DNA from: Escherichia coli O157:H7 | GTDB taxonomy: Bacteria; Pseudomonadota; Gammaproteobacteria; Enterobacterales; Enterobacteriaceae | Assembly (NCBI RefSeq): GCF_013167455.1 | Contig: NZ_CP038328.1 | Strand: one strand, 5' to 3' | Length of the DNA: 64,000 nucleotides | Part shown: positions 1 through 64,000 of the stretch, one piece after another | How the letters are laid out: each line of letters starts with the position of its first letter | How positions within the stretch are numbered: the first letter of the stretch is position 1 | Notes under the pieces: generated by a model | Database searches by the model: none | Seen by the model: the letters and a program-made list of their open reading frames with translations, nothing else | Told to the model about the DNA's origin: nothing | Made by a program: the position numbers and the translations under genes

Positions 1-337
1 ATGGCCCCAGATTAGTGATGCTCGCCCGATGATGGATCCTCAAAAGTGTCAGCTTTGCGGTGCATGCTGGCGGGCCTGCGAGCAACAGGTCTTTTCGCTT
101 AACGAAGGCCATTTACAAATAAATGATGCCTTGTGTAACGGATGCCAAAATTGTATTGCTGTTTGTTTTCATCAGGCAATGACCGTTGAATTGACGATTC
201 TACCGGCAAAAATTGTGAATCTTCATGCTAATCGCAAAGTCTGTAAAACCTGTCAAAAATCCTTTCTTACTTTTCAGCAAAATGCGCAAAATTGTCTTTA
301 TTGCCAACGTCATCGTTATGGGATGAGAACACCATAA
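1..337 (+). CDS. partial ORF (5' end outside window), Cys-rich with two CxxCxxCxxxC motifs; identity uncertain, pbpC 3' end expected here by synteny
   Basis: Frame 2 is open from position 2 to TAA at 335-337 (track ORF 29..337 is its ATG-initiated tail); the other two forward frames stop at 13-15 and 30-32; 12 Cys in the last 102 codons; no obvious SD before ATG 29/32. Confidence 0.5.
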   Translation, partial: WPQISDARPMMDPQKCQLCGACWRACEQQVFSLNEGHLQINDALCNGCQNCIAVCFHQAMTVELTILPAKIVNLHANRKVCKTCQKSFLTFQQNAQNCLYCQRHRYGMRTP

Positions 338-477
338 AAGTCGAGTTGTTGCTAAAACTCATTTTATTTTAAAAAAATGTTACCTTCATCAATAGTCAAC
401 GGCTCTGTTGCTCATTATAATCCGCGCCATCTCGTACGCTGGTACAGACAACAACAGAACAATTTACAGAGGTAAAA

Positions 478-909
478 ATGGCTATTGAACGTACTTTTTC
501 CATTATCAAACCGAACGCGGTAGCAAAAAACGTCATTGGTAATATCTTTGCGCGCTTTGAAGCTGCAGGGTTCAAAATTGTCGGCACCAAAATGCTGCAC
601 CTGACCGTTGAACAGGCACGTGGCTTTTATGCTGAACACGATGGAAAACCGTTCTTTGATGGTCTGGTTGAATTCATGACCTCTGGCCCGATCGTGGTTT
701 CCGTGCTGGAAGGTGAAAACGCCGTTCAGCGTCACCGCGATCTGCTGGGCGCGACCAATCCGGCAAACGCACTGGCCGGTACTCTGCGCGCTGATTACGC
801 TGACAGCCTGACCGAAAACGGTACCCACGGTTCTGATTCCGTCGAATCTGCCGCTCGCGAAATCGCTTATTTCTTCGGCGAAGGCGAAGTGTGCCCGCGC
901 ACCCGTTAA
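478..909 (+). CDS. ndk: nucleoside diphosphate kinase
   Basis: Track ORF 143 aa, N-terminus [15 protein letters not shown] and NGTHGSDS motif typical of NDK; SD agagg upstream. Confidence 0.97.
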
Positions 910-970
910 TAATTTCGTAAATGCCGCGTGCAAACGTGGCATCCGTGCGCCAGAATTTGTACAATGCAGC

Positions 971-1012
971 GCCCCCGGACGAGCAGCCGCTCACCGGGGC
1001 GTTTCTTTTTTC
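971..1012 (+). terminator. rho-independent terminator after ndk
   Basis: GC-rich inverted repeat (cccccgg…ccggggc) followed by gtttcttttttc. Confidence 0.6.
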
Positions 1013-1058
1013 AACCCTCCAGGGGCCATAACGTGTAATAACGAGGCCGGAATAGCAT

Positions 1059-2213
1059 ATGTCTGAACAATTAGTCACACCTGAAAACGTCACCACCAAA
1101 GATGGAAAAATCAACCTGCTGGATCTCAATCGTCAGCAGATGCGGGAGTTTTTTAAAGATTTAGGTGAAAAACCCTTCCGCGCCGATCAGGTGATGAAGT
1201 GGATGTATCACTATTGCTGCGACAATTTTGATGAGATGACCGACATCAACAAAGTGTTGCGCGGCAAACTGAAAGAGGTGGCGGAGATCCGCGCACCGGA
1301 AGTGGTTGAAGAACAGCGTTCATCTGACGGCACCATTAAATGGGCGATTGCCGTGGGTGACCAGCGTGTCGAAACGGTGTACATCCCGGAAGACGACCGC
1401 GCTACGCTCTGCGTCTCTTCGCAGGTGGGGTGTGCGCTGGAGTGTAAATTCTGTTCCACCGCCCAGCAGGGCTTTAACCGCAACCTGCGGGTATCGGAAA
1501 TTATTGGCCAGGTGTGGCGTGCGGCGAAAATCGTCGGCGCAGCAAAAGTCACCGGTCAGCGCCCAATCACTAACGTAGTGATGATGGGCATGGGCGAGCC
1601 GCTGCTCAACCTGAACAACGTCGTTCCGGCGATGGAAATCATGCTTGATGATTTCGGTTTTGGTCTGTCTAAACGTCGCGTGACGCTTTCCACTTCCGGT
1701 GTAGTTCCAGCGCTGGATAAACTGGGCGATATGATCGATGTTGCGCTGGCAATTTCCCTGCACGCGCCGAACGACGAAATTCGTGACGAAATTGTGCCGA
1801 TCAACAAAAAGTACAATATCGAAACGTTCCTTGCTGCGGTGCGCCGTTATCTGGAGAAATCCAACGCCAATCAGGGCCGAGTCACTATTGAATACGTGAT
1901 GCTTGACCACGTTAACGACGGCACTGAACACGCGCACCAACTGGCGGAACTGCTGAAAGATACGCCGTGTAAGATCAACCTGATCCCGTGGAACCCGTTC
2001 CCGGCTGCGCCGTATGGACGCAGCTCGAACAGCCGTATCGACCGTTTCTCAAAAGTGCTGATGAGCTACGGTTTCACCACTATTGTGCGTAAAACGCGTG
2101 GTGATGATATCGATGCTGCCTGTGGTCAGTTGGCGGGCGATGTTATCGACCGTACGAAACGTACCCTGCGTAAACGGATGCAGGGTGAAGCCATCGACAT
2201 TAAAGCGGTCTGA
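1059..2213 (+). CDS. rlmN: 23S rRNA m2A2503 / tRNA m2A37 methyltransferase (radical SAM)
   Basis: Track ORF 384 aa; CxxxCxxC radical-SAM motif (CALECKFC); synteny next to ndk. Confidence 0.95.
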
Positions 2214-2217
2214 TAGC

Positions 2218-2260
2218 CATTACGCCACGGTTACTTTATGTACCGTGGCGTAATGTTTTA
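2218..2260 (+). terminator. rho-independent terminator after rlmN
   Basis: Perfect 14-bp stem cattacgccacggt/accgtggcgtaatg, then TTTTA. Confidence 0.65.
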
Positions 2261-2497
2261 TGAATGAAGTATTAAGTTGCAATTGTCTGGTCAATATTAA
2301 CGGTGCGTTTTTGCTGACTTTAAGGCAGTATGTAACGATGCAACAGTAAGTTAGCCTTAGTGAATGTGGGCTTTGTCACGAGCACACAGACGGTCTTATA
2401 CTGTATGATAACGGTTAACTTAACGGATGTTTCGCGGTGTGGGTGAGCATGATGGTTCACCGGCATCTCAATTCTCATTTAAACGTACCTGCAGCGA

Positions 2498-3511
2498 ATG
2501 AATACTGAAGCCACGCACGACCAAAATGAAGCACTTACTACCGGCGCTCGCCTGCGTAATGCTCGCGAACAACTAGGACTTAGTCAGCAGGCCGTTGCCG
2601 AGCGACTTTGCCTGAAGGTTTCCACGGTACGCGACATTGAAGAAGATAAGGCACCCGCCGATCTTGCTTCAACATTCCTGCGCGGATATATCCGCTCTTA
2701 TGCGCGTCTGGTACATATTCCAGAAGAAGAACTGCTGCCAGGGCTGGAAAAGCAGGCTCCACTACGGGCTGCAAAAGTTGCGCCGATGCAGAGTTTTTCC
2801 CTCGGTAAACGCCGCAAAAAACGCGACGGCTGGCTGATGACCTTCACCTGGCTGGTGTTGTTTGTGGTTATCGGCCTGAGCGGTGCCTGGTGGTGGCAAG
2901 ACCACAAAGCTCAGCAGGAAGAGATCACCACTATGGCCGATCAATCTTCGGCGGAACTGAGCAGTAATAGCGAGCAGGGGCAGAGTGTTCCGTTAAATAC
3001 GTCGACAACTACAGACCCGGCTACAACGTCCACGCCGCCAGCGTCTGTGGATACTACCGCAACCAACACGCAAACACCTGTCGTAACTGCGCCAGCACCA
3101 GCTGTTGATCCGCAACAGAATGCGGTTGTTTCGCCTTCGCAGGCAAATGTTGATACCGCCGCGACCCCGGCACCAACGGCAGCAACAACGCCAGATGGTG
3201 CTGCGCCGTTGCCAACCGATCAGGCTGGCGTGACCACGCCGGTGGCTGATCCGAATGCGCTGGTGATGAACTTTACTGCCGATTGCTGGCTGGAGGTCAC
3301 TGATGCTACCGGTAAAAAATTGTTTAGCGGTATGCAGCGTAAAGACGGTAATTTGAACTTAACCGGCCAGGCACCGTACAAACTGAAAATTGGTGCGCCA
3401 GCCGCAGTACAGATCCAGTATCAAGGGAAACCTGTCGATCTGAGTCGTTTTATCAGAACTAACCAGGTTGCGCGTCTGACCCTCAATGCCGAACAATCAC
3501 CGGCGCAGTAA
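2498..3511 (+). CDS. rodZ: cytoskeleton protein RodZ (HTH, TM, Pro/Thr/Ala-rich periplasmic linker)
   Basis: Track ORF 337 aa; N-terminal HTH, single TM segment, low-complexity linker. Confidence 0.93.
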
Positions 3512-3537
3512 CAGACGGGTAACGCGGGAGATTTTTC

Positions 3538-4656
3538 ATGCATAACCAGGCTCCAATTCAACGTAGAAAATCAACACGTATTTACGTTGGGAATGTGCCG
3601 ATTGGCGATGGTGCTCCCATCGCCGTACAGTCCATGACCAATACGCGTACGACAGATGTCGAAGCAACGGTCAATCAAATCAAGGCGCTGGAACGCGTTG
3701 GCGCTGATATCGTCCGTGTCTCCGTACCGACGATGGACGCGGCAGAAGCGTTCAAACTCATCAAACAGCAGGTTAACGTGCCGCTGGTGGCTGACATCCA
3801 CTTCGACTATCGCATTGCGCTGAAAGTAGCGGAATACGGCGTCGATTGTCTGCGTATTAACCCTGGCAATATCGGTAATGAAGAGCGTATTCGCATGGTG
3901 GTTGACTGTGCGCGCGATAAAAACATTCCGATCCGTATTGGCGTTAACGCCGGATCGCTGGAAAAAGATCTGCAAGAAAAGTATGGCGAACCGACGCCGC
4001 AGGCGTTGCTGGAATCCGCCATGCGCCATGTTGATCATCTCGATCGCCTGAACTTCGATCAGTTCAAAGTCAGCGTGAAAGCGTCTGACGTCTTCCTCGC
4101 TGTTGAGTCTTATCGTTTGCTGGCAAAACAAATCGATCAGCCGCTGCATCTGGGGATCACCGAAGCGGGTGGCGCGCGCAGCGGGGCAGTAAAATCCGCC
4201 ATTGGTTTAGGTCTGCTGCTGTCTGAAGGCATCGGCGACACGCTGCGCGTATCACTGGCGGCCGATCCGGTCGAAGAGATCAAAGTCGGTTTCGATATTT
4301 TGAAATCGCTTCGTATCCGTTCGCGAGGTATCAACTTCATCGCCTGTCCGACCTGTTCGCGTCAGGAATTTGATGTTATCGGTACAGTTAACGCGCTGGA
4401 GCAACGCCTGGAAGATATCATCACTCCGATGGACGTTTCGATTATCGGCTGCGTGGTGAATGGCCCGGGTGAGGCGCTGGTTTCTACACTCGGCGTCACC
4501 GGCGGCAACAAGAAAAGCGGTCTCTATGAAGATGGCGTGCGCAAAGACCGTCTGGACAACAACGATATGATCGACCAGCTGGAGGCACGCATTCGTGCGA
4601 AAGCCAGTCAGCTGGACGAAGCGCGTCGAATTGACGTTCAGCAGGTTGAAAAATAA
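3538..4656 (+). CDS. ispG: 4-hydroxy-3-methylbut-2-enyl diphosphate synthase (IspG/GcpE)
   Basis: Track ORF 372 aa; recognised GcpE sequence; operon position after rodZ. Confidence 0.96.
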
Positions 4657-4746
4657 TAACGTGATGGGAAGCGCCTCGCTTCCCGTGTATGATTGAACCC
4701 GCATGGCTCCCGAAACATTGAGGGAAGCGTTGAGGGTTCATTTTTA
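4657..4746 (+). ncRNA. sroE: candidate SroE-type 3'UTR-derived sRNA in the ispG-hisS spacer
   Basis: 110-nt spacer after the ispG stop holds a GC hairpin (4666-4684) and a terminator-like stem (4695-4700/4734-4739) plus T-run 4740-4746; recalled that SroE maps between gcpE(ispG) and hisS. Confidence 0.4.
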
Positions 4747-4766
4747 TATTCAGAAAGAGAATAAAC

Positions 4767-6041
4767 GTGGCAAAAAACATTCAAGCCATTCGCGGCATGA
4801 ACGATTACCTGCCTGGCGAAACGGCCATCTGGCAGCGCATTGAAGGCACACTGAAAAACGTGCTCGGCAGCTACGGTTACAGTGAAATCCGCTTGCCGAT
4901 TGTAGAGCAGACCCCGCTATTCAAACGTGCGATTGGTGAAGTCACCGACGTGGTTGAAAAAGAGATGTACACCTTTGAGGATCGCAATGGCGACAGCCTG
5001 ACTCTGCGCCCTGAAGGGACGGCGGGCTGTGTACGCGCCGGCATCGAGCATGGTCTTCTGTACAATCAGGAACAGCGTCTGTGGTATATCGGGCCGATGT
5101 TCCGTCACGAGCGTCCGCAGAAAGGGCGTTATCGTCAGTTCCATCAGTTGGGCTGCGAAGTTTTCGGTCTGCAAGGTCCGGATATCGACGCTGAACTGAT
5201 TATGCTCACCGCCCGCTGGTGGCGCGCGCTGGGTATTTCCGAACACGTAACTCTTGAGCTGAATTCTATCGGTTCGCTGGAAGCACGCGCCAATTACCGC
5301 GATGCGCTGGTGGCATTCCTTGAGCAGCATAAAGAAAAGCTGGACGAAGACTGCAAACGCCGCATGTACACTAACCCGCTGCGCGTGCTGGATTCAAAAA
5401 ATCCGGAAGTGCAGGCGCTTCTCAACGACGCTCCGGCATTAGGTGATTATCTGGACGAGGAATCTCGTGAGCATTTTGCCGGTCTGTGCAAACTGCTTGA
5501 GAGCGCGGGGATCGCTTACACCGTAAACCAGCGTCTGGTGCGTGGTCTGGATTACTACAACCGTACCGTTTTCGAGTGGGTGACTAACAGTCTCGGCTCC
5601 CAGGGCACCGTGTGTGCAGGCGGTCGTTATGACGGTCTTGTGGAACAACTGGGCGGCCGTGCAACACCGGCTGTCGGTTTTGCGATGGGCCTCGAACGTC
5701 TTGTATTGTTAGTACAGGCCGTTAATCCGGAATTTAAAGCCGATCCTGTTGTCGATATATACCTGGTGGCTTCAGGTGCTGATACACAATCTGCGGCTAT
5801 GGCATTAGCTGAGCGTCTGCGTGATGAATTACCGGGCGTGAAATTGATGACCAACCACGGCGGCGGCAACTTTAAGAAACAGTTTGCCCGTGCTGATAAA
5901 TGGGGTGCCCGCGTTGCTGTGGTGCTGGGTGAGTCTGAAGTGGCTAACGGCACAGCAGTAGTGAAGGATTTGCGCTCTGGTGAGCAAACGGCAGTTGCGC
6001 AGGATAGCGTAGCCGCGCATTTGCGCACGTTACTGGGTTAA
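4767..6041 (+). CDS. hisS: histidine--tRNA ligase
   Basis: Track ORF 424 aa with GTG start at 4767; class II aaRS motifs. Confidence 0.96.
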
Positions 6042-6058
6042 GGAAGGAGAAGGACAGC

Positions 6059-6679
6059 GTGGAAATTTACGAGAACGAAAACGACCAGGTAGAAGCGATT
6101 AAACGCTTTTTTGCTGAAAATGGCAAAGCACTGGCTGTTGGGGTGATTTTGGGCGTTGGCGCACTGATTGGCTGGCGCTACTGGAACAGCCATCAGGTTG
6201 ATTCTGCACGCTCCGCTTCTCTTGCCTATCAAAATGCGGTTACCGCAGTGAGCGAAGGCAAACCGGATAGCATCCCGGCGGCGGAAAAATTTGCTGCTGA
6301 AAATAAAAATACTTATGGTGCGCTGGCTTCTTTGGAACTTGCGCAGCAATTTGTTGACAAAAATGAACTAGAGAAAGCTGCCGCCCAGTTACAACAGGGG
6401 CTGGCAGACACGAGCGATGAAAATCTCAAAGCCGTGATAAATCTGCGTCTTGCTCGCGTTCAGGTACAGCTCAAGCAGGCTGATGCCGCGCTGAAAACCC
6501 TTGATACCATCAAAGGTGAAGGGTGGGCTGCCATTGTTGCCGACCTGCGTGGTGAAGCATTGCTGAGCAAAGGTGATAAGCAAGGTGCGCGTAGTGCATG
6601 GGAAGCAGGCGTGAAAAGCGATGTTACTCCGGCACTGAGCGAAATGATGCAGATGAAAATTAATAATTTGTCCATCTGA
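6059..6679 (+). CDS. yfgM: ancillary SecYEG translocon subunit YfgM (TPR-like, single TM)
   Basis: Track ORF 206 aa, GTG start 6059; synteny hisS-yfgM-bamB-der. Confidence 0.9.
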   Translation: MEIYENENDQVEAIKRFFAENGKALAVGVILGVGALIGWRYWNSHQVDSARSASLAYQNAVTAVSEGKPDSIPAAEKFAAENKNTYGALASLELAQQFVDKNELEKAAAQLQQGLADTSDENLKAVINLRLARVQVQLKQADAALKTLDTIKGEGWAAIVADLRGEALLSKGDKQGARSAWEAGVKSDVTPALSEMMQMKINNLSI

Positions 6680-6689
6680 GAGGGACCCG

Positions 6690-7868
6690 ATGCAATTGCG
6701 TAAATTACTGCTGCCAGGACTGCTTTCCGTTACCCTTTTAAGCGGCTGTTCGCTGTTTAACAGCGAAGAAGATGTGGTAAAGATGTCCCCATTGCCAACC
6801 GTTGAAAACCAGTTTACGCCGACCACGGCGTGGAGCACTTCCGTTGGTAGCGGCATTGGCAACTTCTATTCCAATCTTCATCCGGCACTGGCGGACAACG
6901 TTGTCTATGCAGCGGACCGCGCTGGTTTAGTAAAAGCGCTGAATGCGGATGATGGCAAAGAAATCTGGTCTGTCAGCCTGGCCGAGAAAGATGGCTGGTT
7001 CTCTAAAGAGCCTGCATTACTTTCTGGCGGTGTGACCGTGTCTGGTGGACATGTCTACATTGGCAGCGAAAAGGCGCAGGTTTACGCGCTGAATACCAGC
7101 GATGGTACTGTGGCATGGCAAACTAAAGTCGCGGGTGAAGCACTTTCGCGCCCGGTGGTCAGCGACGGTCTGGTGTTAATCCACACCAGTAACGGTCAGT
7201 TACAAGCGCTGAACGAAGCTGACGGCGCTGTCAAATGGACAGTTAACCTCGATATGCCTTCGCTCTCTTTGCGTGGCGAGTCTGCGCCGGCAACGGCTTT
7301 TGGTGCGGCCGTCGTGGGGGGCGATAATGGTCGCGTCAGCGCAGTGCTGATGGAACAGGGCCAGATGATTTGGCAGCAGCGTATTTCCCAAGCGACCGGT
7401 TCTACCGAAATTGACCGTCTGAGCGATGTTGACACGACTCCCGCCGTTGTTAACGGCGTTGTTTTCGCGCTGGCCTATAATGGTAACCTGACGGCGCTTG
7501 ATCTGCGCAGTGGTCAGATTATGTGGAAACGCGAACTGGGTTCGGTGAATGATTTCATCGTCGACGGCAATCGCATCTATCTGGTCGATCAAAATGACCG
7601 GGTGATGGCGTTGACCATTGATGGCGGCGTTACGCTGTGGACACAAAGCGATCTGCTGCATCGCCTGCTGACTTCTCCGGTGCTGTATAATGGCAACCTG
7701 GTGGTCGGTGACAGTGAAGGTTATTTGCACTGGATTAACGTCGAAGATGGTCGTTTCGTTGCCCAGCAAAAAGTTGATAGTTCCGGTTTCCAGACTGAAC
7801 CGGTTGCCGCTGACGGCAAACTGCTGATCCAGGCAAAAGACGGAACCGTGTACTCTATTACACGTTAA
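6690..7868 (+). CDS. bamB: outer membrane protein assembly factor BamB (lipoprotein, beta-propeller)
   Basis: Track ORF 392 aa; lipobox LLSGC near N-terminus; repeated propeller blades. Confidence 0.95.
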   Translation: MQLRKLLLPGLLSVTLLSGCSLFNSEEDVVKMSPLPTVENQFTPTTAWSTSVGSGIGNFYSNLHPALADNVVYAADRAGLVKALNADDGKEIWSVSLAEKDGWFSKEPALLSGGVTVSGGHVYIGSEKAQVYALNTSDGTVAWQTKVAGEALSRPVVSDGLVLIHTSNGQLQALNEADGAVKWTVNLDMPSLSLRGESAPATAFGAAVVGGDNGRVSAVLMEQGQMIWQQRISQATGSTEIDRLSDVDTTPAVVNGVVFALAYNGNLTALDLRSGQIMWKRELGSVNDFIVDGNRIYLVDQNDRVMALTIDGGVTLWTQSDLLHRLLTSPVLYNGNLVVGDSEGYLHWINVEDGRFVAQQKVDSSGFQTEPVAADGKLLIQAKDGTVYSITR

Positions 7869-7985
7869 TCGTCTCTGTCGTTCACTTTGAAAACGGCTCC
7901 TGGACAGGGGCCGTTTTCCTGTTTTTAACAACGACGCGAATATAGCGTGCGTTGTCTGATGATTTATAAAAATGAGGCTTTAAAC

Positions 7986-9458
7986 ATGGTACCTGTGGTC
8001 GCGCTTGTCGGGCGCCCTAACGTAGGAAAATCCACGTTATTTAACCGTCTAACTCGCACCCGAGATGCGCTGGTTGCGGATTTCCCGGGTCTGACTCGTG
8101 ACCGTAAGTACGGTCGTGCGGAAATTGAAGGCCGTGAGTTTATCTGTATTGATACCGGCGGGATTGATGGCACAGAAGACGGTGTAGAAACCCGCATGGC
8201 GGAACAGTCGCTGCTGGCGATTGAAGAAGCGGACGTCGTACTGTTTATGGTGGATGCGCGCGCGGGCCTGATGCCGGCAGATGAAGCGATTGCCAAACAT
8301 CTGCGCTCCCGTGAAAAACCGACCTTCCTGGTGGCAAACAAAACTGACGGTCTGGATCCCGATCAGGCAGTGGTTGATTTCTACTCGCTTGGTTTAGGTG
8401 AAATCTACCCGATCGCCGCGTCTCACGGTCGTGGCGTATTAAGTCTGCTGGAGCATGTGCTACTGCCGTGGATGGAAGATCTCGCACCGCAAGAGGAAGT
8501 CGACGAAGACGCTGAATACTGGGCGCAATTTGAAGCGGAAGAGAACGGCGAAGAAGAAGAGGAAGACGACTTCGACCCGCAAAGTCTGCCGATCAAACTG
8601 GCGATTGTGGGTCGTCCGAACGTAGGTAAGTCTACACTCACTAACCGTATTCTTGGTGAAGAGCGCGTTGTTGTTTATGACATGCCTGGTACGACGCGTG
8701 ACAGTATCTACATTCCAATGGAACGCGATGGACGTGAGTATGTGCTCATTGACACCGCTGGCGTACGTAAACGCGGCAAAATCACCGATGCTGTAGAGAA
8801 ATTCTCCGTAATCAAAACGTTGCAGGCCATTGAAGACGCCAACGTGGTGATGTTAGTGATTGATGCGCGCGAAGGTATTTCCGATCAGGATCTCTCGCTG
8901 CTGGGCTTTATTCTCAATAGTGGGCGCTCACTTGTCATTGTGGTGAATAAGTGGGATGGCCTGAGTCAGGAAGTGAAAGAGCAGGTGAAAGAAACGCTGG
9001 ACTTCCGTCTGGGCTTTATCGATTTTGCTCGTGTGCACTTTATCTCTGCCTTGCACGGCAGTGGTGTTGGTAACTTGTTTGAATCAGTACGTGAAGCGTA
9101 TGACAGCTCCACCCGTCGTGTGGGGACCTCTATGCTGACGCGCATCATGACGATGGCTGTTGAAGATCACCAACCGCCGCTGGTACGCGGTCGTCGTGTG
9201 AAGCTGAAATATGCACACGCCGGTGGTTATAATCCGCCGATTGTGGTGATTCACGGTAATCAGGTGAAAGACCTGCCTGATTCCTACAAGCGTTACTTGA
9301 TGAACTACTTCCGCAAATCGCTGGACGTAATGGGATCGCCGATTCGTATTCAGTTCAAAGAAGGGGAAAACCCGTATGCGAACAAGCGTAACACCCTGAC
9401 GCCAACCCAGATGCGTAAACGTAAGCGTCTGATGAAGCACATCAAGAAAAATAAATAA
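7986..9458 (+). CDS. der: GTPase Der/EngA (tandem GTPase domains)
   Basis: Track ORF starts at GTG 7947; the recognised N-terminus [17 protein letters not shown] begins at ATG 7986; two GxxxxGKS P-loops. Confidence 0.94.
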
Positions 9459-9526
9459 TTATCCGTAAGTATTTTATCTGCCATTCCCTCTATGAATGTA
9501 GAGGGGTGGCTACCGGAGGAATTCAT

Positions 9527-11139
<1,613 letters not shown>

Positions 11140-11185
11140 TTATTCAGTCGATAGTAACCCGCCCTTCGGGGATAGCAAGCATTTT

Positions 11186-11227
11186 TTGCAAAAAGGGGTA
11201 GATGCAATCGGTTACGCTCTGTATAAT
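11186..11227 (+). promoter_or_regulatory. guaB promoter region: -10 TATAAT at 11222-11227, AT-rich upstream tract, candidate pur-box-like element at 11202-11217
   Basis: TATAAT hexamer 44 bp upstream of the guaB ATG; aTGCAAtCGgTTaCgc is a weak (11/16) pur box match. Confidence 0.4.
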
Positions 11228-11270
11228 GCCGCGGCAATATTTATTAACCACTCTGGTCGAGATATTGCCC

Positions 11271-12737
11271 ATGCTACGTATCGCTAAAGAAGCTCTGACG
11301 TTTGACGACGTTCTCCTCGTTCCTGCTCATTCTACCGTTCTGCCGAATACTGCTGACCTCAGCACCCAGCTGACGAAAACTATTCGTCTGAATATCCCTA
11401 TGCTTTCCGCAGCAATGGATACCGTAACGGAAGCGCGCCTGGCTATTGCTCTGGCTCAGGAAGGCGGTATCGGCTTTATCCACAAAAACATGTCCATTGA
11501 ACGCCAGGCAGAAGAAGTTCGCCGTGTGAAAAAACACGAATCTGGTGTGGTGACTGATCCGCAGACTGTTCTGCCAACCACGACGCTGCGCGAAGTGAAA
11601 GAACTGACCGAGCGTAACGGTTTTGCGGGCTATCCGGTCGTTACCGAAGAAAACGAACTGGTGGGGATTATCACCGGTCGTGACGTGCGTTTTGTTACCG
11701 ACCTGAACCAGCCGGTTAGCGTTTACATGACGCCGAAAGAGCGTCTGGTCACCGTGCGTGAAGGTGAAGCCCGTGAAGTGGTGCTGGCAAAAATGCACGA
11801 AAAACGCGTTGAAAAAGCGCTGGTGGTTGATGACGAATTCCACCTGATCGGCATGATCACCGTGAAAGATTTCCAGAAAGCGGAACGTAAACCGAACGCC
11901 TGTAAAGACGAGCAAGGCCGTCTGCGTGTTGGTGCTGCAGTTGGCGCAGGTGCGGGTAACGAAGAGCGTGTTGACGCGCTGGTTGCCGCTGGCGTTGACG
12001 TTCTGCTGATCGACTCCTCCCACGGTCACTCAGAAGGCGTTTTGCAGCGTATCCGTGAAACCCGTGCTAAATATCCGGATCTGCAAATCATCGGCGGCAA
12101 CGTGGCAACAGCTGCAGGTGCACGCGCTCTGGCAGAAGCTGGTTGCAGCGCGGTTAAAGTCGGTATCGGCCCTGGTTCTATCTGTACGACTCGTATCGTT
12201 ACTGGCGTAGGTGTTCCGCAGATCACTGCCGTTGCTGACGCAGTTGAAGCCCTGGAAGGCACCGGTATTCCGGTTATCGCAGATGGTGGTATTCGCTTCT
12301 CCGGCGACATCGCCAAAGCTATCGCCGCTGGCGCAAGCGCGGTGATGGTAGGTTCCATGCTGGCGGGTACTGAAGAATCTCCGGGTGAAATCGAACTCTA
12401 CCAGGGCCGTTCTTACAAATCTTACCGTGGTATGGGTTCCCTGGGCGCGATGTCCAAAGGTTCCTCTGACCGTTATTTCCAGAGCGATAACGCTGCCGAC
12501 AAACTGGTGCCGGAAGGTATCGAAGGTCGCGTAGCTTATAAAGGTCGCCTGAAAGAGATCATTCACCAGCAGATGGGCGGCCTGCGCTCCTGTATGGGTT
12601 TGACCGGCTGTGGTACTATCGACGAACTGCGTACTAAAGCGGAGTTTGTACGTATCAGCGGTGCGGGCATTCAGGAAAGCCACGTTCACGACGTGACCAT
12701 TACTAAAGAGTCCCCGAACTACCGTCTGGGCTCCTGA
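11271..12737 (+). CDS. guaB: IMP dehydrogenase
   Basis: Track ORF begins at 11202; the recognised N-terminus [16 protein letters not shown] begins at ATG 11271; CBS pair and catalytic Cys loop. Confidence 0.96.
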
Positions 12738-12805
12738 TTCTCTTCGCCCGACTTCATGTCGGGCGATTTATATTATCTGTTTCACTTGCCTCGGAATAAG
12801 CGTCA

Positions 12806-14383
12806 ATGACGGAAAACATTCATAAGCATCGCATCCTCATTCTGGACTTCGGTTCTCAGTACACTCAACTGGTTGCGCGCCGCGTGCGTGAGCTGGGTGT
12901 TTACTGCGAACTGTGGGCATGGGATGTGACAGAAGCACAAATTCGTGACTTCAATCCAAGCGGCATTATTCTTTCCGGCGGCCCGGAAAGTACTACTGAA
13001 GAAAACAGCCCGCGTGCGCCGCAGTATGTCTTTGAAGCAGGCGTACCGGTATTCGGCGTTTGCTATGGCATGCAGACCATGGCAATGCAGTTGGGCGGTC
13101 ACGTTGAAGCCTCTAACGAACGTGAATTTGGCTACGCGCAGGTTGAAGTCGTAAACGACAGCGCACTGGTTCGCGGTATCGAAGATGCGCTGACCGCAGA
13201 CGGTAAACCGCTGCTCGATGTCTGGATGAGCCACGGCGATAAAGTTACCGCTATCCCGTCCGACTTCGTCACCGTAGCCAGCACCGAAAGCTGCCCGTTT
13301 GCCATTATGGCTAACGAAGAAAAACGCTTCTATGGCGTACAGTTCCACCCGGAAGTGACTCACACCCGCCAGGGTATGCGCATGCTGGAGCGTTTTGTGC
13401 GTGATATCTGCCAGTGTGAAGCCCTGTGGACGCCAGCGAAAATTATCGACGATGCTGTAGCTCGCATCCGCGAGCAGGTAGGCGACGATAAAGTCATCCT
13501 CGGCCTCTCTGGTGGTGTGGATTCCTCCGTAACCGCAATGCTGCTGCACCGCGCTATCGGTAAAAACCTGACTTGCGTATTCGTCGACAACGGCCTGCTG
13601 CGTCTCAACGAAGCAGAGCAGGTTCTGGATATGTTTGGCGATCACTTTGGTCTTAACATTGTTCACGTACCGGCAGAAGATCGCTTCCTGTCAGCGCTGG
13701 CTGGCGAAAACGATCCGGAAGCAAAACGTAAAATCATCGGTCGCGTTTTCGTTGAAGTATTCGATGAAGAAGCGCTGAAACTGGAAGACGTGAAGTGGCT
13801 GGCGCAGGGCACCATCTACCCTGACGTTATCGAATCTGCGGCGTCTGCAACCGGTAAAGCACACGTCATCAAATCTCACCACAACGTGGGCGGCCTGCCG
13901 AAAGAGATGAAGATGGGCCTGGTTGAACCGCTGAAAGAGCTGTTCAAAGACGAAGTGCGTAAGATTGGTCTGGAGCTGGGCCTGCCGTACGACATGCTGT
14001 ACCGTCACCCGTTCCCGGGACCAGGCCTTGGCGTTCGTGTTCTGGGTGAAGTGAAGAAAGAGTACTGTGACCTGCTGCGCCGTGCTGACGCCATCTTCAT
14101 TGAAGAACTGCGTAAAGCGGACCTGTACGACAAAGTCAGCCAGGCGTTCACCGTCTTCCTGCCAGTACGTTCCGTTGGCGTAATGGGCGATGGTCGTAAG
14201 TATGACTGGGTTGTCTCTCTGCGTGCTGTCGAAACCATCGACTTTATGACCGCACACTGGGCGCATCTGCCGTACGATTTCCTCGGTCGCGTTTCCAACC
14301 GCATTATCAATGAAGTGAACGGTATTTCCCGCGTGGTGTATGACATCAGCGGCAAGCCACCAGCTACCATTGAGTGGGAATGA
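12806..14383 (+). CDS. guaA: GMP synthase (glutamine-hydrolysing)
   Basis: Track ORF 525 aa; GATase domain plus ATP-PPase SGGVDS motif. Confidence 0.97.
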
Positions 14384-14407
14384 TTTGACCCTGCACTATG
14401 AATGAAC

Positions 14408-14438
14408 AAAACCCTCTGTTACTACAGAGGGTTTTTTA
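14408..14438 (+). terminator. rho-independent terminator after guaA
   Basis: aaaaccctctg-ttacta-cagagggtttttt. Confidence 0.7.
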
Positions 14439-14475
14439 TCTTCAAGAATTATAGGCTTGAAGTTACTAACATCGA

Positions 14476-15015
14476 TTAATTAAACCAGCTGTCCGATTTA
14501 TTCTCTTCTGCTTTGCCCACGCTTTTCATCAGATCGCGACCGCCTTCAGTCATATTTCTGTTGGCGTCAGCTTCAGATTGCACGACATCAGTTTGCGCGG
14601 CTTTGTGCTTCAGCTCCTGATCGATAAATTCGTTTTCTCGCTTAACGCGGGCTTCTTCTTTTGCCAGCGCCAGTTTTTGTTTCTGAATCTCTAAGCTGCG
14701 TAGCTCATCTTCATAACTTTGATCGCGTTTTTTGTCCGCAGTGGCTTCGGCGTCCAGTTTATCCTGACGAGCTTTCTTATTTGCCGCTGCCGTTGCCGCT
14801 CTTTTGTTAGCGGCAGCCTGGGCATTTGCGCGACGTTGCTTCTCTTGCTGGATTTCCCTGTTGCGCTCCGCGACCCATTCGTCATGCTGCCTTTGCTCTT
14901 CATTTTTACCTTGCTGTTCCGCTTCTGCGACAGCAGAGAGTTGATCCTGCAATGATGAGGCGATAGCCGGATAGCTTAAGGAGGCTAAGATGGCGCAAAG
15001 AAAAACTTTCTTCAT
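14476..15015 (-). CDS. yfgI: YfgI, secreted/periplasmic coiled-coil Lys/Glu/Gln-rich protein
   Basis: Track ORF 179 aa; signal peptide; charged low-complexity body. Confidence 0.85.
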   Translation of the reverse strand: MKKVFLCAILASLSYPAIASSLQDQLSAVAEAEQQGKNEEQRQHDEWVAERNREIQQEKQRRANAQAAANKRAATAAANKKARQDKLDAEATADKKRDQSYEDELRSLEIQKQKLALAKEEARVKRENEFIDQELKHKAAQTDVVQSEADANRNMTEGGRDLMKSVGKAEENKSDSWFN

Positions 15016-15030
15016 GACTCCTCCTGATTA

Positions 15031-15549
15031 TTAGCTCTTTTCAGGACATTTGGTATTTGGCTGAATACGCGTTTCGTTATACGTCGTGGTAATAACAACG
15101 GCTAAACCTGTCGTAAACTGGCACTCTTTACCCACCTGAGTAGAGGTATACACTTTGGTGCCTTCCTTATACGTTAAAGAAACACCTTCCACTAAGGTTT
15201 TATCATTCATCATAGAACCCGCTGCCGCGCCTACAGCTCCGCCGCCAACTGCACCTGCCGTCGTTCCGGAATTGCTGCCAGACCCGACGTTGTGGCCGAT
15301 AACACCGCCAGCGACTGCGCCAATAAGCGCGCCGAAGGCTTGTGCGTTCCGTTTATTTTGGGAGTTGTCTACGGCAACTTTTGCGGGAAGAATGGAAATA
15401 ATATTAACGGTTTTAGTTTCTTGTTTGGTATTCAGTTGATCGGTTTGATAAACATCGGCGGCATGATCGTCAGCATTTGACTGGCATCCTGCCAGAGTGA
15501 ATGACGCTAACATTGCCACAGGCAGAAGACATTTTTTAAATTTCATCAC
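15031..15549 (-). CDS. yfgH: YfgH, glycine-zipper outer-membrane lipoprotein
   Basis: Track ORF 172 aa; lipobox LAGC; Gly-rich zipper segment. Confidence 0.85.
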   Translation of the reverse strand: MMKFKKCLLPVAMLASFTLAGCQSNADDHAADVYQTDQLNTKQETKTVNIISILPAKVAVDNSQNKRNAQAFGALIGAVAGGVIGHNVGSGSNSGTTAGAVGGGAVGAAAGSMMNDKTLVEGVSLTYKEGTKVYTSTQVGKECQFTTGLAVVITTTYNETRIQPNTKCPEKS

Positions 15550-15859
15550 TATTCCTTGTTATACACATTACGAAAAATAAGACATTTAAGATCATCAAAA
15601 GAGGAAAGTAAATGTATTGCGTATAAAGGGATGGATTAAATTTATTAAAATTCACGCCGGGAATAATTTATAAAAATACATCATTACAACATATATATTA
15701 ATTTTATATTTATTTCGCAGCCAAACAGGATAAACATCAGTCGGGACAAAGACGTATAATTTAAGATGAAAGAATATCTGCCGCTTTGATAATTCCAAAG
15801 AGCAAAAGCATCCGACAGCGAAGCGCCGTTATGTTCTGTGAAAGTGGAGAAGGTAACCG

Positions 15860-16051
15860 CTAACGTTGTACCGGTGATTCGACGGAGAGTGTGGATTGCT
15901 GAGCTTCTTTTTTGCTCTGATGGTGCTGCCAGGCACCGACGGACGAGTAGATAAAACGGCCAAAGAAGAAGATAAAGCTGATGAGCAGTACGATACGGGT
16001 CATGCGACTGTTAAATCGGTGTCGTTTTCGCATACTGGTTGCCTGACTCAC
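15860..16051 (-). CDS. yfgG: YfgG, small membrane protein
   Basis: Track ORF 63 aa with one hydrophobic helix; lies in an AT-rich region, so coding status is less certain. Confidence 0.65.
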   Translation of the reverse strand: MSQATSMRKRHRFNSRMTRIVLLISFIFFFGRFIYSSVGAWQHHQSKKEAQQSTLSVESPVQR

Positions 16052-16261
16052 AAAAGGTTCCTTGAAGTATGTCCCACGCCGTGGACGGTACTTACATTAA
16101 GGCACAACAGGACAAAATGGTCAATTCTTCGTTATGTAAAAAATCGTCAGTGGATACATATTTTAATGTTATGGAAGTTAATTTAATTATTTACAATGAT
16201 GATGTAATAATGATGAATTAACATGATAAACGTAATAATTCATTAATCAGGGTTATTTTGT

Positions 16262-16275
16262 TTGATATATATCAA
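16262..16275 (+). promoter_or_regulatory. FNR box TTGAT-ATAT-ATCAA upstream of pdeF, with candidate -10 TAGAAT at 16297-16302
   Basis: Perfect TTGAT-N4-ATCAA palindrome; centre about 32 bp upstream of the -10 candidate, as for class II FNR promoters; 128 bp upstream of the pdeF ATG. Confidence 0.55.
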
Positions 16276-16402
16276 TTGGAACTTTCATATGACACTTAGA
16301 ATCAATGCTCTCTATAGTGATGAATAATCATCATTCGAAGTCAGGTGGGATGCCTGTCTGAATACACCTCCTTCAGGATGTGGGGGATTCTGCTGAGCAT
16401 CT

Positions 16403-18646
16403 ATGAAACTGAATGCAACTTATATAAAAATACGTGATAAATGGTGGGGGCTTCCGCTGTTCCTGCCTTCTTTAATCTTGCCCATTTTCGCCCACATTAA
16501 TACTTTCGCGCATATTTCTTCCGGTGAGGTTTTTCTCTTTTATCTGCCTCTGGCACTGATGATCAGCATGATGATGTTTTTCAGCTGGGCGGCATTGCCA
16601 GGGATCGCCTTAGGGATTTTTGTCCGCAAATATGCAGAGCTGGGTTTTTACGAAACGCTCTCATTAACGGCTAATTTTATTATCATTATCATTCTCTGTT
16701 GGGGCGGTTACAGGGTCTTTACTCCCCGGCGTAACAACGTTTCACATGGTGATACCCGTTTAATTTCCCAGCGTATATTCTGGCAGATTGTGTTTCCTGC
16801 AACGCTGTTTCTGATACTTTTCCAGTTTGCTGCATTTGTAGGATTACTGGCGAGCAGAGAAAATCTGGTTGGCGTCATGCCTTTTAATCTCGGGACCTTA
16901 ATCAATTATCAGGCCTTACTGGTGGGCAATCTGATTGGTGTCCCGCTGTGCTACTTCATCATTCGGGTAGTGCGAAATCCGTTTTATTTACGTAGTTATT
17001 ATTCGCAATTAAAACAGCAGGTTGATGTCAAAGTCACCAAAAAAGAGTTCGCACTCTGGCTGCTGGCATTAGGTGCTTTACTGTTGCTGTTATGCATGCC
17101 GTTAAATGAAAAAAGCACAATTTTTAGCACCAATTATACCTTGTCATTATTGCTGCCCCTGATGATGTGGGGAGCGATGCGCTATGGTTATAAGCTGATT
17201 TCGCTGCTCTGGGCGGTCGTGTTGATGATCAGCATCCACAGCTATCAAAATTACATTCCCATTTATCCTGGCTATACCACGCAGCTGACCATAACCTCCT
17301 CCAGTTATCTGGTATTCTCTTTTATTGTCAATTATATGGCTGTACTGGCAACCCGTCAGAGAACGGTAGTCAGACGCATTCAGCGCCTTGCGTATGTGGA
17401 CCCGGTGGTTCATCTGCCAAATGTTCGCGCCCTGAATCGCGCGTTGCGTGATGCCCCCTGGTCTGCGCTTTGTTATTTACGCATCCCTGGCATGGAAATG
17501 CTGGTTAAAAACTATGGCATCATGCTGCGGATTCAATACAAGCAAAAACTTTCTCACTGGCTGTCACCCTTGCTGGAACCAGGTGAAGATGTTTATCAGC
17601 TTTCGGGTAACGATCTCGCGCTGCGACTGAATACAGAATCGCACCAGGAGCGCATTACCGCACTGGATAGCCATCTCAAGCAATTTCGTTTCTTTTGGGA
17701 TGGCATGCCGATGCAACCGCAGATTGGCGTCAGTTACTGCTATGTGCGCTCGCCAGTGAATCATATCTACCTGCTGCTGGGAGAGCTAAATACGGTCGCC
17801 GAACTTTCCATCGTGACCAACGCCCCGGAAAATATGCAGCGTCGCGGGGCAATGTATTTGCAACGCGAATTGAAAGATAAAGTCGCGATGATGAATCGAC
17901 TACAGCAGGCGCTGGAACACAACCATTTTTTCCTGATGGCCCAGCCGATTACCGGTATGCGTGGTGATGTTTACCATGAAATTCTTCTGCGCATGAAAGG
18001 TGAGAATGATGAACTAATCGGCCCCGATAGCTTCTTGCCGGTCGCGCACGAATTTGGTTTATCGTCGAGTATCGACATGTGGGTCATTGAGCATACGCTG
18101 CAATTTATGGCTGAAAACAGAGCGAAGATGCCCGCTCACCGTTTTGCTATTAATCTGTCTCCAACCTCGGTATGTCAGGCTCGTTTTCCTGTTGAAGTCA
18201 GTCAGTTGCTGGATAAATATCAGATTGAAGCGTGGCAACTTATTTTTGAAGTCACCGAAAGTAATGCTCTGACCAATGTTAAGCAGGCGCAAATCACCTT
18301 GCAGCATCTTCAGGAATTAGGCTGCCAGATTGCGATTGATGATTTCGGCACCGGCTACGCCAGCTATGCGCGGCTTAAAAATGTGAATGCCGATCTGCTT
18401 AAAATTGACGGCAGTTTTATCCGCAATATTGTGTCAAATAGTCTGGATTATCAGATAGTGGCATCGATTTGCCACCTGGCGCGAATGAAGAAAATGCGGG
18501 TAGTGGCAGAGTACGTTGAAAACGAAGAGATCCGCGAGGCGGTGCTCTCTTTGGGGATCGATTATATGCAGGGTTATCTTATTGGTAAGCCGCAACCGTT
18601 AATTGATACGCTGAATGAAATCGAACCCATTCGCGAAAGTGCCTGA
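16403..18646 (+). CDS. pdeF: c-di-GMP phosphodiesterase PdeF/YfgF (MASE1, degenerate GGDEF, EAL)
   Basis: Track ORF 747 aa; N-terminal multi-TM region, C-terminal EAL domain. Confidence 0.9.
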   Translation: MKLNATYIKIRDKWWGLPLFLPSLILPIFAHINTFAHISSGEVFLFYLPLALMISMMMFFSWAALPGIALGIFVRKYAELGFYETLSLTANFIIIIILCWGGYRVFTPRRNNVSHGDTRLISQRIFWQIVFPATLFLILFQFAAFVGLLASRENLVGVMPFNLGTLINYQALLVGNLIGVPLCYFIIRVVRNPFYLRSYYSQLKQQVDVKVTKKEFALWLLALGALLLLLCMPLNEKSTIFSTNYTLSLLLPLMMWGAMRYGYKLISLLWAVVLMISIHSYQNYIPIYPGYTTQLTITSSSYLVFSFIVNYMAVLATRQRTVVRRIQRLAYVDPVVHLPNVRALNRALRDAPWSALCYLRIPGMEMLVKNYGIMLRIQYKQKLSHWLSPLLEPGEDVYQLSGNDLALRLNTESHQERITALDSHLKQFRFFWDGMPMQPQIGVSYCYVRSPVNHIYLLLGELNTVAELSIVTNAPENMQRRGAMYLQRELKDKVAMMNRLQQALEHNHFFLMAQPITGMRGDVYHEILLRMKGENDELIGPDSFLPVAHEFGLSSSIDMWVIEHTLQFMAENRAKMPAHRFAINLSPTSVCQARFPVEVSQLLDKYQIEAWQLIFEVTESNALTNVKQAQITLQHLQELGCQIAIDDFGTGYASYARLKNVNADLLKIDGSFIRNIVSNSLDYQIVASICHLARMKKMRVVAEYVENEEIREAVLSLGIDYMQGYLIGKPQPLIDTLNEIEPIRESA

Positions 18647-18651
18647 ATAAT

Positions 18652-18678
18652 GCGGGCCGACATTTCTCGTCGGCCCGC
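18652..18678. terminator. hairpin between convergent pdeF and ppx (possible bidirectional terminator)
   Basis: Perfect 10-bp stem gcgggccgac/gtcggcccgc with 7-nt loop; weak U-tracts. Confidence 0.5.
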
Positions 18679-18684
18679 AAAGCA

Positions 18685-22297
<3,613 letters not shown>

Positions 22298-22425
22298 TAC
22301 CACTTTTACTCCGTTTTATTCACGGGACACTGCCTGGATATTATGGCGAGCAATATTGGCAGATGTCCAACTATGCCAGAAAAGGGGGAAAAAAACTGCT
22401 GGAGCTTGCGATTTACAGGTGAATT

Positions 22426-22452
22426 GAAAAACGCCAGCGGCAGAGCTGGCGC
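22426..22452 (-). terminator. terminator after purN (minus strand)
   Basis: Stem cgccagc/gctggcg followed on the minus strand by TTTTTC (plus-strand A-run 22426-22431). Confidence 0.55.
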
Positions 22453-22467
22453 TTTAACTACGGGGCA

Positions 22468-23105
22468 TTACTCGTCGGCAGCGTAGCCCTGCGGCGGCAG
22501 ACGTTGACCATCCAGCCACGCGGCGTTTTCGTGCATTTTCAGACGACCATCGGCAAACCAGCTAATCACCAGTGGATAAATGGCGTGTTCCTGGGTTTGC
22601 ACGCGGGCGGTGACGTCATCCTCCGTATCACCAGCAAATACCGGGACTTTCGCCTGTAAAATAACCGGGCCACCGTCCAGTTCATCGGTGACGAAATGCA
22701 CCGATGTACCGTGCTCTTCATCGCCATTTTCCAGCGCCTGACGATGGGGATGTAATCCGGGATATTTCGGCAGCAGAGAAGGGTGAATGTTCAGCAAACG
22801 CCCGGCATAGTGGGAGACAAATGCCGGGCTGAGAATGCGCATAAAACCAGCCAGCACGACCACATCGGGTGCGTACATGTCGATTTCATGAATCAACTCC
22901 CGGTCATAGGCTTCACGACTGTCAAACGCGCTGGCGATGAGCGTATGCGTTGCAATACCCGCCTGGCGGGCGCGTTCAAGGCCGAACGCGTCGGCCTTAT
23001 TGCTGAAAACTGCCCGTACGGTGCCTTTAATTTTGTTGGTTTTACAGGCGTCAATAATTGCCTGCAAATTACTTCCGTTGCCGGAAATAAGCACCACAAT
23101 ATTCA

Positions 23106-23106
<1 letters not shown>
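22468..23106 (-). CDS. purN: phosphoribosylglycinamide formyltransferase 1
   Basis: Track ORF 212 aa; start ATG shares one nt with the purM stop. Confidence 0.95.
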
Positions 23107-24161
<1,055 letters not shown>

Positions 24162-24206
24162 TTACTTGCGGTAGAAAAATAAAATTCGGCGCAATTCTAA
24201 CAGGGA

Positions 24207-24222
24207 AAGCAAACGTTTGCGA
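24207..24222 (-). promoter_or_regulatory. PurR operator (pur box) in the purMN promoter
   Basis: aAGCAAACGTTTGCGa matches the palindromic pur box consensus; about 64 bp upstream of the purM start. Confidence 0.7.
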
Positions 24223-24467
24223 GACTGCTTTACACAACCTTTTTGCACGTCTTTTCCCCAGGCGCGCGGCGAAAGAAGACTTGTGCCAGGGCAAAGGTTA
24301 GTTTTCGGATGGAATAATCTTCTTTCATAACCATTTGAATATAAAATAACTTTATCTCAAACCGTTATCATTTTGACTAAAGTCAACGAAAATAATATTG
24401 CCGCCTTGAAGAAAGGAGGTATAATCCGTCGATTTTTTTTGTGGCTGCCCCTCAAAGGAGAAAGAGT

Positions 24468-25094
24468 ATGAAGATCGTGGAAGTCAAACACCCACTCGTC
24501 AAACACAAGCTGGGACTGATGCGTGAGCAAGATATCAGCACCAAGCGCTTTCGCGAACTCGCTTCCGAAGTGGGTAGCCTGCTGACTTACGAAGCGACCG
24601 CCGACCTCGAAACGGAAAAAGTAACTATCGAAGGCTGGAACGGCCCGGTAGAAATCGACCAGATCAAAGGTAAGAAAATTACCGTTGTGCCAATTCTGCG
24701 TGCGGGTCTGGGGATGATGGACGGTGTGCTGGAAAACGTTCCGAGCGCGCGCATCAGCGTTGTCGGTATGTACCGTAATGAAGAAACGCTGGAGCCGGTA
24801 CCGTACTTCCAGAAACTGGTTTCTAACATCGATGAGCGTATGGCGCTGATCGTTGACCCAATGCTGGCAACCGGTGGTTCCGTTATTGCGACCATCGACC
24901 TGCTGAAAAAAGCGGGCTGCAGCAGCATCAAAGTTCTGGTGCTGGTAGCTGCGCCAGAAGGTATCGCTGCGCTGGAAAAAGCGCACCCGGACGTCGAACT
25001 GTATACCGCATCGATTGATCAGGGACTGAACGAGCACGGATACATTATTCCGGGCCTCGGCGATGCCGGTGACAAAATCTTTGGTACGAAATAA
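24468..25094 (+). CDS. upp: uracil phosphoribosyltransferase
   Basis: Track ORF starts at 24441; ATG 24468 preceded by AAGGAG SD gives [15 protein letters not shown]. Confidence 0.96.
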
Positions 25095-25111
25095 AGAATA
25101 AAAATAATTAA

Positions 25112-25140
25112 AGCCGACTTTAAGAGTCGGCTTTTTTTTG
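25112..25140 (+). terminator. rho-independent terminator/attenuator after upp
   Basis: agccgact-ttaag-agtcggct followed by eight T. Confidence 0.65.
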
Positions 25141-25179
25141 AGTAAAGCGCCTATAACACATAATACAGAGGATAATACT

Positions 25180-26469
25180 ATGACGCGCCGTGCTATCGGG
25201 GTGAGTGAAAGACCGCCACTTTTACAGACAATCCCGCTTAGTTTGCAACATTTGTTCGCCATGTTTGGTGCAACCGTCCTGGTGCCCGTCTTATTTCATA
25301 TTAACCCGGCGACTGTACTGTTATTTAACGGTATTGGAACGCTGCTGTATCTCTTCATCTGTAAAGGGAAAATTCCGGCTTATCTTGGTTCCAGCTTTGC
25401 CTTTATTTCACCGGTATTGTTACTGTTGCCGTTAGGGTATGAAGTCGCGCTGGGCGGCTTTATTATGTGCGGCGTGCTGTTCTGCCTGGTTTCTTTTATC
25501 GTGAAGAAAGCGGGGACCGGCTGGCTGGACGTGCTGTTTCCACCTGCGGCAATGGGCGCAATCGTTGCCGTCATCGGTCTGGAGCTGGCGGGCGTAGCTG
25601 CCGGTATGGCGGGTTTACTCCCGGCTGAAGGGCAAACGCCAGACTCCAAAACCATCATCATCTCTATTACCACCCTGGCGGTCACGGTTTTAGGTTCCGT
25701 GCTGTTCCGTGGTTTCCTGGCAATTATCCCGATTTTAATTGGCGTGCTGGTGGGGTACGCGCTCTCTTTCGCAATGGGAATTGTCGATACCACGCCGATT
25801 ATTAATGCTCACTGGTTTGCGCTGCCAACCCTCTATACGCCGCGCTTCGAGTGGTTTGCCATTCTGACTATTCTGCCAGCGGCGTTAGTGGTTATTGCCG
25901 AACACGTAGGGCACCTGGTAGTAACGGCTAATATCGTCAAAAAAGATCTGCTGCGCGATCCAGGTCTGCACCGTTCGATGTTTGCTAACGGCTTGTCGAC
26001 CGTGATCTCCGGCTTCTTTGGCTCCACGCCAAACACCACCTACGGGGAAAACATTGGCGTGATGGCGATCACCCGTGTTTACAGTACCTGGGTTATCGGC
26101 GGGGCGGCGATTTTCGCTATCCTGCTTTCCTGCGTCGGTAAACTGGCTGCCGCTATCCAGATGATCCCATTGCCGGTGATGGGCGGCGTTTCGCTGCTGC
26201 TTTATGGTGTCATCGGTGCTTCCGGTATTCGTGTTTTGATCGAATCGAAAGTGGATTACAACAAAGCACAGAACCTGATCCTGACTTCCGTGATTTTGAT
26301 CATCGGCGTCAGTGGCGCGAAGGTAAACATTGGCGCGGCGGAGCTGAAAGGTATGGCGCTGGCGACCATCGTCGGTATCGGCTTAAGTTTGATTTTCAAA
26401 CTGATTAGTGTGCTGCGCCCTGAAGAAGTGGTGCTGGACGCAGAAGACGCGGATATAACAGACAAATAA
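25180..26469 (+). CDS. uraA: uracil:H+ symporter
   Basis: Track ORF starts at 25138; recognised N-terminus [15 protein letters not shown] at ATG 25180; polytopic membrane protein. Confidence 0.94.
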
Positions 26470-26563
26470 TGTACCGACCGGGCAGTGTTGCTGCCCGGTT
26501 CAAACATCATGGGATTCTGTGGTAAACTTCTCGCGATTTTGTGAAATCCTGGTTGAGGTATCT

Positions 26564-27265
26564 CTGAACACACCGGCACAGCTCTCTTTGCCACTTTATC
26601 TTCCTGACGACGAAACCTTTGCAAGTTTCTGGCCGGGGGATAACTCCTCTTTACTGGCCGCGCTGCAAAACGTGCTGCGTCAGGAACATAGCGGTTACAT
26701 CTATCTCTGGGCACGCGAAGGCGCGGGGCGCAGCCATCTGCTGCACGCGGCTTGCGCGGAATTGTCGCAGCGTGGCGATGCGGTGGGCTATGTCCCGCTG
26801 GATAAACGCACCTGGTTTGTTCCGGAAGTGCTCGACGGTATGGAGCATTTGTCGCTGGTCTGTATCGACAACATTGAGTGTATTGCAGGCGATGAGTTGT
26901 GGGAGATGGCGATTTTCGATCTCTACAATCGAATTCTGGAATCGGGCAAAACACGGTTGTTGATCACCGGCGATCGTCCACCGCGGCAGTTGAATCTGGG
27001 ATTACCGGATCTCGCGTCGCGACTCGACTGGGGGCAGATCTACAAATTGCAGCCACTTTCTGATGAAGATAAGTTGCAGGCGCTACAGTTACGCGCGCGT
27101 TTGCGTGGTTTTGAACTGCCGGAAGATGTGGGGCGTTTCTTGCTGAAGCGGCTCGACAGAGAAATGCGCACGCTATTTATGACGTTGGATCAGTTGGATC
27201 GTGCGTCGATTACCGCGCAACGTAAGCTGACCATTCCGTTTGTGAAAGAAATTCTGAAGTTGTAG
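26564..27265 (+). CDS. hda: DnaA-inactivating AAA+ protein Hda
   Basis: Track ORF from GTG 26519; recognised Hda sequence (…[18 protein letters not shown]…); start placed at the CTG at 26564 from recollection that Hda uses a non-AUG start; Walker A-like GAGRSHLL. Confidence 0.85.
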
Positions 27266-27279
27266 ATAAGGTGTTTATT

Positions 27280-27375
27280 GTCGGATGCGGCGCGAACGCC
27301 TTATCCGAACTACGCGAAGTTAATCCATAGAATTCGTAGGCCGGATAAGACGTGGCAAGCGTCGCATCCGGCAAT
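27280..27375. repeat. REP/BIME element between convergent hda and yfgD
   Basis: Two inverted REP-like units (gtcggatgcggcgcgaacgccttatccg… and …gtaggccggataagacg…gcgtcgcatccggc). Confidence 0.7.
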
Positions 27376-27402
27376 GTGCTTCAACTAGCGATGGAGCACA
27401 TC

Positions 27403-27762
27403 TTAACCCACGATTTCCAGTACCTGCTCCGGTGGACGACCAATCCGCGCTTTGCCATTCGCGACCACAATCGGGCGCTCCATCAGCTTCGGATTATCCA
27501 CCATTGCCTGAATCAGCGCCTCTTCGCTAAGCGAACTGTCAGCCAGGTTCAGTTCTTTATAAAGATCCTCTTTCTGGCGCATCAATTCACGGGCGCTATT
27601 CATCCCCAGCATTTTCAGCAAATCGCGCAGCGTTGCCGCATCGGCGGGTGTCTCAAGGTAGAGCACCACTTCTGGCTCCACGCCGTTTTCTTTCAGCAGG
27701 TTCAGCGTTTCCCGGCTCTTTGAACAGCGTGGGTTATGGTAGATTTTTACCTGTTTGGTCAT
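27403..27762 (-). CDS. yfgD: ArsC-family reductase-like protein YfgD
   Basis: Track ORF 119 aa; ArsC/Spx fold with N-terminal Cys (NPRCSKSRE). Confidence 0.9.
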   Translation of the reverse strand: MTKQVKIYHNPRCSKSRETLNLLKENGVEPEVVLYLETPADAATLRDLLKMLGMNSARELMRQKEDLYKELNLADSSLSEEALIQAMVDNPKLMERPIVVANGKARIGRPPEQVLEIVG

Positions 27763-27782
27763 TGTTCTTCCTTTAATGCGAA

Positions 27783-29246
27783 TTACATCTTGGTATAAGG
27801 CTTAAAGCGTTCCTGCAGCTGGCGCAACTGGTCGATGCGCGCATCGTAACGCGCTTGTTGCAGGCTGCCTAATTTCACCTGCGAACTGGCGCTACTCAAC
27901 AGCGAAATGGCCTGATCGAGTCGTCCGGCGAGCGCATAACCTTCTGCTCGCGCAGCCAGCTCCTGATCGCGGTTATTTAGCGCGGCTTCCGCCTGTGCCA
28001 GCAAATCCCAGCCGTTGCTGTCATCTTTATTATTAAAGGTGTAGCGATTAAGAATATTGGCCGCTTCTTGTGGTTGACCGCCTTGTAGATAAGCGTTCGC
28101 CAGGTTGAGCTGCAACACAGGATTGGTGCGCAAATCGCGGGCATTTTTCAGACGATTGATCGCCTCATTGGCTTTGTTTTGCCCAAGATCGATATCAGTA
28201 GCCAGATCGAGATACCATGCGTTGCCAGGTTCTGCCGCCAGTAACGGTTGCAGCGTTTTTCGCGCCTCGTCGTATTTATTGGCTTCCATCGCCTGTAAAG
28301 CACGACCATATTGCGCCGCTCGTTGCTGACGAACGTTTCCTTTCGCCCATTCATCCAGCAAATCACTGGTGAGCTGGTTACGTCCGGAATTATACATCCC
28401 CAGTGTGCGCGCTTTCGCCAGATAGAAATCTTCCGACGACTGCACCACCATCGGGCGCATCTGATTAGCACGGTTGCGGGCATCTGCCAGACGACTTTCC
28501 GGCAACGGGTGAGTCAGTAAAATTTCCGGCGGGCGCGAGGAGTAACGCGCCTGATCGAGTAATTTTTCGAGGAAGGTTGGCATCGCCTGCGGATCGAATC
28601 CCGAGCGTTGCAGCACCTGAATACCAATGCGGTCCGCTTCCTGTTCATTTTGCTGGGTGAAACTGATCATCCCCTGACGCGTTCCCGCCAGTGTACCGGT
28701 CAGCGCCGCCATCCCCGCCTGCGGACTGGCCATCGCCAGTAAAATAGAACCTAACGCGCCGACCCAGGTCAGCGGCGCGTTGCGCTGCTGATCTTCCATC
28801 GCTCGCGCCAGGTGACGTTGGGTGACGTGGGAGATTTCGTGCGCCATAACTGAAGCCAGTTGACTTTCGTTATCGGAATAACGGAACAGGGCAGAGTGCA
28901 GCACCACGTTGCCGCCAAAGAAAGCAAAGGCGTTAATTTCGTCGTTGTTGATCAGAAAGAAATGAAACGGTGTCTTAACCGAATTGGCATGCGAAACCAG
29001 ACGCATCCCCAGCGAATTAATATATTGCGTTAACAGCGGGTCATTAATTAACGGCGCGCTGCCGCGTAGCTGGCGGACATAATAGTCGCCCATCTGCATT
29101 TCCTGACCAATGGAAAGCGTGCTTCCTGCGGAGGTTCCCATATCCGGCAAGGTGTCTGCGCTGTCGGCAAATGCCGGGGCTACCTGACCAATGGTCATAG
29201 CAGCAATGAGGGTTGCAACCAGGTTTTTTTTCAACTGCCTGAACAT
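27783..29246 (-). CDS. bepA: periplasmic beta-barrel assembly-enhancing protease BepA (M48 + TPR)
   Basis: Track ORF 487 aa; HEISH zinc motif; signal peptide; sigmaE-type promoter upstream. Confidence 0.95.
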
Positions 29247-29277
29247 AACCTCTATCCTGTATTTCTGAAGATAGTCA

Positions 29278-29305
29278 TTTGACCGATACTGTGAAATATC
29301 GTTCC
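29278..29305 (-). promoter_or_regulatory. sigmaE-type promoter for bepA (-35 GGAACga, 16-nt spacer, -10 TCAAA)
   Basis: Minus strand reads GGAACGA-tatttcacagtatcgg-TCAAA, ending about 32 nt upstream of the bepA ATG. Confidence 0.55.
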
Positions 29306-29458
29306 CACCGCGCCGCCTTTGAGTGTAACGGCGAAGATTAGCCCACTCAAATGACTTTTCAGTTTCCTGAATCCGTCATAAAAAGCGAAGTCTTTTTTGT
29401 GACATTTCGATACAATTGCGGATCGCAATCCCGCTCTTGAGGTTCAGGGAAGGTCTTT

Positions 29459-30520
29459 ATGCTCGAAATGTTGATGCAATGGTATCGCCGCCGTTTTAGC
29501 GACCCGGAAGCGATTGCCTTGCTGGTTATTTTAGTTGCCGGATTTGGCATTATCTTTTTCTTTAGTGGCCTGCTTGCTCCGTTGCTGGTGGCTATTGTGC
29601 TGGCCTATTTGCTGGAATGGCCAACCGTGCGCCTGCAATCTATTGGCTGCTCCCGCCGCTGGGCGACGTCGATTGTATTGGTGGTTTTCGTCGGTATATT
29701 GCTACTGATGGCGTTCGTGGTACTGCCTATCGCCTGGCAGCAGGGCATCTACTTAATCCGCGATATGCCGGGGATGCTCAATAAGCTTTCTGACTTTGCC
29801 GCCACGTTGCCGCGCCGCTATCCGGCGTTAATGGATGCGGGCATTATTGATGCAATGGCCGAAAATATGCGCAGTCGGATGCTGACCATGGGCGATTCGG
29901 TGGTGAAAATTTCCCTCGCCTCGCTGGTCGGTTTGCTGACCATTGCCGTCTATCTGGTGCTGGTACCATTGATGGTCTTCTTCCTGCTGAAAGACAAAGA
30001 GCAGATGCTGAATGCCGTTCGCCGGGTGCTGCCGCGTAACCGTGGACTGGCAGGACAGGTGTGGAAGGAGATGAATCAACAAATCACCAACTATATCCGC
30101 GGCAAAGTGCTGGAGATGATCGTAGTAGGGATCGCCACCTGGCTGGGATTCTTACTCTTCGGGCTGAACTATTCGCTGCTGCTGGCGGTGCTGGTCGGCT
30201 TCTCGGTACTTATTCCGTACATTGGCGCATTTGTGGTGACCATTCCGGTGGTTGGCGTGGCGCTATTCCAGTTTGGTGCAGGCACTGAATTCTGGAGCTG
30301 TTTCGCGGTGTATCTGATCATTCAGGCGCTTGACGGCAACCTGTTAGTACCGGTGTTGTTCTCCGAAGCGGTTAACCTGCATCCGCTGGTGATTATTTTA
30401 TCGGTGGTGATCTTCGGTGGTTTGTGGGGATTCTGGGGCGTATTCTTCGCCATTCCATTGGCGACGCTGATCAAAGCCGTGATCCACGCCTGGCCCGATG
30501 GGCAAATAGCGCAAGAATAA
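29459..30520 (+). CDS. perM: AI-2E-family inner membrane permease PerM/YfgO
   Basis: Track ORF 353 aa; polytopic membrane protein. Confidence 0.9.
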   Translation: MLEMLMQWYRRRFSDPEAIALLVILVAGFGIIFFFSGLLAPLLVAIVLAYLLEWPTVRLQSIGCSRRWATSIVLVVFVGILLLMAFVVLPIAWQQGIYLIRDMPGMLNKLSDFAATLPRRYPALMDAGIIDAMAENMRSRMLTMGDSVVKISLASLVGLLTIAVYLVLVPLMVFFLLKDKEQMLNAVRRVLPRNRGLAGQVWKEMNQQITNYIRGKVLEMIVVGIATWLGFLLFGLNYSLLLAVLVGFSVLIPYIGAFVVTIPVVGVALFQFGAGTEFWSCFAVYLIIQALDGNLLVPVLFSEAVNLHPLVIILSVVIFGGLWGFWGVFFAIPLATLIKAVIHAWPDGQIAQE

Positions 30521-30524
30521 TCTT

Positions 30525-30556
30525 CAGCCCGACGAACTGTTTCGCCGGGCTGATTT
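30525..30556. terminator. bidirectional terminator between perM and focB
   Basis: 12-bp stem (one mismatch) cagcccgacgaa/ttcgccgggctg, T-run on plus, A-rich on the other side. Confidence 0.6.
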
Positions 30557-30557
30557 T

Positions 30558-31406
30558 TCAGGATTCCTGACGTAAATAAATAGCCCGATAACAAATACTC
30601 ACCAGCACTGCACCGCCGATAATATTACCCAGCATCACCGGGAGCAGATTGGCGGTAATAAAATGGCTGACCGTCAGTGCAGGAAAATTGTCTGCGCTAC
30701 TGTGCGCCAGTTGCCAGAAGGAGGTAGGGGCGAAATGGCGAATGGCAATGGCGAACGGAATCACAAACAAATTGGCGATACAGTGCTCAAAGCCACTGGC
30801 GACAAACAGGGTGATGGGCAAAATCATGGCGACGATTTTGTCGCATAACGAACGCCCGCAATAACTCATCCACAGCGCCAGGCAAACCATCAGATTGCAC
30901 ATAATGCCGAGGCTGACAGATTCAGTAAATGTATGATGCATTTTGCCCTCGGCGCAGTGTAAAACCGCGACTCCCCACATCGCGTTTTCACTCATCACCA
31001 GCCCGGAAAACCAGATTAACAAACTGAAACAGGCAATACCTGCCAGATTACCGCAGGCCACCAGAAGTGCGTTAATCAGCCAAGTTCGCCAACTAATAAC
31101 GCCCCGACTTTTTGCCATCACCGTCATTACCGACGAGGTGAACAGGCTGGTGCCGCAAACCGCCAGCAAAATAAAGCCGAGTGTAAAGCAAAGGCCGCCC
31201 ACCAGATGGGTTAATGCCTGTGAAGACGGGGCATCGGCGATAACGGAAAGGTAAAAAGTAAATCCGATCGCCATAAACACGCCAGCGGACATCGCCATTA
31301 AAAAGACCGACACTTTACTGCGGGCAATTTTATGGGCGGCAATCCGTTCAGCGATTGCCGCTTTTCTGGCGCTCAACTGCAAGTCGAAAGAGAGTTTGTT
31401 TCTCAT
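30558..31406 (-). CDS. focB: formate channel FocB (FNT family)
   Basis: Track ORF 282 aa; last gene of the hyf locus. Confidence 0.9.
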   Translation of the reverse strand: MRNKLSFDLQLSARKAAIAERIAAHKIARSKVSVFLMAMSAGVFMAIGFTFYLSVIADAPSSQALTHLVGGLCFTLGFILLAVCGTSLFTSSVMTVMAKSRGVISWRTWLINALLVACGNLAGIACFSLLIWFSGLVMSENAMWGVAVLHCAEGKMHHTFTESVSLGIMCNLMVCLALWMSYCGRSLCDKIVAMILPITLFVASGFEHCIANLFVIPFAIAIRHFAPTSFWQLAHSSADNFPALTVSHFITANLLPVMLGNIIGGAVLVSICYRAIYLRQES

Positions 31407-31427
31407 GCATACTCCTGCAAAAGCAGA

Positions 31428-33440
31428 TTACAACACCTCGCGAACCGAGATCCCCAGACGCTGCATTCGTGACAGCAGCGTGGTGCGCTTCATCCCTAAT
31501 CGTGTCGCCGCGCCACGGGGCCCGGCAACAATGCCATTGGTTTCTCGCAATACCTGAACAATGCGCTGACGTTCTTCTTCGTCATTCTCTGGCGTCGTCG
31601 GGTGCAGCAACTGCGCCATTGAACTGCGAAGCGCTGAATCTTCATTTAGCGTCGGCAGTAAACGGCTTTGTCGGACATTAAGATGTAAATTCAGACTGTT
31701 ACCGCGAGTCAGCAGTACCGCTCGCTCAATCACGTTTTCCAGCTCGCGCACGTTGCCCGGCCAATCCCACGACATCAACTGGCGTAGTGCCTCGGTCGGG
31801 ATGGCGTCAATTGCGCGATTCATATGGCGCGCCATTTTTTGCGTGAAATGTTTTGCTAAAAGAGGGATATCTTCCGGACGGTCTCGCAGCGGCGGCAATT
31901 CCAGTGGGAAGACATTCAGGCGATAAAAGAGATCGCTGCGAAACTGGCGATCTTCAACCATTTGCCACAAATCACGGTTGGTGGCGGCAATGACTCTGAC
32001 ATTCACCGGGATCGTTCTACTCCCGCCGAGACGCTCAATTTCCCGCTCCTGCAATACGCGCAGCAATTTAGGCTGAAGTTCTAACGGCAGATCGCCAATT
32101 TCATCGAGAAACAACGTACCGCCATCGGCAATTTCAAAACGACCACGATGGGTATTAATCGCACCAGTAAAGGCCCCTTTGTCATGACCGAATAACTCAC
32201 TTTCCAGAAGACTGGCGGGGATGGCAGCGCAGTTGATTTTGACCAGCGGCTTGTCGCGTCGCGGGCTAAGTTGATGGATCGCTCTGGCGATCACCTCTTT
32301 GCCGGTTCCGGTTTCACCACAAATCAACACCGTACTGTCGCTCTTCGCCACAATATCTACCTGCTGGAGCAGGTCTTCCATTGCCTGGCTTTGATAGATA
32401 ATGTCACCGACGCCCAGATTCGAAAGGAGCTGCTCGCTAAGCTGGTGGTTTTCTTGCTGCAAACTTTCCTGCAAATCGGTCATGCTACGCCAGGCATCGG
32501 CATTGCCAACGGCAATAGCGATGCGATCGGCTATGTGTTGTAGTAGCTGGCAGTTTTCCTCACTAAAGAGAGTGGTAGAGGTATGCGCCAGCAACAATGC
32601 ACCCGGTGTATGGTTGCCAAAGGTAAGCGGTATCAGGAGCGAAGATTCGCAGCCGTTAGATGCAAGTAAGTGTAATAACGGGTCGCGTTGCCAGAGAAAC
32701 AGATCGTCTGCACGGTGCGTCAAGGTCGGTTGTCGGGTTTGTAGCGTTTGTGTCAGCAATACACTGTCGCCAGGCATATTGCGTGGCAGACACGCACAAT
32801 GTGAGGCAGAAAGATCGCTGCACCACAGGCTGAACTTCTCGTTCTTTCGATGATCGCCCAGTACCATACTGACTGAAGCCAGACCGAAAAAATGATGGAT
32901 CTCACGAGCGACGTCAGCGATCAGATCGTCGAGATCAAGATGTGACAGCACTGCATTAGTGATATCCACCAGTACCCGATGATGATCGCGATCTTTCTCC
33001 AGCAAACGCAGCGCCACCTGTTGTTCTTCATCATTGAGCCATGATTGCAGAACCGGGGTGATAATGCGTGCCAGCCAGTTAAACAGTGTGCAATCCTGGG
33101 GAGTAAAACGACTGCCGTGGGTGCGAATAAAGCGTAGCTCCGCCATTCCACTACTGCCGAGAAGGACGGCGTGACGCGAATAATCGACCATCTCGCCCTG
33201 ATACTCTGTTGTTGCCGTCACATCGCTGCCATCATCATGGTAGCGGTAATAGAAGTTGCTTTTGAGAACATGCAGTTCAATAAGTTGTACCGGGCTGAAC
33301 GGCGGCGGCAGCGGGATGAAGGCGCGTAATAAAGACGCCTTGCCGTGTTTCTGCGCTAACCGCTCTGCGAGCATTCCGTTTACCGCTTCAATTGTTATTC
33401 CTTGCGGCGGGGCAAACATCGCCTCGTCTGACATAGCCAT
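31428..33440 (-). CDS. hyfR: sigma54-dependent transcriptional activator HyfR
   Basis: Track ORF 671 aa (TTG at 33443, ATG at 33440); AAA+ GETGTGKE Walker A and C-terminal HTH. Confidence 0.9.
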   Translation of the reverse strand: MAMSDEAMFAPPQGITIEAVNGMLAERLAQKHGKASLLRAFIPLPPPFSPVQLIELHVLKSNFYYRYHDDGSDVTATTEYQGEMVDYSRHAVLLGSSGMAELRFIRTHGSRFTPQDCTLFNWLARIITPVLQSWLNDEEQQVALRLLEKDRDHHRVLVDITNAVLSHLDLDDLIADVAREIHHFFGLASVSMVLGDHRKNEKFSLWCSDLSASHCACLPRNMPGDSVLLTQTLQTRQPTLTHRADDLFLWQRDPLLHLLASNGCESSLLIPLTFGNHTPGALLLAHTSTTLFSEENCQLLQHIADRIAIAVGNADAWRSMTDLQESLQQENHQLSEQLLSNLGVGDIIYQSQAMEDLLQQVDIVAKSDSTVLICGETGTGKEVIARAIHQLSPRRDKPLVKINCAAIPASLLESELFGHDKGAFTGAINTHRGRFEIADGGTLFLDEIGDLPLELQPKLLRVLQEREIERLGGSRTIPVNVRVIAATNRDLWQMVEDRQFRSDLFYRLNVFPLELPPLRDRPEDIPLLAKHFTQKMARHMNRAIDAIPTEALRQLMSWDWPGNVRELENVIERAVLLTRGNSLNLHLNVRQSRLLPTLNEDSALRSSMAQLLHPTTPENDEEERQRIVQVLRETNGIVAGPRGAATRLGMKRTTLLSRMQRLGISVREVL

Positions 33441-33469
33441 CAACAGTCCTTATTAATGAGAAATCCTTC

Positions 33470-33883
33470 TCACGCAATTTTTCTGGCCATCAGATAGATA
33501 GCCGGTTCCAGCACAATTTCATCCAACAGATGAATGAATTGAATGCTACGCGCTTGCCACACAGACGTCGCGTCATCTGCCAGTGGCGCGAATGCCCGGG
33601 TCAACAGGGCGGTGTGGCTGGCGTCAATAACAATCTCACCAAAAGTCATCACCCCCAGCATCTTACGTCGGGCTTGCTCCTCTTCGACCAGTGCAAGCCA
33701 ATCTTCGTATTCCGTCAGTGGGCAGCGGAAGGTGACATTCAGACAATCAATCACGCCAACGTGATGACCGATAGCCAGCGAGTAATACATTACCTGGGAG
33801 CTGTGTTCCGGCATCTCGTCGCTACTGGCGACAAACTTTTTTCGCAGCGTCCAGAAAACAATTTCCCCGCACTCTTCAGTCAT
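33470..33883 (-). CDS. hyfJ: hydrogenase-4 component J (HycH-like maturation factor)
   Basis: Track ORF starts at 33946; ATG 33883 gives the recognised [12 protein letters not shown]-terminus; overlaps hyfI 3' end. Confidence 0.85.
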
Positions 33884-34634
33884 GTAACCCCCGGAGTACG
33901 CGAAAGAGTTGCTGAACGATACTATTGAGACGTGGATCGTCGGCATCGCGCAACCAGGTGTTAACCCGATTTCCTGTAGGATCGTTGCTTAAATGGCGCA
34001 GGAGCCGATCGCAAATTTCTTGCCCCTGACGATAGCCCGCCAGCCGCCGCGCTTCTCGCTCAATGGCGATACGCTGTGATGGCGGGATCTGCGGCCACAA
34101 CGGTTGCATAGTCACCCCGGTGGGATCGCGATAATCCACCGCGTGAATCTTCTGTTGCAGCAAACCGAGCGCCACGGCGAAACCGTGAATGGTGGCGGCC
34201 GGTGTTGGCGGGCAGCCGGGGATCCAAACATCAATGGGGACAATGGTGTCGCTGCCGCCCCAGACGCTGTAGAGATCGTGGAAAATACCGCCGCCGACAC
34301 CGCACGCGCCGTAGGAAACACAGATTTTATGATCGGGGGCAGACTCATACGCCCGAAGTGCAGGCATACGCATCGCCCGGGTGACTGCGCCAGTAAATAA
34401 CAAAATATCGGCGTGACGCGGTGATGAAACAACCTTAATGCCAAAACGTTCTGCGTCGAATACGGGTGTGATGGCGGCAAAAATTTCGATTTCACAGGCG
34501 TTGCAGCCGCCGCAATCGACGCGATAAACGTAGGCTGAGCGACGGATATCCTGTAGCAAATGCCGCTTCATCTTTTGCGTTTGCTCGTCCAGCGTGATGG
34601 GCTGGCTGACATGTTGTGTAAGCACTGGACTCAT
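33876..34634 (-). CDS. hyfI: hydrogenase-4 small subunit (NuoB-like)
   Basis: Track ORF 252 aa; NuoB-type Cys ligands. Confidence 0.9.
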
Positions 34635-35176
34635 AGCTGCTCCTTAGCCACCAGCGGTACATCTGTATCGTCGTTGATCAGCGTCGCGCGTTGTTTGCAC
34701 TCCGGGCAGACGCTCGCTTGCGCCCGCAACATTTCGCGGTTTTGTGGCGCATTTTGTTGCTGTGCCAACAATTCAGCAGCCAGTGCGACGGTTTTTTGCG
34801 GGGCAAACGGGCGTTCGCAACGGCTGCAACGTTGTAGATGGAACGTCGCGCGGGTATAGAGATCGGCTTTATTGGTGACGGTCAGTTCAAAGTTATTGGT
34901 AAGCTGGATGGCTCTGGTCGGGCACACTTCTTCACAACGTCCGCAGTAAATACAACGCCCCAGATAGAGCTGCCAGGTGCGCGAATTTTGCTGGTCGTCG
35001 GTCTGGATAGTCAGCGCATTTGTCGGACAAGCACAGGCGCAGGCACCACAGGCAATACATTGGCTGGGCATCAGGTCCGGTTTCCCGCGAAAGCCTGGGC
35101 TGACCTCCAGTGGCGCGAAGGGATATTTCACCGTCGCGGTTCCGGCGCGCATAATAGTTTTCAGTAACTTCAGCAT
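34631..35176 (-). CDS. hyfH: hydrogenase-4 2[4Fe-4S] ferredoxin subunit
   Basis: Track ORF 181 aa; CxxCxxCxxxCP motifs. Confidence 0.9.
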
Positions 35177-35185
35177 CTTCTGTCC

Positions 35186-36901
35186 TTACTTCAGCGGCGA
35201 ACGGTTACGATCAATGCCGTAGCGTTCGATCTCTTTATACGGCACGGTTTTTGACTGGCGCTTGCGCACATCAACCAGCGTCACACGGTCGGTACAGGAG
35301 TAGCAGGGATCAAGGCTACCGATAATCAGCGGTGCGTCAGAAACGGTATTGCCGCGCAGCATGTAACGCAACACCGGCCAGTTGGCGTAGGTGGCGGCAC
35401 GGCAGCGCCAGCGGAACAATTTTTGGTTATCACCGAGCATGCTCCAGTGCACGTCTTCACCGCGTGGCGCTTCAACAAAGCCGAGCGCGAATGCGTGAGG
35501 TTTATAGCTAAAGCCTTCGGTCAGCAGTGGGGTATCCGGCATGTTGTCGAGAGCAAATTCCAGCATTGCCAGCGAATCAAACGTCTCTTTGACACGGACC
35601 ATCACGCGGGAGAAAACATCGCCGCCGGTGAAGGTAAACAGTGTTTTTGGAATATTGCCGTAGTCGGCGTAGGGGTGATCAAAGCGCAAATCACGGGCAA
35701 AACCACTGCCGCGGATCAGCGGCCCTACAGGGCTATAATCACGGGCGATTTGTCGGTCGAGAATGCCAATGCCCTGAGTGCGTTGTTCCATATTCGGCGT
35801 GGCAAGCAGCATTTCTACCAGCTCCGACACGTCGGCGCGCATCTCGCGCACCAGTTTCAGCGTTTGCAGACGTTGCTCTTTGAGAATATCGCGGCGAACA
35901 CCACCAATCAGATTCAGACCGTAGGTTTTACGCGACCCGGTCAGCAATTCCGCCATTGTCATCGACTTTTCCCGCACGCGGAAAAATTGCATAAAGCCGG
36001 TATCAAATCCAACAAAATGGCAGGAGAGGCCAAGGTTGAGCAAATGACTGTGTAGCCGTTCGACTTCCAGCAGAATCGAGCGAATGGTATGCGCTCGTTG
36101 CGGCACCTCAATCCCCAGTGCATTTTCAACCGAGTTGGTATAGGCCACACTGTGGGCAAAACCGCAAATCCCACACACGCGGTCCGATAAGAAGGTCACT
36201 TCGTTGTAGCCCATCCGCGTTTCTGCCAGTTTCTCCATGCCGCGATGGACATAAAACAGACGGTAATCAGCATCGACAATTTGCTCGCCATCCACAAACA
36301 AGCGGAAGTGACCCGGTTCATCGGAGGTGATATGCAGCGGGCCGACAGGGATCACCCGCGCACCGCTGTTGCCCTCATTGATAAACGGATACGTTTCGGA
36401 ATCAGTCGTCGGTTCAGGGCGCAGTCGATAATCCATCGCATCTTTGCGCAGCGGATGCATATCTTCCGGCCAGTCATCGGGCAACACCAGGCGACGCTGA
36501 TCCGGCAGGCCAACCGGAATCAGCCCGTACATATCACGAATTTCTCGCTCGCCCCAGACCGCGGCAGGGACGCGCGGTGTGACTGACGGAAACTCCCGAC
36601 TGTCGGCATCGACCAGCGCCTTCACCACAATCCAGCATTTTTCGGCCCCTTCCATTGAAAGGGCATAATAAACCGCGTAATGACCGTTAAGTGTCCGCTC
36701 GTCGTTGCCAAACAGGACCGGAAGCCAGCCATCATGTTGATAATAAAGATACTGTACAACGTCAGGCAGCAGATTGATTTTCACCGTAATGGTGACCTGT
36801 TCAGGCGTTTGTCGCTCTTCATCCAGCACCGCGCCGGGGAACTGCGTTTTCAGGGCGGCGAGAATCGCTTCGCCACGATTTGACGATGAATTAACGTTCA
36901 C
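35186..36901 (-). CDS. hyfG: hydrogenase-4 large [NiFe] subunit (NuoCD-like)
   Basis: Track ORF starts at ATG 36946 with no SD; in-frame GTG at 36901 has a GGAG SD and overlaps the hyfF stop; exact start uncertain; C-terminal DPCxxC nickel ligands. Confidence 0.88.
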
Positions 36902-38471
36902 TGTGTTTCTCCGAAACAGATGCGGTGCCTGAAGGCAAAAAATCATGCCAGGTGCTACGTTGTGCAGGCAGGTCGTGCGTCCCTGAGAGGACTATAGTGG
37001 AAGCGCCCGCCAGGATCCTGATGACAGGTTGTGGAATATGCGTTCCCATCGCCAGCATCATGACCAGCAGAATCACCATTGGCGAGGTGGTCAACCAGCC
37101 GAGATCACCCCGGTTAACGGCCTGCGGCGGTTTCGCCATTAACACCCGCGCAGCCATCCGTACCAGGCCCGCCAGCACCAGCGTTAACAGCAATAACAGC
37201 AGGACGATAATCAGCAGGTGATTACGTGCCAGTCCGGCGGTAACGGTCATAAATTCGCTAAGAAAAATGTTGAAGGGCGGCATCCCTGCCAGCGCCAGCG
37301 CACCGCCGCCAAACAGCACGGCGGTAAATGGCATGATTTTGAGCATCCCACAGACGACGTTGAGATCGCGCGTGCCGTACTTGAGCAGTACATTGCCGGA
37401 ACCGCAGAACAGCAGCGTTTTTGCCAGACTGTGGTTTAAGGTGTGCAGCAGCGCGGCAAAAATTCCCAGCGGCCCGCCAATGCCTAGCGCCACCGCGACC
37501 AGTCCCATGTTCTCCACGCTGGAGTACGCCAGCAGACGCTTAATGTCCCGCTGTACCAGAATGAAAAATGCCGCCACGGCAACCGACAACATGCCGAAGA
37601 TGAGCAACAACCGGTTGGGGAAATCGCTGCCGATGGCCTGGCAAATAATGATGTAATAGCGAATCAGCACCAACAGCGCGCAGTTCAGCAATACGGCGGA
37701 GAGTAGGGCGCTGACCGGACTCGGCGCTTCACTGTGAGCATCCGGCAGCCAGGCGTGCATGGGAAATAGCCCGGTTTTGGTACCAAAGCCAATTAGCACA
37801 AACACAAAGGCCAACAGCATTAATGTTGGATCAAGCAAGGACGATTGCTTAAGAACCTCGCTCCAGAATATCGCCATTTCTGCCTGCGGCATAACGCTGG
37901 CGGCGTTGGCGTATACCAGCACGGTACCGAACAGACCAAAAGCGACACCAACAGTACAAATAATGATGTACTTCCATGCTGCTTCCAGCGATGAACGCTG
38001 ACCGTAAATGCCTACCAGAAACGCCGAGCTTAAGGTGGTGGCTTCGATCGCCGCCCACATCACAATCAGGTTATTGCTGGTAACAACCAGCAGCATGGTG
38101 AACAAAAACAGATGGAAGAAACCGTAGTAATCGCACAGCGTAACGGGTGAAAGCTCGCCGTGCTCAACTTCATGACGCATGTAGCCAATCGAGTAAACAC
38201 CGGTGAGAAAGCCAATCACACCAAGAATGGCGAGGAACAAACCGCCCAGACCATCAATATGAAGCCACAGTCCCGCAGCGAATATTTCTCCTGCATCAGC
38301 GGCAGTTTGGACCACCCAGAGTGCCAGAATCAGCAGCAGTGTGATCCCTAAGCTATGTAATACTGTCACCGTGCGAGTCGCAGAGTGCCCTCGTTTCCGG
38401 CAGGCAAAACAGAGCAGCGAAAAAAGCAGCGGAGTGAGCAGGAGTAAAGCGAACATCACAGAATAACTCAT
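36891..38471 (-). CDS. hyfF: hydrogenase-4 antiporter-like membrane subunit (NuoL/M/N family)
   Basis: Track ORF 526 aa; polytopic. Confidence 0.9.
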
Positions 38472-38475
38472 CTCA

Positions 38476-39126
38476 TTATCCCTTCAGCGCGGTCAAGTTG
38501 TTCACGTCCAGCGTGCCGTGGGTACGCCATATTTTTCTTGCCAGTAACACCATCACAATGACGGCGAAGATGGCGTCGGTAGCGATACCAATTTCCACCA
38601 GTTCCGGTGCACGCCAGGCTAGAAGCGCCAGCACCAGATGGGAGCCGTTTTCCATCAGGCAGTAACCAAAAATTTGCCGCAGGATATTGCGCTGGCTAAC
38701 AATGCACAGCAGGCCAAGCAGAAAATGACCTAACGCCACCGCCAGCGCTGGTTTCAGCCCGGTAGCCATCGGTAGCTTCACGGGCTGAACGACAAATGCG
38801 CAAAGCAGGACAATTAACGCCGCGAGCAGTGCCATCATTGCCGGACCGAATAACGCTTTTTCCGGGATGTTCTGGGGAATATTTCGTGCAGCGTAAGTCA
38901 TGATTAACGGTACCAGCAGCACTTTGGTGATAAAGGCGCTGGCGGACCAGATCAGCAGTTGCTCTGCGGCGAACAGGCACGAGAGGGTGGCGAAAATAGA
39001 CACCAGCACCAGCGACTGGCAGGCGTAAAATCCGCATGACAGGCGATAGCTTTTGACGCTAATCACAAACAGCGATGTCAGCATCATCAGTCCCGCCAGA
39101 TTATTTACGATCATAGAACCGGTCAT
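38476..39126 (-). CDS. hyfE: hydrogenase-4 membrane subunit E
   Basis: Track ORF 216 aa; polytopic. Confidence 0.88.
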
Positions 39127-39137
39127 TCATCATCTCC

Positions 39138-48650: not shown

Positions 48651-49514
48651 ATGCGTTGGCAAGGGCGACGTGAAAGTGACAATGTTGAAGACAGGCGCAA
48701 TAGCTCCGGCGGTCCGTCAATGGGCGGTCCCGGTTTCCGTCTGCCGAGCGGTAAAGGCGGGCTGATTTTACTGATAGTCGTGCTGGTTGCAGGCTACTAT
48801 GGCGTTGATTTAACCGGGTTGATGACCGGGCAGCCGGTTTCTCAACAGCAATCAACGCGGTCAATTAGCCCAAATGAAGACGAAGCCGCAAAATTCACCT
48901 CGGTGATTCTGGCAACCACGGAAGACACCTGGGGACAACAGTTCGAGAAGATGGGTAAGACCTATCAGCAACCGAAGCTGGTCATGTACCGTGGAATGAC
49001 GCGTACCGGATGCGGGGCGGGCCAGTCCATAATGGGGCCGTTCTATTGCCCGGCGGATGGTACGGTTTATATCGATCTCTCCTTCTATGATGACATGAAA
49101 GACAAACTTGGCGCGGATGGCGATTTTGCCCAGGGGTACGTTATCGCCCATGAAGTCGGTCATCATGTGCAGAAACTGTTAGGCATCGAGCCGAAAGTTC
49201 GTCAACTGCAACAAAACGCGACGCAGGCGGAAGTGAACCGCTTATCTGTGCGTATGGAACTCCAGGCCGACTGTTTTGCCGGTGTCTGGGGGCATAGCAT
49301 GCAGCAGCAAGGCGTTCTGGAAACCGGCGATCTGGAAGAGGCGCTGAACGCGGCGCAGGCCATCGGCGATGACCGTTTACAACAGCAAAGTCAGGGGCGA
49401 GTAGTACCAGACAGTTTCACTCATGGCACTTCTCAGCAACGCTACAGCTGGTTTAAACGTGGTTTCGACAGCGGCGATCCGGCACAATGCAATACTTTTG
49501 GTAAAAGCATTTAA
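48651..49514 (+). CDS. ypfJ: YpfJ, predicted membrane-anchored zinc metallopeptidase (HExxH), function unknown
   Basis: Track ORF 287 aa; HEVGH at 49149-49163; N-terminal TM segment. Confidence 0.85.
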
Positions 49515-49528
49515 CTTCCGGGGCAGGG

Positions 49529-51544
49529 ATGGCTGAACTGACTGCGCTTCACACATTAACAGCGCAAATGAAACGTGAAGGGATCCGCCGCTTGCTGGTG
49601 TTGAGCGGGGAAGAGGGTTGGTGTTTTGATCATGCGCTTAAGTTACGTGATGCCTTACCTGGCGACTGGCTGTGGATTTCGCCGCAGCCAGATGCTGAAA
49701 ACCACTGTTCTCCCTCGGCACTACAAACTTTACTTGGGCGCGAGTTCCGGCATGCGGTATTCGACGCCCGCCACGGCTTTGATGCCGCTGCCTTTGCCGC
49801 ACTTAGCGGAACGTTGAAAGCGGGAAGCTGGCTGGTTTTGTTACTCCCTGTATGGGAAGAGTGGGAAAACCAACCTGATGCCGACTCGCTGCGCTGGAGT
49901 GATTGCCCTGACCCTATTGCGACGCCGCATTTTGTCCAGCATTTCAAACGCGTACTTACGGCGGATAACGACGCTATCTTCTGGCGGCAAAACCAGCCGT
50001 TCTCGTTGGCGCATTTTACTCCCCGTACTGACTGGCACCCCGCGACCGGCGCACCACAACCAGAACAACAGCAAATCTTACAGCAGCTACTGACCATGCC
50101 GTCGGGCGTGGCAGCGGTAACTGCTGCGCGTGGGCGCGGTAAATCGGCGCTGGCAGGGCAACTCATTTCTCGTATTGCGGGTAGTGCGATTATCACTGCG
50201 CCCGCAAAAGCGGCAACGGATGTACTGGCACAATTTGCGGGCGAGAAGTTTCGCTTTATTGCGCCTGATGCCTTGTTAGCCAGCGATGAGCAAGCCGACT
50301 GGCTGGTGGTCGATGAAGCCGCAGCCATACCTGCGCCGTTGTTGCATCAACTGGTATCGCGTTTTCCTCGAACGTTGTTAACCACTACGGTGCAGGGCTA
50401 CGAAGGTACCGGACGTGGTTTTTTGCTGAAATTTTGCGCTCGCTTTCCGCATTTACACCGTTTTGAACTGCAACAGCCGATCCGCTGGGCACAGGGATGC
50501 CCGCTGGAAAAAATGGTTAGTGAGGCACTGGTTTTTAACGATGAAAACTTCACCCATACACCACAAGGCAATATCGTCATTTCCGCATTTGAACAAACGT
50601 TATGGCGAAGCGAGCCAGAAACGCCGTTAAAGGTTTATCAGTTATTGTCTGGTGCGCACTACCGGACTTCGCCGCTGGATTTACGCCGCATGATGGATGC
50701 ACCAGGGCAACATTTTTTACAGGCGGCTGGCGAAAACGAGATTGCCGGAGCGCTGTGGCTGGTGGATGAGGGGGGATTATCTCAAGAACTCAGTCAGGCG
50801 GTATGGGCAGGTTTTCGTCGCCCGCGGGGTAATCTGGTGGCCCAGTCGCTGGCGGCGCACGGCAGCAATCCACTGGCGGCGACATTGCGTGGACGGCGGG
50901 TCAGCCGGATAGCAGTTCATCCGGCGCGTCAGCGCGAAGGCGTTGGGCAACAGCTCATTGCCAGCGCTTTGCAATATAGGCCTGGCCTCGACTATCTTTC
51001 GGTGAGTTTTGGTTACACCGGGGAGTTATGGCGTTTCTGGCAACGCTGCGGTTTTGTGCTGGTGCGAATGGGTAATCATCGTGAAGCCAGCAGCGGTTGC
51101 TATACGGCGATGGCGCTGTTACCGATGAGTGATGCGGGTAAACAGCTGGCTGAACGTGAGCATTACCGTTTACGTCGCGATGCGCAAGCTCTCGCGCAGT
51201 GGAATGGCGAAACACTCCCTGTTGATCCACTAAACAATGCCGTCCTTTCTGACGACGACTGGCTTGAACTGGCCGGTTTTGCTTTCGCTCATCGTCCGCT
51301 ATTAACATCGTTAGGTTGCTTATTGCGTCTGCTACAAACCAGTGAACTGGCATTACCGGCGCTGCGTGGGCGTTTACAGAAAAACGTCAGCGACGCGCAG
51401 TTATGTACCACACTTAAACTTTCAGGCCGCAAGATGTTACTGGTCCGTCAGCGGGAAGAGGCCGCACAGGCGCTGTTCGCACTTAATGATGTTCGCACTG
51501 AGCGTCTGCGCGATCGCATAACGCAATGGCAATTTTTTCACTGA
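49529..51544 (+). CDS. tmcA: tRNA(Met) cytidine acetyltransferase
   Basis: Track ORF 671 aa; helicase-like ATPase plus GNAT domain; 15-nt gap after ypfJ. Confidence 0.9.
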   Translation: MAELTALHTLTAQMKREGIRRLLVLSGEEGWCFDHALKLRDALPGDWLWISPQPDAENHCSPSALQTLLGREFRHAVFDARHGFDAAAFAALSGTLKAGSWLVLLLPVWEEWENQPDADSLRWSDCPDPIATPHFVQHFKRVLTADNDAIFWRQNQPFSLAHFTPRTDWHPATGAPQPEQQQILQQLLTMPSGVAAVTAARGRGKSALAGQLISRIAGSAIITAPAKAATDVLAQFAGEKFRFIAPDALLASDEQADWLVVDEAAAIPAPLLHQLVSRFPRTLLTTTVQGYEGTGRGFLLKFCARFPHLHRFELQQPIRWAQGCPLEKMVSEALVFNDENFTHTPQGNIVISAFEQTLWRSEPETPLKVYQLLSGAHYRTSPLDLRRMMDAPGQHFLQAAGENEIAGALWLVDEGGLSQELSQAVWAGFRRPRGNLVAQSLAAHGSNPLAATLRGRRVSRIAVHPARQREGVGQQLIASALQYRPGLDYLSVSFGYTGELWRFWQRCGFVLVRMGNHREASSGCYTAMALLPMSDAGKQLAEREHYRLRRDAQALAQWNGETLPVDPLNNAVLSDDDWLELAGFAFAHRPLLTSLGCLLRLLQTSELALPALRGRLQKNVSDAQLCTTLKLSGRKMLLVRQREEAAQALFALNDVRTERLRDRITQWQFFH

Positions 51545-51617
51545 CTCCTTCAATTTTCTCCCATGGTCATTGTGAGTCAGCGGCGTAAAATTAATGACAT
51601 CAGTTAAGGAGTTCGCC

Positions 51618-52316
51618 ATGAAACATGACCATTTTGTTGTTCAAAGCCCGGATAAACCTGCGCAACAGTTGTTACTGCTTTTCCACGGTGTCGGGGATAA
51701 CCCGGTGGCAATGGGGGAAATAGGTAGCTGGTTTGCACCGTTGTTCCCGGATGCGCTGGTGGTGAGTGTCGGTGGCGCGGAGCCGAGCGGTAATCCGGCG
51801 GGGCGTCAGTGGTTTTCGGTGCAGGGTATTACGGAAGATAATCGCCAGGCGCGTGTGGATGCCATCATGCCGACGTTTATTGAAACGGTGCGCTACTGGC
51901 AGAAACAGAGCGGAGTAGGGGCTAACGCCACGGCGCTAATCGGTTTCTCTCAAGGCGCGATTATGGCGCTGGAGAGCATTAAAGCCGAACCGGGCCTTGC
52001 TTCACGCGTCATTGCTTTTAACGGACGCTATGCGAGCCTGCCGGAAACCGCGTCTACAGCCACGACAATTCACTTGATTCATGGCGGTGAAGATCCGGTT
52101 ATCGATCTGGCGCATGCAGTTGCGGCGCAGGAAGCGTTAATCAGTGCCGGTGGTGACGTGACGCTGGATATCGTGGAGGATTTAGGCCATGCGATCGACA
52201 ATCGCAGTATGCAATTTGCCCTGGATCACTTGCGTTATACCATTCCGAAACATTATTTCGACGAAGCGCTAAGCGGCGGTAAGCCTGGCGATGATGATGT
52301 GATTGAAATGATGTAA
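51618..52316 (+). CDS. ypfH: esterase YpfH (alpha/beta hydrolase)
   Basis: Track ORF starts at 51594; ATG 51618 preceded by AAGGAG gives MKHDHFVVQSP; GFSQG nucleophile elbow. Confidence 0.9.
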   Translation: MKHDHFVVQSPDKPAQQLLLLFHGVGDNPVAMGEIGSWFAPLFPDALVVSVGGAEPSGNPAGRQWFSVQGITEDNRQARVDAIMPTFIETVRYWQKQSGVGANATALIGFSQGAIMALESIKAEPGLASRVIAFNGRYASLPETASTATTIHLIHGGEDPVIDLAHAVAAQEALISAGGDVTLDIVEDLGHAIDNRSMQFALDHLRYTIPKHYFDEALSGGKPGDDDVIEMM

Positions 52317-52321
52317 TAATA

Positions 52322-52389
52322 GCCGGGTAGGCCTGATAAGACCGTATCAGGCATCATGGCCGGATGCGGCGTTAACGCCTTATCCGGCC
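52322..52389. repeat. REP element between convergent ypfH and ypfN
   Basis: gccgggtaggcctgataagacc…ggccggatgcggcgttaacgccttatccggcc. Confidence 0.7.
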
Positions 52390-52396
52390 ACTTAGC

Positions 52397-52597
52397 TTAC
52401 TTCTTCGGTTGATCCTTTTTCGGCCAGTCGTCGTCATCGTCCCACTTATCGTTGAAATCACGATGCGGGGGAAGCTCCGGCTTGTTGGCGAGAAATTTCT
52501 TATGGTCGACGCGCTTGAGATCTTTAATCACGTTCAGCAGGACGCCTACCAAAAAGACAATCACCAGAATCCACCAATATTTAGCCAGCCAGTCCAT
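52397..52597 (-). CDS. ypfN: small membrane protein YpfN (UPF0370)
   Basis: Track ORF starts at 52621; internal ATG 52597 gives [22 protein letters not shown]; acidic/basic tail. Confidence 0.75.
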
Positions 52598-52624
52598 GCT
52601 TATTTCCTCTTGCAGAACCACTCA

Positions 52625-53752
52625 TCACGCGACGAGCTGTTCCATGATACGTTGATACATACGGGCAAGTAGCTGCAGGTCGGCAGCGTTCACACATTCA
52701 TTAATTTTATGAATAGTGGCATTGACCGGCCCGAGTTCCACCACCTGCGCCCCCATGCGGGCAATAAAGCGCCCGTCGGACGTTCCGCCTGTGGTCAGTA
52801 GCTGCGGTTTAATTTCATTATAGTGCTCAACCGCGTTAACGACCGCATCCACCAGTTTACCGCGCGCGGTCAAAAATGGCTGCCCGGAAAGCCACCAATC
52901 CACCGTATAGCGCAGTTGATGTTTTTCAAGCAGGGCAAGCACCTGCGCTTTGATCATCTCATCAGTCAGTTCGGTGCTGAAGCGGAAGTTAAACTGCACA
53001 AACAGTTCACCCGGAATAACGTTGTTACTGCCCGTTCCCGCCTGAATATTGGCAATCTGCATACTGGTCGCCGGGAAGAATTCATTGCCCTGATCCCACT
53101 CAATAGCCACTAATTCATTAAGGAAAGGTGCTGCGCGATGTACCGGATTGTCAGCCAGATGTGGGTAGGCAACATGCCCCTGAACGCCATGAATGGTTAG
53201 GTTGCAGGTTAACGATCCACGACGACCATTTTTCACCACATCACCTACCACTTCGATACTCGACGGTTCGCCGACCAGGCAGTAATCGAGACGCTCATTA
53301 CGTGCCATTAACGCTTCGACGGCTTTTACCGTACCATTGTGGGCACTGGCTTCTTCATCAGAGGTGATCAGAAATGCCAGTCGCCCTGTATGGTTGGGAT
53401 GTTGTGCGACAAAACGTTCTGCAGCTACCACCATCGCCGCCAGCGAGCCTTTCATATCTGCCGCACCGCGCCCGAATAACATGCCGTCACGAATGGTTGG
53501 TTCAAACGGCGGATTGATCCAACGATCGGCGTCGCCAGGCGGCACCACGTCGGTATGCCCGGCAAAGGCCAATGTTTCACCTTGCCCACGCCATGCCCAA
53601 AAATTCTGCGTATCGGCAAAGTCCATGCGTTCAACGGTAAAACCGATCGCCTGCAAACGTTCAATCAACAAAGCCTGGCATCCTGCGTCATCAGGACTCA
53701 GGGAAGGGCGGCGAATAAGCTGTTGTGTCAGCTCAATAACCGGGCACGACAT
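52625..53752 (-). CDS. dapE: succinyl-diaminopimelate desuccinylase
   Basis: Track ORF 375 aa; M20 peptidase family. Confidence 0.95.
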
Positions 53753-53755
53753 AGA

Positions 53756-54130
<375 letters not shown>

Positions 54131-54492
54131 TTATGAGAATAAATACTCATTTAAGAGTGAAAACATTTTGCCTGCAAATGATTATCAGGAAATATAACAT
54201 TATCGAAGTATTCAAATTAACAGCTATTAAATAATATTAAACATTTTTAACGTAAACATTAAGAATATTCATCTTGTTATCTGTCTGTATTTTAACCAGA
54301 ATTAAATCAGTATTAGATGCCGTATGAATATCTCGAAATGTTGCTGTGTATCACATACAAATCATCACTGCAGGACCATAGTATTTACATAAGGTTTGTC
54401 CCCCGGAGGTAGTCATCGCAGCAATCGAGTAAATTAGCTTCACCACGGTATATTGTTTCCGTAGAATACCCATAATTATAAGAGAGGTTGTT

Positions 54493-54552
54493 ATGATTGA
54501 ACGTGAACTGGGGAACTGGAAAGACTTTATTGAAGTTATGCTTCGTAAGTAA
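54493..54552 (+). CDS. ypfM: 19-aa small protein YpfM
   Basis: ATG 54493 preceded by AGAGAGG SD, encodes MIERELGNWKDFIEVMLRK, TAA at 54550-54552; not in ORF track (below length cutoff); recognised from small-protein literature. Confidence 0.6.
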   Translation: MIERELGNWKDFIEVMLRK

Positions 54553-54615
54553 TTCCTGAGACAAAGTACAAACAGCAAGAACCCGCTGAGCAGGTTCTTA
54601 ATCGGAAAGTTGAAA

Positions 54616-54646
54616 AAGGCGACACATTGGCATGTCGCCTTTTTTA
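54616..54646. terminator. bidirectional terminator between ypfM and acrD
   Basis: aaggcgaca/tgtcgcctt stem flanked by gaaaaa and ttttt. Confidence 0.65.
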
Positions 54647-54650
54647 TTGC

Positions 54651-57600
54651 TTATTCCGGGCGCGGCTTCAGCGGGAAGCGGCGGCGCACCAGCACAAAGA
54701 ACAGCGGCACGAAGTAAATAGCCAGAATAGTGGCTGAAATCATCCCGCCCATTACGCCAGTACCCACCGCATGCTGACCACCGGAACCGGCACCCGTGCT
54801 GGTTGCCATTGGCAATACGCCGAAGATAAATGCCAGCGAGGTCATCAGAATCGGGCGTAAACGCTGACGGCAGGCGTGGAGCGTCGCTTCAAACAGGTCG
54901 TGGCCTTTTTGGTTCATCTCGTTAGCAAACTCGACGATCAGGATGGCGTTTTTCGCCGATAAACCAATGACCGTTAACAGGCCCACCTGGAAGTAAACGT
55001 CGTTTTCCAGCCCGCGCATCCAGGTTGCCAGCAGCGCGCCGATTACCCCCAGCGGCACGACCAGCATTACCGAGAACGGTACCGACCAGCTTTCATACAA
55101 TGCAGCCAGACACAGGAATACCACCAGCAAGGAAATGGCGTACAGCGCCGGAGCCTGCGCGCCGGAAAGCCGCTCCTGATACGACATCGCCGTCCACTCC
55201 AGACCAAAGCCGTTTGGTAGCTGCTTCACTAACGATTCCATAATATCCATCGCCGTACCGGTACTGACCCCCGGTGCGGCTTCCCCAACAATTTCAACCG
55301 CAGAATAACCGTTATAGCGTTCCAGACGCGGCGAGCCTGTCTCCCAGCGTGAGGTCGCGAAAGCAGAGAAGGGCACCATGCCGCCATCTTTATTTCGGAC
55401 ATACCAGAGATTGATGTCATCTGGCAGCATGCGATACGGCGCAGCTGCCTGCACATAGACTTTCTTCACGCGACCGCGATCCATAAAGTCATTCACATAG
55501 CTCGAACCCCAGGCGGTTTGCAGTGTGTCGTTAATATCGTCGATAGCAACGCCCAGCGCCTGAGCTTTACGCTGGTCGATATCAATCTGCAACTGCGGAC
55601 TGTCATCGAGGCCGTTATGGCGCACACGGGTTAGCTCCGGGTTTTCCGCCGCCAGCGCCAGCAACTGGTTACGTGCTGCCATCAGCGCATCGTGACCTGC
55701 TCCAGCGTGGTCCTGCAACTCCATATCAAAACCTGCAGAACTACCAAGACCGCTAATTGCTGGCGGGCTGCTGGCGATAACGCGAGCTTCTTTAATTTGG
55801 TTAAACGCCTTTGTTGCACGCTCGATAATGGCAAACGAGGTGCCGGTCTTACTGTCGCGTTCGCTCCAGTCTTTCAGGCGGATAAACATTCGCGCCACGT
55901 TTTGCCCGTTACCCCCAGGGCCAGAACCAACAGTGGCAAACACCGACATGATGTTGTCTTTTTCATGGGTGAAGTAATATTTCTCGATTTGCTCAACGAC
56001 TTTCAGGGTCTGTTGTTGGGTTGAACCGCTGGGCAATTGTACCGAGGTAGTAAACATGCCACGGTCTTCCAGCGGTAAGAACGACGTCGGCAAACGCAGG
56101 AACAGGAACACCATGCCGCCAAGCAGCAGGACATAAATCACAATCCAGCGCAGGCTACGGTGGAGAATTTTCGCCACCCCTTTTTCGTAGCGTTCGGCGT
56201 TGCGGTTAAACATCTGGTTAAACCAGGCAAAAAAGCCTTTTTGCCCGTGATGCTCACCTTTTTTCAGTGGCTTAAGTAGTGTGGCACACAGAGCCGGAGT
56301 GAGGATCATCGCTACCAGTACTGACAGCACCATCGCCGCAACAATGGTAATAGAGAACTGGCGATAGATGGCACCGGTGGTGCCGCCGAAGAAGGCCATT
56401 GGTACAAATACCGCCGAAAGCACCATCGCAATCCCGACCAGTGCCCCCTGGATCTGCCCCATCGATTTACGCGTGGCTTCGCGAGGAGTGAGTCCTTCCT
56501 CACTCATAATACGTTCGACGTTTTCCACCACCACGATGGCGTCATCCACCAGCAGACCGATCGCCAGCACCATCGCGAACATGGTTAAGGTGTTGACGCT
56601 GTAACCGAAGGCGTAAAGTACGGAGAAGGTTCCCATCAACACCACCGGCACGGCGATAGTGGGTATCAGCGTGGCGCGGAAGTTTTGCAGGAACAGATAC
56701 ATAACGAGGAAAACCAGAGCGATAGCTTCCAGCAGCGTTTTCACCACGTCTTCAATGGAGGCTTTAACAAACGAGGTGGTTTCATACGCCACCTTGTATT
56801 CCAGTCCGTGCGGGAAATACTGCGCCAGCTCGTCGAGACGATTGAGCACCAGCTCCGCTGTCGCCATTTCGTTCGCGCCGGAGGCCAGTTTTACCCCCAA
56901 CCCGGAGGCTGGCTTACCATTGAAGCGGCTAAGATAATCGTATTTCTCCGCCCCCATTTCGGCGGTGGCGACATCGCCGAGCCTTACTTCTGAGCCGTCC
57001 TGATTCACCCGCAAGGTGATATCGCGGAACTGTTCTGGTGTTTGCAGCAGTGACTGGGCGTTAATGGTGGCGTTGAGCGCCTGCTTATCGACGGAAGGTG
57101 TACCACCAAGTTGCCCAACCGCAATCTGCGCGTTCTGTGACTCAATGGCATCAGTGACATCTTTAGCTGTCATCTGGAAACTGTTGAGTTTCGCCGGGTC
57201 CAGCCAGATACGCATGGAATATTGCGAACCATAGGCATCGATATCCCCGACGCCATTTACGCGGCTTAACGGGTCCTGAATATTACTGGCAACATAATCA
57301 GCAATATCCTGTTTATCCATCGAACCATCGGTAGAGACGAAGGCAATGGTCAGAATGTTGGTATCGCCGGTTTTACGCACAGTCACGCCCTGATTTTGCA
57401 CCGCCTGCGGTAACTTTCGCATGGCTGATTGCAGCTGGTTTTGTACTTGCTGCACGGCTTCGTCCGGATCGGTGCCTGCTTTAAAACTTAAAGTGACAGA
57501 TGCCTGACCGGTGCCACTGCTCTGAGATGACATATACATGAGATTATCGAGGCCGGTCATATTTTGCTCGATAACCTGGGTCACGGTGTTTTCCAGCGTC

Positions 57601-57764
57601 TGGGCCGATGCGCCGGGATAGTTAGCGGTCACTCGCACATTCGGTGGCGCGAGATCGGGGTATTGTTCAACGGGCAATGAAAAAATCGCCAGGGTACCTG
57701 TCAGACACAACAGGATTGCCAGCACCCAGGCAAAAATGGGGCGATCAATAAAGAAATTCGCCAT
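54651..57764 (-). CDS. acrD: RND aminoglycoside efflux pump AcrD
   Basis: Track ORF 1037 aa; 12-TM RND transporter. Confidence 0.95.
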
Positions 57765-57927
57765 TAAAAGAGGACCTCGTGTTTCTGCGTATCGTTGTAG
57801 GCTTGACTTGCTTCACTGTAGCGGCAAGGTACGAGCCAATCGTGGAGAAAAAAAGGAGTTAATGTAAATTATCATGCCCTTTTATACTGAACCTTAACTG
57901 CAAGTATTCTTTGGTCAGTAGGAGGCA

Positions 57928-59628
57928 TTACATCAACTGACTTTCCTCACCCTCCGCAGAGCGAAAGCTAATACTCACTAACGTGCCGCCGCCGGAAGGT
58001 TGTGAAAAAGTCAGCGTCCCACCTAGCCGTTCCGCGCGTTCGCGCATGATATTCAGACCATAATGACCTTCGGGTTCTTTCGGTTCACCGATACCAATCC
58101 CGTTATCACGGATATAAACCGTGTGATTGCCGTCCGGCGCGGTGACGCAACTGACGGCGATTTCGCTGGCGTTGGCGTGCTTCATCGCATTCAGCACCGC
58201 TTCGCGAATAATTTGCAACAAATGCACCTGCATTTGCGCATCCAGTGCCAGGGTTGGCAGACGGCAGTCGAGGGTCAGTTTGGCGCTGGTTTGATTTTGT
58301 AACGTATCCAGAATTTCCCTCAACGCGGAGGGGAGATCCGCCTGCTGCAGCGTCAGGCGAAAAGTAGTCAACAGCTCGCGTAACTGCCGATAAGCATCAT
58401 TCAACGCCTGGGAAAAATCGGCCATGATACTTTGTGCGGTGGCGTTATCTTCCGGTATCGAACGCTTAAGTAACGTCAACTGGATACGTAAGTAAGAAAG
58501 TACCTGAGCCAGCGAGTCGTGCAATTCGCGGGCGATGGTTGCACGTTCTTCCATCAACAATAACTGCTGAAAATGCTTCTGCGCCTGATTAAAGTACAAA
58601 CCGCGTCCCAGCATCGACGAAACGCTGTTAAGCAGCGGTTCTGATGATGAAACGTGACTATTTTGCCAGTGCAGTTCGCCGTAAACCGTCTCTTGCATTG
58701 TCACCGGTAAAATCTGCATCGGCAATTCCGGGTTTGGTTGCCCTTCGCTAATCCGCCAGTTTTCACCGACATTTAACTCCAGATATTCAGCCGCTTCATT
58801 GTCGCGAACAATCTGCAAAATATGGCGGAAACAATGCACATCAATCTGGCTGGTGTTCAGCGCCTGCGAACATTGATACAACACCTCCAGACGACGCTTG
58901 GCCTCGTGGAGATCGCGGGTCTTTTCTTCTACTGACGCCTCCAGCGAACGGTACAATTTATGCAGCTCGCTCGACATCTGGTTAAAGGTTTTTGCAAGTA
59001 GACCAAGCTCATTCGGCAGGCTGGTATCCAGCGGTGGCGAGTCGAACTGTCCGTGTTCAATACGCTGACTGGCGGTAACCAGCTGATTCAGCGGGGCAAC
59101 CACCTGATGGCGTATGCGGCCCAAAGTAAAAAAGACCAGCGTGAAAATACCGATACCGCCAGCCAGGGAAATCGCCACCACCAGCAGCATTTTGCGTTCA
59201 GCGTAGTGCTGTAAAGCCAGCACGAACAGGTCTATCTGATTAACATAATTATTAATATTGGCCTGATACCACGGCAAATCGCCCTTGCTGAGCCGATTAT
59301 TCATCTCCAGCCAGTTGGCATTCAGATGCGCATAGCGAGTTTTTACTGCTTCTGGCACATACCAGACGTTGAGGTTGGTTAATACCGGTGAATGCAGTGC
59401 CTGCTGAAACAGCTGGCGATGTGCATTGAGTTGTGGAGTGCCACTTTGCAAGTCGTAGCCCAGGCGGTAACTCTGCATACGCAGCGATCCGGCAATATTG
59501 ATAGCCTCAGCGTCGCGCAAACTGCTCGCCAGAGTTAGCAGAGCGATACCCGTGGAAAGAATCGACAGCAGCACAATGTAAAAAAAGGCCCGGGCCAGAC
59601 TGGCCGAGACGGGTCGTTTAACAATCAC
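57928..59628 (-). CDS. narQ: nitrate/nitrite sensor histidine kinase NarQ
   Basis: Track ORF starts at GTG 59643; in-frame GTG at 59628 gives the recognised (M)IVKRPVSASLARAFFY. Confidence 0.93.
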   Translation of the reverse strand: MIVKRPVSASLARAFFYIVLLSILSTGIALLTLASSLRDAEAINIAGSLRMQSYRLGYDLQSGTPQLNAHRQLFQQALHSPVLTNLNVWYVPEAVKTRYAHLNANWLEMNNRLSKGDLPWYQANINNYVNQIDLFVLALQHYAERKMLLVVAISLAGGIGIFTLVFFTLGRIRHQVVAPLNQLVTASQRIEHGQFDSPPLDTSLPNELGLLAKTFNQMSSELHKLYRSLEASVEEKTRDLHEAKRRLEVLYQCSQALNTSQIDVHCFRHILQIVRDNEAAEYLELNVGENWRISEGQPNPELPMQILPVTMQETVYGELHWQNSHVSSSEPLLNSVSSMLGRGLYFNQAQKHFQQLLLMEERATIARELHDSLAQVLSYLRIQLTLLKRSIPEDNATAQSIMADFSQALNDAYRQLRELLTTFRLTLQQADLPSALREILDTLQNQTSAKLTLDCRLPTLALDAQMQVHLLQIIREAVLNAMKHANASEIAVSCVTAPDGNHTVYIRDNGIGIGEPKEPEGHYGLNIMRERAERLGGTLTFSQPSGGGTLVSISFRSAEGEESQLM

Positions 59629-59833
59629 ACGCGTCTTCTCCACAAAAAATCATTAATGTTCCAGTTCGCTGAAACGCAATTTAGTTAGTGATGGGATTAT
59701 TTGATCTGCCACAGTTTATAGCGAAATAGTTACTTATTCTGGGCACATGAACATTGCCGATTCCCCTGTAAGTCGGGTAATAACAACACTCATATAAAGA
59801 ATAAGGTTTTTACAACCAAAAAAGAAGGTCGTT

Positions 59834-61813
59834 ATGAATCGTTTTATTATGGCCAACAGTCAGCAATGTCTGGGTTGTCATGCTTGTGAAATCGCTTGTG
59901 TCATGGCTCACAATGATGAGCAACATGTCCTGAGCCAACACCATTTTCATCCCCGAATTACGGTTATCAAACATCAGCAGCAACGTAGTGCAGTGACCTG
60001 TCACCATTGTGAAGATGCGCCCTGCGCCCGTAGCTGCCCTAATGGCGCAATCAGCCACGTTGATGACAGCATTCAGGTCAATCAGCAAAAGTGTATTGGC
60101 TGTAAATCCTGCGTGGTGGCCTGTCCGTTTGGTACGATGCAAATCGTCCTGACACCCGTCGCAGCGGGCAAAGTTAAAGCCACGGCGCATAAATGCGACC
60201 TTTGTGCAGGGCGCGAAAACGGTCCTGCCTGTGTCGAGAATTGCCCGGCGGACGCGCTGCAGCTGGTCACTGACGCCGCACTCTCAGGCATGGCGAAATC
60301 CCGCCGCTTGCGTACCGCACGTCAGGAACATCAACCGTGGCATGCCAGTACCGCTGCACAAGAAATGCCGGTAATGAGTAAAGTCGAACAAATGCAGGCA
60401 ACGCCCGCGCGTGGCGAGCCGGATAAACTGGCGATTGAAGCGCGCAAAACCGGTTTTGATGAAATTTATCTGCCATTCCGTGCCGATCAGGCACAACGGG
60501 AAGCCTCGCGCTGCCTTAAATGCGGCGAGCACAGCGTTTGTGAATGGACCTGCCCGCTGCATAACCATATACCGCAGTGGATTGAACTGGTGAAAGCCGG
60601 AAACATCGACGCCGCCGTCGAGCTTTCTCACCTGACCAACACCCTGCCGGAAATTACCGGACGCGTTTGTCCGCAAGACCGTTTGTGTGAAGGTGCCTGT
60701 ACTATTCGCGATGAGCACGGTGCGGTAACTATCGGCAACATTGAACGCTACATTTCAGATCAGGCGTTGGCGAAAGGTTGGCGTCCTGACTTAAGCCATG
60801 TCACCAAAGTGGACAAGCGGGTGGCGATTATCGGTGCAGGTCCGGCAGGGCTGGCCTGTGCGGATGTTCTGATCCGCAATGGCGTGGCGGTGACGGTGTA
60901 CGATCGCCATCCAGAAATCGGTGGCTTGCTCACTTTCGGCATTCCTTCTTTCAAACTGGATAAATCCCTGCTGGCACGTCGTCGGGAAATCTTCAGCGCG
61001 ATGGGGATTCACTTCGAACTCAATTGTGAAGTGGGTAAAGATGTCTCTTTGGATTCGCTTTTGGAACAATACGACGCGGTCTTCGTTGGCGTAGGCACTT
61101 ACCGTTCCATGAAAGCGGGTTTACCCAATGAAGATGCGCCGGGCGTTTATGACGCGCTGCCGTTCCTCATCGCCAACACTAAACAGGTGATGGGGCTCGA
61201 AGAGCTACCGGAAGAGCCGTTTATCAATACCGCCGGACTTAACGTCGTGGTACTGGGCGGCGGCGACACCGCGATGGACTGTGTGCGTACTGCGCTGCGC
61301 CACGGCGCGAGTAACGTCACCTGCGCTTATCGTCGTGATGAAGCTAACATGCCAGGCTCGAAGAAAGAGGTGAAGAACGCCCGCGAAGAGGGGGCCAACT
61401 TCGAATTTAACGTCCAGCCGGTGGCGCTTGAGCTGAATGAACAAGGTCACGTCTGCGGGATTCGTTTCCTGCGCACGCGTCTTGGCGAGCCGGATGCCCA
61501 GGGGCGTCGGCGTCCAGTGCCGGTGGAAGGCAGTGAATTTGTCATGCCAGCCGACGCGGTGATTATGGCGTTTGGCTTCAATCCGCACGGGATGCCGTGG
61601 CTGGAGTCGCACGGTGTAACGGTAGACAAATGGGGCCGCATCATCGCGGATGTGGAAAGCCAGTACCGTTACCAGACCACCAATCCGAAAATCTTCGCCG
61701 GTGGCGACGCCGTGCGTGGTGCGGATCTGGTGGTTACCGCAATGGCAGAAGGACGTCATGCGGCACAGGGGATTATTGACTGGCTGGGGGTAAAATCAGT
61801 CAAATCTCACTGA
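59834..61813 (+). CDS. aegA: anaerobically expressed Fe-S / GltD-like NAD(P)H oxidoreductase AegA
   Basis: Track ORF 659 aa; N-terminal 4x CxxCxxCxxxC, C-terminal GltD-like domain with GAGPAG dinucleotide motif. Confidence 0.9.
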   Translation: MNRFIMANSQQCLGCHACEIACVMAHNDEQHVLSQHHFHPRITVIKHQQQRSAVTCHHCEDAPCARSCPNGAISHVDDSIQVNQQKCIGCKSCVVACPFGTMQIVLTPVAAGKVKATAHKCDLCAGRENGPACVENCPADALQLVTDAALSGMAKSRRLRTARQEHQPWHASTAAQEMPVMSKVEQMQATPARGEPDKLAIEARKTGFDEIYLPFRADQAQREASRCLKCGEHSVCEWTCPLHNHIPQWIELVKAGNIDAAVELSHLTNTLPEITGRVCPQDRLCEGACTIRDEHGAVTIGNIERYISDQALAKGWRPDLSHVTKVDKRVAIIGAGPAGLACADVLIRNGVAVTVYDRHPEIGGLLTFGIPSFKLDKSLLARRREIFSAMGIHFELNCEVGKDVSLDSLLEQYDAVFVGVGTYRSMKAGLPNEDAPGVYDALPFLIANTKQVMGLEELPEEPFINTAGLNVVVLGGGDTAMDCVRTALRHGASNVTCAYRRDEANMPGSKKEVKNAREEGANFEFNVQPVALELNEQGHVCGIRFLRTRLGEPDAQGRRRPVPVEGSEFVMPADAVIMAFGFNPHGMPWLESHGVTVDKWGRIIADVESQYRYQTTNPKIFAGGDAVRGADLVVTAMAEGRHAAQGIIDWLGVKSVKSH

Positions 61814-61880
61814 TAGCCTGCGCAGACAAACCCGACTTCACAGCGTAATATAATTGTTCATTTCGCGCTGTGGAGTCGGT

Positions 61881-62456
61881 ATGACGCAACAAATCACCCT
61901 CATTAAAGACAAAATTCTCTCCGATAACTATTTCACCCTGCACAACATTACTTACGATCTCACGCGCAAAGATGGCGAAGTTATCCGCCATAAACGTGAA
62001 GTTTACGATCGCGGTAATGGTGCGACGATCCTCCTGTACAACGCGAAGAAAAAGACCGTGGTTCTGATTCGTCAGTTCCGTGTCGCTACCTGGGTTAATG
62101 GCAATGAAAGCGGGCAGCTGATTGAAACCTGCGCCGGGCTGCTGGATAACGACGAACCGGAAGTGTGCATTCGCAAAGAAGCGATTGAAGAGACGGGCTA
62201 TGAAGTGGGCGAAGTGCGCAAATTATTTGAACTGTATATGTCGCCAGGCGGTGTGACTGAGCTAATCCACTTTTTTATCGCCGAATACAGTGACAATCAG
62301 CGCGCTAACGCCGGTGGCGGTGTCGAAGATGAAGATATTGAAGTGCTCGAGCTGCCGTTCAGCCAGGCGCTGGAGATGATCAAAACCGGCGAGATACGTG
62401 ACGGTAAGACGGTGTTATTGCTTAACTATTTGCAAATGTCACATTTAATAGACTGA
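61881..62456 (+). CDS. nudK: GDP-mannose pyrophosphatase NudK (Nudix)
   Basis: Track ORF starts at 61854; recognised N-terminus [11 protein letters not shown] (GTG 61881); Nudix box. Confidence 0.88.
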
Positions 62457-62581
62457 AAAATAACAATAATATTTCGTTGTTTATTCTTGGCTCAATCCGA
62501 CAAATCCGATTGAGCCGCGCTACCTGCGCAACGAAGATACGACTTGTGCTGTTTGTTTGAACTTCTGGGGTCGTACCGTCC

Positions 62582-63625
62582 ATGCGCTATCGCATTTTCC
62601 TTCTCTTTTTTTTCGCTTTGTTGCCGACGTCTTTGGTGTGGGCGGCACCAGCGCAACGGGCGTTTTCCGACTGGCAGGTCACCTGTAATAACCAAAACTT
62701 CTGCGTGGCGCGTAATACGGGCGATCATAATGGACTGGTGATGACCCTGAGCCGCAGCGCCGGGGCGCATACCGATGCCGTTTTACGTATTGAGCGCGGC
62801 GGGTTGAAGTCGCCGGATGCGTCTGAAGGGGAAATTGCGCCACGGCTGCTGTTAGATGGCGAGCCGTTGGCGTTAAGTGGTGACAAGTGGCGGATTTCAC
62901 CATGGTTATTAGTAACCGATGATACGGCAACCATCACCGCGTTTTTGCAGATGATTCAGGAAGGGAAGGCGATCACCTTACGCGACGGCAATCAGACCAT
63001 TTCTCTGAGTGACTTAAAAGCGGCGTTGTTGTTTATTGATGCTCAGCAAAAGCGCGTTGGCAGTGAAACCGCGTGGATCAAGAAAGGGGACGAACCGCCG
63101 CTCAGCGTACCGCCCGCGCCTGCGCTGAAAGAGGTCGTGGTGGTTAACCCAACGCCGACGCCACTCTCACTCGAAGAACGCAACGATTTGCTGGATTATG
63201 GAAACTGGCGGATGAATGGTCTGCGCTGCTCGCTTGATCCATTGCGTCGTGAGGTGAATGTCACTGCGCTGACTGATGATAAAGCGCTGATGATGATTAG
63301 CTGTGAGGCAGGGGCCTATAACACCATTGATTTGGCATGGATTGTGTCGCGTAAAAAGCCGCTGGCCTCGCGCCCGGTCCGGCTGCGTTTGCCGTTCAAC
63401 AACGGTCAGGAGACGAATGAACTGGAACTGATGAACGCAACATTTGATGAGAAATCGCGTGAACTGGTGACCTTAGCGAAAGGGCGCGGATTAAGCGATT
63501 GTGGCATTCAGGCGCGCTGGCGCTTTGACGGTCAGCGTTTTCGCCTGGTGCGTTACGCCGCAGAACCCACCTGCGATAACTGGCATGGGCCAGACGCCTG
63601 GCCCACGTTGTGGATCACCCGTTAA
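62582..63625 (+). CDS. ypfG: YpfG, periplasmic DUF1176-type protein of unknown function
   Basis: Track ORF 347 aa; N-terminal signal peptide; several Cys pairs. Confidence 0.85.
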   Translation: MRYRIFLLFFFALLPTSLVWAAPAQRAFSDWQVTCNNQNFCVARNTGDHNGLVMTLSRSAGAHTDAVLRIERGGLKSPDASEGEIAPRLLLDGEPLALSGDKWRISPWLLVTDDTATITAFLQMIQEGKAITLRDGNQTISLSDLKAALLFIDAQQKRVGSETAWIKKGDEPPLSVPPAPALKEVVVVNPTPTPLSLEERNDLLDYGNWRMNGLRCSLDPLRREVNVTALTDDKALMMISCEAGAYNTIDLAWIVSRKKPLASRPVRLRLPFNNGQETNELELMNATFDEKSRELVTLAKGRGLSDCGIQARWRFDGQRFRLVRYAAEPTCDNWHGPDAWPTLWITR

Positions 63626-63642
63626 ACAAAATGGCGGGACAT

Positions 63643-63712
63643 GTAGGCCGGATAAGACGCTGTAGGCCGGATAAGACGCGTCAGCGTCGCATCCGGCAAT
63701 CAGCATCCGGCG
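63643..63712. repeat. REP/BIME cluster between ypfG and tktB
   Basis: Tandem gtaggccggataagacgc units followed by an inverted gcgtcgcatccggc unit. Confidence 0.7.
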
Positions 63713-63719
63713 ATCACCA

Positions 63720-64000
63720 TCAGGCACCTTTTACTCCCAGCACCTTATGCGCTTTTGCCACAATATTCTCGGCGGTAAAGCCAAAGAACGGGAACAGCTT
63801 ATCCGCCGGAGCAGATTCCCCATAACCCGTCATCCCGACAATTGCCCCTTTCAGACCAACATACTTGTACCAGTAATCGGCAATACCTGCTTCCACCGCC
63901 ACGCGAGCCGCAACGTTAGAAGGCAACACCGACTCCCGATATTCCTCATCCTGGGCGTCGAAAATATCGGTCGAGGGCAGGGAAACCACGCGAACATTGC
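63720..64000 (-). CDS. tktB: transketolase 2, C-terminal portion (5' end outside window)
   Basis: Track ORF 63720..63989 ends …[19 protein letters not shown], typical transketolase C-terminus; open to window end. Confidence 0.9.

Follow-up and report, generated by a model that had tools for sequence, protein, structure and literature searches.

The polyferredoxin gene of a DmsABC-like operon between pbpC and ndk in Escherichia coli O157:H7 and its possible role

A polyferredoxin gene at the window edge

The window analysed here is a stretch of 64,000 nucleotides from Escherichia coli O157:H7 (contig NZ_CP038328.1). When its first 1500 bases were translated in the three forward frames, frame 2 was open from base 2 to a TAA stop at 335-337 (111 codons), and frames 1 and 3 of the same stretch contained many stops, including those at 13-15 and 30-32. 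The frame 2 translation from base 2 to the stop is WPQISDARPMMDPQKCQLCGACWRACEQQVFSLNEGHLQINDALCNGCQNCIAVCFHQAMTVELTILPAKIVNLHANRKVCKTCQKSFLTFQQNAQNCLYCQRHRYGMRTP. It contains two CxxCxxCxxxC motifs, CQLCGACWRAC (Cys codons at 47, 56, 65, and 77) and CNGCQNCIAVC (Cys codons at 134, 143, 152, and 164), whose first Cys residues are 29 residues apart (nt 47-79 versus 134-166), and two additional CxxC pairs, CKTC at 242-253 and CLYC at 293-304. The open frame, both motifs, their spacing, and the two extra pairs had been listed in an earlier reading of the sequence by a model (hereafter the original prediction) and are all found where it placed them. It had also pointed to a low local GC content of about 44%, and the measured value for nt 1-337 is 42.7% (GC3 0.37), compared with 52.8% for ndk, 52.6% for rlmN, and 52.0% for the whole window.

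The ferredoxin-type assignment made from these motifs is borne out by Pfam. The 102-aa tail alone matches Fer4_7 (E=4.1e-07) and Fer4_9 (7.3e-06) and has two separate matches to Fer4, these being matches to the dicluster ferredoxin families PF12838, PF13187, and PF00037 (Fer4); in NCBIfam, the tail has ferredoxin-domain matches only. The expected conservation of the Cys residues is likewise seen, all 12 in the tail being invariant in 63 homologues, the most distant at about 22% identity. Since the tail has both the Pfam matches and these invariant Cys, the motifs are not chance occurrences.

Window positions 1-480 are 100% identical to L001:20001-20480, where L001 is the locus of strain 2017C-4109. 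The coding sequence annotated in that strain is 855 nt long (284 aa plus the stop), and is named "4Fe-4S dicluster domain-containing protein" (WP_000948584.1). It begins 518 nt before the window edge, and codons 174-284 are inside the window. The frame at the window edge is almost certainly the last third of this annotated polyferredoxin gene. Its 3' end occupies 1-337 on the plus strand, with codons W174-P284 at 2-334 and the TAA stop at 335-337. The third tetra-Cys motif of the protein, CQLCGACWRAC at 47-79 (plus strand), contributes C189, C192, C195, and C199, lies within a Fer4_7 match at residues 188-232, and is the first half of the C-terminal 2x[4Fe-4S]-type domain. The fourth, CNGCQNCIAVC at 134-166 (plus strand), contributes C218, C221, C224, and C228, and it is followed by a C-terminal Cys4 site, CKTC-x13-CLYC, at 242-304 on the same strand (C254, C257, C271, and C274). 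The gene is thus one that was already annotated, cut by the window edge, and part of a known accessory operon.

Two other readings had been considered. In the first, the frame would encode an Fe-S-bearing C-terminal tail of PbpC, for which only the gene order of K-12 speaks, with 148 nt between the end of pbpC and ndk. K-12 does have pbpC directly upstream of ndk, as was expected, and the O157:H7 strain does not, since an operon intervenes; in the matching genomes, pbpC is complete (770 aa) and its end is 4.85 kb upstream. The best BLASTP match of the tail to K-12 PbpC had an E value of 4.3, and no match to the PbpC C-terminal domain PF06832 was found for the tail in Pfam, leaving this reading with a negligible probability.

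The second reading, an independent 102-aa small ferredoxin translated from the ATG at 29 (or 32), is very improbable. An ATG at 29 does open a 102-codon frame in a program-made list of open reading frames, and this segment alone contains a complete dicluster domain and the Cys4 knuckle. Further, annotators differ on the start of the gene, since the protein has 192 aa in the UniProt entry Q8XAA2 (O157:H7) and 284 aa in the RefSeq annotation of 379 genomes. However, the frame does not stop at the window edge; it runs on for another 518 nt to an ATG that overlaps the stop of the DmsC-like gene upstream (TAATG). The 284-aa form is kept over its whole length in the 63 homologues, including eight invariant Cys and an ELLxWH motif before Met183, the AlphaFold model forms a single unit (pTM 0.89), and the RefSeq annotation of 284 aa in 379 genomes also argues against a separate short gene. 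The 29-337 open reading frame in the list exists only because the window cuts the gene, and the appearance of an orphan ferredoxin or an odd PbpC tail arises because the window starts inside it. To this extent, the finding mostly clears up an edge artefact.

The pbpC-ndk operon, its distribution and its ancestry

The operon between pbpC and ndk is 4.85 kb long and consists of four genes in the same direction, in the order DmsA-like, DmsB-like, DmsC-like anchor, and polyferredoxin. The A subunit (793 aa) belongs to the DMSO/selenate family (TIGR02166, 1125.8 bits versus a cut-off of 777.7) and has an N-terminal twin-arginine signal, SRRSFL, within PQVSRRSFLQATSA. The B subunit (209 aa) matches TIGR02951 (265.8 bits versus a cut-off of 214.1). 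No NCBIfam family was found for the 273-aa DmsC-like anchor, and the match was supplied by Pfam (DmsC, PF04976, 1.5e-23, residues 1-270). Each of the four annotated coding regions overlaps its neighbour, and the last junction is the TAATG mentioned above. Overlaps of this kind give the layout of a translationally coupled operon, which suggests from the sequence that the four genes form one translationally coupled transcription unit.

The complete pbpC gene ends 163 nt before the A gene, and this gap has a GC content of 22%. It contains a candidate FNR box, TTGATTGTTATCAG (L001:15593-15606, 56-69 nt before the ATG), which differs from the FNR consensus TTGAT-N4-ATCAA at one position. In the 40-kb locus as a whole, FNR boxes are not enriched above chance (4 found versus 1.67 expected), and it is the position of the predicted box alone that hints at anaerobic induction.

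In K-12, 148 nt separate pbpC from ndk. Alignment of the junctions indicates that the alleles diverge on the left within the last ~20 nt of pbpC, where the last six PbpC residues differ, and that the right junction with the sequence shared with K-12 is at window position ~345/346, TTGTTGCTAAAACTC. The operon allele has 4.85 kb where K-12 has ~35 nt. The last bases specific to the operon-bearing allele are at 338-345 (plus strand), as 5041 operon-free genomes match only from 346, and genome matches and the junction alignment identify 346-477 (plus strand) as the ndk upstream region common to all E. coli. A promoter-like site, TAGTCA-17-TATAAT, is present at 393-421, inside this shared part, and no terminator-like site was found between the polyferredoxin stop and ndk. 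The core gene flanking the operon, ndk (nucleoside-diphosphate kinase), is at 478-909 on the plus strand. From ndk, by way of the hyf operon, to tkt, the remainder of the window is core E. coli chromosome, and sroE is the sole Rfam match.

Window positions 1-480 were compared by megablast with 5426 complete E. coli genomes, 5420 of which matched. The first 345 bases are covered in 379 of the 5426, mostly O157:H7, and the other matches, including that of K-12, begin at base 346. Among the 379, the 4.85-kb segment is at least 99% identical in 353, including EDL933 and many O157:H7 strains, and 98-99.5% identical in a few others, for example O157:H16 Santai. K-12 is without the operon; O157:H7 and the other operon-bearing strains keep an extra DmsABC-like respiratory enzyme that is absent from K-12.

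A scan with a family profile of one genome per bacterial species yielded ten loci, which were then compared with the E. coli neighbouring genes by tblastn. The order yfhM-pbpC-A-B-C-polyferredoxin-ndk-rlmN is present in Salmonella enterica subsp. arizonae and diarizonae, Pseudocitrobacter, Enterobacter, Lelliottia, and Huaxiibacter. Two cryptic Escherichia have the same order as far as their loci extend, which is short of rlmN. In Enterobacillus and Chimaeribacter, the four genes are together, and no flanking E. coli gene was matched by tblastn. In most of the genera, identity to the E. coli proteins is ~83% for A, 86-88% for B, 51% for C, and 38-43% for the polyferredoxin, and in the same genera the flanking core proteins are 78-82% (PbpC) and 94-97% (Ndk) identical. 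Between genera, the anchor (~51%) and the polyferredoxin (~40%) therefore evolve much faster than A and B.

The operon corresponds to STM2530-2527 of S. Typhimurium, in which STM2527 occupies the same place as the polyferredoxin gene, last after DmsA-, DmsB-, and DmsC-like genes and between pbpC and ndk. The Salmonella proteins share 38-40% identity with the E. coli polyferredoxin, keep every Cys, and have a predicted fold that superimposes at TM 0.90; this identity is low compared with that of the Salmonella A (83%) and B (86-87%) proteins. A Salmonella preprint counted STM2530-2527 among three putative dmsABC operons, noted its "a fourth gene", reported that STM2530 gave no DMSO-dependent anaerobic growth, and suggested that the operon was gained after the Salmonella-Escherichia split. 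The enzyme that O157:H7 has in common with Salmonella is suspected there of a role in persistence in the gut or in non-mammalian settings. Searches of the literature on STM2527 and on pbpC, ndk, and DMSO reductase found no functional study of the fourth gene.

That acquisition scenario would favour the operon being a recently imported genomic island of the O157:H7 lineage. The restriction of the operon to 379 of 5426 complete E. coli genomes is in keeping with import, as is its GC content (47-50%, compared with 53-56% in the flanks and 22% in the promoter region). Against import, the same site and gene order recur in at least six other genera and two cryptic Escherichia clades, and the identities of A and B track that of the flanking core gene pbpC. 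No annotated integrase, tRNA, repeat, or IS adjoins the operon in L001. In strain ZF8-1, an IS1 replaces everything between codon 36 of the A gene and the last 104 codons of the polyferredoxin gene, which shows ongoing loss of the operon by IS1 deletion. We consider a recent import unlikely. Because the position is shared by many genera, A and B have diverged to a core-like degree, and mobility genes are not annotated beside the operon, an ancestral locus is favoured: this is probably an old enterobacterial operon at the pbpC-ndk site that has been lost from most E. coli.

Architecture of the 284-aa protein and its family

In the full 284-aa protein, Pfam recognises two Fer4_7 domains (residues 22-62 and 188-232) and has no match for residues 65-180 or the C-terminus. 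An alignment of 63 sequences, extending down to ~22% identity, has 20 invariant Cys: C12/22/25/29, C48/51/54/58, C189/192/195/199, C218/221/224/228, and C254/257/271/274. These are predicted to make up a C-terminal Cys4 knuckle and four tetra-Cys sites of the [4Fe-4S] type, in the first of which the first ligand is displaced. The eight Cys of the second domain are also invariant in a 13-sequence alignment. The Pro that commonly follows the fourth Cys is absent from the E. coli tail (C-E and C-F); it follows the first tail motif in 7 of the 13 aligned homologues, and the consensus at this point is CP.

The protein thus comprises a 2x[4Fe-4S]-type domain, an alpha/beta linker of ~115 residues, a second 2x[4Fe-4S]-type domain, and the Cys4 knuckle. 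AlphaFold, run with the 63-sequence alignment, models it as a single body (pLDDT 92.3, pTM 0.89). The linker domain has no recognisable relatives. The Cys4 site is modelled as short beta-hairpins (244-263) and a helix (272-276) with pLDDT above 90, and it resembles a zinc-ribbon or rubredoxin knuckle. Neither a signal peptide nor a twin-arginine motif was found in the seven family N-termini inspected, and the 284-aa protein is presumably cytoplasmic.

A word-indexed search retrieved 14 close clusters only. In an exhaustive profile search of a representative library, there were 76 matches at E<=1e-30, mostly full-length, in a single stretch, and 280-310 aa long. The whole architecture is found in the AFDB in Salmonella, Enterobacter, Citrobacter rodentium, Rahnella, Hafnia, Proteus, Providencia, Gallibacterium, and many Bacillaceae. 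Family members are accordingly from the Enterobacterales and Bacillaceae, with single matches in Gallibacterium (Pasteurellaceae) and Uliginosibacterium. The names of the family clusters are all generic ('4Fe-4S binding protein', 'ferredoxin').

NCBIfam has no specific family for the polyferredoxin, its 63 matches being generic ferredoxin-domain models far below their cut-offs, and NapF is not among the 25 NCBIfam families listed for the full 284-aa protein. For the 102-aa tail, the NapF model TIGR00402 scored 17.7 bits (E=0.0027), compared with a cut-off of 102.2. A Pfam scan of the full protein gave no match to PF02613 (Nitrate_red_del), which places it outside the TorD family.

By sequence and structure, the two ferredoxin domains are best matched by the archaeal polyferredoxins MvhB and FwdF and by E. 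coli HycF, which are electron wires in hydrogenase or formylmethanofuran dehydrogenase complexes. These matches extend over 53-101 residues only, and the matched proteins are without the linker domain and the Cys4 tail.

Gene neighbourhoods and a possible role in Fe-S maturation

The polyferredoxin gene is accompanied by Mo-bisPGD A and B genes in every context examined, including those of distant family members. The gene orders in these are A-B-NrfD-TorD-like-polyferredoxin-TatA (L015), polyferredoxin-radical SAM-TorD-like-A-B-DmsC (L016), cytochrome c-A-B-TorD-like-cytochrome c-polyferredoxin (L017), DmsC-polyferredoxin-TatA (L013), and A-B-DmsC-polyferredoxin-TorD-like (L020). In a Bacillus locus (L019), a signal-less A-B-polyferredoxin cluster is beside a divergent TorD-like-A-B-DmsC-radical SAM cluster. 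One further family member is on a contig of 1.4 kb, which gave no information on its neighbours. A gene for a TorD/NarJ-type chaperone (PF02613) is one or two genes away in L015, L016, L017, and L020, and tatA directly follows the polyferredoxin gene in L013 and L015. In L017, the anchor is absent and c-type cytochromes are present instead, with the polyferredoxin kept. Across these loci, the gene has no fixed place in the electron path and tends to sit among genes for assembly and export. The A subunit that precedes the polyferredoxin gene in Bacillus sp. HMF5848 lacks a signal peptide, so the family is not always linked to Tat export.

In the enterobacterial pbpC-ndk operon, the polyferredoxin gene holds the operon position usually held by a TorD-type chaperone. 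TorD/DmsD/NarJ chaperones are encoded in the same last-gene position and adjoin family members in four loci; they have no sequence match to the polyferredoxin, however, and are not Fe-S proteins. NapF, a protein of ~160 aa, is more similar in kind, as it too lacks an export signal, has four tetra-Cys [4Fe-4S]-type motifs, and is encoded in the operon of a Tat-exported Mo-bisPGD enzyme. It differs in that the 284-aa protein has an additional ~115-residue linker and C-terminal Cys4 site and fails TIGR00402. NapF is cytoplasmic, with four tetra-Cys motifs for labile [4Fe-4S] clusters, and is required for the reconstitution of the NapA Fe-S cluster in Rhodobacter (PMC10609526). It binds NapA in E. 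coli and is attached to the membrane via NapH in Wolinella; several organisms can do without it, and there is debate about what it does (PMC10609526). The dmsABCDE operon of Haemophilus influenzae ends with DmsD and a NapF homologue, DmsE, both of which are regarded as chaperones (PMC8340005). As in the operon described here, an Fe-S protein gene follows dmsABC, beside a chaperone gene, and the A-B-C-polyferredoxin-TorD-like order of L020 is comparable. DmsE differs in being described as a NapF homologue; the 284-aa family fails the NapF model.

By analogy with these proteins, the polyferredoxin may be a NapF-like, operon-specific factor for Fe-S maturation or repair of the DmsA-like/DmsB-like enzyme, a reading that we propose and to which we give an even chance at best. 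It would remain in the cytoplasm, carry four low-potential [4Fe-4S] clusters, and act as an accessory factor rather than a structural subunit. Before Tat export, it would deliver, insert, or reductively repair the Fe-S clusters of the DmsA-like/DmsB-like enzyme, as NapF does for periplasmic nitrate reductase and as DmsE of H. influenzae has been proposed to do. Docking to the membrane anchor from the cytoplasmic side is possible. The argument for such a role comes entirely from gene neighbourhood and analogy, and the position of the 284-aa protein outside NapF (17.7 versus 102.2 bits for the tail) and outside TorD by sequence is against it, as are the signal-less A subunit of the Bacillus locus and the fact that even NapF can be dispensed with in several organisms.

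Alternatively, the polyferredoxin could be a true fourth subunit, a cytoplasmic electron-transfer module on the DmsC-like anchor through which electrons would pass between a donor or acceptor in the cytoplasm and either the quinol site or the periplasmic enzyme. Its gene directly follows and overlaps the anchor gene, and its ferredoxin domains resemble those of the electron-wire polyferredoxins. Anchor and polyferredoxin diverge at similarly high rates, which could equally reflect a specific contact between the two for electron transfer. The Bacillus gene, after signal-less A and B genes and with no anchor gene in the same direction, is also compatible with a subunit. Further, a 560-aa entry from Cronobacter condimenti reads as DmsC fused to the polyferredoxin, although the two genes overlap by one base and the fusion may be an artefact of gene calling or a frameshift. 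The anchor-free enzyme of L017, with its c-type cytochromes, still has a polyferredoxin by a TorD-type gene, and in L016 the gene is upstream, with radical-SAM and chaperone genes and away from the anchor. To our knowledge, DmsC/NrfD-type anchors contain no haem or other cofactor to pass electrons across the membrane. A fourth subunit is therefore, in our estimate, a fairly unlikely but serious contender, about half as probable as the maturation factor.

Returning to the maturation factor, the 284-aa family could constitute a distinct, unnamed class of cytoplasmic Fe-S maturation or repair factor for DmsABC-type molybdoenzymes that arose independently as an analogue of NapF. This broader proposal is more tentative than the operon-specific one, and we would sooner doubt it than accept it. 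At the level of the gene itself, the fourth gene is a member of a conserved polyferredoxin family found consistently with Mo-bisPGD enzymes. If it does encode a NapF-like maturation factor, it would be a new player in molybdoenzyme assembly, and this might explain why STM2530 expressed alone gave no activity.

Junction and loss of the operon

Comparison of the pbpC 3' ends in the operon-bearing E. coli strain 2017C-4109 (L001:15478-15498) and in K-12, which lacks the operon (L002:2964-2984), revealed different final six codons, ...VHFSFQ* in operon-bearing strains and ...VKFVMQ* in K-12, which places the left junction of the operon indel inside pbpC on the evidence of this alignment. In E. coli ZF8-1 (L021:3156-4330), most of the operon is replaced by an IS1 element, and the remnants consist of a 36-codon stub of the gene for the DmsA-like protein and a 104-codon 3' polyferredoxin pseudogene adjoining ndk. 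This replacement is an instance of operon loss.

Sequences flanking the operon

An FNR-like box (L001:15593-15606; TTGATTGTTATCAG, one mismatch) is located 56-69 nt 5' of the DmsA-like start, within a promoter gap of 22% GC. The box is not part of the window and precedes window base 1 by 4.4 kb. The presence of this box in the promoter gap suggests that the operon is under anaerobic control. FNR-like boxes counted across the whole L001 locus were not statistically enriched. At the other end, no terminator-like hairpin was found between the polyferredoxin stop and ndk (window 338-477), and therefore transcription of the operon could continue into ndk. The stretch shared with K-12 contains a promoter-like site (TAGTCA-17-TATAAT, window 393-421).

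Divergence, neighbours and database entries

Divergence within this single operon is very uneven at the protein level. Between genera (L005-L011, operon loci of other genera, versus L001), the DmsA-like and DmsB-like products are about 83-88% identical, whereas identity falls to about 51% for the DmsC-like anchor and to about 40% for the polyferredoxin, which retains all of its cysteines. Genes encoding radical-SAM proteins of about 440 aa (PF04055 and Fer4_12) are found beside polyferredoxin and Mo-enzyme genes in two distant loci, L016 (6634-7974) and L019 (10347-11669). An AlphaFold database entry from Cronobacter condimenti (K8A6I6, 560 aa) reads as a DmsC-polyferredoxin fusion, which could be genuine or could stem from a frameshift in the gene call. 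For the O157:H7 polyferredoxin, the older UniProt entry (Q8XAA2) is only 192 aa long, indicating that its start site has not been annotated consistently.

Remainder of the window

Positions 1-480 of the window are identical to strain 2017C-4109. This identity does not extend over the whole 64 kb, within which there is probably an indel between the two. The gene content is that of the ordinary core genome, from ndk to tkt and including the hyf operon. The small RNA sroE, a known feature, is encoded on the plus strand between ispG and hisS (window 4656-4747; Rfam RF00371, 116.6 bits).

Follow-up and report, generated by a model that had tools for sequence, protein, structure and literature searches.

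The spacer between ispG and hisS in Escherichia coli raises the question of whether a conserved, well-folding intergenic element is kept for the RNA that it yields or for the signals that it carries for its flanking genes. An earlier note, made from the sequence letters, had proposed that this spacer encodes SroE, a small RNA (sRNA) processed from the 3′ untranslated region (UTR) of ispG, whose structure doubles as the ispG terminator. We examined the locus in a window comprising the whole stretch of 64,000 nucleotides (nt) that was analysed. The window is E. coli DNA: positions 4400–5000 are 100% identical to O157:H7 chromosomes, and this stretch is found in 5,425 of 5,426 complete E. coli genomes. 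The spacer (4657–4766) is 110 nt long, as the note had stated, with ispG ending at position 4656 and the GTG start codon of hisS at 4767.

A search with Rfam models establishes that the element is indeed SroE. The SroE model (RF00371) matches positions 4656–4747 on the + strand with a score of 116.6 bits (gathering score 51, E = 1.8e-28), and the match is full-length, spanning model positions 1–92 of 92. It is the sole above-threshold Rfam match in the whole window, and the reverse strand reaches just 16.1 bits with the same model. The layout is likewise that of the family: the RNA lies between ispG (gcpE) and hisS, and all three share a strand. No T-box, His-leader or other cis-regulatory Rfam model matches positions 4560–4860 at E ≤ 10.

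Furthermore, positions 4630–4790 (161 nt) are 100% identical to the sroE stretch of E. coli K-12 MG1655, where the ncRNA sroE (b4761) is annotated at 2640595–2640686, also between ispG and hisS. Window position x corresponds to NC_000913.3 position 2645342 − x on the minus strand. In model match, structure, position, strand and sequence there is no difference between the spacer element and sroE; it is the already catalogued E. coli sRNA and adds nothing new to the catalogue. The features of the locus are collected in Table 1.

Table 1. Features of the ispG–hisS region in window coordinates
Feature	Position	Strand	Basis
ispG coding sequence (372 aa), SroE parent mRNA	3538..4656	+	ORF list, RefSeq annotation
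ispG stop codon TAA; second in-frame TAA	4654..4656; 4657..4659	+	Sequence
SroE sRNA, 92 nt, equal to MG1655 b4761	4656..4747	+	Rfam RF00371, annotation, identity
Hairpin 1, 9 bp (UGGGAAGCG / CGCUUCCCG) with 3-nt loop (4674–4676)	4665..4685	+	Rfam consensus structure, minimum free energy (MFE) fold
Putative −35 hexamer TGGGAA (3/6 consensus), overlapping the hairpin-1 5′ strand	4665..4670	+	17-nt spacing, near-invariance
−10 hexamer TATGAT of the hisS promoter, in the single-stranded SroE linker	4688..4693	+	Invariant in 26/26 species
Hairpin 2, outer stem UGAACCC (4694–4700) / GGGUUCA (4734–4740), variable interior	4694..4740	+	Folds
Primary transcription start G of hisS-yfgM-bamB	4701	+	Two 5′-triphosphate datasets
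U5 run adjoining hairpin 2, intrinsic-terminator-like for upstream transcripts	4741..4745	+	Sequence, conserved T-run
Purine-rich Shine–Dalgarno-like stretch AAAGAGAA, ending 5 nt before the hisS GTG	4754..4761	+	Sequence, AGAGAA conservation
hisS coding sequence (424 aa, GTG start)	4767..6041	+	ORF list, RefSeq annotation

Public records do not treat this locus uniformly. The sroE feature is missing from the O157:H7 RefSeq (PGAP) record NZ_AP018488.1 (L002, locus 1757–1868), which matches the window identically, an omission that is an annotation gap and reflects no biological difference. In another study (PMC12306157) sroE carries the label ‘REP’, which appears to be a generic palindrome call. 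We rejected the possibility that it is a REP element, since such elements are dispersed in many copies, whereas a sensitive blastn search of 5,426 E. coli genomes located sroE at a single site in each of 5,425.

The RNA spanning positions 4656–4747 folds into two hairpins with an MFE of −40.1 kcal/mol (z = −4.73). Shuffled versions of the same stretch average −23.7 kcal/mol, and none of 200 folds as well. This bears out the two stable stem-loops noted earlier, and the arrangement of two hairpins followed by a U run is the one that RF00371 describes. Hairpin 2 folds strongly on its own (4690–4750, −22.5 kcal/mol, z = −3.68), and the MFE version of hairpin 1 stretches to 4660–4691. Because the reverse strand of SroE folds equally well (z = −4.91), folding does not give the strand; the + strand is assigned on the basis of the U run, the flanking genes and the asymmetry of the Rfam scores.

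The earlier note had drawn the U-tract at 4740–4746. A tract is present, but it comprises only the five U nucleotides at 4741–4745, which are flanked by A4740 and A4746. The annotated 3′ end of SroE, position 4747, lies past this run and coincides with the end of the Rfam model. A strict consensus scan of positions 4200–5000 called neither a promoter nor a terminator. For the terminator, the internal loops of hairpin 2 and its 10-nt apical loop are the likely reason, as they break the stem and loop rule; the missed call is not due to an absent stem, since hairpin 2 does abut the U run.

The two hairpins had been described as lying just before the Shine–Dalgarno sequence of hisS, a picture that leaves out the hisS promoter and its mapped start, both of which sit inside SroE. 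Specifically, a method called SMRT-Cappable-seq, which captures 5′-triphosphate ends on full-length cDNA of 1–6 kb, assigns the operon b2514-b2513-b2512 (hisS-yfgM-bamB) a reverse-strand transcription start site (TSS) at 2640641 (Yan et al. 2018, PMC6131387). This base, on the minus strand of NC_000913.3, is window position 4701. The independent 5′-triphosphate TSS profiling of Kim 2012 puts a start at U00096.2 position 2638663 and prints ...GTGTATGATTGAACCCG as the end of the sequence before it. This is the same base, given the offset of 1978 between the sroE coordinates of the two genome versions. Read support for the latter call is low (6 reads). Table S2 of Kim 2012 flags the sroE triphosphate TSS as ‘upstream of the sRNA’, which is internally inconsistent, as its coordinate falls 45 nt inside SroE. 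The supplements of Ettwiller 2016 hold no entry for the ispG–hisS region.

Promoter elements are found at the positions expected from this start. G4701 lies 8 nt after TATGAT, which matches the −10 consensus at five of six positions, and TGGGAA, the putative −35 hexamer, is separated from TATGAT by 17 nt. This arrangement falls within the ranges that we used for a sigma-70 promoter, namely hexamers at 16–18 nt and a mapped primary start 6–9 nt after the −10 element. The hisS promoter scores only 6.9 bits in the promoter matrix used, and the strict scan likely missed it because its −35 element is too weak. G4701 is also the first base 3′ of the 5′ strand of hairpin 2, a geometry by which any transcript that begins here lacks one strand of the outer stem.

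Two minor features accompany this start. A further TSS of Kim 2012 (2638974 in U00096.2, window position 4390) lies in the ispG coding sequence, 377 nt upstream of hisS; it is assigned there to hisS, and its transcripts would span the whole SroE region. In addition, a 46-aa open reading frame (4703–4843, + strand) has its AUG only 2 nt after G4701, making it nearly leaderless, and is out of frame with hisS. This reading frame is probably spurious: within our alignment, only the Escherichia and Citrobacter rows retain its ATG. We also rejected it as a His-rich leader peptide, as it is not conserved and its few His codons come after the start of hisS, in another frame.

The position of the start has a marked predicted effect on RNA structure. 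RNA beginning at 4701 has no significant structure (z = −0.66), and the inner hairpin that remains in it stops about 8 nt short of the U run. In the window, the five bases adjoining the U run have a paired probability of 0.96 in upstream-derived RNA versus 0.17 in RNA derived from 4701. The same comparison yields mean values of 0.94 versus 0.24 across 27 SroE-type loci, and of 0.92 versus 0.00 across 14 loci in which the promoter lies within a hairpin loop. At 10 of the 27 SroE-type loci, however, the prediction for +1-derived RNA leaves the stem-proximal bases paired to an appreciable degree, with values up to 0.83. Transcripts from the hisS promoter would thus be expected to escape the terminator because the start at G4701 leaves out its 5′ stem strand, an escape that the folding predicts without uniformity across SroE-type loci.

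The proposal that this structure doubles as the ispG terminator holds only if the terminator is leaky. Two operons in the data of Yan et al. 2018 (PMC6131387), b2515-b2514-b2513 and b2516-b2515-b2514, cross the spacer, and full-length reads from the ispG-proximal and rodZ promoters continue into hisS. Because of these read-through transcripts, hairpin 2 and its U5 run constitute at most a partial terminator. The 3′ end of SroE is not among the dominant Term-seq 3′ ends in the two sorted lists examined from Adams 2021, our sole Term-seq source for this end. As these lists hold about 900–1,200 dominant ends per condition, the absence is weak negative evidence, and termination at the 3′ end of SroE may be weak. 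The same study places dominant 3′ ends inside hisS (2640434 and 2640283 of NC_000913.3, window positions 4908 and 5059) and inside ispG (2641247 and 2641079, window positions 4095 and 4263); the end at 2640434 is scored there as not Rho-dependent.

The claimed origin from a processed ispG 3′ UTR agrees with two published sources. SroE is listed among sRNAs that are processed from longer transcripts (PMC8313858), and Table S2 of Kim 2012 records no triphosphate start at the annotated SroE 5′ end, where a method that captures monophosphate ends saw one. This pattern fits a processed 5′ end. We also considered a promoter of SroE’s own, formed by TTGACG (4631–4636) and AATAAT (4652–4657) with a 15-nt spacer. 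This candidate was rejected because the two hexamers are poorly spaced, species that have the shorter TAACGTG junction do not conserve it, and no triphosphate TSS is reported there.

To place these observations in an evolutionary context, 80 loci ranging from Escherichia to Vibrio were compared, each anchored on the HisS N terminus and hence located independently of the RNA. The order ispG–hisS is retained in all 80 loci, with spacers of 13 to 437 nt. The RF00371 gathering score is reached in 22 of them, all from core Enterobacteriaceae and all in the ispG–hisS spacer. Among 26 aligned SroE-type spacers from this core group, TGTATGAT, which includes TATGAT, is invariant (26/26), and almost no change is seen in TGGGAA, in either strand of hairpin 1 or in the hairpin-2 outer stem. 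The T-run is conserved, and the AGAGAA of the Shine–Dalgarno-like stretch is invariant or nearly invariant. The loop of hairpin 1 and the interior of hairpin 2 are hypervariable, the latter ranging from 7 to 35 nt, with the shortest form in Enterobacter. The fold signal of this interior is weak (mean z about −1.0, with 9 of 26 below −1.5), and some Citrobacter interiors were clipped. Five sampled variants of E. coli and E. albertii differ only inside hairpin 2 (interior or loop), in the loop of hairpin 1 or in the length of the T-run, and variants in the E. coli population spare the promoter elements and stems.

Base pairing is kept in 96.6% of alignment cells overall (94.9% for hairpin 1 and 98.8% for the hairpin-2 outer stem, 26 species). 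Covariation is absent from these 26 spacers, with a score of 0.060 versus 0.050 for shuffled alignments, and 46 of 500 shuffles scoring as high. As the two conserved helices are nearly invariant, this test is uninformative as proof of RNA structure. Missing covariation is expected if the stems double as promoter elements, and so the result fits dual coding.

The position of the start relative to the terminator stem was examined across the 80 loci. In 42 loci the predicted +1 comes no earlier than the 5′ strand: 26 have it at the 3′ edge of that strand, 14 within the 3′ strand and 2 beyond the stem. It is upstream of the 5′ strand in 0 of 80, which argues against a published proposal, taken up below, that the RNA is a T-box-like leader. 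Outside the SroE-type group, a near-consensus promoter, TTGAA[T/C/G]-18-TATAAT, is present some 35 nt ahead of hisS in roughly 30 loci, from genera including Serratia, Rahnella, Yersinia, Pectobacterium, Brenneria, Dickeya, Edwardsiella, Photorhabdus, Xenorhabdus, Proteus, Providencia and others.

Judged from these alignments, terminator and promoter seem to have come together in three forms that are unrelated in sequence. In the core Enterobacteriaceae, the start falls just after the 5′ strand of the stem. In Serratia, Rahnella, Rouxiella and Pectobacterium, the strong TTGAA-18-TATAAT promoter lies within the loop of a long hairpin (UGAACCCGA...UCGGGUUCA), which borders directly on a T-run. 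In Pantoea and Tatumella, TATGAT is enclosed in a different hairpin.

We propose that SroE is a 3′ UTR-derived RNA that overlaps both a leaky ispG terminator and the promoter and start of hisS, a reading to which we assign a probability of roughly 0.6. If this model is correct, transcripts from ispG or from promoters farther upstream would fold hairpin 2 against the U5 run, and a fraction of them would terminate at about position 4747 while the remainder enters hisS. The terminated RNA would be cleaved near the ispG stop codon, leaving SroE protected by hairpin 1 at its 5′ end and by the terminator hairpin at its 3′ end. The same DNA would carry the hisS promoter, wherein the −35 TGGGAA forms part of the 5′ strand of hairpin 1, the −10 TATGAT forms the single-stranded linker and the stretch from the −10 element to the start supplies the 5′ strand of the terminator stem. 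Transcripts that begin at G4701 could not form this stem and would pass the U run, carrying a weakly structured leader of 66 nt to the start codon. Of this model, the identity of the RNA, its fold, the mapped TSS, the transcripts that read through and the geometry across species are observed; how efficiently transcripts terminate, the processing step, the −35 element and the escape from termination are inferred.

The presence of the hisS start within the same 92 bases probably explains much of the sequence conservation of SroE, and we view the RNA as mainly a stable by-product that may also regulate in trans. It is a further step to regard sroE as a dual-coded terminator–promoter module, with a terminator that acts only on upstream-derived transcripts, as a functionally meaningful design. 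We put this forward tentatively, at a little short of even odds; if true, much of the conservation of SroE would mark the promoter rather than RNA function, and sroE would provide both a model case of a conserved sRNA that results mainly from DNA signals lying on top of one another and a defined example of start-site-dependent terminator bypass.

In the literature that we found, the function of SroE is uncharacterized. An early screen for sRNAs yielded it, with a described length of 90 nt, and it was later scored as ‘required’ in transposon (TraDIS) screens of S. Typhi and S. Typhimurium, where it resides upstream of the essential gene hisS (PMC3632133). This score is predicted by our model, because the promoter of an essential gene would lie inside SroE. 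A hisS start at this position offers a simple account of the conservation, of the apparent ‘essentiality’ in transposon screens and of the lack of convincing targets. More generally, a conserved and well-folding intergenic ‘sRNA’ can reflect overlapping promoter and terminator signals of its flanking genes.

The main alternative is that SroE is a trans-acting, Hfq-associated regulatory sRNA whose conserved single-stranded linker GUGUAUGAUUGAA, or else an accessible end, pairs with target mRNAs. Conservation would then reflect a regulatory function of the RNA and not the hisS promoter. Its anatomy is one common to Hfq-binding sRNAs: a hairpin at the 5′ end, then a linker rich in A and U, then a terminator hairpin that carries a U tail. 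RIL-seq on cells starved of nitrogen for 24 h lists it among 26 Hfq-associated sRNAs (PMC12539622), an association which suggests that SroE may be more than a by-product. It is also present in every nutrient condition tested, with no significant change between them (PMC12266141). However, a study that calls SroE uncharacterized tested ten predicted targets, of which nine were unbound and only ligB mRNA gave a gel shift in vitro, a weak one (PMC6172242). Overexpression causes no biofilm, motility or fimbriae phenotype (PMC4606813), the level of SroE changes only −1.75-fold in a Klebsiella hfq mutant (PMC3136514), and an (ARN)x Hfq motif was not found in the RNA (PMC5575007). The comparison of loci points the same way: a −10 hexamer, placed 8 nt before a mapped TSS, falls exactly on the invariant linker, and lineages beyond the core Enterobacteriaceae keep the hisS promoter but not the SroE sequence, such that most of the 80 loci fall below the Rfam threshold. 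On this evidence we consider a primarily trans-acting role unlikely.

A second alternative takes hairpin 1 to be mainly a DNA operator, in which the perfect palindrome GGGAAGC-N3-5-GCTTCCC over the −35 region binds a putative dimeric regulator of hisS and the RNA hairpin is a side effect. The near-invariance of both arms in 26 species, around a freely varying centre, is what such an operator would show, as is the lack of covariation save for one symmetric double change that keeps palindrome and pairing alike. Moreover, TGGGAA seems too poor a −35 element to account alone for such strict conservation. The same pattern is nonetheless given by the joint constraint of a −35 element and an RNA stem that protects the 5′ end of SroE. 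Our search found no report of a regulator or of binding, and other lineages place a hairpin of unrelated sequence after ispG, which argues for a terminator or stabilizer role at the RNA level. We therefore hold an operator to be quite improbable as the main role of hairpin 1.

The remaining proposal, made from the TraDIS requirement (Barquist et al. 2013, PMC3632133), is that SroE is a cis-acting, T-box-like or attenuator-like hisS leader that senses uncharged tRNA-His or histidine through a terminator switch inside the hisS 5′ UTR; it draws on the constant position of SroE upstream of hisS and on the hairpin and U run between the promoter region and the gene, and we give it very little credence, because a start past the 5′ strand leaves no complete terminator in the leader, the part of hairpin 2 that does remain is hypervariable and shrinks to 7 nt in Enterobacter, and the locus has no conserved upstream reading frame rich in His codons.

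Comparison with known systems clarifies what is distinctive about sroE as our model describes it. Like the 3′ UTR-derived sRNAs CpxQ (from cpxP) and SroC (from gltIJKL), which are named alongside SroE in previous studies (PMC8313858, PMC12266141), it resides at the 3′ end of a coding gene, has no reported triphosphate start at its own 5′ end and ends with a hairpin and a U run. Unlike these RNAs, SroE has no validated target or phenotype in the literature that we found, its body holds the promoter and start of a downstream essential gene, and its terminator is read through into that gene.

A closer mechanistic parallel is TSS-dependent terminator read-through, wherein transcripts that share a terminator but differ in their starts show differing read-through, for which structural differences between transcripts have been suggested as the cause (Yan et al. 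2018, PMC6131387). The sroE locus offers such a structural reason, as the downstream start removes one strand of the stem. Differential read-through at sroE is predicted from folding, and the text examined of that paper does not discuss the locus. With T-box leaders and the his-operon attenuator, sroE shares a position upstream of a histidine-related gene and a hairpin with a U run. It differs from them in that the hisS start lies inside the terminator hairpin and in that it lacks a conserved specifier, an antiterminator and a His-rich leader peptide, in line with the result of the Rfam search at 4560–4860.

Several further features were observed among the 80 spacers. Insertions of about 95–125 nt are present in Yersinia thracica (L049), Photorhabdus caribbeanensis (L067) and two Pseudocitrobacter loci (L005 and L009), and we take them to resemble ERIC/IRU repeat elements. 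The Photorhabdus insertion splits the TATAAT −10 element. In Pseudocitrobacter it interrupts the loop of hairpin 1, and this accounts for the failure of the Rfam model to match these two loci. Three Yersinia loci (L040, L043 and L049) carry an extra palindrome of ~60 nt (TTGATGTTGC...GCAACATCAA) between the T-run and the hisS Shine–Dalgarno sequence, within the predicted 5′ UTR. Finally, 14 loci (for example, L036, L037, L042, L046, L047 and L063) from Yersinia, Edwardsiella, Photorhabdus, Dickeya and Hafnia have a T-run, usually CATTTTT or TATTTTT, just after the predicted +1 and about 25–35 nt before hisS, with no upstream strand that pairs beside it. In these genera the T-run may serve the hisS 5′ UTR, perhaps in translation, rather than termination.

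Follow-up and report, generated by a model that had tools for sequence, protein, structure and literature searches.

The guaBA locus is a textbook operon, a site of live-vaccine attenuation and part of an antibiotic-target pathway, and to our knowledge all of its known control acts at the guaB promoter. In Escherichia coli O157:H7, the spacer between guaB and guaA encodes a GC-rich hairpin, which raises the question of what this structure does to RNA polymerase or to the transcript once initiation is over. A first-pass annotation of this DNA had offered two answers, a partial terminator or an element for RNA stability or processing. Our search of the full-text literature found no paper on a hairpin in the guaB-guaA spacer; the sequencing papers from 1985 may mention dyad symmetry there.

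We read the sequence directly in a 64-kb stretch of the O157:H7 genome (hereafter the window, whose coordinates are used throughout; Table 1). The 501 bp around the site were 100% identical to strain PV15-279, in which guaB and guaA are annotated, and the 68-nt spacer was identical to that of MG1655. By the MG1655 annotation, guaB (488 aa) occupies approximately 11271-12737, and the longest guaB open reading frame starts further upstream, at 11202 (511 aa). The block between the tail of the hairpin and the guaA ATG reads CACTTGCCTCGGAATAAGCGTCA; we took 12778-12805 to be the guaA translation initiation region, with a weak Shine-Dalgarno-like GGAA at 12793-12796, 9 nt 5' of the ATG. The stem of the operon terminator begins 24 nt 3' of the guaA stop codon.

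Table 1. Features of the guaB-guaA spacer and its flanks, in window coordinates
Feature	Position	Strand	Basis or remark
guaB stop codon (TGA)	12735-12737	+	sequence
Spacer opening between stop and stem (TTCTCT)	12738-12743	+	would be covered by a ribosome at the stop codon
Hairpin 5' arm (T-CGCCCGAC)	12744-12752	+	sequence, folding
Loop (TTCAT)	12753-12757	+	sequence
Hairpin 3' arm (GTCGGGCG-A)	12758-12766	+	sequence, folding
U/A-rich tail (TTTATATTATCTGTTT)	12767-12782	+	sequence
Conserved block (TGTTTCACTTGCCTCGGAAT)	12778-12797	+	followed by a short spacer to the guaA ATG (to 12805)
guaA coding sequence	12806-14383	+	downstream cistron; its transcription has to cross the hairpin
Canonical strong guaA/operon terminator	14408-14441	+	12-bp hairpin, -17.2 kcal/mol, T6

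The frame that follows the guaB UGA stays open for 23 codons (12738-12809) and ends in a TGA overlapping the guaA ATG (ATGA). We judged this open frame to be fortuitous, as genera differ both in spacer length modulo 3 and in the stop codon. A bacterial SECIS element or stop-codon read-through was rejected on the same variation in spacer length and on the use of TAA as the guaB stop in 6 of 29 genera.

The hairpin consists of a perfect 8-bp stem at 12745-12765, to which a ninth pair, T12744-A12766, may be added, so that the stem starts 6 or 7 nt past the guaB stop depending on whether this pair is counted. The sequence agreed with the first-pass annotation on the 8-bp GC stem, whose first base is the eighth nucleotide after the stop, and on the A/T-rich stretch 3' of it, which is the tail listed in Table 1; the end coordinate given there, 12770, takes in the stem (ending at 12765 or 12766) together with the first bases of the tail. 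Folded alone, the hairpin reached -17.7 kcal/mol (z = -6.4), and none of 200 shuffled sequences did as well. It was also the dominant structure in the fold of the 91-nt spacer region (z = -3.6). A scan for terminator-like structures flagged it with nine pairs, seven of them G-C, so in stability and composition it is the kind of GC-rich RNA hairpin expected of an intrinsic terminator.

Perfect GC-rich hairpins of at least 8 bp occurred at seven distinct sites in the window (nine matches when nested ones are counted), versus approximately 1.9 expected from a first-order Markov simulation. The chance of finding one in a given 68-nt spacer is therefore about 0.002. The exact element was present in one copy in the window and once per genome in 5,425 of 5,426 complete E. 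coli genomes, a distribution that ruled out a REP, BIME or ERIC repeat. The hairpin is thus neither a chance occurrence nor a copy of a repeat family.

Several other readings of the structure were rejected. All matches to Rfam families (Hrs12/MicF, JA04, CRISPR-DR9 and Yfr1) fell below the gathering threshold, the best being Hrs12 with 24.7 versus 70 bits; Hrs12 is the Erwinia MicF orthologue beside ompC, unrelated to guaB, and the match reflects a generic likeness to terminator hairpins. A terminator for the opposite strand was dismissed on the lack of a T-tract past the hairpin on the minus strand. The minimum-free-energy fold of the E. coli sequence paired the last guaB codons (UCUGGGC) with the guaA Shine-Dalgarno region (GCCUCGGA). 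This long-range pairing showed no covariation, its helices 1-3 were 70-95% paired by conservation alone with many broken cells, and it was also missing from the RNAalifold consensus.

To follow the hairpin across species, we searched with the GuaB C-terminus, kept one genome per species and extracted the sequence after the guaB stop from the resulting 80 loci, which covered the Enterobacteriaceae, Erwiniaceae, Pectobacteriaceae, Yersiniaceae, Hafniaceae, Morganellaceae, Pasteurellaceae, Aeromonadaceae, Vibrionaceae and Orbaceae. A stable hairpin lay 5-20 nt past the guaB stop in most of 81 loci (about ten gammaproteobacterial families). Across these 81 loci, the best hairpin in the first 60 nt after the stop had a median of -16.2 kcal/mol, compared with -6.7 for dinucleotide shuffles and -10.4 kcal/mol for guaB coding windows, and 67 of the 81 loci outperformed all 20 of their own shuffles. 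The stems were unrelated in sequence between families, yet they still paired: CGCCCGG in Enterobacteriaceae and Erwiniaceae, GTGGCCC in Photorhabdus and Xenorhabdus, CGGGGC in Aeromonas, GGTGGGCT or AAAAGAGCGG in Pasteurellaceae, and GAACCCGGTA in Dickeya. Loops varied freely among genera in both sequence and length (3-8 nt), and the distance from stop to stem was 6-13 nt in Enterobacteriaceae.

An alignment of 29 Enterobacteriaceae and Erwiniaceae sequences showed the helix to be 92.5% paired, with compensatory changes at six of nine pairs, among them a change from G-C to A-U in Escherichia and two arm-swapped variants (L014 and L023). Besides a 2-pair helix in the coding end of guaB, this was the only helix in the RNAalifold consensus. 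Conservation of the hairpin in other enterobacteria, by which the first-pass annotation had proposed to judge its idea, was thus observed in about ten families, through differing stems and compensatory changes. These data also bear on whether the palindrome acts as DNA, bound by a transcription factor or nucleoid protein, and not as an RNA element. GCCCGG/CCGGGC is near-invariant in Enterobacteriaceae and Erwiniaceae while the loops vary, which would suit a binding site, but the wholly different, still pairing stems of other families and the arm-swapped variants argue against one. Of the known guaBA regulators (PurR, DnaA, CRP and Fis), none is known to have a site that resembles the palindrome. 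We consider a role as a protein-binding site in DNA very remote.

The sequence following the stem, a T-rich tail in most families, pointed to a terminator. The 9 nt after the stem contained a median of five T, versus 2.9 expected from composition, and six or seven in most Enterobacteriaceae. Tails were similarly T-rich with or without an adjacent guaA, which argues for a terminator type rather than a bare exonuclease barrier. Relatives often have better U-tracts than E. coli (such as TTTTGTTATT, TTTTTTATTT and TTTTTCC), and several lineages have textbook terminators at this position: Yersinia artesiana, with a 13-bp stem followed by TTTTTTATTT, and Aeromonas, with CGGGGC...GCCCCGTTTTT. Two points run counter to this interpretation: the hairpins after guaB in Vibrionaceae lack a T-rich tail, and the tail could instead be kept as an A/U-rich enhancer of guaA translation. 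The E. coli tail may also serve as such an enhancer or as a single-stranded target for RNase E.

The hairpin is not always followed directly by guaA. In Pasteurellaceae, one or two extra open reading frames separate it from guaA, and here it appears to end a separate guaB transcription unit. These extra frames (L039-L054) lie approximately 30-1100 nt after the guaB stop; one encodes a small protein with a lipoprotein-like signal (MKK...C), and in some loci the next frame encodes a protein of about 220 aa that looks HAD-hydrolase-like by eye. In Orbaceae, guaA was not found downstream of guaB within the fetched flank. Spacers of 167-185 nt with inserted structured sequence were seen in two Yersinia loci (L026 and L030) and in Acerihabitans (L027), and Yersinia artesiana (L028) has a short, 75-nt spacer with a strong terminator. 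Wherever guaA is not directly adjacent, the hairpin would be a plain guaB terminator. Taking these results together, the structure is best read as a guaB 3'-end hairpin of the intrinsic-terminator type that Enterobacterales, Aeromonadaceae and Pasteurellaceae have inherited.

How well would such a hairpin terminate in E. coli? The tail (UUUAUAUUAU) has six T in its first 8-9 nt, only three of them contiguous, and the tail score was 3.4 for the guaB hairpin versus 4.8 for the guaA terminator. The U-tract segment of the spacer is TTTATATT; we conceived a variant with an improved tract as TTTTTTTT. Strong terminators carry a bubble-edge motif, GC(U)7RU, according to the HUB model (bioRxiv 10.64898/2026.05.29.728758). 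By eye, the register G12763-C12764 / GAUUUAU / A12772-U12773 matches the GC and RU dinucleotides with four of seven U, and registers phased on the end of the stem lose either GC or RU. No register with both edge dinucleotides exceeded 4-5 of seven U, so the match to the motif is poor. This poor match and the run of only three U both count against termination at the guaB hairpin, which, on sequence alone, should be a weak terminator in E. coli.

A weak tract could also mark a relic, that is, a vestigial guaB terminator left over from separate guaB and guaA units and without effect in E. coli today. The degenerate U-tract, the lack of a termination-type 3' end in E. coli Term-seq lists and the apparent role of the same hairpin as an ordinary terminator at the end of guaB in lineages that lack an adjacent guaA would all fit this idea. 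Sequence variation within Escherichia told a different story. Between E. coli and E. albertii, the spacer showed 0 differences in 68 positions, against 21% at flanking third-codon positions (99/460 in guaB and 97/460 in guaA), a rate that predicts about 14 changes in the spacer. The 90-nt region 12726-12815 was unchanged in 5,411 of 5,425 E. coli genomes, with any change at all in only 14, whereas the surrounding 501 bp were at least 99% identical in only 3,227 E. coli genomes. A relic would decay; a constrained spacer in which compensatory changes keep the pairing argues against one, and we regard a relic as improbable.

Purifying selection acts on the whole spacer: besides the stem, it takes in the tail and the region where guaA translation starts. 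The conserved block is near-invariant in Enterobacteriaceae, its core [CT]GGAA being kept as far as Yersinia, Photorhabdus and Providencia, and the conservation of 12778-12797 far exceeds the needs of a Shine-Dalgarno site alone. In E. coli strain F138 (L093), which is one of the 14 genomes with a change in 12726-12815, a rare G-to-C change at the equivalent of 12758 breaks only the loop-closing pair.

We then looked for RNA ends at the hairpin, which the first-pass annotation had proposed as a check. The curated Term-seq lists of Adams et al. 2021 (LB at OD 0.4, LB at OD 2.0 and M63) contained no 3' end 3' of the guaB hairpin in any of the three conditions, including the positions 7-9 nt past the stem, and the supplements for SMRT-Cappable-seq and TERMITe had no guaB entries. 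In E. coli, this check therefore gave no support. The sole guaB-proximal Term-seq entry was a "primary" 3' end at MG1655 2632596 on the minus strand, seen in LB at OD 2.0 only. We placed it by the MG1655 annotation (guaB at 2632604-2634070, guaA ending at 2632535) and by the sequence context in the table; it corresponds to C12745, the first base of the 5' arm and 8 nt after the stop, upstream of the hairpin. The lack of a listed end after the stem means that E. coli termination was at best inefficient under those conditions.

The consensus for an elemental pause of RNA polymerase is G(-10) Y(-1) G(+1). C12745 fits this motif, which chance alone would place at about 1 in 32 positions; by eye, in the one relative compared, Kluyvera, where the spacing differs, the motif register is not kept. 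If a ribosome were positioned on the stop codon, its 3' edge would also lie close to the 12745 end. This end could be due to a pause, to trimming at the edge of a ribosome, or to decay or cleavage. The same study recorded a Rho-dependent termination region inside guaB, at MG1655 2633953 on the minus strand (approximately 11388 in the window), about 117 nt into the annotated gene, with a Rho score of 2.2 and a significance score of 5e-5 (Adams et al. 2021).

The other function named in the first-pass annotation would work without termination. The transcript would be cut in the A/U tail (for example by RNase E), the hairpin would block 3'-to-5' exonucleases, and the guaB segment would outlive that of guaA. 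Protection of upstream cistrons by hairpins is an established mechanism, as in malE-malF with its REP element and in the Rhodobacter puf operon. The REP/BIME in malE-malF and the puf hairpins are likewise stable intercistronic hairpins at the 3' end of the upstream cistron; unlike REP, the guaB hairpin occurs once per genome and has a terminator-like T-rich tail. The minimum-free-energy fold does place an unpaired A/U-rich stretch after a stable hairpin, selection covers the whole spacer and not the stem alone, and RNA ends map at the hairpin in two species. However, stabilization should leave 3' ends in abundance on the 3' side of the hairpin base, none of which appear in the E. coli Term-seq lists, and it needs no T-rich tail, yet the tail is kept even without an adjacent guaA. 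We consider stabilization or processing without termination unlikely.

The second species with mapped ends is Dickeya dadantii. A table from nanopore sequencing of native RNA (Table S2D) gives 3535519 as a putative termination site and names guaB as its upstream gene; cotranscription of guaB and guaA was validated in this species (PMC9239193). In the final D. dadantii map, there is no internal terminator at this place but instead an internal start site at 3535527 labeled "strong+pred" (PMC9239193), so the two ends are separated by just 8 nt at the guaB hairpin. The start and stop coordinates given imply a D. dadantii spacer of about 87 nt, and 11 Dickeya loci had near-invariant spacers of 86-88 nt. 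With the spacing of D. oryzae, on which placement of the ends rests in lieu of the sequence of strain 3937, a 10-bp stem lies 26 nt from the guaB stop, and the 3' end would be the last T of AATTTTT in the U-tract. This is 7 nt after the stem, where an intrinsic terminator is expected to release its transcript. The 5' end at 3535527 would fall inside the 3' arm. The D. oryzae sequence has a -10-like TAAACT in the hairpin loop.

A start site at the hairpin would suit a different role, in the expression of guaA. The hairpin would lie at, or close to, the start of an RNA specific to guaA, arising from an internal promoter or from cleavage at the 5' foot, and would protect it from 5'-end-dependent decay or insulate the guaA ribosome-binding region from guaB sequence. 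The E. coli 3' end at 12745 coincides with the 5' foot, so that a cut there would leave an RNA starting with the hairpin, and the D. dadantii start site maps to the hairpin. The genes inserted after the hairpin in Pasteurellaceae mean that guaA is probably transcribed there from a promoter further downstream, and a -10-like TATATT/TATTAT occurs in E. coli at 12769-12776. By contrast, a scan of 10900-14800 found no sigma-70 promoter-like site on the + strand, there is no -35 element, and the Dickeya 5' end, lying inside the 3' arm by D. oryzae spacing, may be a structured, TEX-resistant processed end. Mutations in guaB are also said to be polar on guaA, as Lambden and Drabble reported in 1973, which counts against a guaA-specific RNA. 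We see a role as a guaA expression module as rather unlikely, slightly more so than stabilization.

We returned to termination and asked how the nearby stop codon would affect it. When a strong terminator was placed 5 bp from a stop codon, its efficiency fell from approximately 90% to less than 10%, because the terminating ribosome prevents folding of the hairpin; full efficiency required a distance beyond 27 nt, and termination returned once translation was uncoupled (Li et al. 2016, PMC4824070). The guaB hairpin, 6-7 nt from its stop, lies within the ribosome-repressed range of those constructs (PMC4824070). They combined a synthetic reporter with the strong lambda tR2 terminator, whereas at guaB a native hairpin is followed by a weak U-tract, and baseline termination efficiency there is probably already low.

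The closest parallel that we found is the rph-pyrE attenuator. In MG1655, in the wild-type reading frame, the rph TGA is followed by 5 nt, the hairpin AAGGCGAC/GTCGCCTT and eight T in a 65-nt spacer. The layouts match: a stop codon, 5-7 nt, a 9-bp GC hairpin and a U-rich tail, with both spacers leading to a Shine-Dalgarno site and the ATG of a nucleotide-biosynthesis gene. In both cases, the stem begins within a few nucleotides of the upstream stop (6-7 nt for guaB and 5-7 nt for rph-pyrE). The two differ in that rph-pyrE has eight uninterrupted U and a stem of -14.2 kcal/mol, whereas guaB has an interrupted U-tract and a stem of -17.7 kcal/mol. UTP-dependent regulation has been shown experimentally for rph-pyrE, whereas the guaB-guaA case is known here from its sequence layout. 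Jensen reportedly tied pyrE read-through to the proximity of the ribosome to the hairpin in 1993. Read-through into pyrE depends on how near the terminating ribosome gets to the hairpin (PMC2784333).

Internal terminators with read-through have been described genome-wide (PMC9239193). The gcvTHP and pelD-paeY-pemA units of D. dadantii and rpsU-dnaG-rpoD likewise have a GC hairpin and a U-rich tail between cotranscribed genes; such leaky terminators tune expression within the operon, and the downstream gene relies on read-through. For such leaky internal terminators, 3' ends and a drop in coverage have been measured, whereas the curated Term-seq lists show no such end for E. coli guaBA. An internal leaky terminator or attenuator is nonetheless a well-known kind of element, and it is the one that we favor for guaB-guaA: we put the chance at about even that the guaB hairpin is of the intrinsic-terminator type and works as a leaky intercistronic attenuator inside the guaBA operon. 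Three observations on RNA ends weigh against this, namely, the absence of an end 7-9 nt after the stem in the Term-seq lists, the position of the only E. coli end (12745) upstream of the hairpin, and the final D. dadantii map, in which a strong start site 8 nt upstream takes the place of an internal terminator.

A leaky attenuator would work as follows. After transcribing the GC stem, RNA polymerase would meet the interrupted U-tract UUUAUAUU, where a minority of polymerases would release and yield a guaB-only RNA whose 3' end is capped by the hairpin. The majority would read through into guaA, owing to the poor U-tract and to a stem only 6-7 nt after the stop. A ribosome finishing guaB would cover or melt the 5' arm, and termination should therefore rise when translation lags behind transcription. 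Our data establish the structure, its conservation with covariation, the selection on the spacer and the layout shared with rph-pyrE; we infer that termination takes place at the guaB hairpin in E. coli, how efficient it would be and that it would depend on translation. In E. coli, the hairpin is probably a weak, ribosome-suppressed (leaky) terminator or attenuator. Of the two functions proposed at first pass, the terminator fits the conservation and the T-rich tail, and this class of element is probably right; the missing Term-seq end after the E. coli stem is the part that did not come out as proposed. A role in setting the guaB:guaA ratio is plausible, and any constitutive effect on that ratio is probably small in E. 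coli under standard growth.

A regulated form of the leaky attenuator would sense guanine nucleotides or translation, as a purine counterpart of rph-pyrE; we think this distinctly improbable, a little more so than a relic. Here, polymerase would pause at C12745 while awaiting GTP for the G-rich stem, and low GTP would lengthen the pause. The guaB ribosome would then reach the stop codon and cover the 5' arm, and read-through into guaA would increase. With high GTP or lagging translation, the hairpin would form and some transcripts would end. If true, guaA, which encodes GMP synthetase, would be controlled at a further level, distinct from the guaB promoter.

An RNA element that is conserved and under selection between guaB and guaA would mean that the guaBA operon is also controlled after initiation. 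Its effect could be a modest uncoupling of the two enzymes, IMP dehydrogenase and GMP synthetase, or silencing of guaA upon failure of guaB translation. The locus also offers a natural test case for the leakiness that a nearby stop codon and an imperfect U-tract confer on terminators. Should the effect prove negligible in E. coli, the structure is simply a well-conserved hairpin at the end of a gene.

Follow-up and report, generated by a model that had tools for sequence, protein, structure and literature searches.

The guaA–pdeF interval of Escherichia coli O157:H7: a probable core yfgG–pdeF unit beside an accessory yfgHI cassette, and a candidate regulatory RNA in the pdeF leader

MgrB, MgtS and AcrZ are small inner-membrane modulators and form the comparison used here for the protein YfgG. 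At the RNA level the reference is CsrA, whose SELEX consensus is RUACARGGAUGU and whose dimer reportedly bridges sites about 10–63 nt apart, a range attributed to Mercante et al. 2009. SlyB, a PhoP-regulated outer-membrane lipoprotein, forms ring-like nanodomains (PDB 7ojf). At class II FNR-activated promoters, such as those of yfiD and dmsA, FNR binds a box centred about 41.5 bp upstream of the transcription start. A promoter of this class was published for pdeF (yfgF) by Lacey et al. 2010, as cited in PMC3718329, where the FNR box is placed at −41.5, a TAGAAT −10 element is named and anaerobic activation of pdeF by FNR is described. The PdeF protein is undetectable aerobically, and the FNR promoter is to date the only level at which regulation of pdeF has been described.

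The locus was analysed within a window of 64,000 nucleotides, which matches E. coli O157:H7 NZ_CP066753 with 100% identity. The stretch at 14476–16402 very probably joins two units of different history, a core unit of yfgG, spacer 2 and pdeF and an accessory unit of spacer 1 and yfgHI, with no hidden gene. The locus is ordinary, largely known and well annotated, and it yielded one modest new lead, the pdeF leader. It illustrates how AT-rich spacers of similar appearance can differ in nature, one being a tightly conserved regulatory hub and the other fast-evolving DNA ahead of mobile cargo.

Gene content and base composition

The gene calls of the original prediction matched the annotation exactly, coordinates included: yfgI (14476–15015), yfgH (15031–15549) and yfgG (15860–16051), all on the minus strand. 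The true start of yfgH is likely the ATG at 15546. On the plus strand, pdeF (16403–18646) encodes an anaerobic c-di-GMP phosphodiesterase of the architecture MASE1–(degenerate GGDEF)–EAL; MASE1 and EAL were matched in Pfam, and the degenerate GGDEF domain is taken from PMC3718329. Between the convergent genes guaA and yfgI, a GC-rich hairpin with flanking A/T runs was found at 14408–14435 (a 12-bp stem followed by a T run in the terminator scan); it is a likely bidirectional intrinsic terminator.

The interval had been described as a single AT-rich block. Two AT-rich spacers were indeed present, with A+T contents of 67.7% (spacer 1, 15550–15859) and 65.8% (spacer 2, 16052–16402) against 48% for the window; the predicted value of about 70% was attained only in 200-bp sub-windows, which went up to 72–74%. 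The whole block has a GC content of 43%, and since yfgI, yfgH and yfgG have 47.0–49.5% GC compared to 52% for the window, it is not uniformly AT-rich. The window has 37 intergenic regions, with medians of 117 bp and 43.9% GC; of these, spacer 1 was third lowest in GC and fourth in length, and spacer 2 was fourth lowest and second, respectively. GC contents below 32% occurred in only 0.55% of 300-bp windows. The yffB–ypfM intergenic region of the same window spans 380 bp at 31% GC, so the two spacers are extreme, not unique. Both have the A+T content well above the genome average that is looked for in H-NS targets.

The core yfgG–pdeF unit and its divergent promoters

The original prediction implied a foreign AT-rich island. 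Were the whole guaA–pdeF interval one horizontally acquired, H-NS-silenced island, this would account for its 43% GC, for the place of both spacers among the four lowest-GC stretches, for the H-NS SELEX site and the hns/stpA effects at spacer 2 (see below) and for the plasmid and phage relatives of yfgHI. The distribution of the genes contradicts such a single origin. yfgG and the spacer-2 architecture were found beside pdeF in every genus sampled, with YfgG identities of 68–97% that track taxonomy, and the two genes were divergent in each of the 77 loci whose upstream flank was long enough to tell. Within E. coli, spacer 2 ranks with the best-conserved parts of the locus, the genes are of near-ordinary composition (47–49.5% GC), and the patchy part is confined to yfgHI and spacer 1. 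Given how differently yfgG–pdeF and yfgHI are distributed, a single island is most improbable. The island reading fits yfgHI and spacer 1, whereas yfgG, the distribution of which was checked as had been proposed, spacer 2 and pdeF are core across the Enterobacteriaceae.

The yfgG gene was present in 154 GTDB species, all of them Enterobacteriaceae except for two likely mislabelled records, and an alignment from 14 genera gave identities of 71–89%. As predicted, its product is a 63-aa protein with a single hydrophobic helix. It has a conserved GTG start and matched the Pfam family DUF2633 with 97.6 bits, exceeding the gathering score of 25, and is an inner-membrane protein in which a basic N-terminus is followed by one hydrophobic TM helix and then an invariant W-x-H-H-Q motif. 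Its size, its single TM helix and the short conserved motif where the helix leaves the membrane recall MgrB, MgtS and AcrZ, and the fixed position of yfgG beside a membrane sensor gene (pdeF, with MASE1) in all loci invites the same comparison. YfgG departs from this type in that its sole phenotype is Ni/Co tolerance (PMC6338753). A possible functional link between YfgG and PdeF is suggested by synteny.

Spacer 2 was present at every Enterobacteriaceae locus examined, with a median length of 351 bp and with 50 of 64 species falling within 346–355 bp, and it was at least 99% identical in 4523 of about 5420 E. coli genomes. On this comparative evidence, spacer 2 is a core, length-conserved divergent control region for yfgG and pdeF. 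Conservation was scored per column across 64 species, and in an alignment. The conserved nucleotides mostly belong to the two promoters and the 5′UTRs; the exception is a set of central blocks between the promoters, ATGTAAAAA, CGTCA, AATGTTAT and TATTTACA (16134–16194).

On the minus strand, the yfgG promoter and 5′UTR occupy 16052–16124. The promoter, TTGACC-17-CTTAAT, has its −35 element at 16124–16119 and its −10 element at 16101–16096, with TGC ahead of the −10, and was kept in nearly all genera examined. The 5′UTR of 38 nt, likewise conserved, has a 5′-proximal CCC/GGG hairpin and the Shine–Dalgarno (SD) sequence AAGGA. The promoter sequence and an RpoD SELEX peak have been published (PMC3946193), as have a σS ChIP peak and a yfgG TSS at 2627275 (PMC4447067), which maps to about 16089. 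yfgG is read from a σ70/σS promoter and carries a short leader capped by a hairpin.

The FNR box TTGATATATATCAA (16262–16275) is a perfect match to the consensus TTGAT-N4-ATCAA, the sole one in the 64-kb window, and is conserved across genera. Relative to the divergent yfgG start, it is located some 180 bp upstream. Its centre at 16268.5 and the strongly conserved −10 element TAGAAT (16297–16302, plus strand) have class II spacing and imply a TSS near 16309–16310. The arrangement is like that of yfiD and dmsA and does not differ from the published yfgF/pdeF promoter; what the present comparison adds is the conservation of box, −10 and spacer length in 64 species. In published data, the box coincides with an FNR ChIP-seq peak (PatSer 16.08) called by all four peak callers (PMC3688515), and pdeF expression depends on FNR and anoxia. 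FNR bound at this perfect box, centred 41.5 bp upstream, activates pdeF under anoxia.

Several other candidates in spacer 2 were rejected. An alternative pdeF promoter, ATGACA-18-TATAGT (16289–16318), was found in E. coli only and was not conserved. Upon reading of the sequence, NikR, RcnR, CRP and TyrR sites were too weak or wrongly spaced, and the same held for NarL heptamers in the third hairpin of the pdeF leader. Counts from the promoter and terminator consensus scan did not exceed those of shuffled sequences.

The claim that such blocks are H-NS targets was supported for spacer 2 only, by published data. Genomic SELEX placed an H-NS site in the yfgF/yfgG spacer (PMC3946193). The FNR ChIP signal at the pdeF site rose from 0.35 in the wild type to 1.68 in Δhns ΔstpA (Myers 2013, PMC3688515 Tables S7, S9 and S11), and O2-dependent expression of yfgF in glucose minimal medium was seen only in Δhns ΔstpA (PMC3688515). 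Access of the activator at pdeF is thus increased when hns and stpA are removed. In the same study, the pdeF FNR site was scored ‘None’ for overlap with H-NS ChIP-chip enrichment, so the effect of H-NS/StpA on pdeF could be indirect. With 66% A+T, an H-NS SELEX site and an FNR occupancy and O2 response that increase in the double mutant, spacer 2 resembles promoters restricted by H-NS/StpA; unlike typical H-NS-restricted DNA, it is not foreign, being core and strongly conserved. Horizontal origin, which is typical but not obligatory for H-NS targets, applies to yfgHI and spacer 1 and not to spacer 2, yfgG or pdeF. The AT-rich DNA of spacer 2 may let H-NS/StpA limit the access of FNR.

The 5′ leader of pdeF

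The pdeF 5′ leader (16310–16402, plus strand) is about 95 nt long and contains three hairpins. With a covariance model of the leader, 77 of 78 sources had exactly one match at each locus, and every match ended directly at the pdeF AUG. HP1 (16316–16335) is a hairpin kept despite complete sequence turnover (mean z −1.06). HP2 (16342–16356) has the sequence CAGG-UGGGAUG-CCUG with a GGA at 16348–16350; it was paired in 96% of sequences and is nearly invariant. HP3 (16367–16387) has the loop UUCAGGAUGU, with a GGA at 16376–16378. A per-sequence hairpin search found HP3 enclosing a GGA in all 77 sequences, with 40 distinct stem combinations (e.g. UCCUUCA/UGAAGGA, UGCCUC/GAGGCA and AGCC/GGCU) around a fixed loop GGA and a stability of −4.64 kcal/mol compared to −0.05 kcal/mol for shuffles. 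RNAalifold on a MAFFT alignment of the leader recovered three invariant pairs only, and realignment with the covariance model was slightly better; this poor recovery is explained by misalignment of HP3, and the per-sequence search was required to reveal the hairpin. HP3 is the only part of the leader with clear covariation. The whole E. coli leader folded no better than shuffles (z −0.36). A search of 13800–17000 against Rfam 15 returned chance-level matches only (E of at least 1, well below gathering scores) and none in the leader upstream of the start codon, and no paper describing a pdeF leader RNA was found in the literature searched.

The conserved sequence, CAGG-N7-CCTG and its neighbours, could instead be a DNA operator for a repressor that binds downstream of the transcription start. 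HP2 is a near-invariant palindrome almost without compensatory change, and mutual information (MI/APC) detected no strong long-range Watson–Crick covariation in the leader, its signal being dominated by phylogeny. Some HP3 arms also resemble NarL heptamers (TACCCAT...TGGGGTA, by our own reading of the sequence). A sequence-specific operator does not explain why HP3 pairing survives 40 arm combinations while its loop GGA stays fixed, nor why the HP1 hairpin persists through complete turnover of its sequence. Both patterns are signatures of RNA structure, and an operator is considered unlikely. For HP2 and the long-range helix described next, near-invariance fits a constraint at the level of DNA or of protein recognition equally well.

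In addition to the local hairpins, GGAUGC (16348–16353) of HP2 can pair with GCAUCU (16397–16402), which abuts the pdeF AUG, to form an alternative long-range helix. Each of its six core pairs was paired in 79–98% of sequences, essentially without covariation, and the helix is therefore neither supported nor refuted by the comparison.

The two GGA-loop hairpins and their position in the 5′UTR of a c-di-GMP gene liken the pdeF leader to the CsrA-controlled leaders of glgC, pgaA, dgcT/ycdT and dgcZ/ydeH. The GGAs at 16348 and 16376 are 28 nt apart, within the bridging distance given above, and a third GGA is found at 16385. The first two are presented in the loops of short hairpins, and these loops, UGGGAUG in HP2 and UUCAGGAUGU in HP3, come close to the CsrA SELEX consensus. 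The leader is unlike those of classical CsrA repression in that no GGA covers the weak SD, a conserved GAG at −10 to −8, and 16 nt separate the AUG from the end of the closest GGA. In ymdA, a case of the activation type (PMC7492729), the region of translation start is hidden by a helix, and the alternative helix of pdeF could act likewise. Neither the E. coli nor the Salmonella CLIP-seq supplement for CsrA has an entry for yfgF/pdeF, which is uninformative because pdeF is off aerobically. Within the literature searched, no paper was found that links CsrA binding or csrA-dependent expression to pdeF. A paired GGATG motif was not enriched in the single-genome window (5 matches compared to 3.8 expected).

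It is tentatively proposed, as a possibility somewhat short of even, that the pdeF leader is a family-wide conserved cis-regulatory RNA and that translation is gated post-transcriptionally, most likely by CsrA on the two GGA loops. Since GGAUGC of the HP2 loop can base-pair with the six nucleotides that immediately precede the AUG, the long-range helix would hide the start, whereas the local hairpin would leave it free; CsrA on the two GGA loops might then determine which of the two forms. The level of PdeF translation may be set in this way by CsrA, by the alternative helix just 5′ of the AUG, or by both. If true, anaerobic c-di-GMP turnover would be linked to the Csr system in addition to its control by FNR and H-NS. 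The leader is a candidate RNA-level control point for PdeF that is open to test.

Spacer 1, candidate hidden genes and the mobile yfgHI pair

At its yfgH end, spacer 1 contains a putative yfgHI promoter on the minus strand (15584–15612), with −35 TTTACT (15612–15607), a 17-nt spacer and −10 TTAAAT (15589–15584), an inferred TSS near 15577 and the SD AAGGA at 15558–15554. Nothing else in spacer 1 is conserved when the chromosomal copies are compared across Escherichia, Pseudocitrobacter, C. portucalensis and S. bongori, and yfgHI would be read from this single conserved promoter just upstream of yfgH. Distal spacer 1 (15626–15859) is 69–82% identical in Escherichia clades, compared to 91–96% for the flanking genes, and is unalignable in E. 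albertii; 1305 of about 5420 E. coli genomes were at 90–95% identity. It is fast-evolving AT-rich DNA without a conserved element. The terminator scan marked a weak yfgG terminator-like hairpin in it (15828–15813, minus strand).

The suggestion that the spacers may hide small ORFs or sRNAs was not supported. An unannotated small protein or trans-acting sRNA might be encoded by an ORF at 16069–16221 (plus strand) or as an RNA from the central blocks of spacer 2: PGAP annotates the former, of 50 aa, in nearly all E. coli genomes (‘hypothetical protein’ WP_000017561 in RefSeq), blocks at 16134–16194 are conserved, and plus-strand promoter-like matches occur in spacer 1, although the five found do not exceed the 5.2 expected from shuffles. 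The 50-aa ORF is not annotated in NC_000913.3 and had no family match. It is frameshifted in Escherichia sp. E1V33 and interrupted by stops in Citrobacter, Salmonella, Klebsiella and Kluyvera, and it is less conserved in amino acids than in nucleotides. All four candidate ORFs of 30–50 aa (16069–16221, 16345–16437, 15536–15655 and 15652–15798) are frameshifted or stopped in close relatives, and none of them matched a family. The PGAP ORF is probably spurious, which would correct one annotation.

For an sRNA, Rfam gave no meaningful match at E values up to 10. The ribosome-profiling supplement of Stringer et al. had no entry in the K-12 ranges 26289xx–26292xx and 26295xx–26296xx, which leave out the yfgH-proximal end of spacer 1. 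Promoter-like matches were not above shuffles and distal spacer 1 is not conserved, and in spacer 2 most of what is conserved, bar 16134–16194, belongs to the promoters and leaders of yfgG and pdeF. A hidden gene in either spacer is very unlikely, and the comparisons indicate that neither contains a conserved sRNA or small-protein gene.

The descriptions of the two remaining proteins were borne out. YfgI, a secreted protein and the second gene product of the yfgHI pair, has a signal peptide and matched DUF5384 in Pfam with an E value of 4e-62 (209 bits, cutoff 25). Its AlphaFold model is one continuous helix of about 160 residues (residues 17–178, pLDDT 85), and no relative was found among solved structures. 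YfgH is a SlyB-like glycine-zipper outer-membrane lipoprotein with the lipobox LAGC at residues 19–22, a glycine-zipper 2TM domain (PF05433, E = 1.7e-8) and similarity to SlyB (7ojf, E = 1e-10) over residues 8–164, almost its full length; the match to TraT was weak (E = 0.03). PADLOC gave no match for YfgI, YfgH or YfgG.

YfgH differs from SlyB in that it occurs on mobile elements and in that each context inspected had a long-helix DUF5384 partner beside it. We know of no report of SlyB with either property. Published suppressor genetics also differ, with clsA in one case and Mla in the other (bioRxiv 10.64898/2025.12.22.696046). That the functions of the three genes are only partly known was a fair statement, yet more has been published than it implied: in addition to Ni/Co tolerance for YfgG, YfgH stabilises the outer membrane (bioRxiv 10.64898/2025.12.22.696046), its outer-membrane localisation and stress induction have been published, and in S. 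Typhi the orthologous pair srgIL is under the control of SdiA (PMC11619404).

Among 80 loci, yfgHI was present in only five Escherichia and one Pseudocitrobacter. The distance from yfgG to guaA varies between 63 bp and over 3.7 kb, and the cargo found there is unrelated from case to case; C. portucalensis and S. bongori have yfgHI in this slot. The TL-2011b prophage separates yfgI from guaA in O103:H25, and in E. albertii the yfgHI alleles are 78–79% identical while the flanks are 94–95% identical. Judged by these sequence comparisons, yfgHI and spacer 1 are accessory, and they occupy a slot between yfgG and guaA whose cargo varies. The pair was also found on ColE1-type plasmids and P1-family phage-plasmids. 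yfgI lay beside a yfgH-like gene in all ten contexts inspected (chromosomal, plasmid and phage), and because the two are paired throughout and move on plasmids and P1-like phages, YfgH and YfgI should be studied together.

In P1/P7, upf50.5–upf50.0 have the same order as yfgHI, a lipoprotein followed by a DUF5384 protein with a signal peptide. The DUF5384 proteins of P1/P7 are 47.5% identical to YfgI, and conservation is high in the C-terminal half. On the phage, the pair is found between late tail genes and the immI region, and its upstream region differs from that of yfgHI. The phage homologues of YfgH are mislabelled ‘DNA methyltransferase’, a second annotation to be corrected.

Genes and composition between guaA and pdeF

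In a genome comparison, the region matched E. coli O157:H7 strain ECP19-598 at 100% identity, and 5425 of the 5426 complete E. coli genomes contained a match to it. The genes yfgI (14476-15015), yfgH (15031-15549) and yfgG (15860-16051) lie on the minus strand, followed by pdeF (16403-18646) on the plus strand; guaB and then guaA (plus strand) flank yfgI, and ppx (minus strand) lies past pdeF. Gene order and coordinates were exactly as in the original prediction, which had flagged 14476-16402 as an AT-rich block, and its descriptions of the three small proteins were borne out by domain, signal and fold analyses. YfgI has a signal peptide and a DUF5384 domain, with residues 17-178 predicted by AlphaFold as one continuous helix (pLDDT 85) that, if straight, would be ~24 nm long. 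YfgH combines an LAGC lipobox with a glycine-zipper 2TM domain; its alignment with SlyB (7ojf) reached E 1e-10, and that with TraT was weak. YfgG (DUF2633) consists of a basic N-terminus and one hydrophobic helix, directly followed by an invariant W-x-H-H-Q. Nearly everything at the locus was already annotated or published.

The predicted drop in composition was real, but the figure of ~70% A+T was slightly overstated: spacer 1 (15550-15859, between yfgH and yfgG) was 67.7% A+T and spacer 2 (16052-16402, between yfgG and pdeF) 65.8%. With the window mean at 52% GC, the three genes (47.0-49.5%) were only slightly low, so it is the spacers that are AT-rich and not the block. The window has 37 intergenic regions (median 117 bp, 43.9% GC); of these, spacers 1 and 2 ranked third and fourth lowest in GC and fourth and second in length. 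They are AT-rich but not exceptional. The longest intergenic region of the window, the yffB-ypfM gap (54113-54492, 380 bp, 31.1% GC), was as extreme as both.

Minor differences in gene calling were also seen. For yfgH, the Shine-Dalgarno (SD) spacing favoured ATG 15546 over the annotated GTG 15549 (171 versus 172 aa). For yfgG, a GTG start was kept in all genera, yet many gene callers take an internal ATG instead (57 aa). E. coli YfgI lengths of 170, 172, 173, 175, 177, 179 and 180 aa were found; repeat-driven indel polymorphism seems likely, and our guess is that it falls in the Ala/Lys-rich middle of the helix (residues ~63-85).

Opposite conservation of the two spacers

YfgG was encoded in 154 species, all Enterobacteriaceae except for two likely mislabelled records, and 80 YfgG-encoding loci were fetched, one genome per species. 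Wherever the upstream DNA sufficed (77 loci), yfgG and pdeF were divergent, and their start codons were separated by a median of 351 bp (346-355 bp in 50 of 64 species). The two spacers are opposites in conservation. Across approximately 5420 E. coli genomes, spacer 2 matched the query at 99% identity or more in 4523 and never dropped below 95%; spacer 1 reached at least 99% in only 309 and was 90-95% identical in 1305. Spacer 2, for all its AT-richness, is conserved core DNA and not foreign. Treating the guaA-pdeF interval as a single unit was wrong: spacer 2, yfgG and pdeF are core, while spacer 1, judged by sequence distribution, belongs with yfgHI to a mobile two-gene cassette. The steady divergence and near-fixed distance across 15860-18646 and the 77 loci raise the idea that the 63-aa YfgG may work with the MASE1 membrane domain of PdeF.

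In neighbouring Escherichia clades, where the flanking genes were 91-96% identical, distal spacer 1 (15626-15859) was 69-82% identical; it was unalignable in E. albertii. Upstream of chromosomal yfgHI copies, conservation was limited to the 85 bp next to yfgH, which hold a strong SD and a sigma70-like TTTACT-17-TTAAAT with a predicted start site at ~15577. Across loci the yfgG-guaA interval varied in length from 63 bp to over 3.7 kb, with unrelated cargo by genus: LysR and MFS genes, DUF6130 and a hydrolase, LysR and an old-yellow-enzyme, and in further genera a glyoxalase, a winged-helix protein or none. Among the 80 loci, yfgH and yfgI were found only in five Escherichia and one Pseudocitrobacter. 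The latter shared 84% (YfgH) and 83% (YfgI) identity with E. coli, with PdeF at 61% and YfgG at 68%. The pair also occupies this slot in C. portucalensis and S. bongori, and its orthologues srgIL are SdiA-regulated and present in S. Typhi, not in Typhimurium (PMC11619404).

The alleles themselves were divergent. E. albertii yfgHI was 78-79% identical to E. coli, with flanks at 94-95%; in the E. albertii and Escherichia sp. MOD1-EC7003 loci, yfgH/yfgI DNA was 77-82% and guaA and yfgG 94-99% identical, a pattern suggestive of replacement of the alleles or of very rapid change in the cassette. Outside the chromosome, a lipoprotein and DUF5384 pair was carried by plasmids of 3.9-7.5 kb, those examined being ColE1-type or having mobilisation genes, and by IncY/P1-family phage-plasmids (upf50.5 and upf50.0 of P7). 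On plasmid CP056397.1 (7.5 kb, ColRNAI, MOBP), a phosphoethanolamine transferase gene lies immediately upstream of the yfgH/yfgI-like pair; LPS modification and outer-membrane stabilisation are carried by one small mobilisable plasmid. The deposited sequence of phage TL-2011b (NC_019445.1, 37863-44784) ends in a host pdeF fragment, yfgG, yfgH and yfgI, with the host yfgI end adjoining phage Rz/endolysin/holin genes; in O103:H25 the prophage therefore lies between yfgI and guaA, and this junction also serves as a phage integration site.

YfgH is an outer-membrane protein that stabilises the membrane (bioRxiv 10.64898/2025.12.22.696046). It is induced by LpxC, LptD and BamA depletion, and YfgI mutants are reportedly sensitive to DNA damage (nalidixic acid). 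Since their pairing is invariable, the two proteins may act together. Homologues of YfgH are labelled 'DNA methyltransferase' in P7 (upf50.5, 2476-2997 of the locus examined), TL-2011b (gp55, 2355-2870) and PHROG 1277, which looks like a propagated annotation error. The mobility of yfgHI and the annotation errors are minor additions.

Control elements and reading frames in spacer 2

Spacer 2 is densely packed with control elements for both of its divergent genes. On the minus strand, the yfgG promoter (TTGACC-17-CTTAAT, with TGC before the -10), its 38-nt leader with a 5'-proximal CCC/GGG hairpin and its SD (AAGGA) were kept in nearly every genus. This promoter is known from RpoD genomic SELEX (PMC3946193), and the yfgG start site of a sigmaS ChIP-seq study maps to ~16089, exactly 7 nt past the -10 (PMC4447067). 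On the plus strand, TTGATATATATCAA at 16262-16275 was the sole perfect FNR consensus in the 64-kb window, followed after 21 bp by a conserved TAGAAT. Together these correspond to the published class II FNR promoter of yfgF/pdeF (PMC3718329), on which an FNR ChIP-seq peak sits (PMC3688515). Between the two promoters, at 16134-16194, four blocks were conserved across genera (ATGTAAAAA, CGTCA, AATGTTAT and TATTTACA). The outer two, ATGTAAAAA and TATTTACA, resemble TyrR half-boxes, yet are 47 bp apart.

The prediction of an H-NS target held for spacer 2, on published data and not on computation. An H-NS site was marked in spacer 2 by genomic SELEX, in which the yffB-ypfM gap is likewise listed (PMC3946193). 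Deletion of both hns and stpA raised FNR occupancy at the pdeF promoter from 0.35 to 1.68 and made yfgF O2-responsive, a gene with no FNR-dependent change in wild type (PMC3688515, Tables S7, S9, S11). However, the FNR site was scored as having no overlap with H-NS ChIP-chip enrichment (PMC3688515), and the H-NS/StpA effect may therefore be indirect or condition-dependent.

Hidden small ORFs or sRNAs, raised as a possibility in the prediction, were unsupported in either spacer, and our conclusion is that neither contains a conserved small-protein or sRNA gene. At 16069-16221 (plus strand), on the strand opposite the yfgG promoter and leader, PGAP calls a 50-aa 'hypothetical protein' (WP_000017561/WP_000017552) in virtually every E. 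coli genome; the annotation of NC_000913.3 omits it. It is probably a spurious call because its frame was broken in close relatives (Escherichia sp. E1V33, Citrobacter, Salmonella, Klebsiella and Kluyvera). Intact copies were 80-88% identical in amino acids, lower than the 90-94% in nucleotides. The remaining three spacer ORFs (30, 39 and 48 aa, starting at 16345, 15655 and 15798) were also interrupted in close relatives, and a ribosome-profiling supplement had no entry at K-12 26289xx-26292xx or 26295xx-26296xx, ranges that omit the yfgH-proximal end of spacer 1.

A conserved, structured pdeF leader

The sole new lead of the analysis was the pdeF leader. The predicted pdeF 5'UTR, which takes up the final 95 nt of spacer 2 (predicted start site ~16310), was the most conserved non-coding sequence of the block. 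The leader was aligned across 61-77 species and a covariance model was built from it. Of 78 sources, 77 gave exactly one match per locus, in each case directly against the pdeF AUG, and the whole window likewise held a single match. No match to the leader was found in Rfam.

Three hairpins were identified. HP1 (16316-16335; mean folding z -1.06) was kept as a stem-loop despite complete sequence turnover, from GAUGA/UCAUC in E. coli to CCGCG/CGCGG in Klebsiella. A 21-nt direct repeat (81% identical) was also noted at 16207-16227 and 16314-16334, the second copy of which forms HP1. HP2 (16342-16356; CAGG-UGGGAUG-CCUG) was 96% paired and nearly invariant. HP3 (16367-16387) enclosed a GGA in 77 of 77 sequences, with a stem of at least 5 bp in 53 of these against a mean of 12.6 and a maximum of 18 in shuffles; its arms occurred in 40 combinations, and the mean energy was -4.64 kcal/mol compared with -0.05 in shuffles. 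The HP2 loop sequence GGAUGC could pair instead with GCAUCU, its complement directly 5' of the AUG. This helix was part of the minimum-energy fold in E. coli, with its six core pairs each formed in 79-98% of sequences; it is unproven because it showed essentially no covariation.

Based on these features, the leader is likely a functional RNA. pdeF is a c-di-GMP gene, and the two GGA loops in its leader, with their 28-nt spacing, resemble a CsrA target. Counting against CsrA, no GGA overlaps the weak pdeF SD, and the pair of GGA motifs alone is not unusual within one genome. The lack of a CsrA-pdeF link in the literature searched and in CLIP-seq tables means little since PdeF is not made aerobically, and CsrA is a reasonable guess as the reader of the leader.

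Follow-up and report, generated by a model that had tools for sequence, protein, structure and literature searches.

The perfect TTGAT-N4-ATCAA palindrome TTGATATATATCAA at 16262-16275 (centre 16268.5; no strand assigned) is in all probability the FNR-binding site of a class II FNR-activated promoter for the c-di-GMP phosphodiesterase gene pdeF (yfgF). The -10 hexamer of this FNR-dependent promoter, recognized from sequence, PMC3718329 and conservation, is TAGAAT at 16297-16302 on the plus strand. The site and its link to anaerobic expression are already known: publication in 2010 was followed by genome-wide confirmation in 2013. Our comparative check adds that the box and its exact 21-nt register are kept across the Enterobacteriaceae, with a built-in negative control; it also sets the FNR promoter clearly apart from that of yfgG and from the sigma70-alone promoter that has been predicted, and provides a pointer to a conserved, unexplained structure in the pdeF leader.

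The window, by which we mean the whole 64-kb stretch of Escherichia coli O157:H7 DNA that was analysed, contains pdeF on the plus strand at 16403-18646 (ORF list, Pfam, RefSeq), followed by ppx. That this is the gene downstream of the box, as the original prediction had it, is borne out by the domains of its full 747-aa product (MASE1, 1.5e-70; EAL, 7.4e-71; Pfam) and by its annotation as pdeF in E. coli genomes 100% identical over the stretch, where yfgG lies divergently at 15860-16051. An N-terminal extension of PdeF is ruled out by an in-frame TGA at 16394. In the otherwise identical strain E. coli O157:H7 PV15-279 (L001 5869-7082), an IS3-family transposase stands directly 3' of pdeF, and the annotated CDS is 2214 nt versus 2244 nt in the window, which points to insertion of an IS at the gene's 3' end.

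The window carries the O157:H7-type allele, which differs from K-12 MG1655 at three positions in the 392 bp from yfgG to pdeF (16080, 16144 and 16280), with no indels. None of these differences falls within the box or the -10 hexamer, and the only one in the promoter spacer is at 16280 (A in the window, T in K-12). Because there are no indels and both elements are identical in K-12, the K-12 literature and coordinates carry over directly, and the box maps to 2627089-2627102 of U00096.2. RefSeq O157 genomes also list a 50-aa hypothetical protein, WP_000017561.1, at 16069-16221 on the plus strand between yfgG and pdeF; the call overlaps the yfgG promoter and the AT-rich tract described below, K-12 has no such gene, and the call is probably spurious.

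The FNR box and its -10 hexamer

The palindrome, a 10/10 consensus match, and TAGAAT both lie exactly where the original prediction had placed them, the hexamer starting 21 nt past the end of the box; the centre-to-centre distance of 31 bp is near the 32 bp or so that had been claimed from box centre to -10. TTGATATATATCAA is the only perfect TTGAT-N4-ATCAA site in the window, and dinucleotide shuffles of the window held a mean of 0.11 perfect boxes, with at least one in 10 of 100 shuffles; a perfect match by itself, at a window-wide p of about 0.1, is thus only modestly unlikely. With one mismatch tolerated, the window has three boxes against 2.7 expected, which is the chance level. Two one-mismatch FNR-like boxes, TTGATGTTTTTCAA and TTGATGCTCAGCAA, lie at 52916-52929 and 63036-63049. 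Since the raw palindrome match is only mildly improbable, its meaning must be drawn from its context, and what raises TTGATATATATCAA above chance is where it lies and how it is conserved rather than the match as such.

Conservation was followed through pdeF loci from 14 lineages (five Escherichia, E. fergusonii, four Citrobacter, Salmonella, Enterobacter soli and two further relatives); four more distant orthologues were added later, and near-identical E. coli copies were merged for the statistics. A protein-query contig scan found Escherichia and one Citrobacter, and was supplemented by look-ups of encoding contigs and by a DNA-motif scan of metagenomes. The query of this last scan, an 18-mer from an Enterobacter-type leader, matched 75 loci, 61 of them unique and complete, which divided into 47 pdeF-type leaders and 14 unrelated chance matches of the 18-mer that serve as a negative control.

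In all 14 lineages, the pdeF locus carries an FNR-type box no more than one mismatch from the consensus, 136-149 nt 5' of the called ATG. Boxes of this quality also occur in 45 of the 47 metagenomic pdeF leaders, and so in 59 of 61 when lineages and unique metagenomic leaders are pooled. The hexamer TANAAT follows the box by exactly 21 nt in all 47 metagenomic leaders and in 61/61 overall, with T1, A2, A4, A5 and T6 invariant, while among the 14 unrelated matches the best "box" had three to five mismatches and the hexamer was found in none. When 10 divergent lineages were compared over 144 columns, anchored on the box and without gaps, column identity was 0.96 and 0.94 in the two half-sites and 0.95 in the -10 hexamer (the best six-column window of the 144), against about 0.65 in the 21-nt spacer and 0.53 in the sequence past the hexamer; 33 distinct spacers occur among 41 metagenomic pdeF leaders. 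A box and -10 hexamer conserved in fixed register over a diverging spacer without a -35 are the signature of a class II activator-dependent promoter. Two metagenomic leaders of a single lineage (L052 and L094) have a left half-site degraded to TTGCG, giving TTGCGTTAGGTCAA, and keep both TAAAAT at +21 and the leader hairpins; from its sequence, this lineage may be a natural variant no longer under FNR control.

Published work on K-12 describes the same element. The passage on yfgF in PMC3718329 (Lacey et al. 2013), citing Lacey 2010 (Lacey, Partridge & Green, Microbiology 156:2873), gives an FNR box TTGAT--ATCAA at -41.5 and a -10 TAGAAT in a class II promoter, activated by FNR and maximally expressed anaerobically. 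Box, hexamer and gene are those of the window, whose allele departs from the K-12 promoter by the one spacer difference and in nothing substantive. The same passage has Salmonella keeping the arrangement (TTGAC--ATCAA, TACAAT), which we saw independently in locus L009, and a RegulonDB curation paper enters FNR as an activator of yfgF under anaerobiosis. The class II site at -41.5 upstream of pdeF in the original prediction agrees with this assignment and with the invariant box-to-hexamer register.

An FNR ChIP experiment, which the original prediction had named as a check, is also in the literature: an in vivo anaerobic peak (2627146) at yfgF/yfgG was called from ChIP-seq by MOSAiCS, NCIS and CisGenome and from ChIP-chip by CMARRT (Myers 2013, PMC3688515, Table S5). 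The predicted site under this peak is TTGATATATATCAA (PatSer 16.08, ln p -14.9; Tables S5/S6), with a score among the higher ones of the Table S6 matches listed. The estimated target is yfgF, for which one known TSS is given, citing Lacey 2010, and Table S5 records the peak as absent from an earlier FNR ChIP-chip study.

Against this background, it is hardly credible that AT-rich DNA has produced the palindrome by chance and that it does nothing in regulation, or that it is a CRP site instead. A perfect box does turn up in one shuffle in ten and the region is only 20-28% GC, but the in vivo peak at the locus speaks against coincidence, as do half-sites that persist in 59/61 leaders while flanks and spacer diverge, and 14 negative-control contexts without a box. 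Read as a CRP site (TGTGA-N6-TCACA), the palindrome has one mismatch in one half and two in the second, and it has the T by which FNR sites are told apart. As far as these data go, ChIP and conservation exclude both readings.

In class II FNR promoters the site lies at about -41.5, as in narG, dmsA and nirB, or at -40.5 in yfiD (grcA). The pdeF promoter shares with these canonical examples a box over the -35 position, no good -35 and a -10 hexamer about 21-22 nt past the box; unlike them, it pairs a perfect box with weak, condition-dependent output and apparent damping by H-NS/StpA. No second FNR site and no NarL or IHF site was identified at the pdeF promoter, and neither yfgF nor yfgG has a row in the ArcA ChIP supplements searched for co-regulation or in a Shigella fnr RNA-seq supplement.

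Without oxygen, FNR carries a [4Fe-4S] cluster and dimerises. The geometry, the conservation and the published -41.5 position suggest that an FNR dimer on TTGATATATATCAA would occupy the place of the missing -35 and bring sigma70 RNA polymerase to TAGAAT at 16297-16302. Transcription would then start at about 16309-16310 and pass through a leader of some 93 nt into pdeF.

Transcription start and neighbouring promoters

The pdeF transcription start is predicted at 16309-16310 on the plus strand, 7-8 nt past the -10 hexamer, from geometry and from the published position of the box. Setting the hexamer at -12 to -7 gives a start at 16309 and a box at -40.5, and adopting the published -41.5 gives 16310; in K-12 U00096.3 these positions are 2629032 and 2629031, respectively. 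A hairpin lies 5-9 nt past the predicted +1 in about 12 of the 14 lineages, which fits a transcript 5' end near 16309. The 21-nt spacer (16276-16296, plus strand), which diverges between lineages, lacks a functional -35: its best -35-like hexamer, TTGGAA at 16276-16281, is only 15 nt from the -10. A weak or absent -35 implies activator dependence, as for class II promoters.

A different possibility is that pdeF is transcribed mainly from an activator-independent sigma70-type promoter on the plus strand at 16289-16318 (ATGACA at 16289-16294, 18 nt, TATAGT at 16313-16318), starting near 16325, and that FNR at about -56.5 is incidental or modulating. We consider this unlikely, and -56.5 is not a standard FNR activation position. 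The ATGACA-18-TATAGT pair is the only one to pass a sigma70 consensus scan (10/12 matches), and the same pair is named for yfgF in a genomic SELEX study where sigma70 holoenzyme alone selects the spacer (PMC3946193); the finding of no fnr effect in wild type (Myers 2013) also favors such a promoter. However, the SELEX assignment is a best-match prediction in a bound spacer that also contains the strong yfgG promoter, which could explain the signal. The two hexamers are moreover unconserved outside Escherichia, with identities of 0.68 (-35) and 0.50 (-10) against the invariant TANAAT at +21, and their Citrobacter counterparts read GTGATA and GTATGG. A start near 16325 would land within the conserved 5' hairpin of the leader, and PdeF protein was undetectable in the cultures of PMC5635695, where the gene is cited as anaerobically induced, which counts against a constitutive promoter. 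ATGACA-18-TATAGT may be a minor basal promoter in E. coli, beside the FNR-dependent class II promoter that we favor for pdeF.

The divergent gene yfgG has a promoter of its own on the minus strand at 16089-16124, with a -35 TTGACC (16124-16119), a 17-nt spacer, a -10 CTTAAT (16101-16096) and a TSS at about 16089 (PMC3946193, PMC4447067), the last corresponding to 2627275 in U00096.2 (PMC4447067). A very strong anaerobic sigma70 ChIP-seq peak (2627279; Myers 2013, PMC3688515) and an EsigmaS-bound region coincide with this promoter, and an EsigmaS-bound region adjoins the FNR box. The sigma70 ChIP list of the same study has no separate peak at the pdeF promoter, the nearest being the strong one at yfgG.

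It is very unlikely that the FNR site serves yfgG instead of pdeF, or both genes from one symmetric site. The FNR ChIP peak carries the annotation yfgF/yfgG, wild-type expression of yfgG is about 2.2-fold higher without oxygen (ratio 0.45 in Table S12; Myers 2013, PMC3688515), and in E. coli and three Citrobacter a weak mirror hexamer, AATTAT, stands on the minus strand at 21 nt from the box. Yet the TSS, sigma70 peak and hexamers of yfgG are all about 180 bp from the box, whose centre at -179.5 falls outside class I and class II positions, and C. rodentium, Enterobacter and others lack the mirror hexamer. The fnr-dependent table of Myers 2013 does not include yfgG, and yfgF is the target assigned there. 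Bidirectional class II activation of yfgG was therefore rejected, given an unconserved mirror hexamer and a separate promoter about 180 bp away from which yfgG would be transcribed without being driven by the box; pdeF remains the gene to which we assign the FNR site.

Conditional output of the pdeF promoter

The part of the original prediction that concerned anaerobic, FNR-dependent pdeF expression holds with a qualification. Anaerobic activation by FNR is supported by PMC3718329 and the RegulonDB curation, but yfgF, though FNR-bound, showed no fnr-dependent change in wild-type cells in anaerobic glucose minimal medium (Myers 2013, Table S9, PMC3688515). In an hns/stpA mutant, the FNR peak average at yfgF rose from 0.35 to 1.68 (Table S7) and the yfgF +O2/-O2 ratio was 0.23 (Table S11, captioned as mutant-only changes). 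Since anaerobic induction is thus listed for the hns/stpA mutant, the AT-rich pdeF promoter looks H-NS-damped. In this respect yfgF, through its entries in Tables S7, S9 and S11, resembles the other H-NS/StpA-affected FNR promoters of Myers 2013 (PMC3688515); unlike the fully masked FNR sites of that study, its site is already occupied by FNR in wild type.

The likely substrate for damping by H-NS/StpA is an AT-rich tract (20-28% GC in the composition profile; no strand assigned) at 16100-16300, 5' of and including the box, although we infer H-NS binding to these particular bases. H-NS is flagged for the yfgF spacer in the sigma70 SELEX paper (Shimada 2014, PMC3946193), and no nucleoid-protein overlap was called at the yfgF FNR site in Table S6 of Myers 2013 (PMC3688515). 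As the published tables show, H-NS/StpA lower FNR occupancy and mask anaerobic induction during exponential growth in glucose minimal medium. By EMSA, BasR also binds the pdeF promoter, and in APEC it represses about 2.3-fold (PMC12419081). Class II output by FNR, damped through H-NS/StpA and probably further inputs, is the best-supported picture of this promoter; its condition-dependent output is a nuance on known biology and no contradiction of it.

Two AT-rich blocks stand 5' of the box, at 16192-16221 (TACA(A/T)T.ATAAT...TAATGATAAC) and 16230-16253 (GTAATAATT.ATTAATGAGG). Escherichia, Citrobacter and the further relatives conserve both, whereas C. rodentium and Enterobacter soli either lack them or have them out of register; Salmonella departs from the register in the second block (16230-16253) only. 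The blocks are candidates for H-NS nucleation or for binding by another regulator, such as BasR, given its binding by EMSA (PMC12419081).

The pdeF 5' leader

The predicted 5' leader of pdeF (about 93 nt, 16310-16402, plus strand) comprises, by alignment and folding, a 5'-proximal hairpin, two further hairpins and a conserved start region, all on the plus strand. The 5'-proximal hairpin, the palindrome TGATGAATAATCATCA at 16316-16335, begins 7 nt past the predicted +1. Counterparts occur in about 12 of the 14 lineages, with z-scores mostly about -2 to -3.5, and their stems vary (GAUGA/UCAUC, AUGGC/GCCAU, GUUGCG/CGCAAC, CGUGUA/UGCACG); the element may stabilise the 5' end of the mRNA or act as an operator. 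Hairpin 1, CAGG[UGGGAUG]CCUG, lies at 16342-16356 with a GGA at 16348-16350 in its loop, and hairpin 2, CCUCC[UUCAGGAUGU]GGGGG, lies at 16367-16386 with a loop GGA at 16376-16378.

The last 65 nt or so 5' of the ATG are conserved as far as Enterobacter-like lineages, and more tightly than the promoter spacer. We traced the leader hairpins in L007, L009-L016 and L018-L021 and in metagenomic loci L022-L096. Hairpins 1 and 2 can be drawn in all the sequences compared; each of the 14 lineages and every metagenomic leader keeps the GGA of both loops, while other loop bases vary, and the hairpin-2 stem covaries, its fourth pair being U-A, A-U, G-C or C-G. Folded as a whole, the leader does not exceed shuffles in stability (z = -0.40), and the RNAalifold consensus consists of G.U-rich long-range pairing with one compensatory pair only. 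We prefer the local hairpins to this long-range pairing, treating the modelled structure as tentative. An Rfam search of the leader gave no credible match (best E-value 1.4). A reading of ATGCCTGTCTGA as a uORF was ruled out, since its ATG is ATA in two lineages.

The leader from 16316 to 16402 might be a post-transcriptional control element recognised by CsrA, or by another protein or an RNA that binds GGA or SD-like motifs; judged from its sequence, this is a possibility that we raise with considerable reserve. GGA in hairpin loops is a hallmark of CsrA sites, and the leader shows the CsrA-type arrangement of two GGA motifs in hairpin loops, 28 nt apart, a spacing that a CsrA dimer could bridge. 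The E. coli pdeF loop CAGGAUGU also resembles the CsrA SELEX consensus. Jonas et al. (2008) are said to have described CsrA-regulated leaders in the c-di-GMP genes dgcT/ycdT and dgcZ/ydeH; like them, pdeF encodes a c-di-GMP enzyme and has two loop GGAs in its 5' leader. The usual mode of CsrA repression, by contrast, places a site on the SD or start codon, and the pdeF leader has no conserved GGA there: the conserved GGAs lie about 25 and 53 nt 5' of the AUG, neither overlapping the Shine-Dalgarno region, and a further GGA that E. coli has closer to the SD (16385-16387) is unconserved. The CsrA CLIP/RNA-seq supplements of PMC5694010 and PMC6347204, in possibly incomplete form, contain no rows for yfgF, pdeF, b2503 or STM2503, and pdeF is poorly expressed in such cultures. 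A literature search found no paper linking CsrA with pdeF or yfgF. SD-like standby sites or an sRNA target are alternative readings of the leader.

If the leader does act in this way, it would add a third layer of control on PdeF synthesis, over FNR activation and H-NS damping, and might explain the low exponential-phase output despite a perfect FNR box. The FNR site itself ties oxygen sensing to c-di-GMP turnover, and with it to motility, surface properties and peroxide tolerance in enteric bacteria.

Follow-up and report, generated by a model that had tools for sequence, protein, structure and literature searches.

The hda gene of Escherichia coli O157:H7 starts at a CUG codon at positions 26564-26566 of the analyzed stretch of contig NZ_CP038328.1 (64,000 nt; referred to as the window). 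This start has been known since 2008 and is already part of the reference annotation; the comparative result leaves existing knowledge of hda unchanged, and what is new here is the quantitative conservation evidence for the CTG, for its Shine-Dalgarno (SD) sequence and for a −10-like block further upstream (Table 1). We assign a probability of about 0.93 to the explanation as a whole, in which hda would be translated from this CUG by means of a GAGGU sequence, the codon would act as a throttle, the GTG at 26519 would lie within a putative hda promoter, and read-through of the hairpin downstream of uraA would be possible.

Table 1. Features of the uraA-hda region, in window coordinates.
Feature	Position	Strand	Basis and remarks
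uraA (uracil permease) CDS	25180-26469	+	stop codon TAA at 26467-26469; RefSeq, mapped from L001 331-1620; ORF list
GC-rich hairpin, terminator-like	26476-26500	+	11-bp stem, 3-nt GUU loop; arms 26476-26486 and 26490-26500
TTCAAA, possible weak −35	26499-26504	+	4/6 matches; 18 nt upstream of the −10-like hexamer
GTG, pre-2008 annotated start of a 248-aa Hda, not the start	26519-26521	+	shares its TG with the extended −10-like element
TGgTAAACT, extended −10-like element (TGn + TAAACT) of the putative hda promoter	26520-26528	+	conservation
GATTTTG, predicted hda transcript start followed by a T-run	26535-26541	+	distance from the −10 of 7 nt for the G and 8 nt for the A; predicted position
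GAGGT, Shine-Dalgarno sequence	26555-26559	+	invariant in 81/81 species; GAGG-to-CTG distance 5 nt in 80/81; same layout in 5 species of other families
CTG (CUG), hda initiation codon	26564-26566	+	RefSeq CDS start; literature; invariant in 81 + 5 species; only invariant one of 31 conserved Leu codons
hda CDS, DnaA inactivator Hda	26564-27265	+	233 codons + TAG; NF005982; same protein sequence as K-12 Hda and the Hda portion of PDB 5X06
QLSLPL, beta-clamp-binding motif, codons 6-11	26579-26596	+	sequence; corresponds to 6-QLSLPL-11 of Kim et al. (2017)

The open reading frame (ORF) list and the RefSeq annotation show, one after the other, purM (−), upp (+), uraA (+), hda (+), arsC/yfgD (−) and bepA (−), and 94 nt separate the uraA stop codon from the hda CTG. 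The initial annotation had described the Hda frame as open from GTG 26519, had named this GTG as the only upstream start-like codon with no in-frame ATG near the start, and had placed initiation at CTG 26564 and not at the GTG. The frame is indeed open, as the ORF list contains a GTG-opened ORF of 248 aa at 26519..27265 (+), in which the CTG is the in-frame codon 16, located 15 codons past the GTG. A scan of the window gave the same picture of the start codons: the upstream in-frame stop is a TAA 36 codons before the CTG, GTG 26519 is the sole in-frame ATG, GTG or TTG in between, and the first canonical in-frame codon 3' of the CTG is a TTG at codon 9. The placement at the CTG agrees with RefSeq for both O157 and K-12, with EcoGene and Su'etsugu et al. 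(2008), and with the comparative data. An 11-codon ORF in another frame of the spacer (26509-26544, + strand; ATG GGA TTC TGT GGT AAA CTT CTC GCG ATT TTG TGA) is probably no gene, its ATG and frame not being conserved in other genera. A search of Rfam returned no family within the uraA-hda spacer.

A 1-kb query spanning the hda start region was matched in 5,425 of 5,426 complete E. coli genomes, and the O157:H7 strains were 100% identical. The K-12 gene (b2496) is the same gene: between positions 26440 and 26640 no base differs from MG1655, the Hda proteins have 0 amino-acid differences, and the CDS coordinates are the same after mapping. As start region and protein are identical, the K-12 literature is directly applicable. 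The RefSeq/PGAP annotation of O157 places hda at 1715-2416 of L001, which corresponds to 26564-27265 of the window and encodes 233 aa from the CTG; in MG1655 the gene (2618075..2618776, − strand, NP_416991.2) is likewise annotated with a CTG start. EcoGene 3.0 gives the CTG start of hda and credits it to Su'etsugu et al. (2008; J Biol Chem 283:36118), and among the literature full texts an explicit statement of the CUG start was found in EcoGene 3.0 only. The crystal structure of Hda with the clamp uses a numbering of 233 residues, with the clamp motif at 6-QLSLPL-11 (Kim et al., 2017), and the sequence of PDB 5X06 consists of a tag followed by MNTPAQ..., which was aligned to residues 16-248 of the GTG-opened ORF. 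When beta-clamp-binding motifs of the form QL[SP]LPL were looked for in the first ~12 residues, QLSLPL was found at codons 6-11 counted from the CTG.

The comparison set consisted of 81 species from many genera of Enterobacteriaceae, namely that of the window and 80 others from one genome scan, with Hda identities of 92-100%. All 81 hda coding sequences had 233 codons and no indels, and the codon at the start position was CTG in every one of them. Thirty-one alignment columns encode Leu in each species; codon 1 alone is invariant at the nucleotide level, while the other 30 vary synonymously and include TTG in 25 cases. Extended to all amino-acid-invariant columns with degenerate codons (n = 163), the count of codon-invariant columns was only 3, codon 1 among them. 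At no time in the 81 species was the CTG swapped for the canonical TTG, which is one C-to-T transition away. Judged by this alignment, the CTG is conserved far beyond chance and beyond the need for the amino acid, and is constrained as a codon. Its invariance without a swap to TTG indicates selection for a weak start, which would be consistent with the low abundance of Hda given in the literature (~50 dimers per cell).

The flanks of the codon were compared in the same set. When the frame was walked upstream from the CTG, a stop was encountered before any ATG, GTG or TTG in 46 of the 81 species; an in-frame stop lies 7 codons up in 27 species and 14 codons up in 26. The indels of the uraA-hda spacer in the 81-species alignment are not multiples of three, so that the region upstream of the CTG reads as non-coding. 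On the downstream side, the first canonical in-frame start is a TTG at codon 9-13 in 51/81 species, inside or just after the clamp motif; a start inside QLSLPL would truncate the motif and a start just after it would delete it.

The hairpin that follows uraA is a conserved structure. It folds with −21 kcal/mol (z = −4.5), and 0 of 200 shuffled sequences folded as well. It is kept in about 80 of the 81 species with 47 distinct stem variants, all of which are still complementary. Its core, CCGGGC/GCCCGG, is nearly fixed in sequence, and inner pairs covary, with compensatory changes: at pair 7, 16 species have A-T, 43 have G-C and 17 have G-T, and at pair 8 G-C, A-T, T-A and C-G all occur. The tail 3' of the stem is UUCAAACA, with UUCAAAC directly after the stem and no U-tract, as an intrinsic terminator would have, and a terminator scan that required at least 5 T in 8 bases did not call the hairpin. 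A listing of RNA 3' ends (Adams et al., 2021) contains nothing for uraA and, within hda, only one antisense 3' end. The initial annotation had placed a uraA terminator hairpin at 26477-26500 just upstream of hda; the hairpin is there, to within 1 nt, whereas a canonical terminator is not borne out. The description as terminator-like is fair, and terminator status is unproven. Since no U-tract follows the stem, part of the transcription could continue into hda.

The antisense site just mentioned is located at MG1655 2618272 (+), which corresponds to window ~27068 on the − strand (Adams et al., 2021, supplementary table). On this evidence bepA-yfgD transcription, which is convergent with hda, seems to extend ~335 nt into the 3' part of the gene.

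Between the hairpin and the SD sequence lies the block TGnTAnACT, in which T26520, G26521, T26523, A26524, A26526, C26527 and T26528 are invariant in all 81 species. It has the composition of an extended −10 element, a TGn followed by a hexamer with T1, A2 and T6 fixed and position 3 free, and its distance to the CTG is 33-39 nt in all species. As TGnTAnnnT the block recurs in Yersinia, Erwinia, Dickeya, Proteus and Xenorhabdus, and in the last two it is kept without uraA or the hairpin upstream. Upstream of the block, G26497, G26498, T26499 and T26500 (GGTT, the 3' end of the hairpin, overlapping the possible −35) are invariant although their 5' pairing partners vary; downstream, G26535, T26537 and T26538 are invariant in the 81 species. 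The predicted leader and start region are not unusually structured (z = +1.0). A simple promoter scan of 26000-27500 called nothing, the hda −10-like element scoring 8/12 against a threshold of 9. We consider it probable that the block is hda's own extended −10 promoter. A putative transcription start site (TSS) at G26535, ~7 nt past the hexamer, would leave GTG 26519 off hda's own mRNA, and the discarded start codon is, as far as can be read from the alignment, most likely part of the putative hda promoter.

The same block could instead have another function, for instance to bind a protein or to act at the RNA level in a joint uraA-hda transcript, and hda would then be expressed by upp-uraA read-through only. 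The TSS table of Kim et al. (2012), which is of low depth, has no start in the uraA-hda spacer and the putative −35 is weak, and TGTGGTAAA is two positions off a DnaA-box complement (TGTGnAtAA). The invariant positions (TG, T1, A2, A4, C5 and T6, with position 3 variable) agree better with an extended −10 than with a DnaA box, however, and TGTGGTAAA as a DnaA box was for this reason ranked below the −10 reading. Persistence of the block in Proteus and Xenorhabdus, with no uraA upstream, and its constrained distance to the CTG also speak against this alternative, which we regard as unlikely. The initial annotation had proposed that expression of hda might depend on a weak spacer promoter or on transcripts that read through from upp-uraA. 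This was a reasonable suggestion, with which the invariant −10-like element and the hairpin without a U-tract are in keeping and against which the missing spacer start of Kim et al. (2012) has to be set; of the two routes, the promoter appears the better supported. The same authors assign to hda a TSS of 2 reads at U00096.2 2617463, which falls inside uraA (window ~25899, +), 665 nt upstream of the CTG, and which is very weak evidence for a promoter internal to uraA.

The putative hda promoter resembles that of upp. The upp promoter reads TATAAT-ccgtc-GATTTTTTTTG (window 24420-24441, +) and the hda sequence reads TAAACT-tctcgc-GATTTTG (26523-26541), so that in both a G/A and then a T-run follow 6-8 nt after the −10. 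The GATTTTTTTTG stretch of the upp promoter corresponds to the classic UTP-sensitive element for start-site selection and reiterative transcription of upp-uraA. These two properties of the upp-uraA promoter were reportedly described by Tu and Turnbough in 1997. The invariant bases after the hda −10 are C-G-W-T-T-T. In 77 of 86 species three or more T follow in a run that begins 8-10 nt past the −10; in 7 the sequence is just GATT, and a T-run is missing from Proteus and Xenorhabdus. The likeness is a resemblance only, as the T-run is 4 nt long in hda and 8 nt in upp and is absent or 2 nt in 9/86 species. By analogy with upp, hda might combine its own extended −10 promoter with GATTTTG as a short version of GATTTTTTTTG and be tuned by UTP, through start-site choice or reiterative transcription, next to hairpin read-through; we hold this to be improbable. 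If it were true, UTP tuning of hda and the weak CUG would make the level of the DnaA inactivator, and thereby replication initiation, depend on pyrimidine supply. The T-run could equally be a U-rich leader that aids the weak start, or plain conservation around the TSS.

Two products of the gene might also be envisaged, with the main 233-aa Hda made from the CUG and a minor 248-aa isoform made from GTG 26519 on RNA that reads through the uraA hairpin, in E. coli and its closest relatives. As the hairpin lacks a U-tract, a read-through RNA that carries the GTG is plausible, and the GTG frame is open in E. coli, in the Escherichia sp. isolate L002, in E. albertii and in a few others. Even near the genus, however, this frame is not conserved, since in L003, which carries the label Escherichia coli, the frame meets a stop 14 codons up. 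The GTG moreover is without a good SD, and a 248-aa isoform would bury the N-terminal clamp motif. Such an isoform thus appears very improbable.

The reading of GTG 26519 as the actual start, with Hda as the originally annotated protein of 248 aa, can hardly be maintained. [quoted passage not shown] (2012) still used a 747-nt (248-aa) model. It has since been replaced in RefSeq and EcoGene. In the 46 species counted above the frame between GTG and CTG is closed by a stop or holds no canonical start, no conserved SD precedes GTG 26519, and the codon sits inside the invariant −10-like block. Nor do the 15 extra residues of the GTG-opened ORF have a profile match. The Hda protein scored 476.6 bits against the NCBIfam equivalog NF005982 (cutoff 268) over residues 14-248 of the GTG-opened ORF, and 281.4 bits against TIGR03420 (cutoff 194.8), and the first 13 residues matched no family profile. 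The GTG as a start is already contradicted.

Initiation further downstream at a canonical start, either TTG (codon 9) or GTG (codon 37), with the CTG merely a conserved leucine, would account for the shorter models given by gene callers that disallow CTG (225-aa entries and a 678-nt Klebsiella model), but it deserves next to no credence, since the QLSLPL motif for clamp binding would be cut short or lost with either start, TTG stands at codon 9 in only 43/81 species, and the CTG is uniquely invariant among the Leu codons and stands behind an invariant SD at ideal spacing.

With initiation at the CUG, which the literature establishes, the 30S subunit would be positioned by GAGGU, which pairs with the anti-SD of the 16S rRNA 5 nt upstream of the CUG. 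The initiator fMet-tRNA (anticodon CAU) would read the CUG with a mismatch at the first position and give an N-terminal Met, and with this Met as residue 1 the beta-clamp motif would come to lie at residues 6-11. Further upstream, we infer that the −10-like block would serve as the promoter, that the transcript would probably begin near G26535 with a leader of ~29 nt, and that the hairpin would mark the end of the upp-uraA message and allow some degree of read-through into hda. In a reporter study (Hecht preprint), CUG initiation amounted to 1-2% of that of AUG, with a range of 0.02-3% by construct. At ~1-2% of AUG efficiency the codon would represent a built-in throttle that keeps Hda scarce, and selection would hold it fixed, also against the single C-to-T change to TTG. 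We infer the limitation of dosage as the purpose of the CUG from the conservation pattern and the low copy number.

By converting DnaA-ATP to DnaA-ADP, Hda keeps chromosome replication from over-initiating, and its dose is critical. The abstract of the 2008 study by Su'etsugu and colleagues reportedly places a CUG start downstream of the codon then annotated, with the suggestion that Hda is thereby limited to ~100 molecules per cell; the CUG start is in this sense a known device that keeps Hda low. A near-cognate start codon is also found in infC, which encodes IF3, starts with AUU and is subject to a demonstrated IF3-dependent autoregulation. Both infC and hda are essential or regulatory genes with a conserved near-cognate start, and for infC weak, IF3-discriminated initiation sets the protein level. 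A feedback loop through IF3 has been demonstrated for infC, whereas for hda low efficiency and low abundance are documented. EcoGene 3.0 gives yfjD (CorB family) as the second confirmed CTG start of E. coli. As for hda, this chromosomal CTG start was predicted from conservation and the ribosome-binding site and was confirmed by mutagenesis; the protein is unrelated to Hda.

The hda gene can serve as a positive control for genome scans, as a true non-canonical start was recovered from raw sequence that is missed by most gene callers. Its signature combines a codon that is fixed in 81 species and never TTG with an equally fixed SD and with what looks like a promoter over the old GTG, and it might be used to find other weak starts under selection.

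The GAGG + 5 nt + CTG layout of E. coli recurs in 5 species of other Enterobacterales families (Yersinia, Erwinia, Dickeya, Proteus and Xenorhabdus), where the sequence reads tGAG GTG CTT CTG AAy. In these five genera (L083-L087, positions 398-409) an in-frame GTG lies two codons before the CTG and overlaps the SD, and this upstream GTG is used in many annotations ('MLLNTP', 235 aa). CUG use outside E. coli is therefore putative. The databases carry mis-starts of 225, 235, 241 and 248 aa for hda. Both a 233-aa (CTG) and a 235-aa (GTG) model can exist within one species, for example in Hafnia paralvei (P0032 and P0028). At 5 more distant gammaproteobacterial hda loci (L088-L092; 45-64% identity), the starts chosen by gene callers are GTG, GTG, TTG, ATG and TTG, that is, non-ATG in 4 of 5. 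With n = 5 and starts taken from gene callers, weak start codons may be a more general trait of hda beyond Enterobacterales.

Two further observations concern the protein and the 3' flank of the gene. An E. coli Hda variant of 258 aa (P0001) has an internal tandem duplication of ~25 residues across the box VII/arginine-finger region. The intergenic region between hda and arsC (yfgD), at 27273-27407, gave sub-threshold matches to naRNA4, a REP-derived family of Rfam (28-31 bits vs a gathering score of 59.5), and contains, on both strands, palindromic repeats of the REP/BIME type, GCCGGATAAG...CATCCGGC.

Follow-up and report, generated by a model that had tools for sequence, protein, structure and literature searches.

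The palindromic intergenic loci that we describe here, four in number, very probably belong to the Escherichia coli REP family, arranged partly as BIME-like pairs, and the one that lies in the leader of purC is, within that same reading, most likely a tolerated passenger. All four are found in a single stretch of 64,000 nucleotides from E. coli O157:H7, referred to below as the window, and are located between hda and arsC (site 1), between bamC and purC (site 2), between ypfH and ypfN (site 3), and between ypfG and tktB (site 4). Elements of this kind are already known and are ordinary features of E. coli, as REP and BIME sequences have long been described in the literature and account for about 1% of the chromosome. 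Relative to MG1655, the window is in reverse orientation and corresponds to coordinates of approximately 2.58–2.64 Mb; the stretches tested show 100% identity with O157:H7 genomes such as PV15-279 and 98–99.7% identity with K-12.

A first-pass annotation of this DNA had reported REP palindromes at exactly these four places. Its count and coordinates are borne out by gapped scanning, shuffling and folding, because full-length hits occur only there, exceed the shuffle maximum and form the expected hairpins. Its gene contexts are also correct, the gene that it called yfgD being arsC in the current RefSeq record. One refinement is needed, in that sites 3 and 4 are not clean elements; they are partly degenerate or duplicated.

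REP identity of the four loci

The reference units used for the alignment were the K-12 Y unit GTAGGACGGATAAGGCGTTCACGCCGCATCCGGCA and the K-12 Z2 unit GTAGGCATGATAAGACGCGCCAGCGTCGCATCAGGCA, both of which flank rayT/yafM and have been published as text (Nunvar, 2010), together with the Y oligonucleotide that was co-crystallised with TnpA_REP (Messing, 2012). Both strands of the whole 64 kb were scanned by the Smith-Waterman method, and ungapped matching was compared with that in 200 dinucleotide-preserving shuffles of the window. In the gapped scan of the whole window, full-length REP matches were obtained at the four loci only, with all remaining hits scoring 15 or less. Ungapped identity to the Y and Z2 references amounted to 29–33 of 35–37 positions, against a shuffle maximum of 25 (n = 200). 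Each full unit forms a bulged hairpin, with folding energies of −8.9 to −15.1 kcal/mol (DNA parameters) and z values of −3.0 to −5.3 relative to shuffles.

The characteristic landmarks of the family are retained in nearly all of the units. The tetranucleotide GTAG is located 5′ of the stem foot in five of the six units, namely those at 27279–27313 (minus strand), 27336, 47670, 52327 and 63662; it has been lost only from the Y unit of site 3, which has GTGG at a position where K-12 keeps GTAG. The 2 × 2 interior loop (the AA/GC bulge, GATAAG/CGCATC) is present in every full unit and missing from the truncated Z2 unit at 52327–52354. All units are extragenic, between annotated genes, and the family has a high copy number: 62 REP units were counted in 246 kb of K-12, and a megablast query with the purC locus matched, via its 36-nt unit, a median of four places per genome. 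The earlier description of these elements as ordinary E. coli REP/BIME sequences thus stands, as they align to the K-12 Y and Z2 units, carry GTAG and the AA/GC bulge, and fall into the same classes as the 62 K-12 units.

Across the corresponding region, the K-12 RefSeq record has no annotated repeat feature, and none of the four elements was matched by any Rfam model, sroE being the sole Rfam hit in the window. A search with the short pattern GCCGGATGCGGCG, allowing up to three mismatches, gave 59 matches versus 34 expected and was therefore uninformative. A generic inverted-repeat search returned many unrelated palindromes in the window.

It is hardly conceivable that the four palindromes are generic hairpins outside the REP family, that is, either ordinary terminators of the intrinsic type or GC-rich inverted repeats that arose by chance. 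Terminators are to be expected between convergent genes, where three of the four loci do lie, and the inverted-repeat search makes it clear that palindromes are common elsewhere in the window. However, the identity to the references exceeds anything seen in the shuffles and extends to the unpaired GTAG and the AA/GC bulge, the palindromes lack a U-tract on direct reading, the 36-nt purC unit alone matches other places in the genome, and the loops are targeted by IS1397-family elements. The alignment statistics already refute a generic-hairpin identity.

The insertion sequences deserve separate mention. IS1397 inserts specifically into the palindromic units of BIMEs, to judge from the titles cited by Nunvar (2010). 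In isolate SC418, an IS1397-family element is found in the loop of the Z unit of site 1, flanked by a duplicated CAA, and in strain ST2747 another is found in the loop of the Y unit of site 3. Their location in REP loops at these two sites therefore provides independent support for REP identity.

In the literature, REPs are regarded as substrates of the single-copy RAYT/TnpA_REP enzyme, and the rayT/yafM gene is present elsewhere in the genome, outside the window. Both GTAG and the two-nucleotide interior bulge are required for binding of TnpA_REP (Ton-Hoang, 2011; Messing, 2012). The intact units carry these sequence determinants and are predicted to bind the enzyme. The two units of site 3 are degenerate, the Z2 unit by truncation and the Y unit by loss of GTAG, and therefore probably no longer bind TnpA_REP.

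A comparison among strains, proposed earlier as a check, showed that the four loci are present in 5401–5425 of 5426 complete E. coli genomes, with indel alleles at sites 1, 3 and 4. No sign of recent mobility was seen at the four loci, which are fixed across E. coli and show indel variation only. In addition, nothing essential separates them from the E. coli REP or PU sequences (Y, Z1, Z2), at least as the descriptions of Stern (1984), Gilson (1991) and Bachellier (1999) are cited in later papers. They share with these a length of 35–38 nt, the GTAG at the 5′ end, an imperfectly palindromic sequence with the AA/GC bulge, an extragenic position and a high copy number, and they are nearly identical to the published Y and Z2 units. 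What differs is the presence of degenerate copies, namely the Z2 unit of site 3 with its 10-bp deletion, the Y unit of site 3 that has lost GTAG, and the half-copies of site 4.

Unit classes and arrangement at sites 1, 3 and 4

To place the units in classes, the same scan was applied to a 246-kb sample of K-12 that includes the rayT REPtron and the araD-A, malE-F, gltP-yjcO and REP325 regions. The 62 units in this sample comprise 31 Y units, 25 Z units with a CCTGAT/ATCAGG outer stem, and six Z units with a GGAT outer stem. The CCTGAT form of Z is the partner of Y in tandem arrays of the sample, including REP325, which has been termed 'Z2 + Y' (2026 preprint). The distinction between Y and Z, and the assignment of the CCTGAT type to Z2, are firm, and the units align to the published references, a check that had been proposed earlier. 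The Z unit of site 3 is of this CCTGAT (Z2) kind. Those of sites 1 and 4, with their GGAT outer stem, fall into a minor sub-class (6 of the 31 sampled K-12 Z units), which in the sample occurs only in non-tandem elements. We suspect that this minor sub-class is Z1; the labels z1 and z2 are used inconsistently across Ton-Hoang (2011), Messing (2012) and Nunvar (2010). A simple equation of Z1 with the CCGGAT form conflicts with a statement in Ton-Hoang (2011), and the Z1 label is therefore not used here. The Y units of sites 1 and 2 are of the common TCGGAT...ATCCGA variant that is also found in the gltP-yjcO array, and they share an unusual G-to-T change at position 5 (GTAGTTCGG).

At site 1, hda (stop codon at 27263–27265) converges with arsC/yfgD (stop codon at 27403–27405, minus strand). 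The Y-class unit GTAGTTCGGATAAGGCGTTCGCGCCGCATCCGACA occupies 27279–27313 on the minus strand, matches the published Y unit at 31 of 35 positions, has a hairpin z value of −3.0, and is the same in K-12. On the hda mRNA strand it is an inverted unit (iREP), which begins 13 nt after the hda stop codon, with the stem beginning 15 nt after it. A 22-nt linker, GCGAAGTTAATCCATAGAATTC (27314–27335), joins two facing GTAG ends on direct reading, and is followed on the plus strand by the Z-class unit GTAGGCCGGATAAGACGTGGCAAGCGTCGCATCCGGCA (27336–27373), which has a Y-like outer stem, a gapped score of 25 to Z2 and a z value of −4.3; 30 nt separate the end of its stem from the arsC/yfgD stop codon. The site is covered over at least 80% of its length in 5419 of 5426 genomes. 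At least one strain among the matches listed, PEC403, lacks 32 bp here, with most of the Y unit gone.

This arrangement raises the question of whether site 1 is a classical BIME-1 (RIB/RIP), the main role of which would be IHF binding between its Y and Z1 units. BIME-1 has been defined as z1 plus y in single copy with a long linker L, often containing an IHF site (Ton-Hoang, 2011). In keeping with this, site 1 is a single-copy pair of Y and Z units across a linker with GTAG ends facing, its Z unit has a GGAT rather than a CCTGAT outer stem, and its 22-nt linker is longer than the 13–17-nt GTAG-facing linkers of most sampled K-12 pairs. However, in the linker and its surroundings no sequence comes closer to the IHF consensus WATCAANNNNTTR than two mismatches out of 13 positions in the window and three out of 13 in the K-12 allele, and this match is not convincing. 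Furthermore, the text of Ton-Hoang (2011) implies TGCC|TGAT in z1 iREPs, a junction that the Z unit of site 1 does not have. The linker also resembles no recurrent linker in the 246-kb K-12 sample. BIME-1 membership is therefore not established, since the linker matches no recurrent linker and contains no good IHF consensus, and we consider it rather unlikely. Site 1 is described here as a BIME-like pair of Y and Z units.

Site 3 is located between the convergent genes ypfH (stop codon at 52314–52316) and ypfN (stop codon at 52397–52399, minus strand). Its Z2-class unit (52327–52354, plus strand; z = −4.6) carries a 10-bp internal deletion, as revealed by alignment with K-12 and strain 2022H047, so that it is reduced to GTAGGCCTGATAAGAC/CGTATCAGGCAT; the full unit in K-12 and 2022H047 is GGCCTGATAAGACGCGTGAGCGYCGCATCAGGCA. 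The deletion in the window removes the inner stem and the loop, and the remnant still folds. GTAG of this unit begins 10 nt, and the stem 14 nt, after the ypfH stop codon. The Y-class unit GGCCGGATAAGGCGTTAACGCCGCATCCGGCC (approximately 52358–52392, minus strand) matches the Y reference at 29 of 35 positions, with a hairpin z value of −5.2; its GTAG is replaced by GTGG after an 11-bp deletion relative to K-12, and the ypfN stop codon is 5 nt away from the end of its stem. Among strains, the site falls into three identity bands of 1112, 1432 and 2882 records, because of deletion alleles affecting the Z2 unit, the linker and the Y unit.

As a tail-facing pair of Z2 and Y, site 3 resembles BIME-2, the tandem, alternating Y/Z2 elements with short S linkers exemplified by REP325 at yjdM-yjdN and by the rayT REPtron, and its linker of 11–12 nt in K-12 and 2022H047 is like the tail-facing linkers of both. 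It differs from BIME-2 in that it consists of one pair only and not of a tandem array, and the copy in the window is eroded, with a linker of only 3 nt, the loop of Z2 deleted and GTAG of Y lost. Sites 1 and 3 are also similar to the REPINs of Pseudomonas (Bertels and Rainey, 2011) in that each consists of two inverted REPs and a spacer, but the E. coli unit sequences are different. REPINs have been proposed to be non-autonomous elements that depend on a single-copy RAYT (Bertels and Rainey, 2011).

At site 4, ypfG (stop codon at 63623–63625) converges with tktB (stop codon at 63720–63722, minus strand). The site contains one complete Z-class unit, GTAGGCCGGATAAGACGCGTCAGCGTCGCATCCGGCA (63662–63698, plus strand), the outer stem of which is Y-like; this unit matches Z2 at 33 of 37 positions, has a z value of −5.3, and is the same in K-12. 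It is preceded by a 19-nt head half-copy, GTAGGCCGGATAAGACGCT (63643–63661, plus strand), which duplicates, in direct orientation, the first half of the neighbouring Z unit, begins 17 nt after the ypfG stop codon and is missing in strain ES8. On the other side, two tandem 14-bp tail repeats, GCATCCGGCAATCA and GCATCCGGCGATCA, occupy 63689–63716 on the plus strand, with the second tail copy at 63703–63712. This second tail pairs with the head half-copy as an outer helix, which reaches to 7 nt from that of tktB's stop codon, and the resulting nested hairpin has a folding energy of −24.2 kcal/mol (z = −6.6). The length of the site varies among strains, in which the 14-bp tail is present two to five times. 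Some strains, Ecol_881 among them, carry an unrelated GC-rich repeat in place of the REP, and this repeat is also found elsewhere in K-12. An apparent third tail, 'CATCAGGCA' at 63717–63725, was rejected as REP sequence; it is where the coding sequence of tktB ends.

The REP element in the purC leader

Unlike the other three loci, which lie between convergent genes, site 2 is flanked by the codirectional genes bamC (stop codon at 47555–47557) and purC (ATG at 47770). A terminator-like hairpin with a T-run, assigned to bamC, is found at 47564–47585, upstream of the PurR box. On the plus strand, direct reading reveals a −10-like TATGAT for purC at 47595–47600, followed by the PurR box ACGCAAACGTGTGCGT at 47601–47616, which is the reverse complement of the box ACGCACACGTTTGCGT identified by ChIP-chip (Cho et al., 2011). 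The distance from the purC start codon to the transcription start is 163 nt in both K-12 (RegulonDB) and O157:H7 EDL933 (Cappable-seq) (EDL933 TSS study, Table S5). This would place the start at approximately 47607, seven bases past TATGAT and within the PurR box. A promoter scan found no sigma-70 site above threshold at purC, and the promoter position given here is based on the published distance, not on that scan.

The single Y-class unit of site 2, GTAGTTCGGATAAGGCGTTCACGCCGCATCCGACA (47670–47704, plus strand), matches the Y reference at 32 of 35 positions, with a hairpin z value of −4.3. Because transcription starts 163 nt upstream of ATG, the unit corresponds to +64 to +98 of the 5′ UTR, and the claim of the first-pass annotation that this copy sits inside the purC leader is thereby confirmed. 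Its further wording, that the copy lies there "rather than between convergent genes", holds for the position, but the rarity that it implies is weak: about 40% of K-12 REP elements are located between tandem genes (2026 preprint), and the position is for this reason only mildly unusual. The sole particularity of the site, itself mildly unusual, is that the promoter of the downstream gene is upstream of the REP. A literature search for a described REP in the purC leader returned irrelevant matches only.

The hairpin is part of an extended element (47662–47716, plus strand), in which a half-arm, TGTCGGAC (47662–47669), and a tail-like sequence, CATCCGGCA (47708–47716), pair around the REP. In the predicted RNA fold of the whole leader, a nested helix surrounds the REP hairpin and the Shine-Dalgarno region (AGGAG at 47757–47761) is uninvolved; overall, the fold has a z value of −1.1 relative to shuffles. 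Of 5426 genomes, 5425 cover the site completely, and in all of the matches listed it is a single uninterrupted piece.

The history of this leader was approached by comparing 120 purC loci, one genome per species. From the start of the PurR box to ATG, the distance is 65–68 nt in most Enterobacteriaceae with an identical box (Citrobacter, Klebsiella, Enterobacter, Kosakonia, Leclercia and others), 168–169 nt in E. coli, E. albertii, Escherichia sp. MOD1-EC7003 and two divergent species representatives labelled 'E. coli', and 142–144 nt in Salmonella enterica subsp. arizonae and Intestinirhabdus alba. The additional leader DNA contains a palindrome that is specific to the genus; that of Salmonella is similar to the Salmonella REP listed by Nunvar (2010).

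In the window, the REP is bracketed by two copies of a duplicated ancestral leader sequence, both on the plus strand and both aligning to the Citrobacter leader, which has the segment in a single copy. The left copy, CAGGAAAACGCGATTTTAGCGGTAATTCGCAC, is located at 47620–47651 and forms a direct repeat with the right copy, CAGCAAAAGATTTTAAAACGTTAATTCACAC, at 47724–47754, directly 5′ of AGGAG. The repeat cores, CGGTAATTCGCAC and CGTTAATTCACAC, are 13 nt long, 85% identical and 103 bp apart, and can be extended to approximately 31 nt. Taken alone, this duplication is borderline and not significant, with a score of 14 versus a null maximum of 16; it recurs at the same place in four lineages.

The purC REP is most likely an old, tolerated passenger insertion. 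It would have arrived with an insertion of approximately 100 nt, consisting of the REP and the duplicated stretch of leader, in a leader that was ancestrally short. This event may be placed before the divergence of the Escherichia species, and it would have left PurR control and the ribosome-binding site intact.

The location of the REP within a transcribed 5′ UTR might suggest that it is a functional cis-regulatory element, for example a partly Rho-dependent attenuator or a structural barrier that determines mRNA stability, so that Escherichia would have a further level of control after initiation on top of PurR repression. Its near-universal, uninterrupted presence in E. coli could be read in this way, as could the fact that its hairpin, lengthened by the flanking arms, dominates the local structure of the leader. 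Elsewhere, a REP has been found to act both as a partly Rho-dependent terminator and as a stabiliser (2026 preprint), and a GC-rich palindrome occurs at the same place in Salmonella and Intestinirhabdus. However, most Enterobacteriaceae in which the PurR box is identical and the ribosome-binding region nearly so manage with the short leader and no palindrome. Across five Escherichia lineages, the site 2 hairpin has undergone no compensatory change and five pair-breaking changes, so that the changes in the other Escherichia species are pair-breaking only. Because this covariation test was performed on five sequences only, neutral decay is suggested rather than proven, and the hairpin that is fixed in E. 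coli itself could be under selection. Also arguing against regulation are the lack of an Rfam family matching the region, a whole-leader fold that is no more stable than shuffles, and a hairpin that on direct reading is not followed by a U-tract. A regulatory role of the purC REP is very improbable.

A different and decidedly doubtful proposal is that the purC 5′ UTR is a recurrent landing site for genus-specific REP-type palindromes, or that the inserted hairpin was co-opted for tuning purC after initiation. The leaders of three lineages contain different palindromes: a Y REP in Escherichia, a Salmonella-type REP in Salmonella arizonae, and another GC-rich palindrome in Intestinirhabdus. All three inserts are flanked by a duplication of approximately 22–35 bp of the ancestral leader. 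Short hairpins are also present in the purC leaders of Siccibacter species and 'Enterobacter pulveris'. If the landing-site reading were true, the empty site of Citrobacter and Klebsiella would provide a filled-versus-empty record of REP insertion with a long target duplication.

Possible effects on transcripts and significance

When transcribed, the hairpins of the three convergent loci may function as local 3′-UTR elements, which would block 3′-to-5′ exonucleases and partly terminate transcription at hda/arsC, ypfH/ypfN and ypfG/tktB. In addition, stems no more than 15 nt from a stop codon, as at hda, ypfH, ypfN and the outer helix at tktB, may stall the terminating ribosome and thereby reduce translation. 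The terminator, exonuclease-barrier and translational effects that we propose for these loci are extrapolated from other REPs, and REP effects are context-dependent, with no general effect on half-life found (2026 preprint).

For translation, distance is the relevant quantity. REPs have been reported in the literature to reduce translation when located less than 16 nt from a stop codon, and the stop-to-stem distances are 15 nt at hda, 14 nt at ypfH, 5 nt at ypfN and 7 nt for the outer helix at tktB, compared with 30 nt at arsC and 21 nt at ypfG. By this rule, hda, ypfH, ypfN and tktB are therefore candidates, and arsC and ypfG do not qualify.

Overall, the four elements have little importance beyond their correct annotation. 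They do explain the length polymorphism and the IS1397 insertions in the hda-arsC, ypfH-ypfN and ypfG-tktB spacers, and the hairpins at hda, ypfH, ypfN and tktB are candidates for the published REP-mediated down-regulation of translation. The lineage-specific, duplication-flanked insertion in the purC leader is the sole mildly interesting side result. With approximately 100 nt inserted in Escherichia and none in Citrobacter and Klebsiella, this leader provides a natural comparison for studying the spread of REPs or their effect in a 5′ UTR.

The purC leader insert

Compared with its counterpart in most Enterobacteriaceae, the purC leader (47617-47769), in which the single Y unit of site 2 lies (47670-47704, + strand), has about 100 additional nt in Escherichia species; in Salmonella arizonae and Intestinirhabdus the excess is about 75 nt, as judged from comparison loci of other genomes (L010, L012, L028, L054, L057, L059, L123 and L129). 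The insert contains a REP-type palindrome that differs by genus, and on each side of the insert lies one copy of a segment of the ancestral leader that has been duplicated. The left copies of this duplicate have the derived TTCGC in common, and TTCAC is present in the right copies and in single-copy purC leaders.

Insertions, tandem copies and replacement at the other REP loci

At two of the four loci, the REP loops are the exact insertion points of IS1397-family elements in other strains, namely between hda and arsC in isolate SC418 (L003, 1099-2449), where CAA is duplicated at the flanks of the element, and between ypfH and ypfN in strain ST2747 (L135, 1102-2449). The ypfH gene of ST2747 is also truncated.

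At site 4 (ypfG/tktB), the 14-bp REP tail GCATCCGGCAATCA (63689-63716) is a small variable-number tandem repeat with two to five copies between strains (comparison loci L004, L005, L006 and L007), and strain ES8 is without the 19-bp head duplicate of this site. In some strains, including Ecol_881 and 23CRST013 (L008 and L009, respectively), the place of the REP in the ypfG/tktB spacer is taken by an unrelated GC-rich repeat, CCCCTCGCCCCTCTGGGGAGAGGGTTAGGGTGAGGGG, which also occurs in K-12 in the spacer downstream of rpiB/yjdP (L132, about 34270-34340) and which we presume to resemble the boxC family. In 23CRST013, a YeeU/CbtA toxin-antitoxin island replaces ypfG directly upstream of this spacer.

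Neighboring structures and unit sequences

A separate hairpin, TGTGCTTC ... GGAGCACA (27376-27401), lies between the Z unit of site 1 and the stop codon of arsC (yfgD); it is identical in K-12 and could be the actual 3' structure of arsC. The only Rfam match at gathering threshold within the window is the small RNA sroE (4656-4747; RF00371, 116.6 bits).

The K-12 araD-araA spacer (L133, 16607-16812) contains three direct Z2 units separated by 49-nt linkers, each of which holds a short, degenerate Y-like palindrome (GCCGGATGCGCTTTGCTTATCCGGCCTAC). These palindromes were not picked up by the REP scan at its threshold, and eroded units therefore slip past simple consensus scans.

The Y units of sites 1 and 2 are identical except at one position. 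Both have an unusual T as the fifth base of the unit (GTAGTTCGG; 27309 and 47674), where the purC site of other Escherichia species has G or A. This shared T could be a coincidence, or it could reflect gene conversion between the two copies.

Follow-up and report, generated by a model that had tools for sequence, protein, structure and literature searches.

The sigmaE promoter of the bepA-yfgD operon on an Escherichia coli O157:H7-like chromosome and its conservation in the Enterobacteriaceae

The minus-strand motif GGAACGA-N16-TCAAA, located in the spacer between the divergent genes bepA and perM, is almost certainly bepAp1, the known sigmaE promoter of the bepA-yfgD operon. It was found in a 64-kb window, i.e. 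the whole stretch of 64,000 nucleotides analysed here, which is E. coli chromosome and is 100% identical to O157:H7 strains across positions 29000-29700. Both the promoter and its transcription start site (TSS) have already been mapped and catalogued, and very little about the promoter itself is new; it is now placed precisely on the O157-like sequence. From the sequence alone, an existing sigmaE promoter was thereby recognized with an error of only 2 nt in its mapped start. As judged from the loci compared, bepAp1 is an Enterobacteriaceae-wide promoter with lineage-specific variants; it is not universal, being absent from several lineages through loss and from one E. coli strain.

Geometry and mapped transcription start of bepAp1

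The genes at this locus are arranged in the order hda (+), yfgD/arsC (-), bepA (-), perM/yfgO (+), focB (-) and hyfR (-). The genes flanking the spacer and the elements of the promoter are as follows:

27403..27762, minus strand: yfgD/arsC, an open reading frame that follows bepA after 20 nt and completes the bepA-yfgD operon as its second gene
27783..29246, minus strand: bepA (yfgC), an open reading frame of 487 aa coding an M48 protease with TPR, the beta-barrel assembly-enhancing protease of RefSeq
29247..29271, minus strand: 5' UTR of bepA, 26 nt including +1, read from the sequence, with ACAGGA..GAGG (AGGA at 29258-29255)
29272, minus strand: transcription start of bepAp1, an A, on which the RegulonDB TSS and the motif geometry agree
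29278..29285, minus strand: extended sigmaE -10 element CGGTCAAA, with the core TCAAA at 29282-29278, fitting (T/C)GGTCAAAA
29283..29298, minus strand: spacer between -35 and -10, 16 nt, tatttcacagtatcgg, read directly and without sequence constraint
29299..29305, minus strand: sigmaE -35 element GGAACGA, read directly (consensus GGAACTT)
29459..30520, plus strand: perM (yfgO), divergent, an AI-2E family transporter, from the open reading frame and RefSeq

Between pdeF and ppx (window ~17350-18570; RefSeq, positions 6856-8069 of the O157:H7 record L081) lies a transposase gene of the IS3 family with a programmed frameshift, about 11 kb from the bepA promoter and unrelated to it.

The bepA/perM spacer spans 212 bp (29247..29458) between the start codons at 29246 and 29459, as the first-pass annotation of this DNA had it. 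That annotation had also read GGAACGA-N16-TCAAA on the minus strand, from 29305 to 29278, as a sigmaE -35/-10 architecture with the right spacing. Direct reading bears out all of these positions as well as the architecture, and the -10 match proves to be even longer than was given there. The -35 element agrees with GGAACTT at 5/7 positions with a perfect GGAAC core, while CGGTCAAAt (29285-29277) agrees with (T/C)GGTCAAAA at 8/9. Written out, the promoter is GGAACGATA-N12-GGTCAAAT, which yields a spacer of 16 nt, and the 5-nt discriminator tgact that follows TCAAA puts the predicted +1 on the A at 29272, with 26 nt from the -35 to +1. The last A of the -10 and the A of the bepA ATG (29246) are 32 positions apart, with 31 nt between them, matching the earlier estimate of about 32 nt. 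Rhodius 2006 (PLoS Biol 4:e2) gives the sigmaE consensus as GGAACTTTT for the -35 and (T/C)GGTCAAAA for the -10, with 15-19 nt from GGAACTT to TCAAA (16 being strongly preferred), a discriminator of 5/6 nt, a purine start and a -35 to +1 distance of 26/27 nt (range 25-28). The spacer, the discriminator and the -35-to-+1 distance of bepAp1 are the published sigmaE optima. The A/T-rich, UP-like region found upstream of strong members of this class, which is not obligatory, is absent here: the approximately 30 nt lying 5' of GGAAC (tcgccgttacactcaaaggcggcgcggtg) are G+C-rich, with about 34% A+T. Given this composition and the lack of an UP element, bepAp1 is expected to be of modest strength.

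The start predicted from this geometry coincides with a mapped one. The RegulonDB list of RpoE promoters, reproduced in the S4 Table of Shimada 2017 (PMC5493296), contains bepAp1 in forward orientation with a TSS at 2,614,090, a coordinate that is second-hand in this form, and with the evidence codes AIPP(W), which is weak, and TIM(S), which is strong and stands for transcription initiation mapping. The offset of 1,978 between U00096.2 and NC_000913.3 was calibrated on the PurR-site sequence CCGGAAGCGATTGCCT, which was reported at 2,613,843-858 in the same frame as bepAp1 (Cho et al. 2011, PMC3159470) and occurs at 2,615,821-836 of NC_000913.3 and at 29504-29519 of the window. The TSS of bepAp1 is accordingly position 2,616,068 of NC_000913.3, 26 nt upstream of the bepA ATG (2,616,094), and on the window it is the minus-strand A at 29272, the same base that the geometry predicts. 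The first-pass annotation had expected a bepA transcript with its 5' end near 29270, which is only 2 nt off the mapped start. Over the 212-bp spacer, the window and K-12 differ by one base (29268, +5). The PurR sequence itself falls early in the perM ORF, at codons 16-21, and not in the spacer; the corresponding ChIP-chip peak was labelled 'yfgO/yfgC' (Cho et al. 2011, PMC3159470).

The coincidence of the two starts bears on a competing reading, in which the functional promoter is a sigma70-like TTCACA-N16-TATCTT (29295..29268, minus strand) and the sigmaE motif is coincidental. A generic scan does find these hexamers as a 9/12 match on the bepA strand, but it is the one match in the region and does not exceed what shuffled sequence yields (mean 0.5, sd 0.8). 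Moreover, TATCTT (29273-29268) contains the mapped TSS at 29272 and cannot therefore be the -10 behind it, sigmaE induction acts on this 5' end (see below), and neither hexamer is conserved outside Escherichia/Citrobacter, TTCACA belonging to the drifting sigmaE spacer and TATCTT to the variable discriminator/leader. We consider this reading highly improbable, and TTCACA-N16-TATCTT was rejected as a functional promoter on account of its shuffle-level score, its lack of conservation and its incompatibility with the mapped TSS.

Expression data place bepA under sigmaE, in agreement with its description in the first-pass annotation as an envelope-stress gene. Bury-Mone 2009 recorded sigmaE induction of 2.4-fold for yfgC and 1.5-fold for yfgD, crediting their membership in the regulon to Rhodius 2006, and the gene has been described in print as 'yfgC, a gene regulated by sigmaE'. 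Lacoux 2020, the sole relevant match when the bepA promoter was sought by name in the full-text literature, refers to bepA-yfgD as a 'sigmaE-dependent bicistronic operon'. In that study, tagRNA-seq again mapped PbepA to a primary 5' end, its initiation frequency rises after sigmaE induction, and it is among the 21/22 re-mapped earlier sigmaE-TSSs with a significant change in initiation frequency. Thus mapping of the start under sigmaE induction, which had been proposed beforehand as the check on the motif, was already in print, and PbepA passed it. Neither bepA/yfgC nor perM is listed among the 126 RpoE holoenzyme peaks of the genomic SELEX of Shimada 2017. This is a weak negative, since that experiment recovered only 19 known sigmaE promoters, with rybB and micA as the top peaks. 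The absence from the SELEX peaks, together with the 2.4-fold induction, is consistent with a modest promoter.

Taken by themselves, the motif statistics are merely suggestive of a promoter. The pattern GGAAC-N18-TCAAA has one match on both strands of the 64-kb window against 0.11 expected from 100 dinucleotide-preserving shuffles, 11 of which gave a match, and GAAC-N17-GTCAAA likewise has one match against 0.18 expected. It is the phylogenetic footprint (see below) and the mapped transcription start that carry bepAp1 beyond chance. One might still suppose that the motif is coincidental and that sigmaE induces bepA indirectly or via some other site, given that a 10-base bipartite pattern turns up in 11/100 shuffled windows and that the bepA site is missing among the RpoE SELEX peaks. 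This supposition is already contradicted on three counts: a mapped TSS of the sigmaE class sits exactly at the predicted distance, the cross-genus footprint is specific to the two elements, and a consensus-word scan of the whole window detected no rival sigmaE-like site within the bepA-perM spacer or 100 nt on either side of it. It is scarcely credible. An Rfam scan of 28900-29800 at E<=1 matched no RNA family, and nothing therefore points to a riboswitch or sRNA encoded between bepA and perM.

Conservation and loss of bepAp1 across the Enterobacteriaceae

The conservation of the promoter was studied in 80 Enterobacteriaceae loci with bepA, which comprise 79 distinct spacers and 75 distinct non-Escherichia loci. 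In 79/80 of them perM is divergent from bepA, and the spacers measure 151-231 bp. When the loci are right-aligned on the ATG, nearly all display (G/T/C)GAAC, a variable stretch of 16 nt and (G)GTC(A/G)AA, with the distance from the motif to the bepA ATG kept at about 30-33 nt. GGAAC or its variants TGAAC/CGAAC occupy the homologous -35 position in most of the 80 loci. Because a statistic tied to the motif would be partly circular, conservation was assessed with a sliding template and an unbiased MAFFT alignment. The E. coli 5-mer plus 7-mer template was moved with unchanged geometry along the whole upstream region, allowing +/-6 nt and calling matches of at least 11/12. At the offset of the sigmaE motif (29305), GGAAC plus GGTCAAA is retained at this level in 57/75 non-Escherichia loci and at 12/12 in 26, whereas most other offsets score 0/75. 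The 16 nt between the elements drift freely from genus to genus while the elements themselves are kept: information content per column is 0.72 bits in the spacer versus 1.8-1.9 in the elements, a comparison which is motif-anchored and hence partly circular.

Lineage-specific variants of both elements were noticed. Enterobacter and the Citrobacter freundii group carry TGAAC at the -35, Buttiauxella and Dryocola have CGAAC...TGTCGAA, and Kosakonia and Salmonella show the -10 variant GGTCATA, the Salmonella promoter being retained as GGAACAA-N16-TCATA. In Salmonella, Citrobacter, Enterobacter, Klebsiella, Kluyvera, Buttiauxella and others, the promoter sits at the same distance from the bepA ATG as in E. 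coli and has the same geometry. No sigmaE motif was detected in the one Pantoea examined, where a gene for a GGDEF protein lies between bepA and perM.

Three loci are devoid of the motif, which is deleted in two (L044 and L056) and degenerate in the third (L055). The two deletions, in Enterobacteriaceae bacterium UBA7338 and 'Escherichia sp. ESNIH1', leave spacers of 151-152 bp; about 60 bp are missing in comparison with other genera, including the sigmaE promoter and the TACACT block discussed below, while the block on the perM side stays. These deletions look like a lineage-specific loss of sigmaE control over bepA.

Within E. coli, the region from -40 to +3 is identical in 4,848/5,426 records. 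The remaining 578 records differ only by C->A at 29293, the one common polymorphism, which falls between the -35 and the -10, and both sigmaE elements are invariant in all records except for one deletion strain. This strain, E. coli A24 (NZ_CP028751.1; L084), lacks about 190 bp, equivalent to window positions ~29300-29490, such that the perM coding sequence is joined directly to the sigmaE spacer. Gone with this segment are the -35, both conserved blocks (TACACT and the perM promoter block) and the start codon of perM, which makes A24 a natural promoter-deletion variant.

Further conserved elements of the spacer and a sigmaE motif inside dapA

A MAFFT alignment of 25 representative spacers, combined with a 20-mer profile, brought out four further conserved features, namely the perM ribosome-binding site, a 38-bp block, a block around the hexamer TACACT and the ribosome-binding region of bepA. 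The perM ribosome-binding site, AGGGAAGG on the plus strand, is conserved, and in the bepA leader the block ACAGGAnnGAGGTT is nearly invariant across genera; ACAGGA..GAGG within the leader is probably the bepA ribosome-binding region. The two remaining features are:

29322..29327, minus strand: TACACT hexamer, candidate -10 of a distal bepA promoter by conservation, with a -35 candidate TTGAGT at 29350-29345 and a 17-nt spacer
29380..29417, plus strand: conserved block of 38 bp with TACAAT at 29411-29416, candidate perM core promoter

We found no annotation for the TACACT hexamer or the 38-bp block and, in the literature searched, neither an experimental TSS for the perM block nor an experimental record for the TACACT block; the bepA-perM spacer also has no RpoD genomic SELEX entry.

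The 38-bp block has a median identity of 92% to E. coli over the 79 distinct spacers, which represent about 25 genera, compared with a chance floor of ~11/20 elsewhere in the spacer. Upstream of its TACAAT lie an A-tract and a poor -35, and the block is likely to be the perM core promoter, with a predicted start at about 29423 on the plus strand. A generic sigma70 scan at 9/12 does not call it, because of the poor -35. Since conservation over 38 bp exceeds the needs of a core promoter, an overlapping regulator site is also suggested; by eye, the block does not fit the consensus of CRP, LexA, TyrR, LacI/GalR-family, sigma28 or sigma32. The first-pass annotation had held that this spacer must also contain the perM promoter, which is reasonable in view of the conserved TACAAT block as a candidate, but no experimental mapping of it was found. 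A small inverted repeat, ATTGCG-atc-CGCAAT, occurs at about 29432-29415, where the spacer sequence is not conserved between genera.

The TACACT block raises the question of whether bepAp1, while real, is the sole promoter of bepA. TACACT might be the -10 of a distal sigma70/sigmaS promoter starting near 29315, which would provide basal expression of bepA, with bepAp1 adding the stress induction; such an arrangement would complement rather than replace the sigmaE promoter, and we regard it as a real possibility that stops short of being probable. The hexamer, in the form TA(C/A)A(C/G)T, is present in 74/79 distinct spacers, in most of them at a distance of 16-18 nt on the upstream side of the sigmaE -35. 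T1, A2 and T6, the positions of greatest weight in a sigma70-type -10, are retained across ~25 genera while the flanks drift. Variants of cTACACTc include TAAACT in Klebsiella/Raoultella and TACAGT in Buttiauxella, and the TACACT block is kept in Salmonella, which also speaks for the distal promoter. A C just upstream of the hexamer would suit the sigmaS option, and the very name 'bepAp1' would seem to imply that more numbered promoters are on record. On the other hand, the -35 candidates are weak (3-4/6) and not conserved in position, E. coli has a 12-nt deletion in the -35 region relative to other genera, the generic sigma70 scan makes no call at 9/12, and the spacer is without an RpoD SELEX record. 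The block could instead be a regulator site, or belong to a region around -55 to -50 that the sigmaE holoenzyme touches upstream of its promoter. The joint proposal, namely an undescribed distal sigma70/sigmaS promoter of bepA arranged in tandem with bepAp1 plus control of perM through a putative regulator site overlapping its core promoter, is offered only tentatively.

A scan of the entire window revealed one other sigmaE motif with perfect cores, GGAACTT-N17-TCAAA at 46121-46149 on the plus strand, inside dapA (45628-46506). Its predicted start is the G at 46155, or its neighbour 46156, equivalent to about 2,599,232-2,599,233 on the reverse strand of K-12; counted from 46155, bamC begins 368 nt further on, with its ATG at 46523. 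In Rhodius 2006 (PLoS Biol 4:e2), NlpB/BamC is said to be sigmaE-induced 'through an unknown mechanism', and in Bury-Mone 2009 dapA is not induced while bamC rises 3.1-fold and purC 2.4-fold; transcription running past the bamC terminator into the purC region is on record in the literature. The bamCp promoter of RegulonDB (TSS 2,597,036) is distinct from the dapA-internal site. It corresponds to window position 46374, 149 nt upstream of bamC, as placed by gene-anchored mapping on NC_000913.3, linear transfer from K-12 being unreliable over 17 kb. Its sigmaE motif is poor, with an 8-nt discriminator and a -35 matching at 3/7.

Codons of dapA were compared across 11 genera (E. coli, Salmonella, Kosakonia, Cronobacter, Kluyvera, Buttiauxella, Pluralibacter, Mangrovibacter, Pectobacterium, Erwinia and Pantoea). 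The codons GGG AAC TTA are invariant in 11/11 genera, although GGG and TTA are non-preferred; between the -35 and -10 codon usage is unconstrained, and CAG ATC (A/C)AA GAG is then conserved. In the first ten genera, third-position invariance in an 11-codon window over the site reaches 0.64, the maximum in dapA, against 0.14 overall, and is 0.25 at the region of the RegulonDB bamCp. Only 1/23 invariant-leucine columns of dapA has an invariant codon, and this is the TTA of the site (10% of Leu codons in these genes). Such conservation makes the dapA-internal motif a strong candidate for a conserved sigmaE promoter of bamC, which might also serve purC by read-through. The site is missing from the RegulonDB sigmaE list (Shimada 2017) and from the literature searched, and we make no claim to priority. 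Its omission may be explained by the distance constraint in the filter of Rhodius 2006. The site may matter more than bepAp1 itself, as it offers a candidate route for the sigmaE induction of bamC that Rhodius 2006 left unexplained.

The segment of the window at 30558-45300, with focB, hyfR and hyfJ-A, was also compared with the loci L085, L087-L089, L091 and L093-L096. In Salmonella, Cronobacter, Kluyvera, Buttiauxella, Mangrovibacter, Erwinia and Pantoea, perM is directly beside bcp-gcvR-dapA-bamC-purC, and the ~14.7-kb hyf-focB cluster looks like an insertion specific to E. coli/Kosakonia, or alternatively a loss elsewhere. Without this cluster, bepA and dapA-bamC, both linked to sigmaE, would be ~3 kb apart.

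Proposed mechanism and relation to known sigmaE promoters

When unfolded outer-membrane proteins appear, the anti-sigma factor RseA is cleaved by DegS/RseP, and the extracytoplasmic-function sigma factor sigmaE (RpoE) is freed. At the bepA locus, sigmaE-RNA polymerase would then recognize GGAACGA as the -35 and CGGTCAAA as the -10, 16 nt apart, and sigmaE presumably contacts these bases directly. Transcription begins at the A at 29272, giving an mRNA with a 26-nt leader followed by bepA and then yfgD. BepA is a periplasmic protease/chaperone that helps or degrades stalled beta-barrel proteins of the outer membrane, such as LptD. That bepAp1 ties the production of BepA to envelope stress is established knowledge.

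The closest comparison is with bepAp1 of K-12 itself (RegulonDB/EcoCyc; formerly the yfgC promoter, sigmaE/sigma24), which has the same locus, -35, spacer, -10 and TSS; apart from the O157:H7-like strain background there is no difference of substance. In relation to the canonical sigmaE promoters as modelled by Rhodius 2006 and Rhodius & Mutalik (rpoE P2, rpoH P3, degP, bamA, bamD, bamE, micA and rybB, among others), there are several differences: the -35 word of bepAp1 has GATA at positions 6-9, where the canonical promoters have TTTT, the A/T-rich UP-like region is wanting and induction is modest, and, unlike the top-peak promoters rybB and micA, bepAp1 was not recovered by RpoE genomic SELEX. 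The core is shared, with GGAAC, GGTCAAA, the 16-nt spacer, the 5-nt discriminator, the purine start and the 26 nt from -35 to +1 all being like those of the canonical promoters. The likeness extends to the product, as BepA, like the products of the core sigmaE regulon, acts in the assembly and quality control of outer-membrane proteins.
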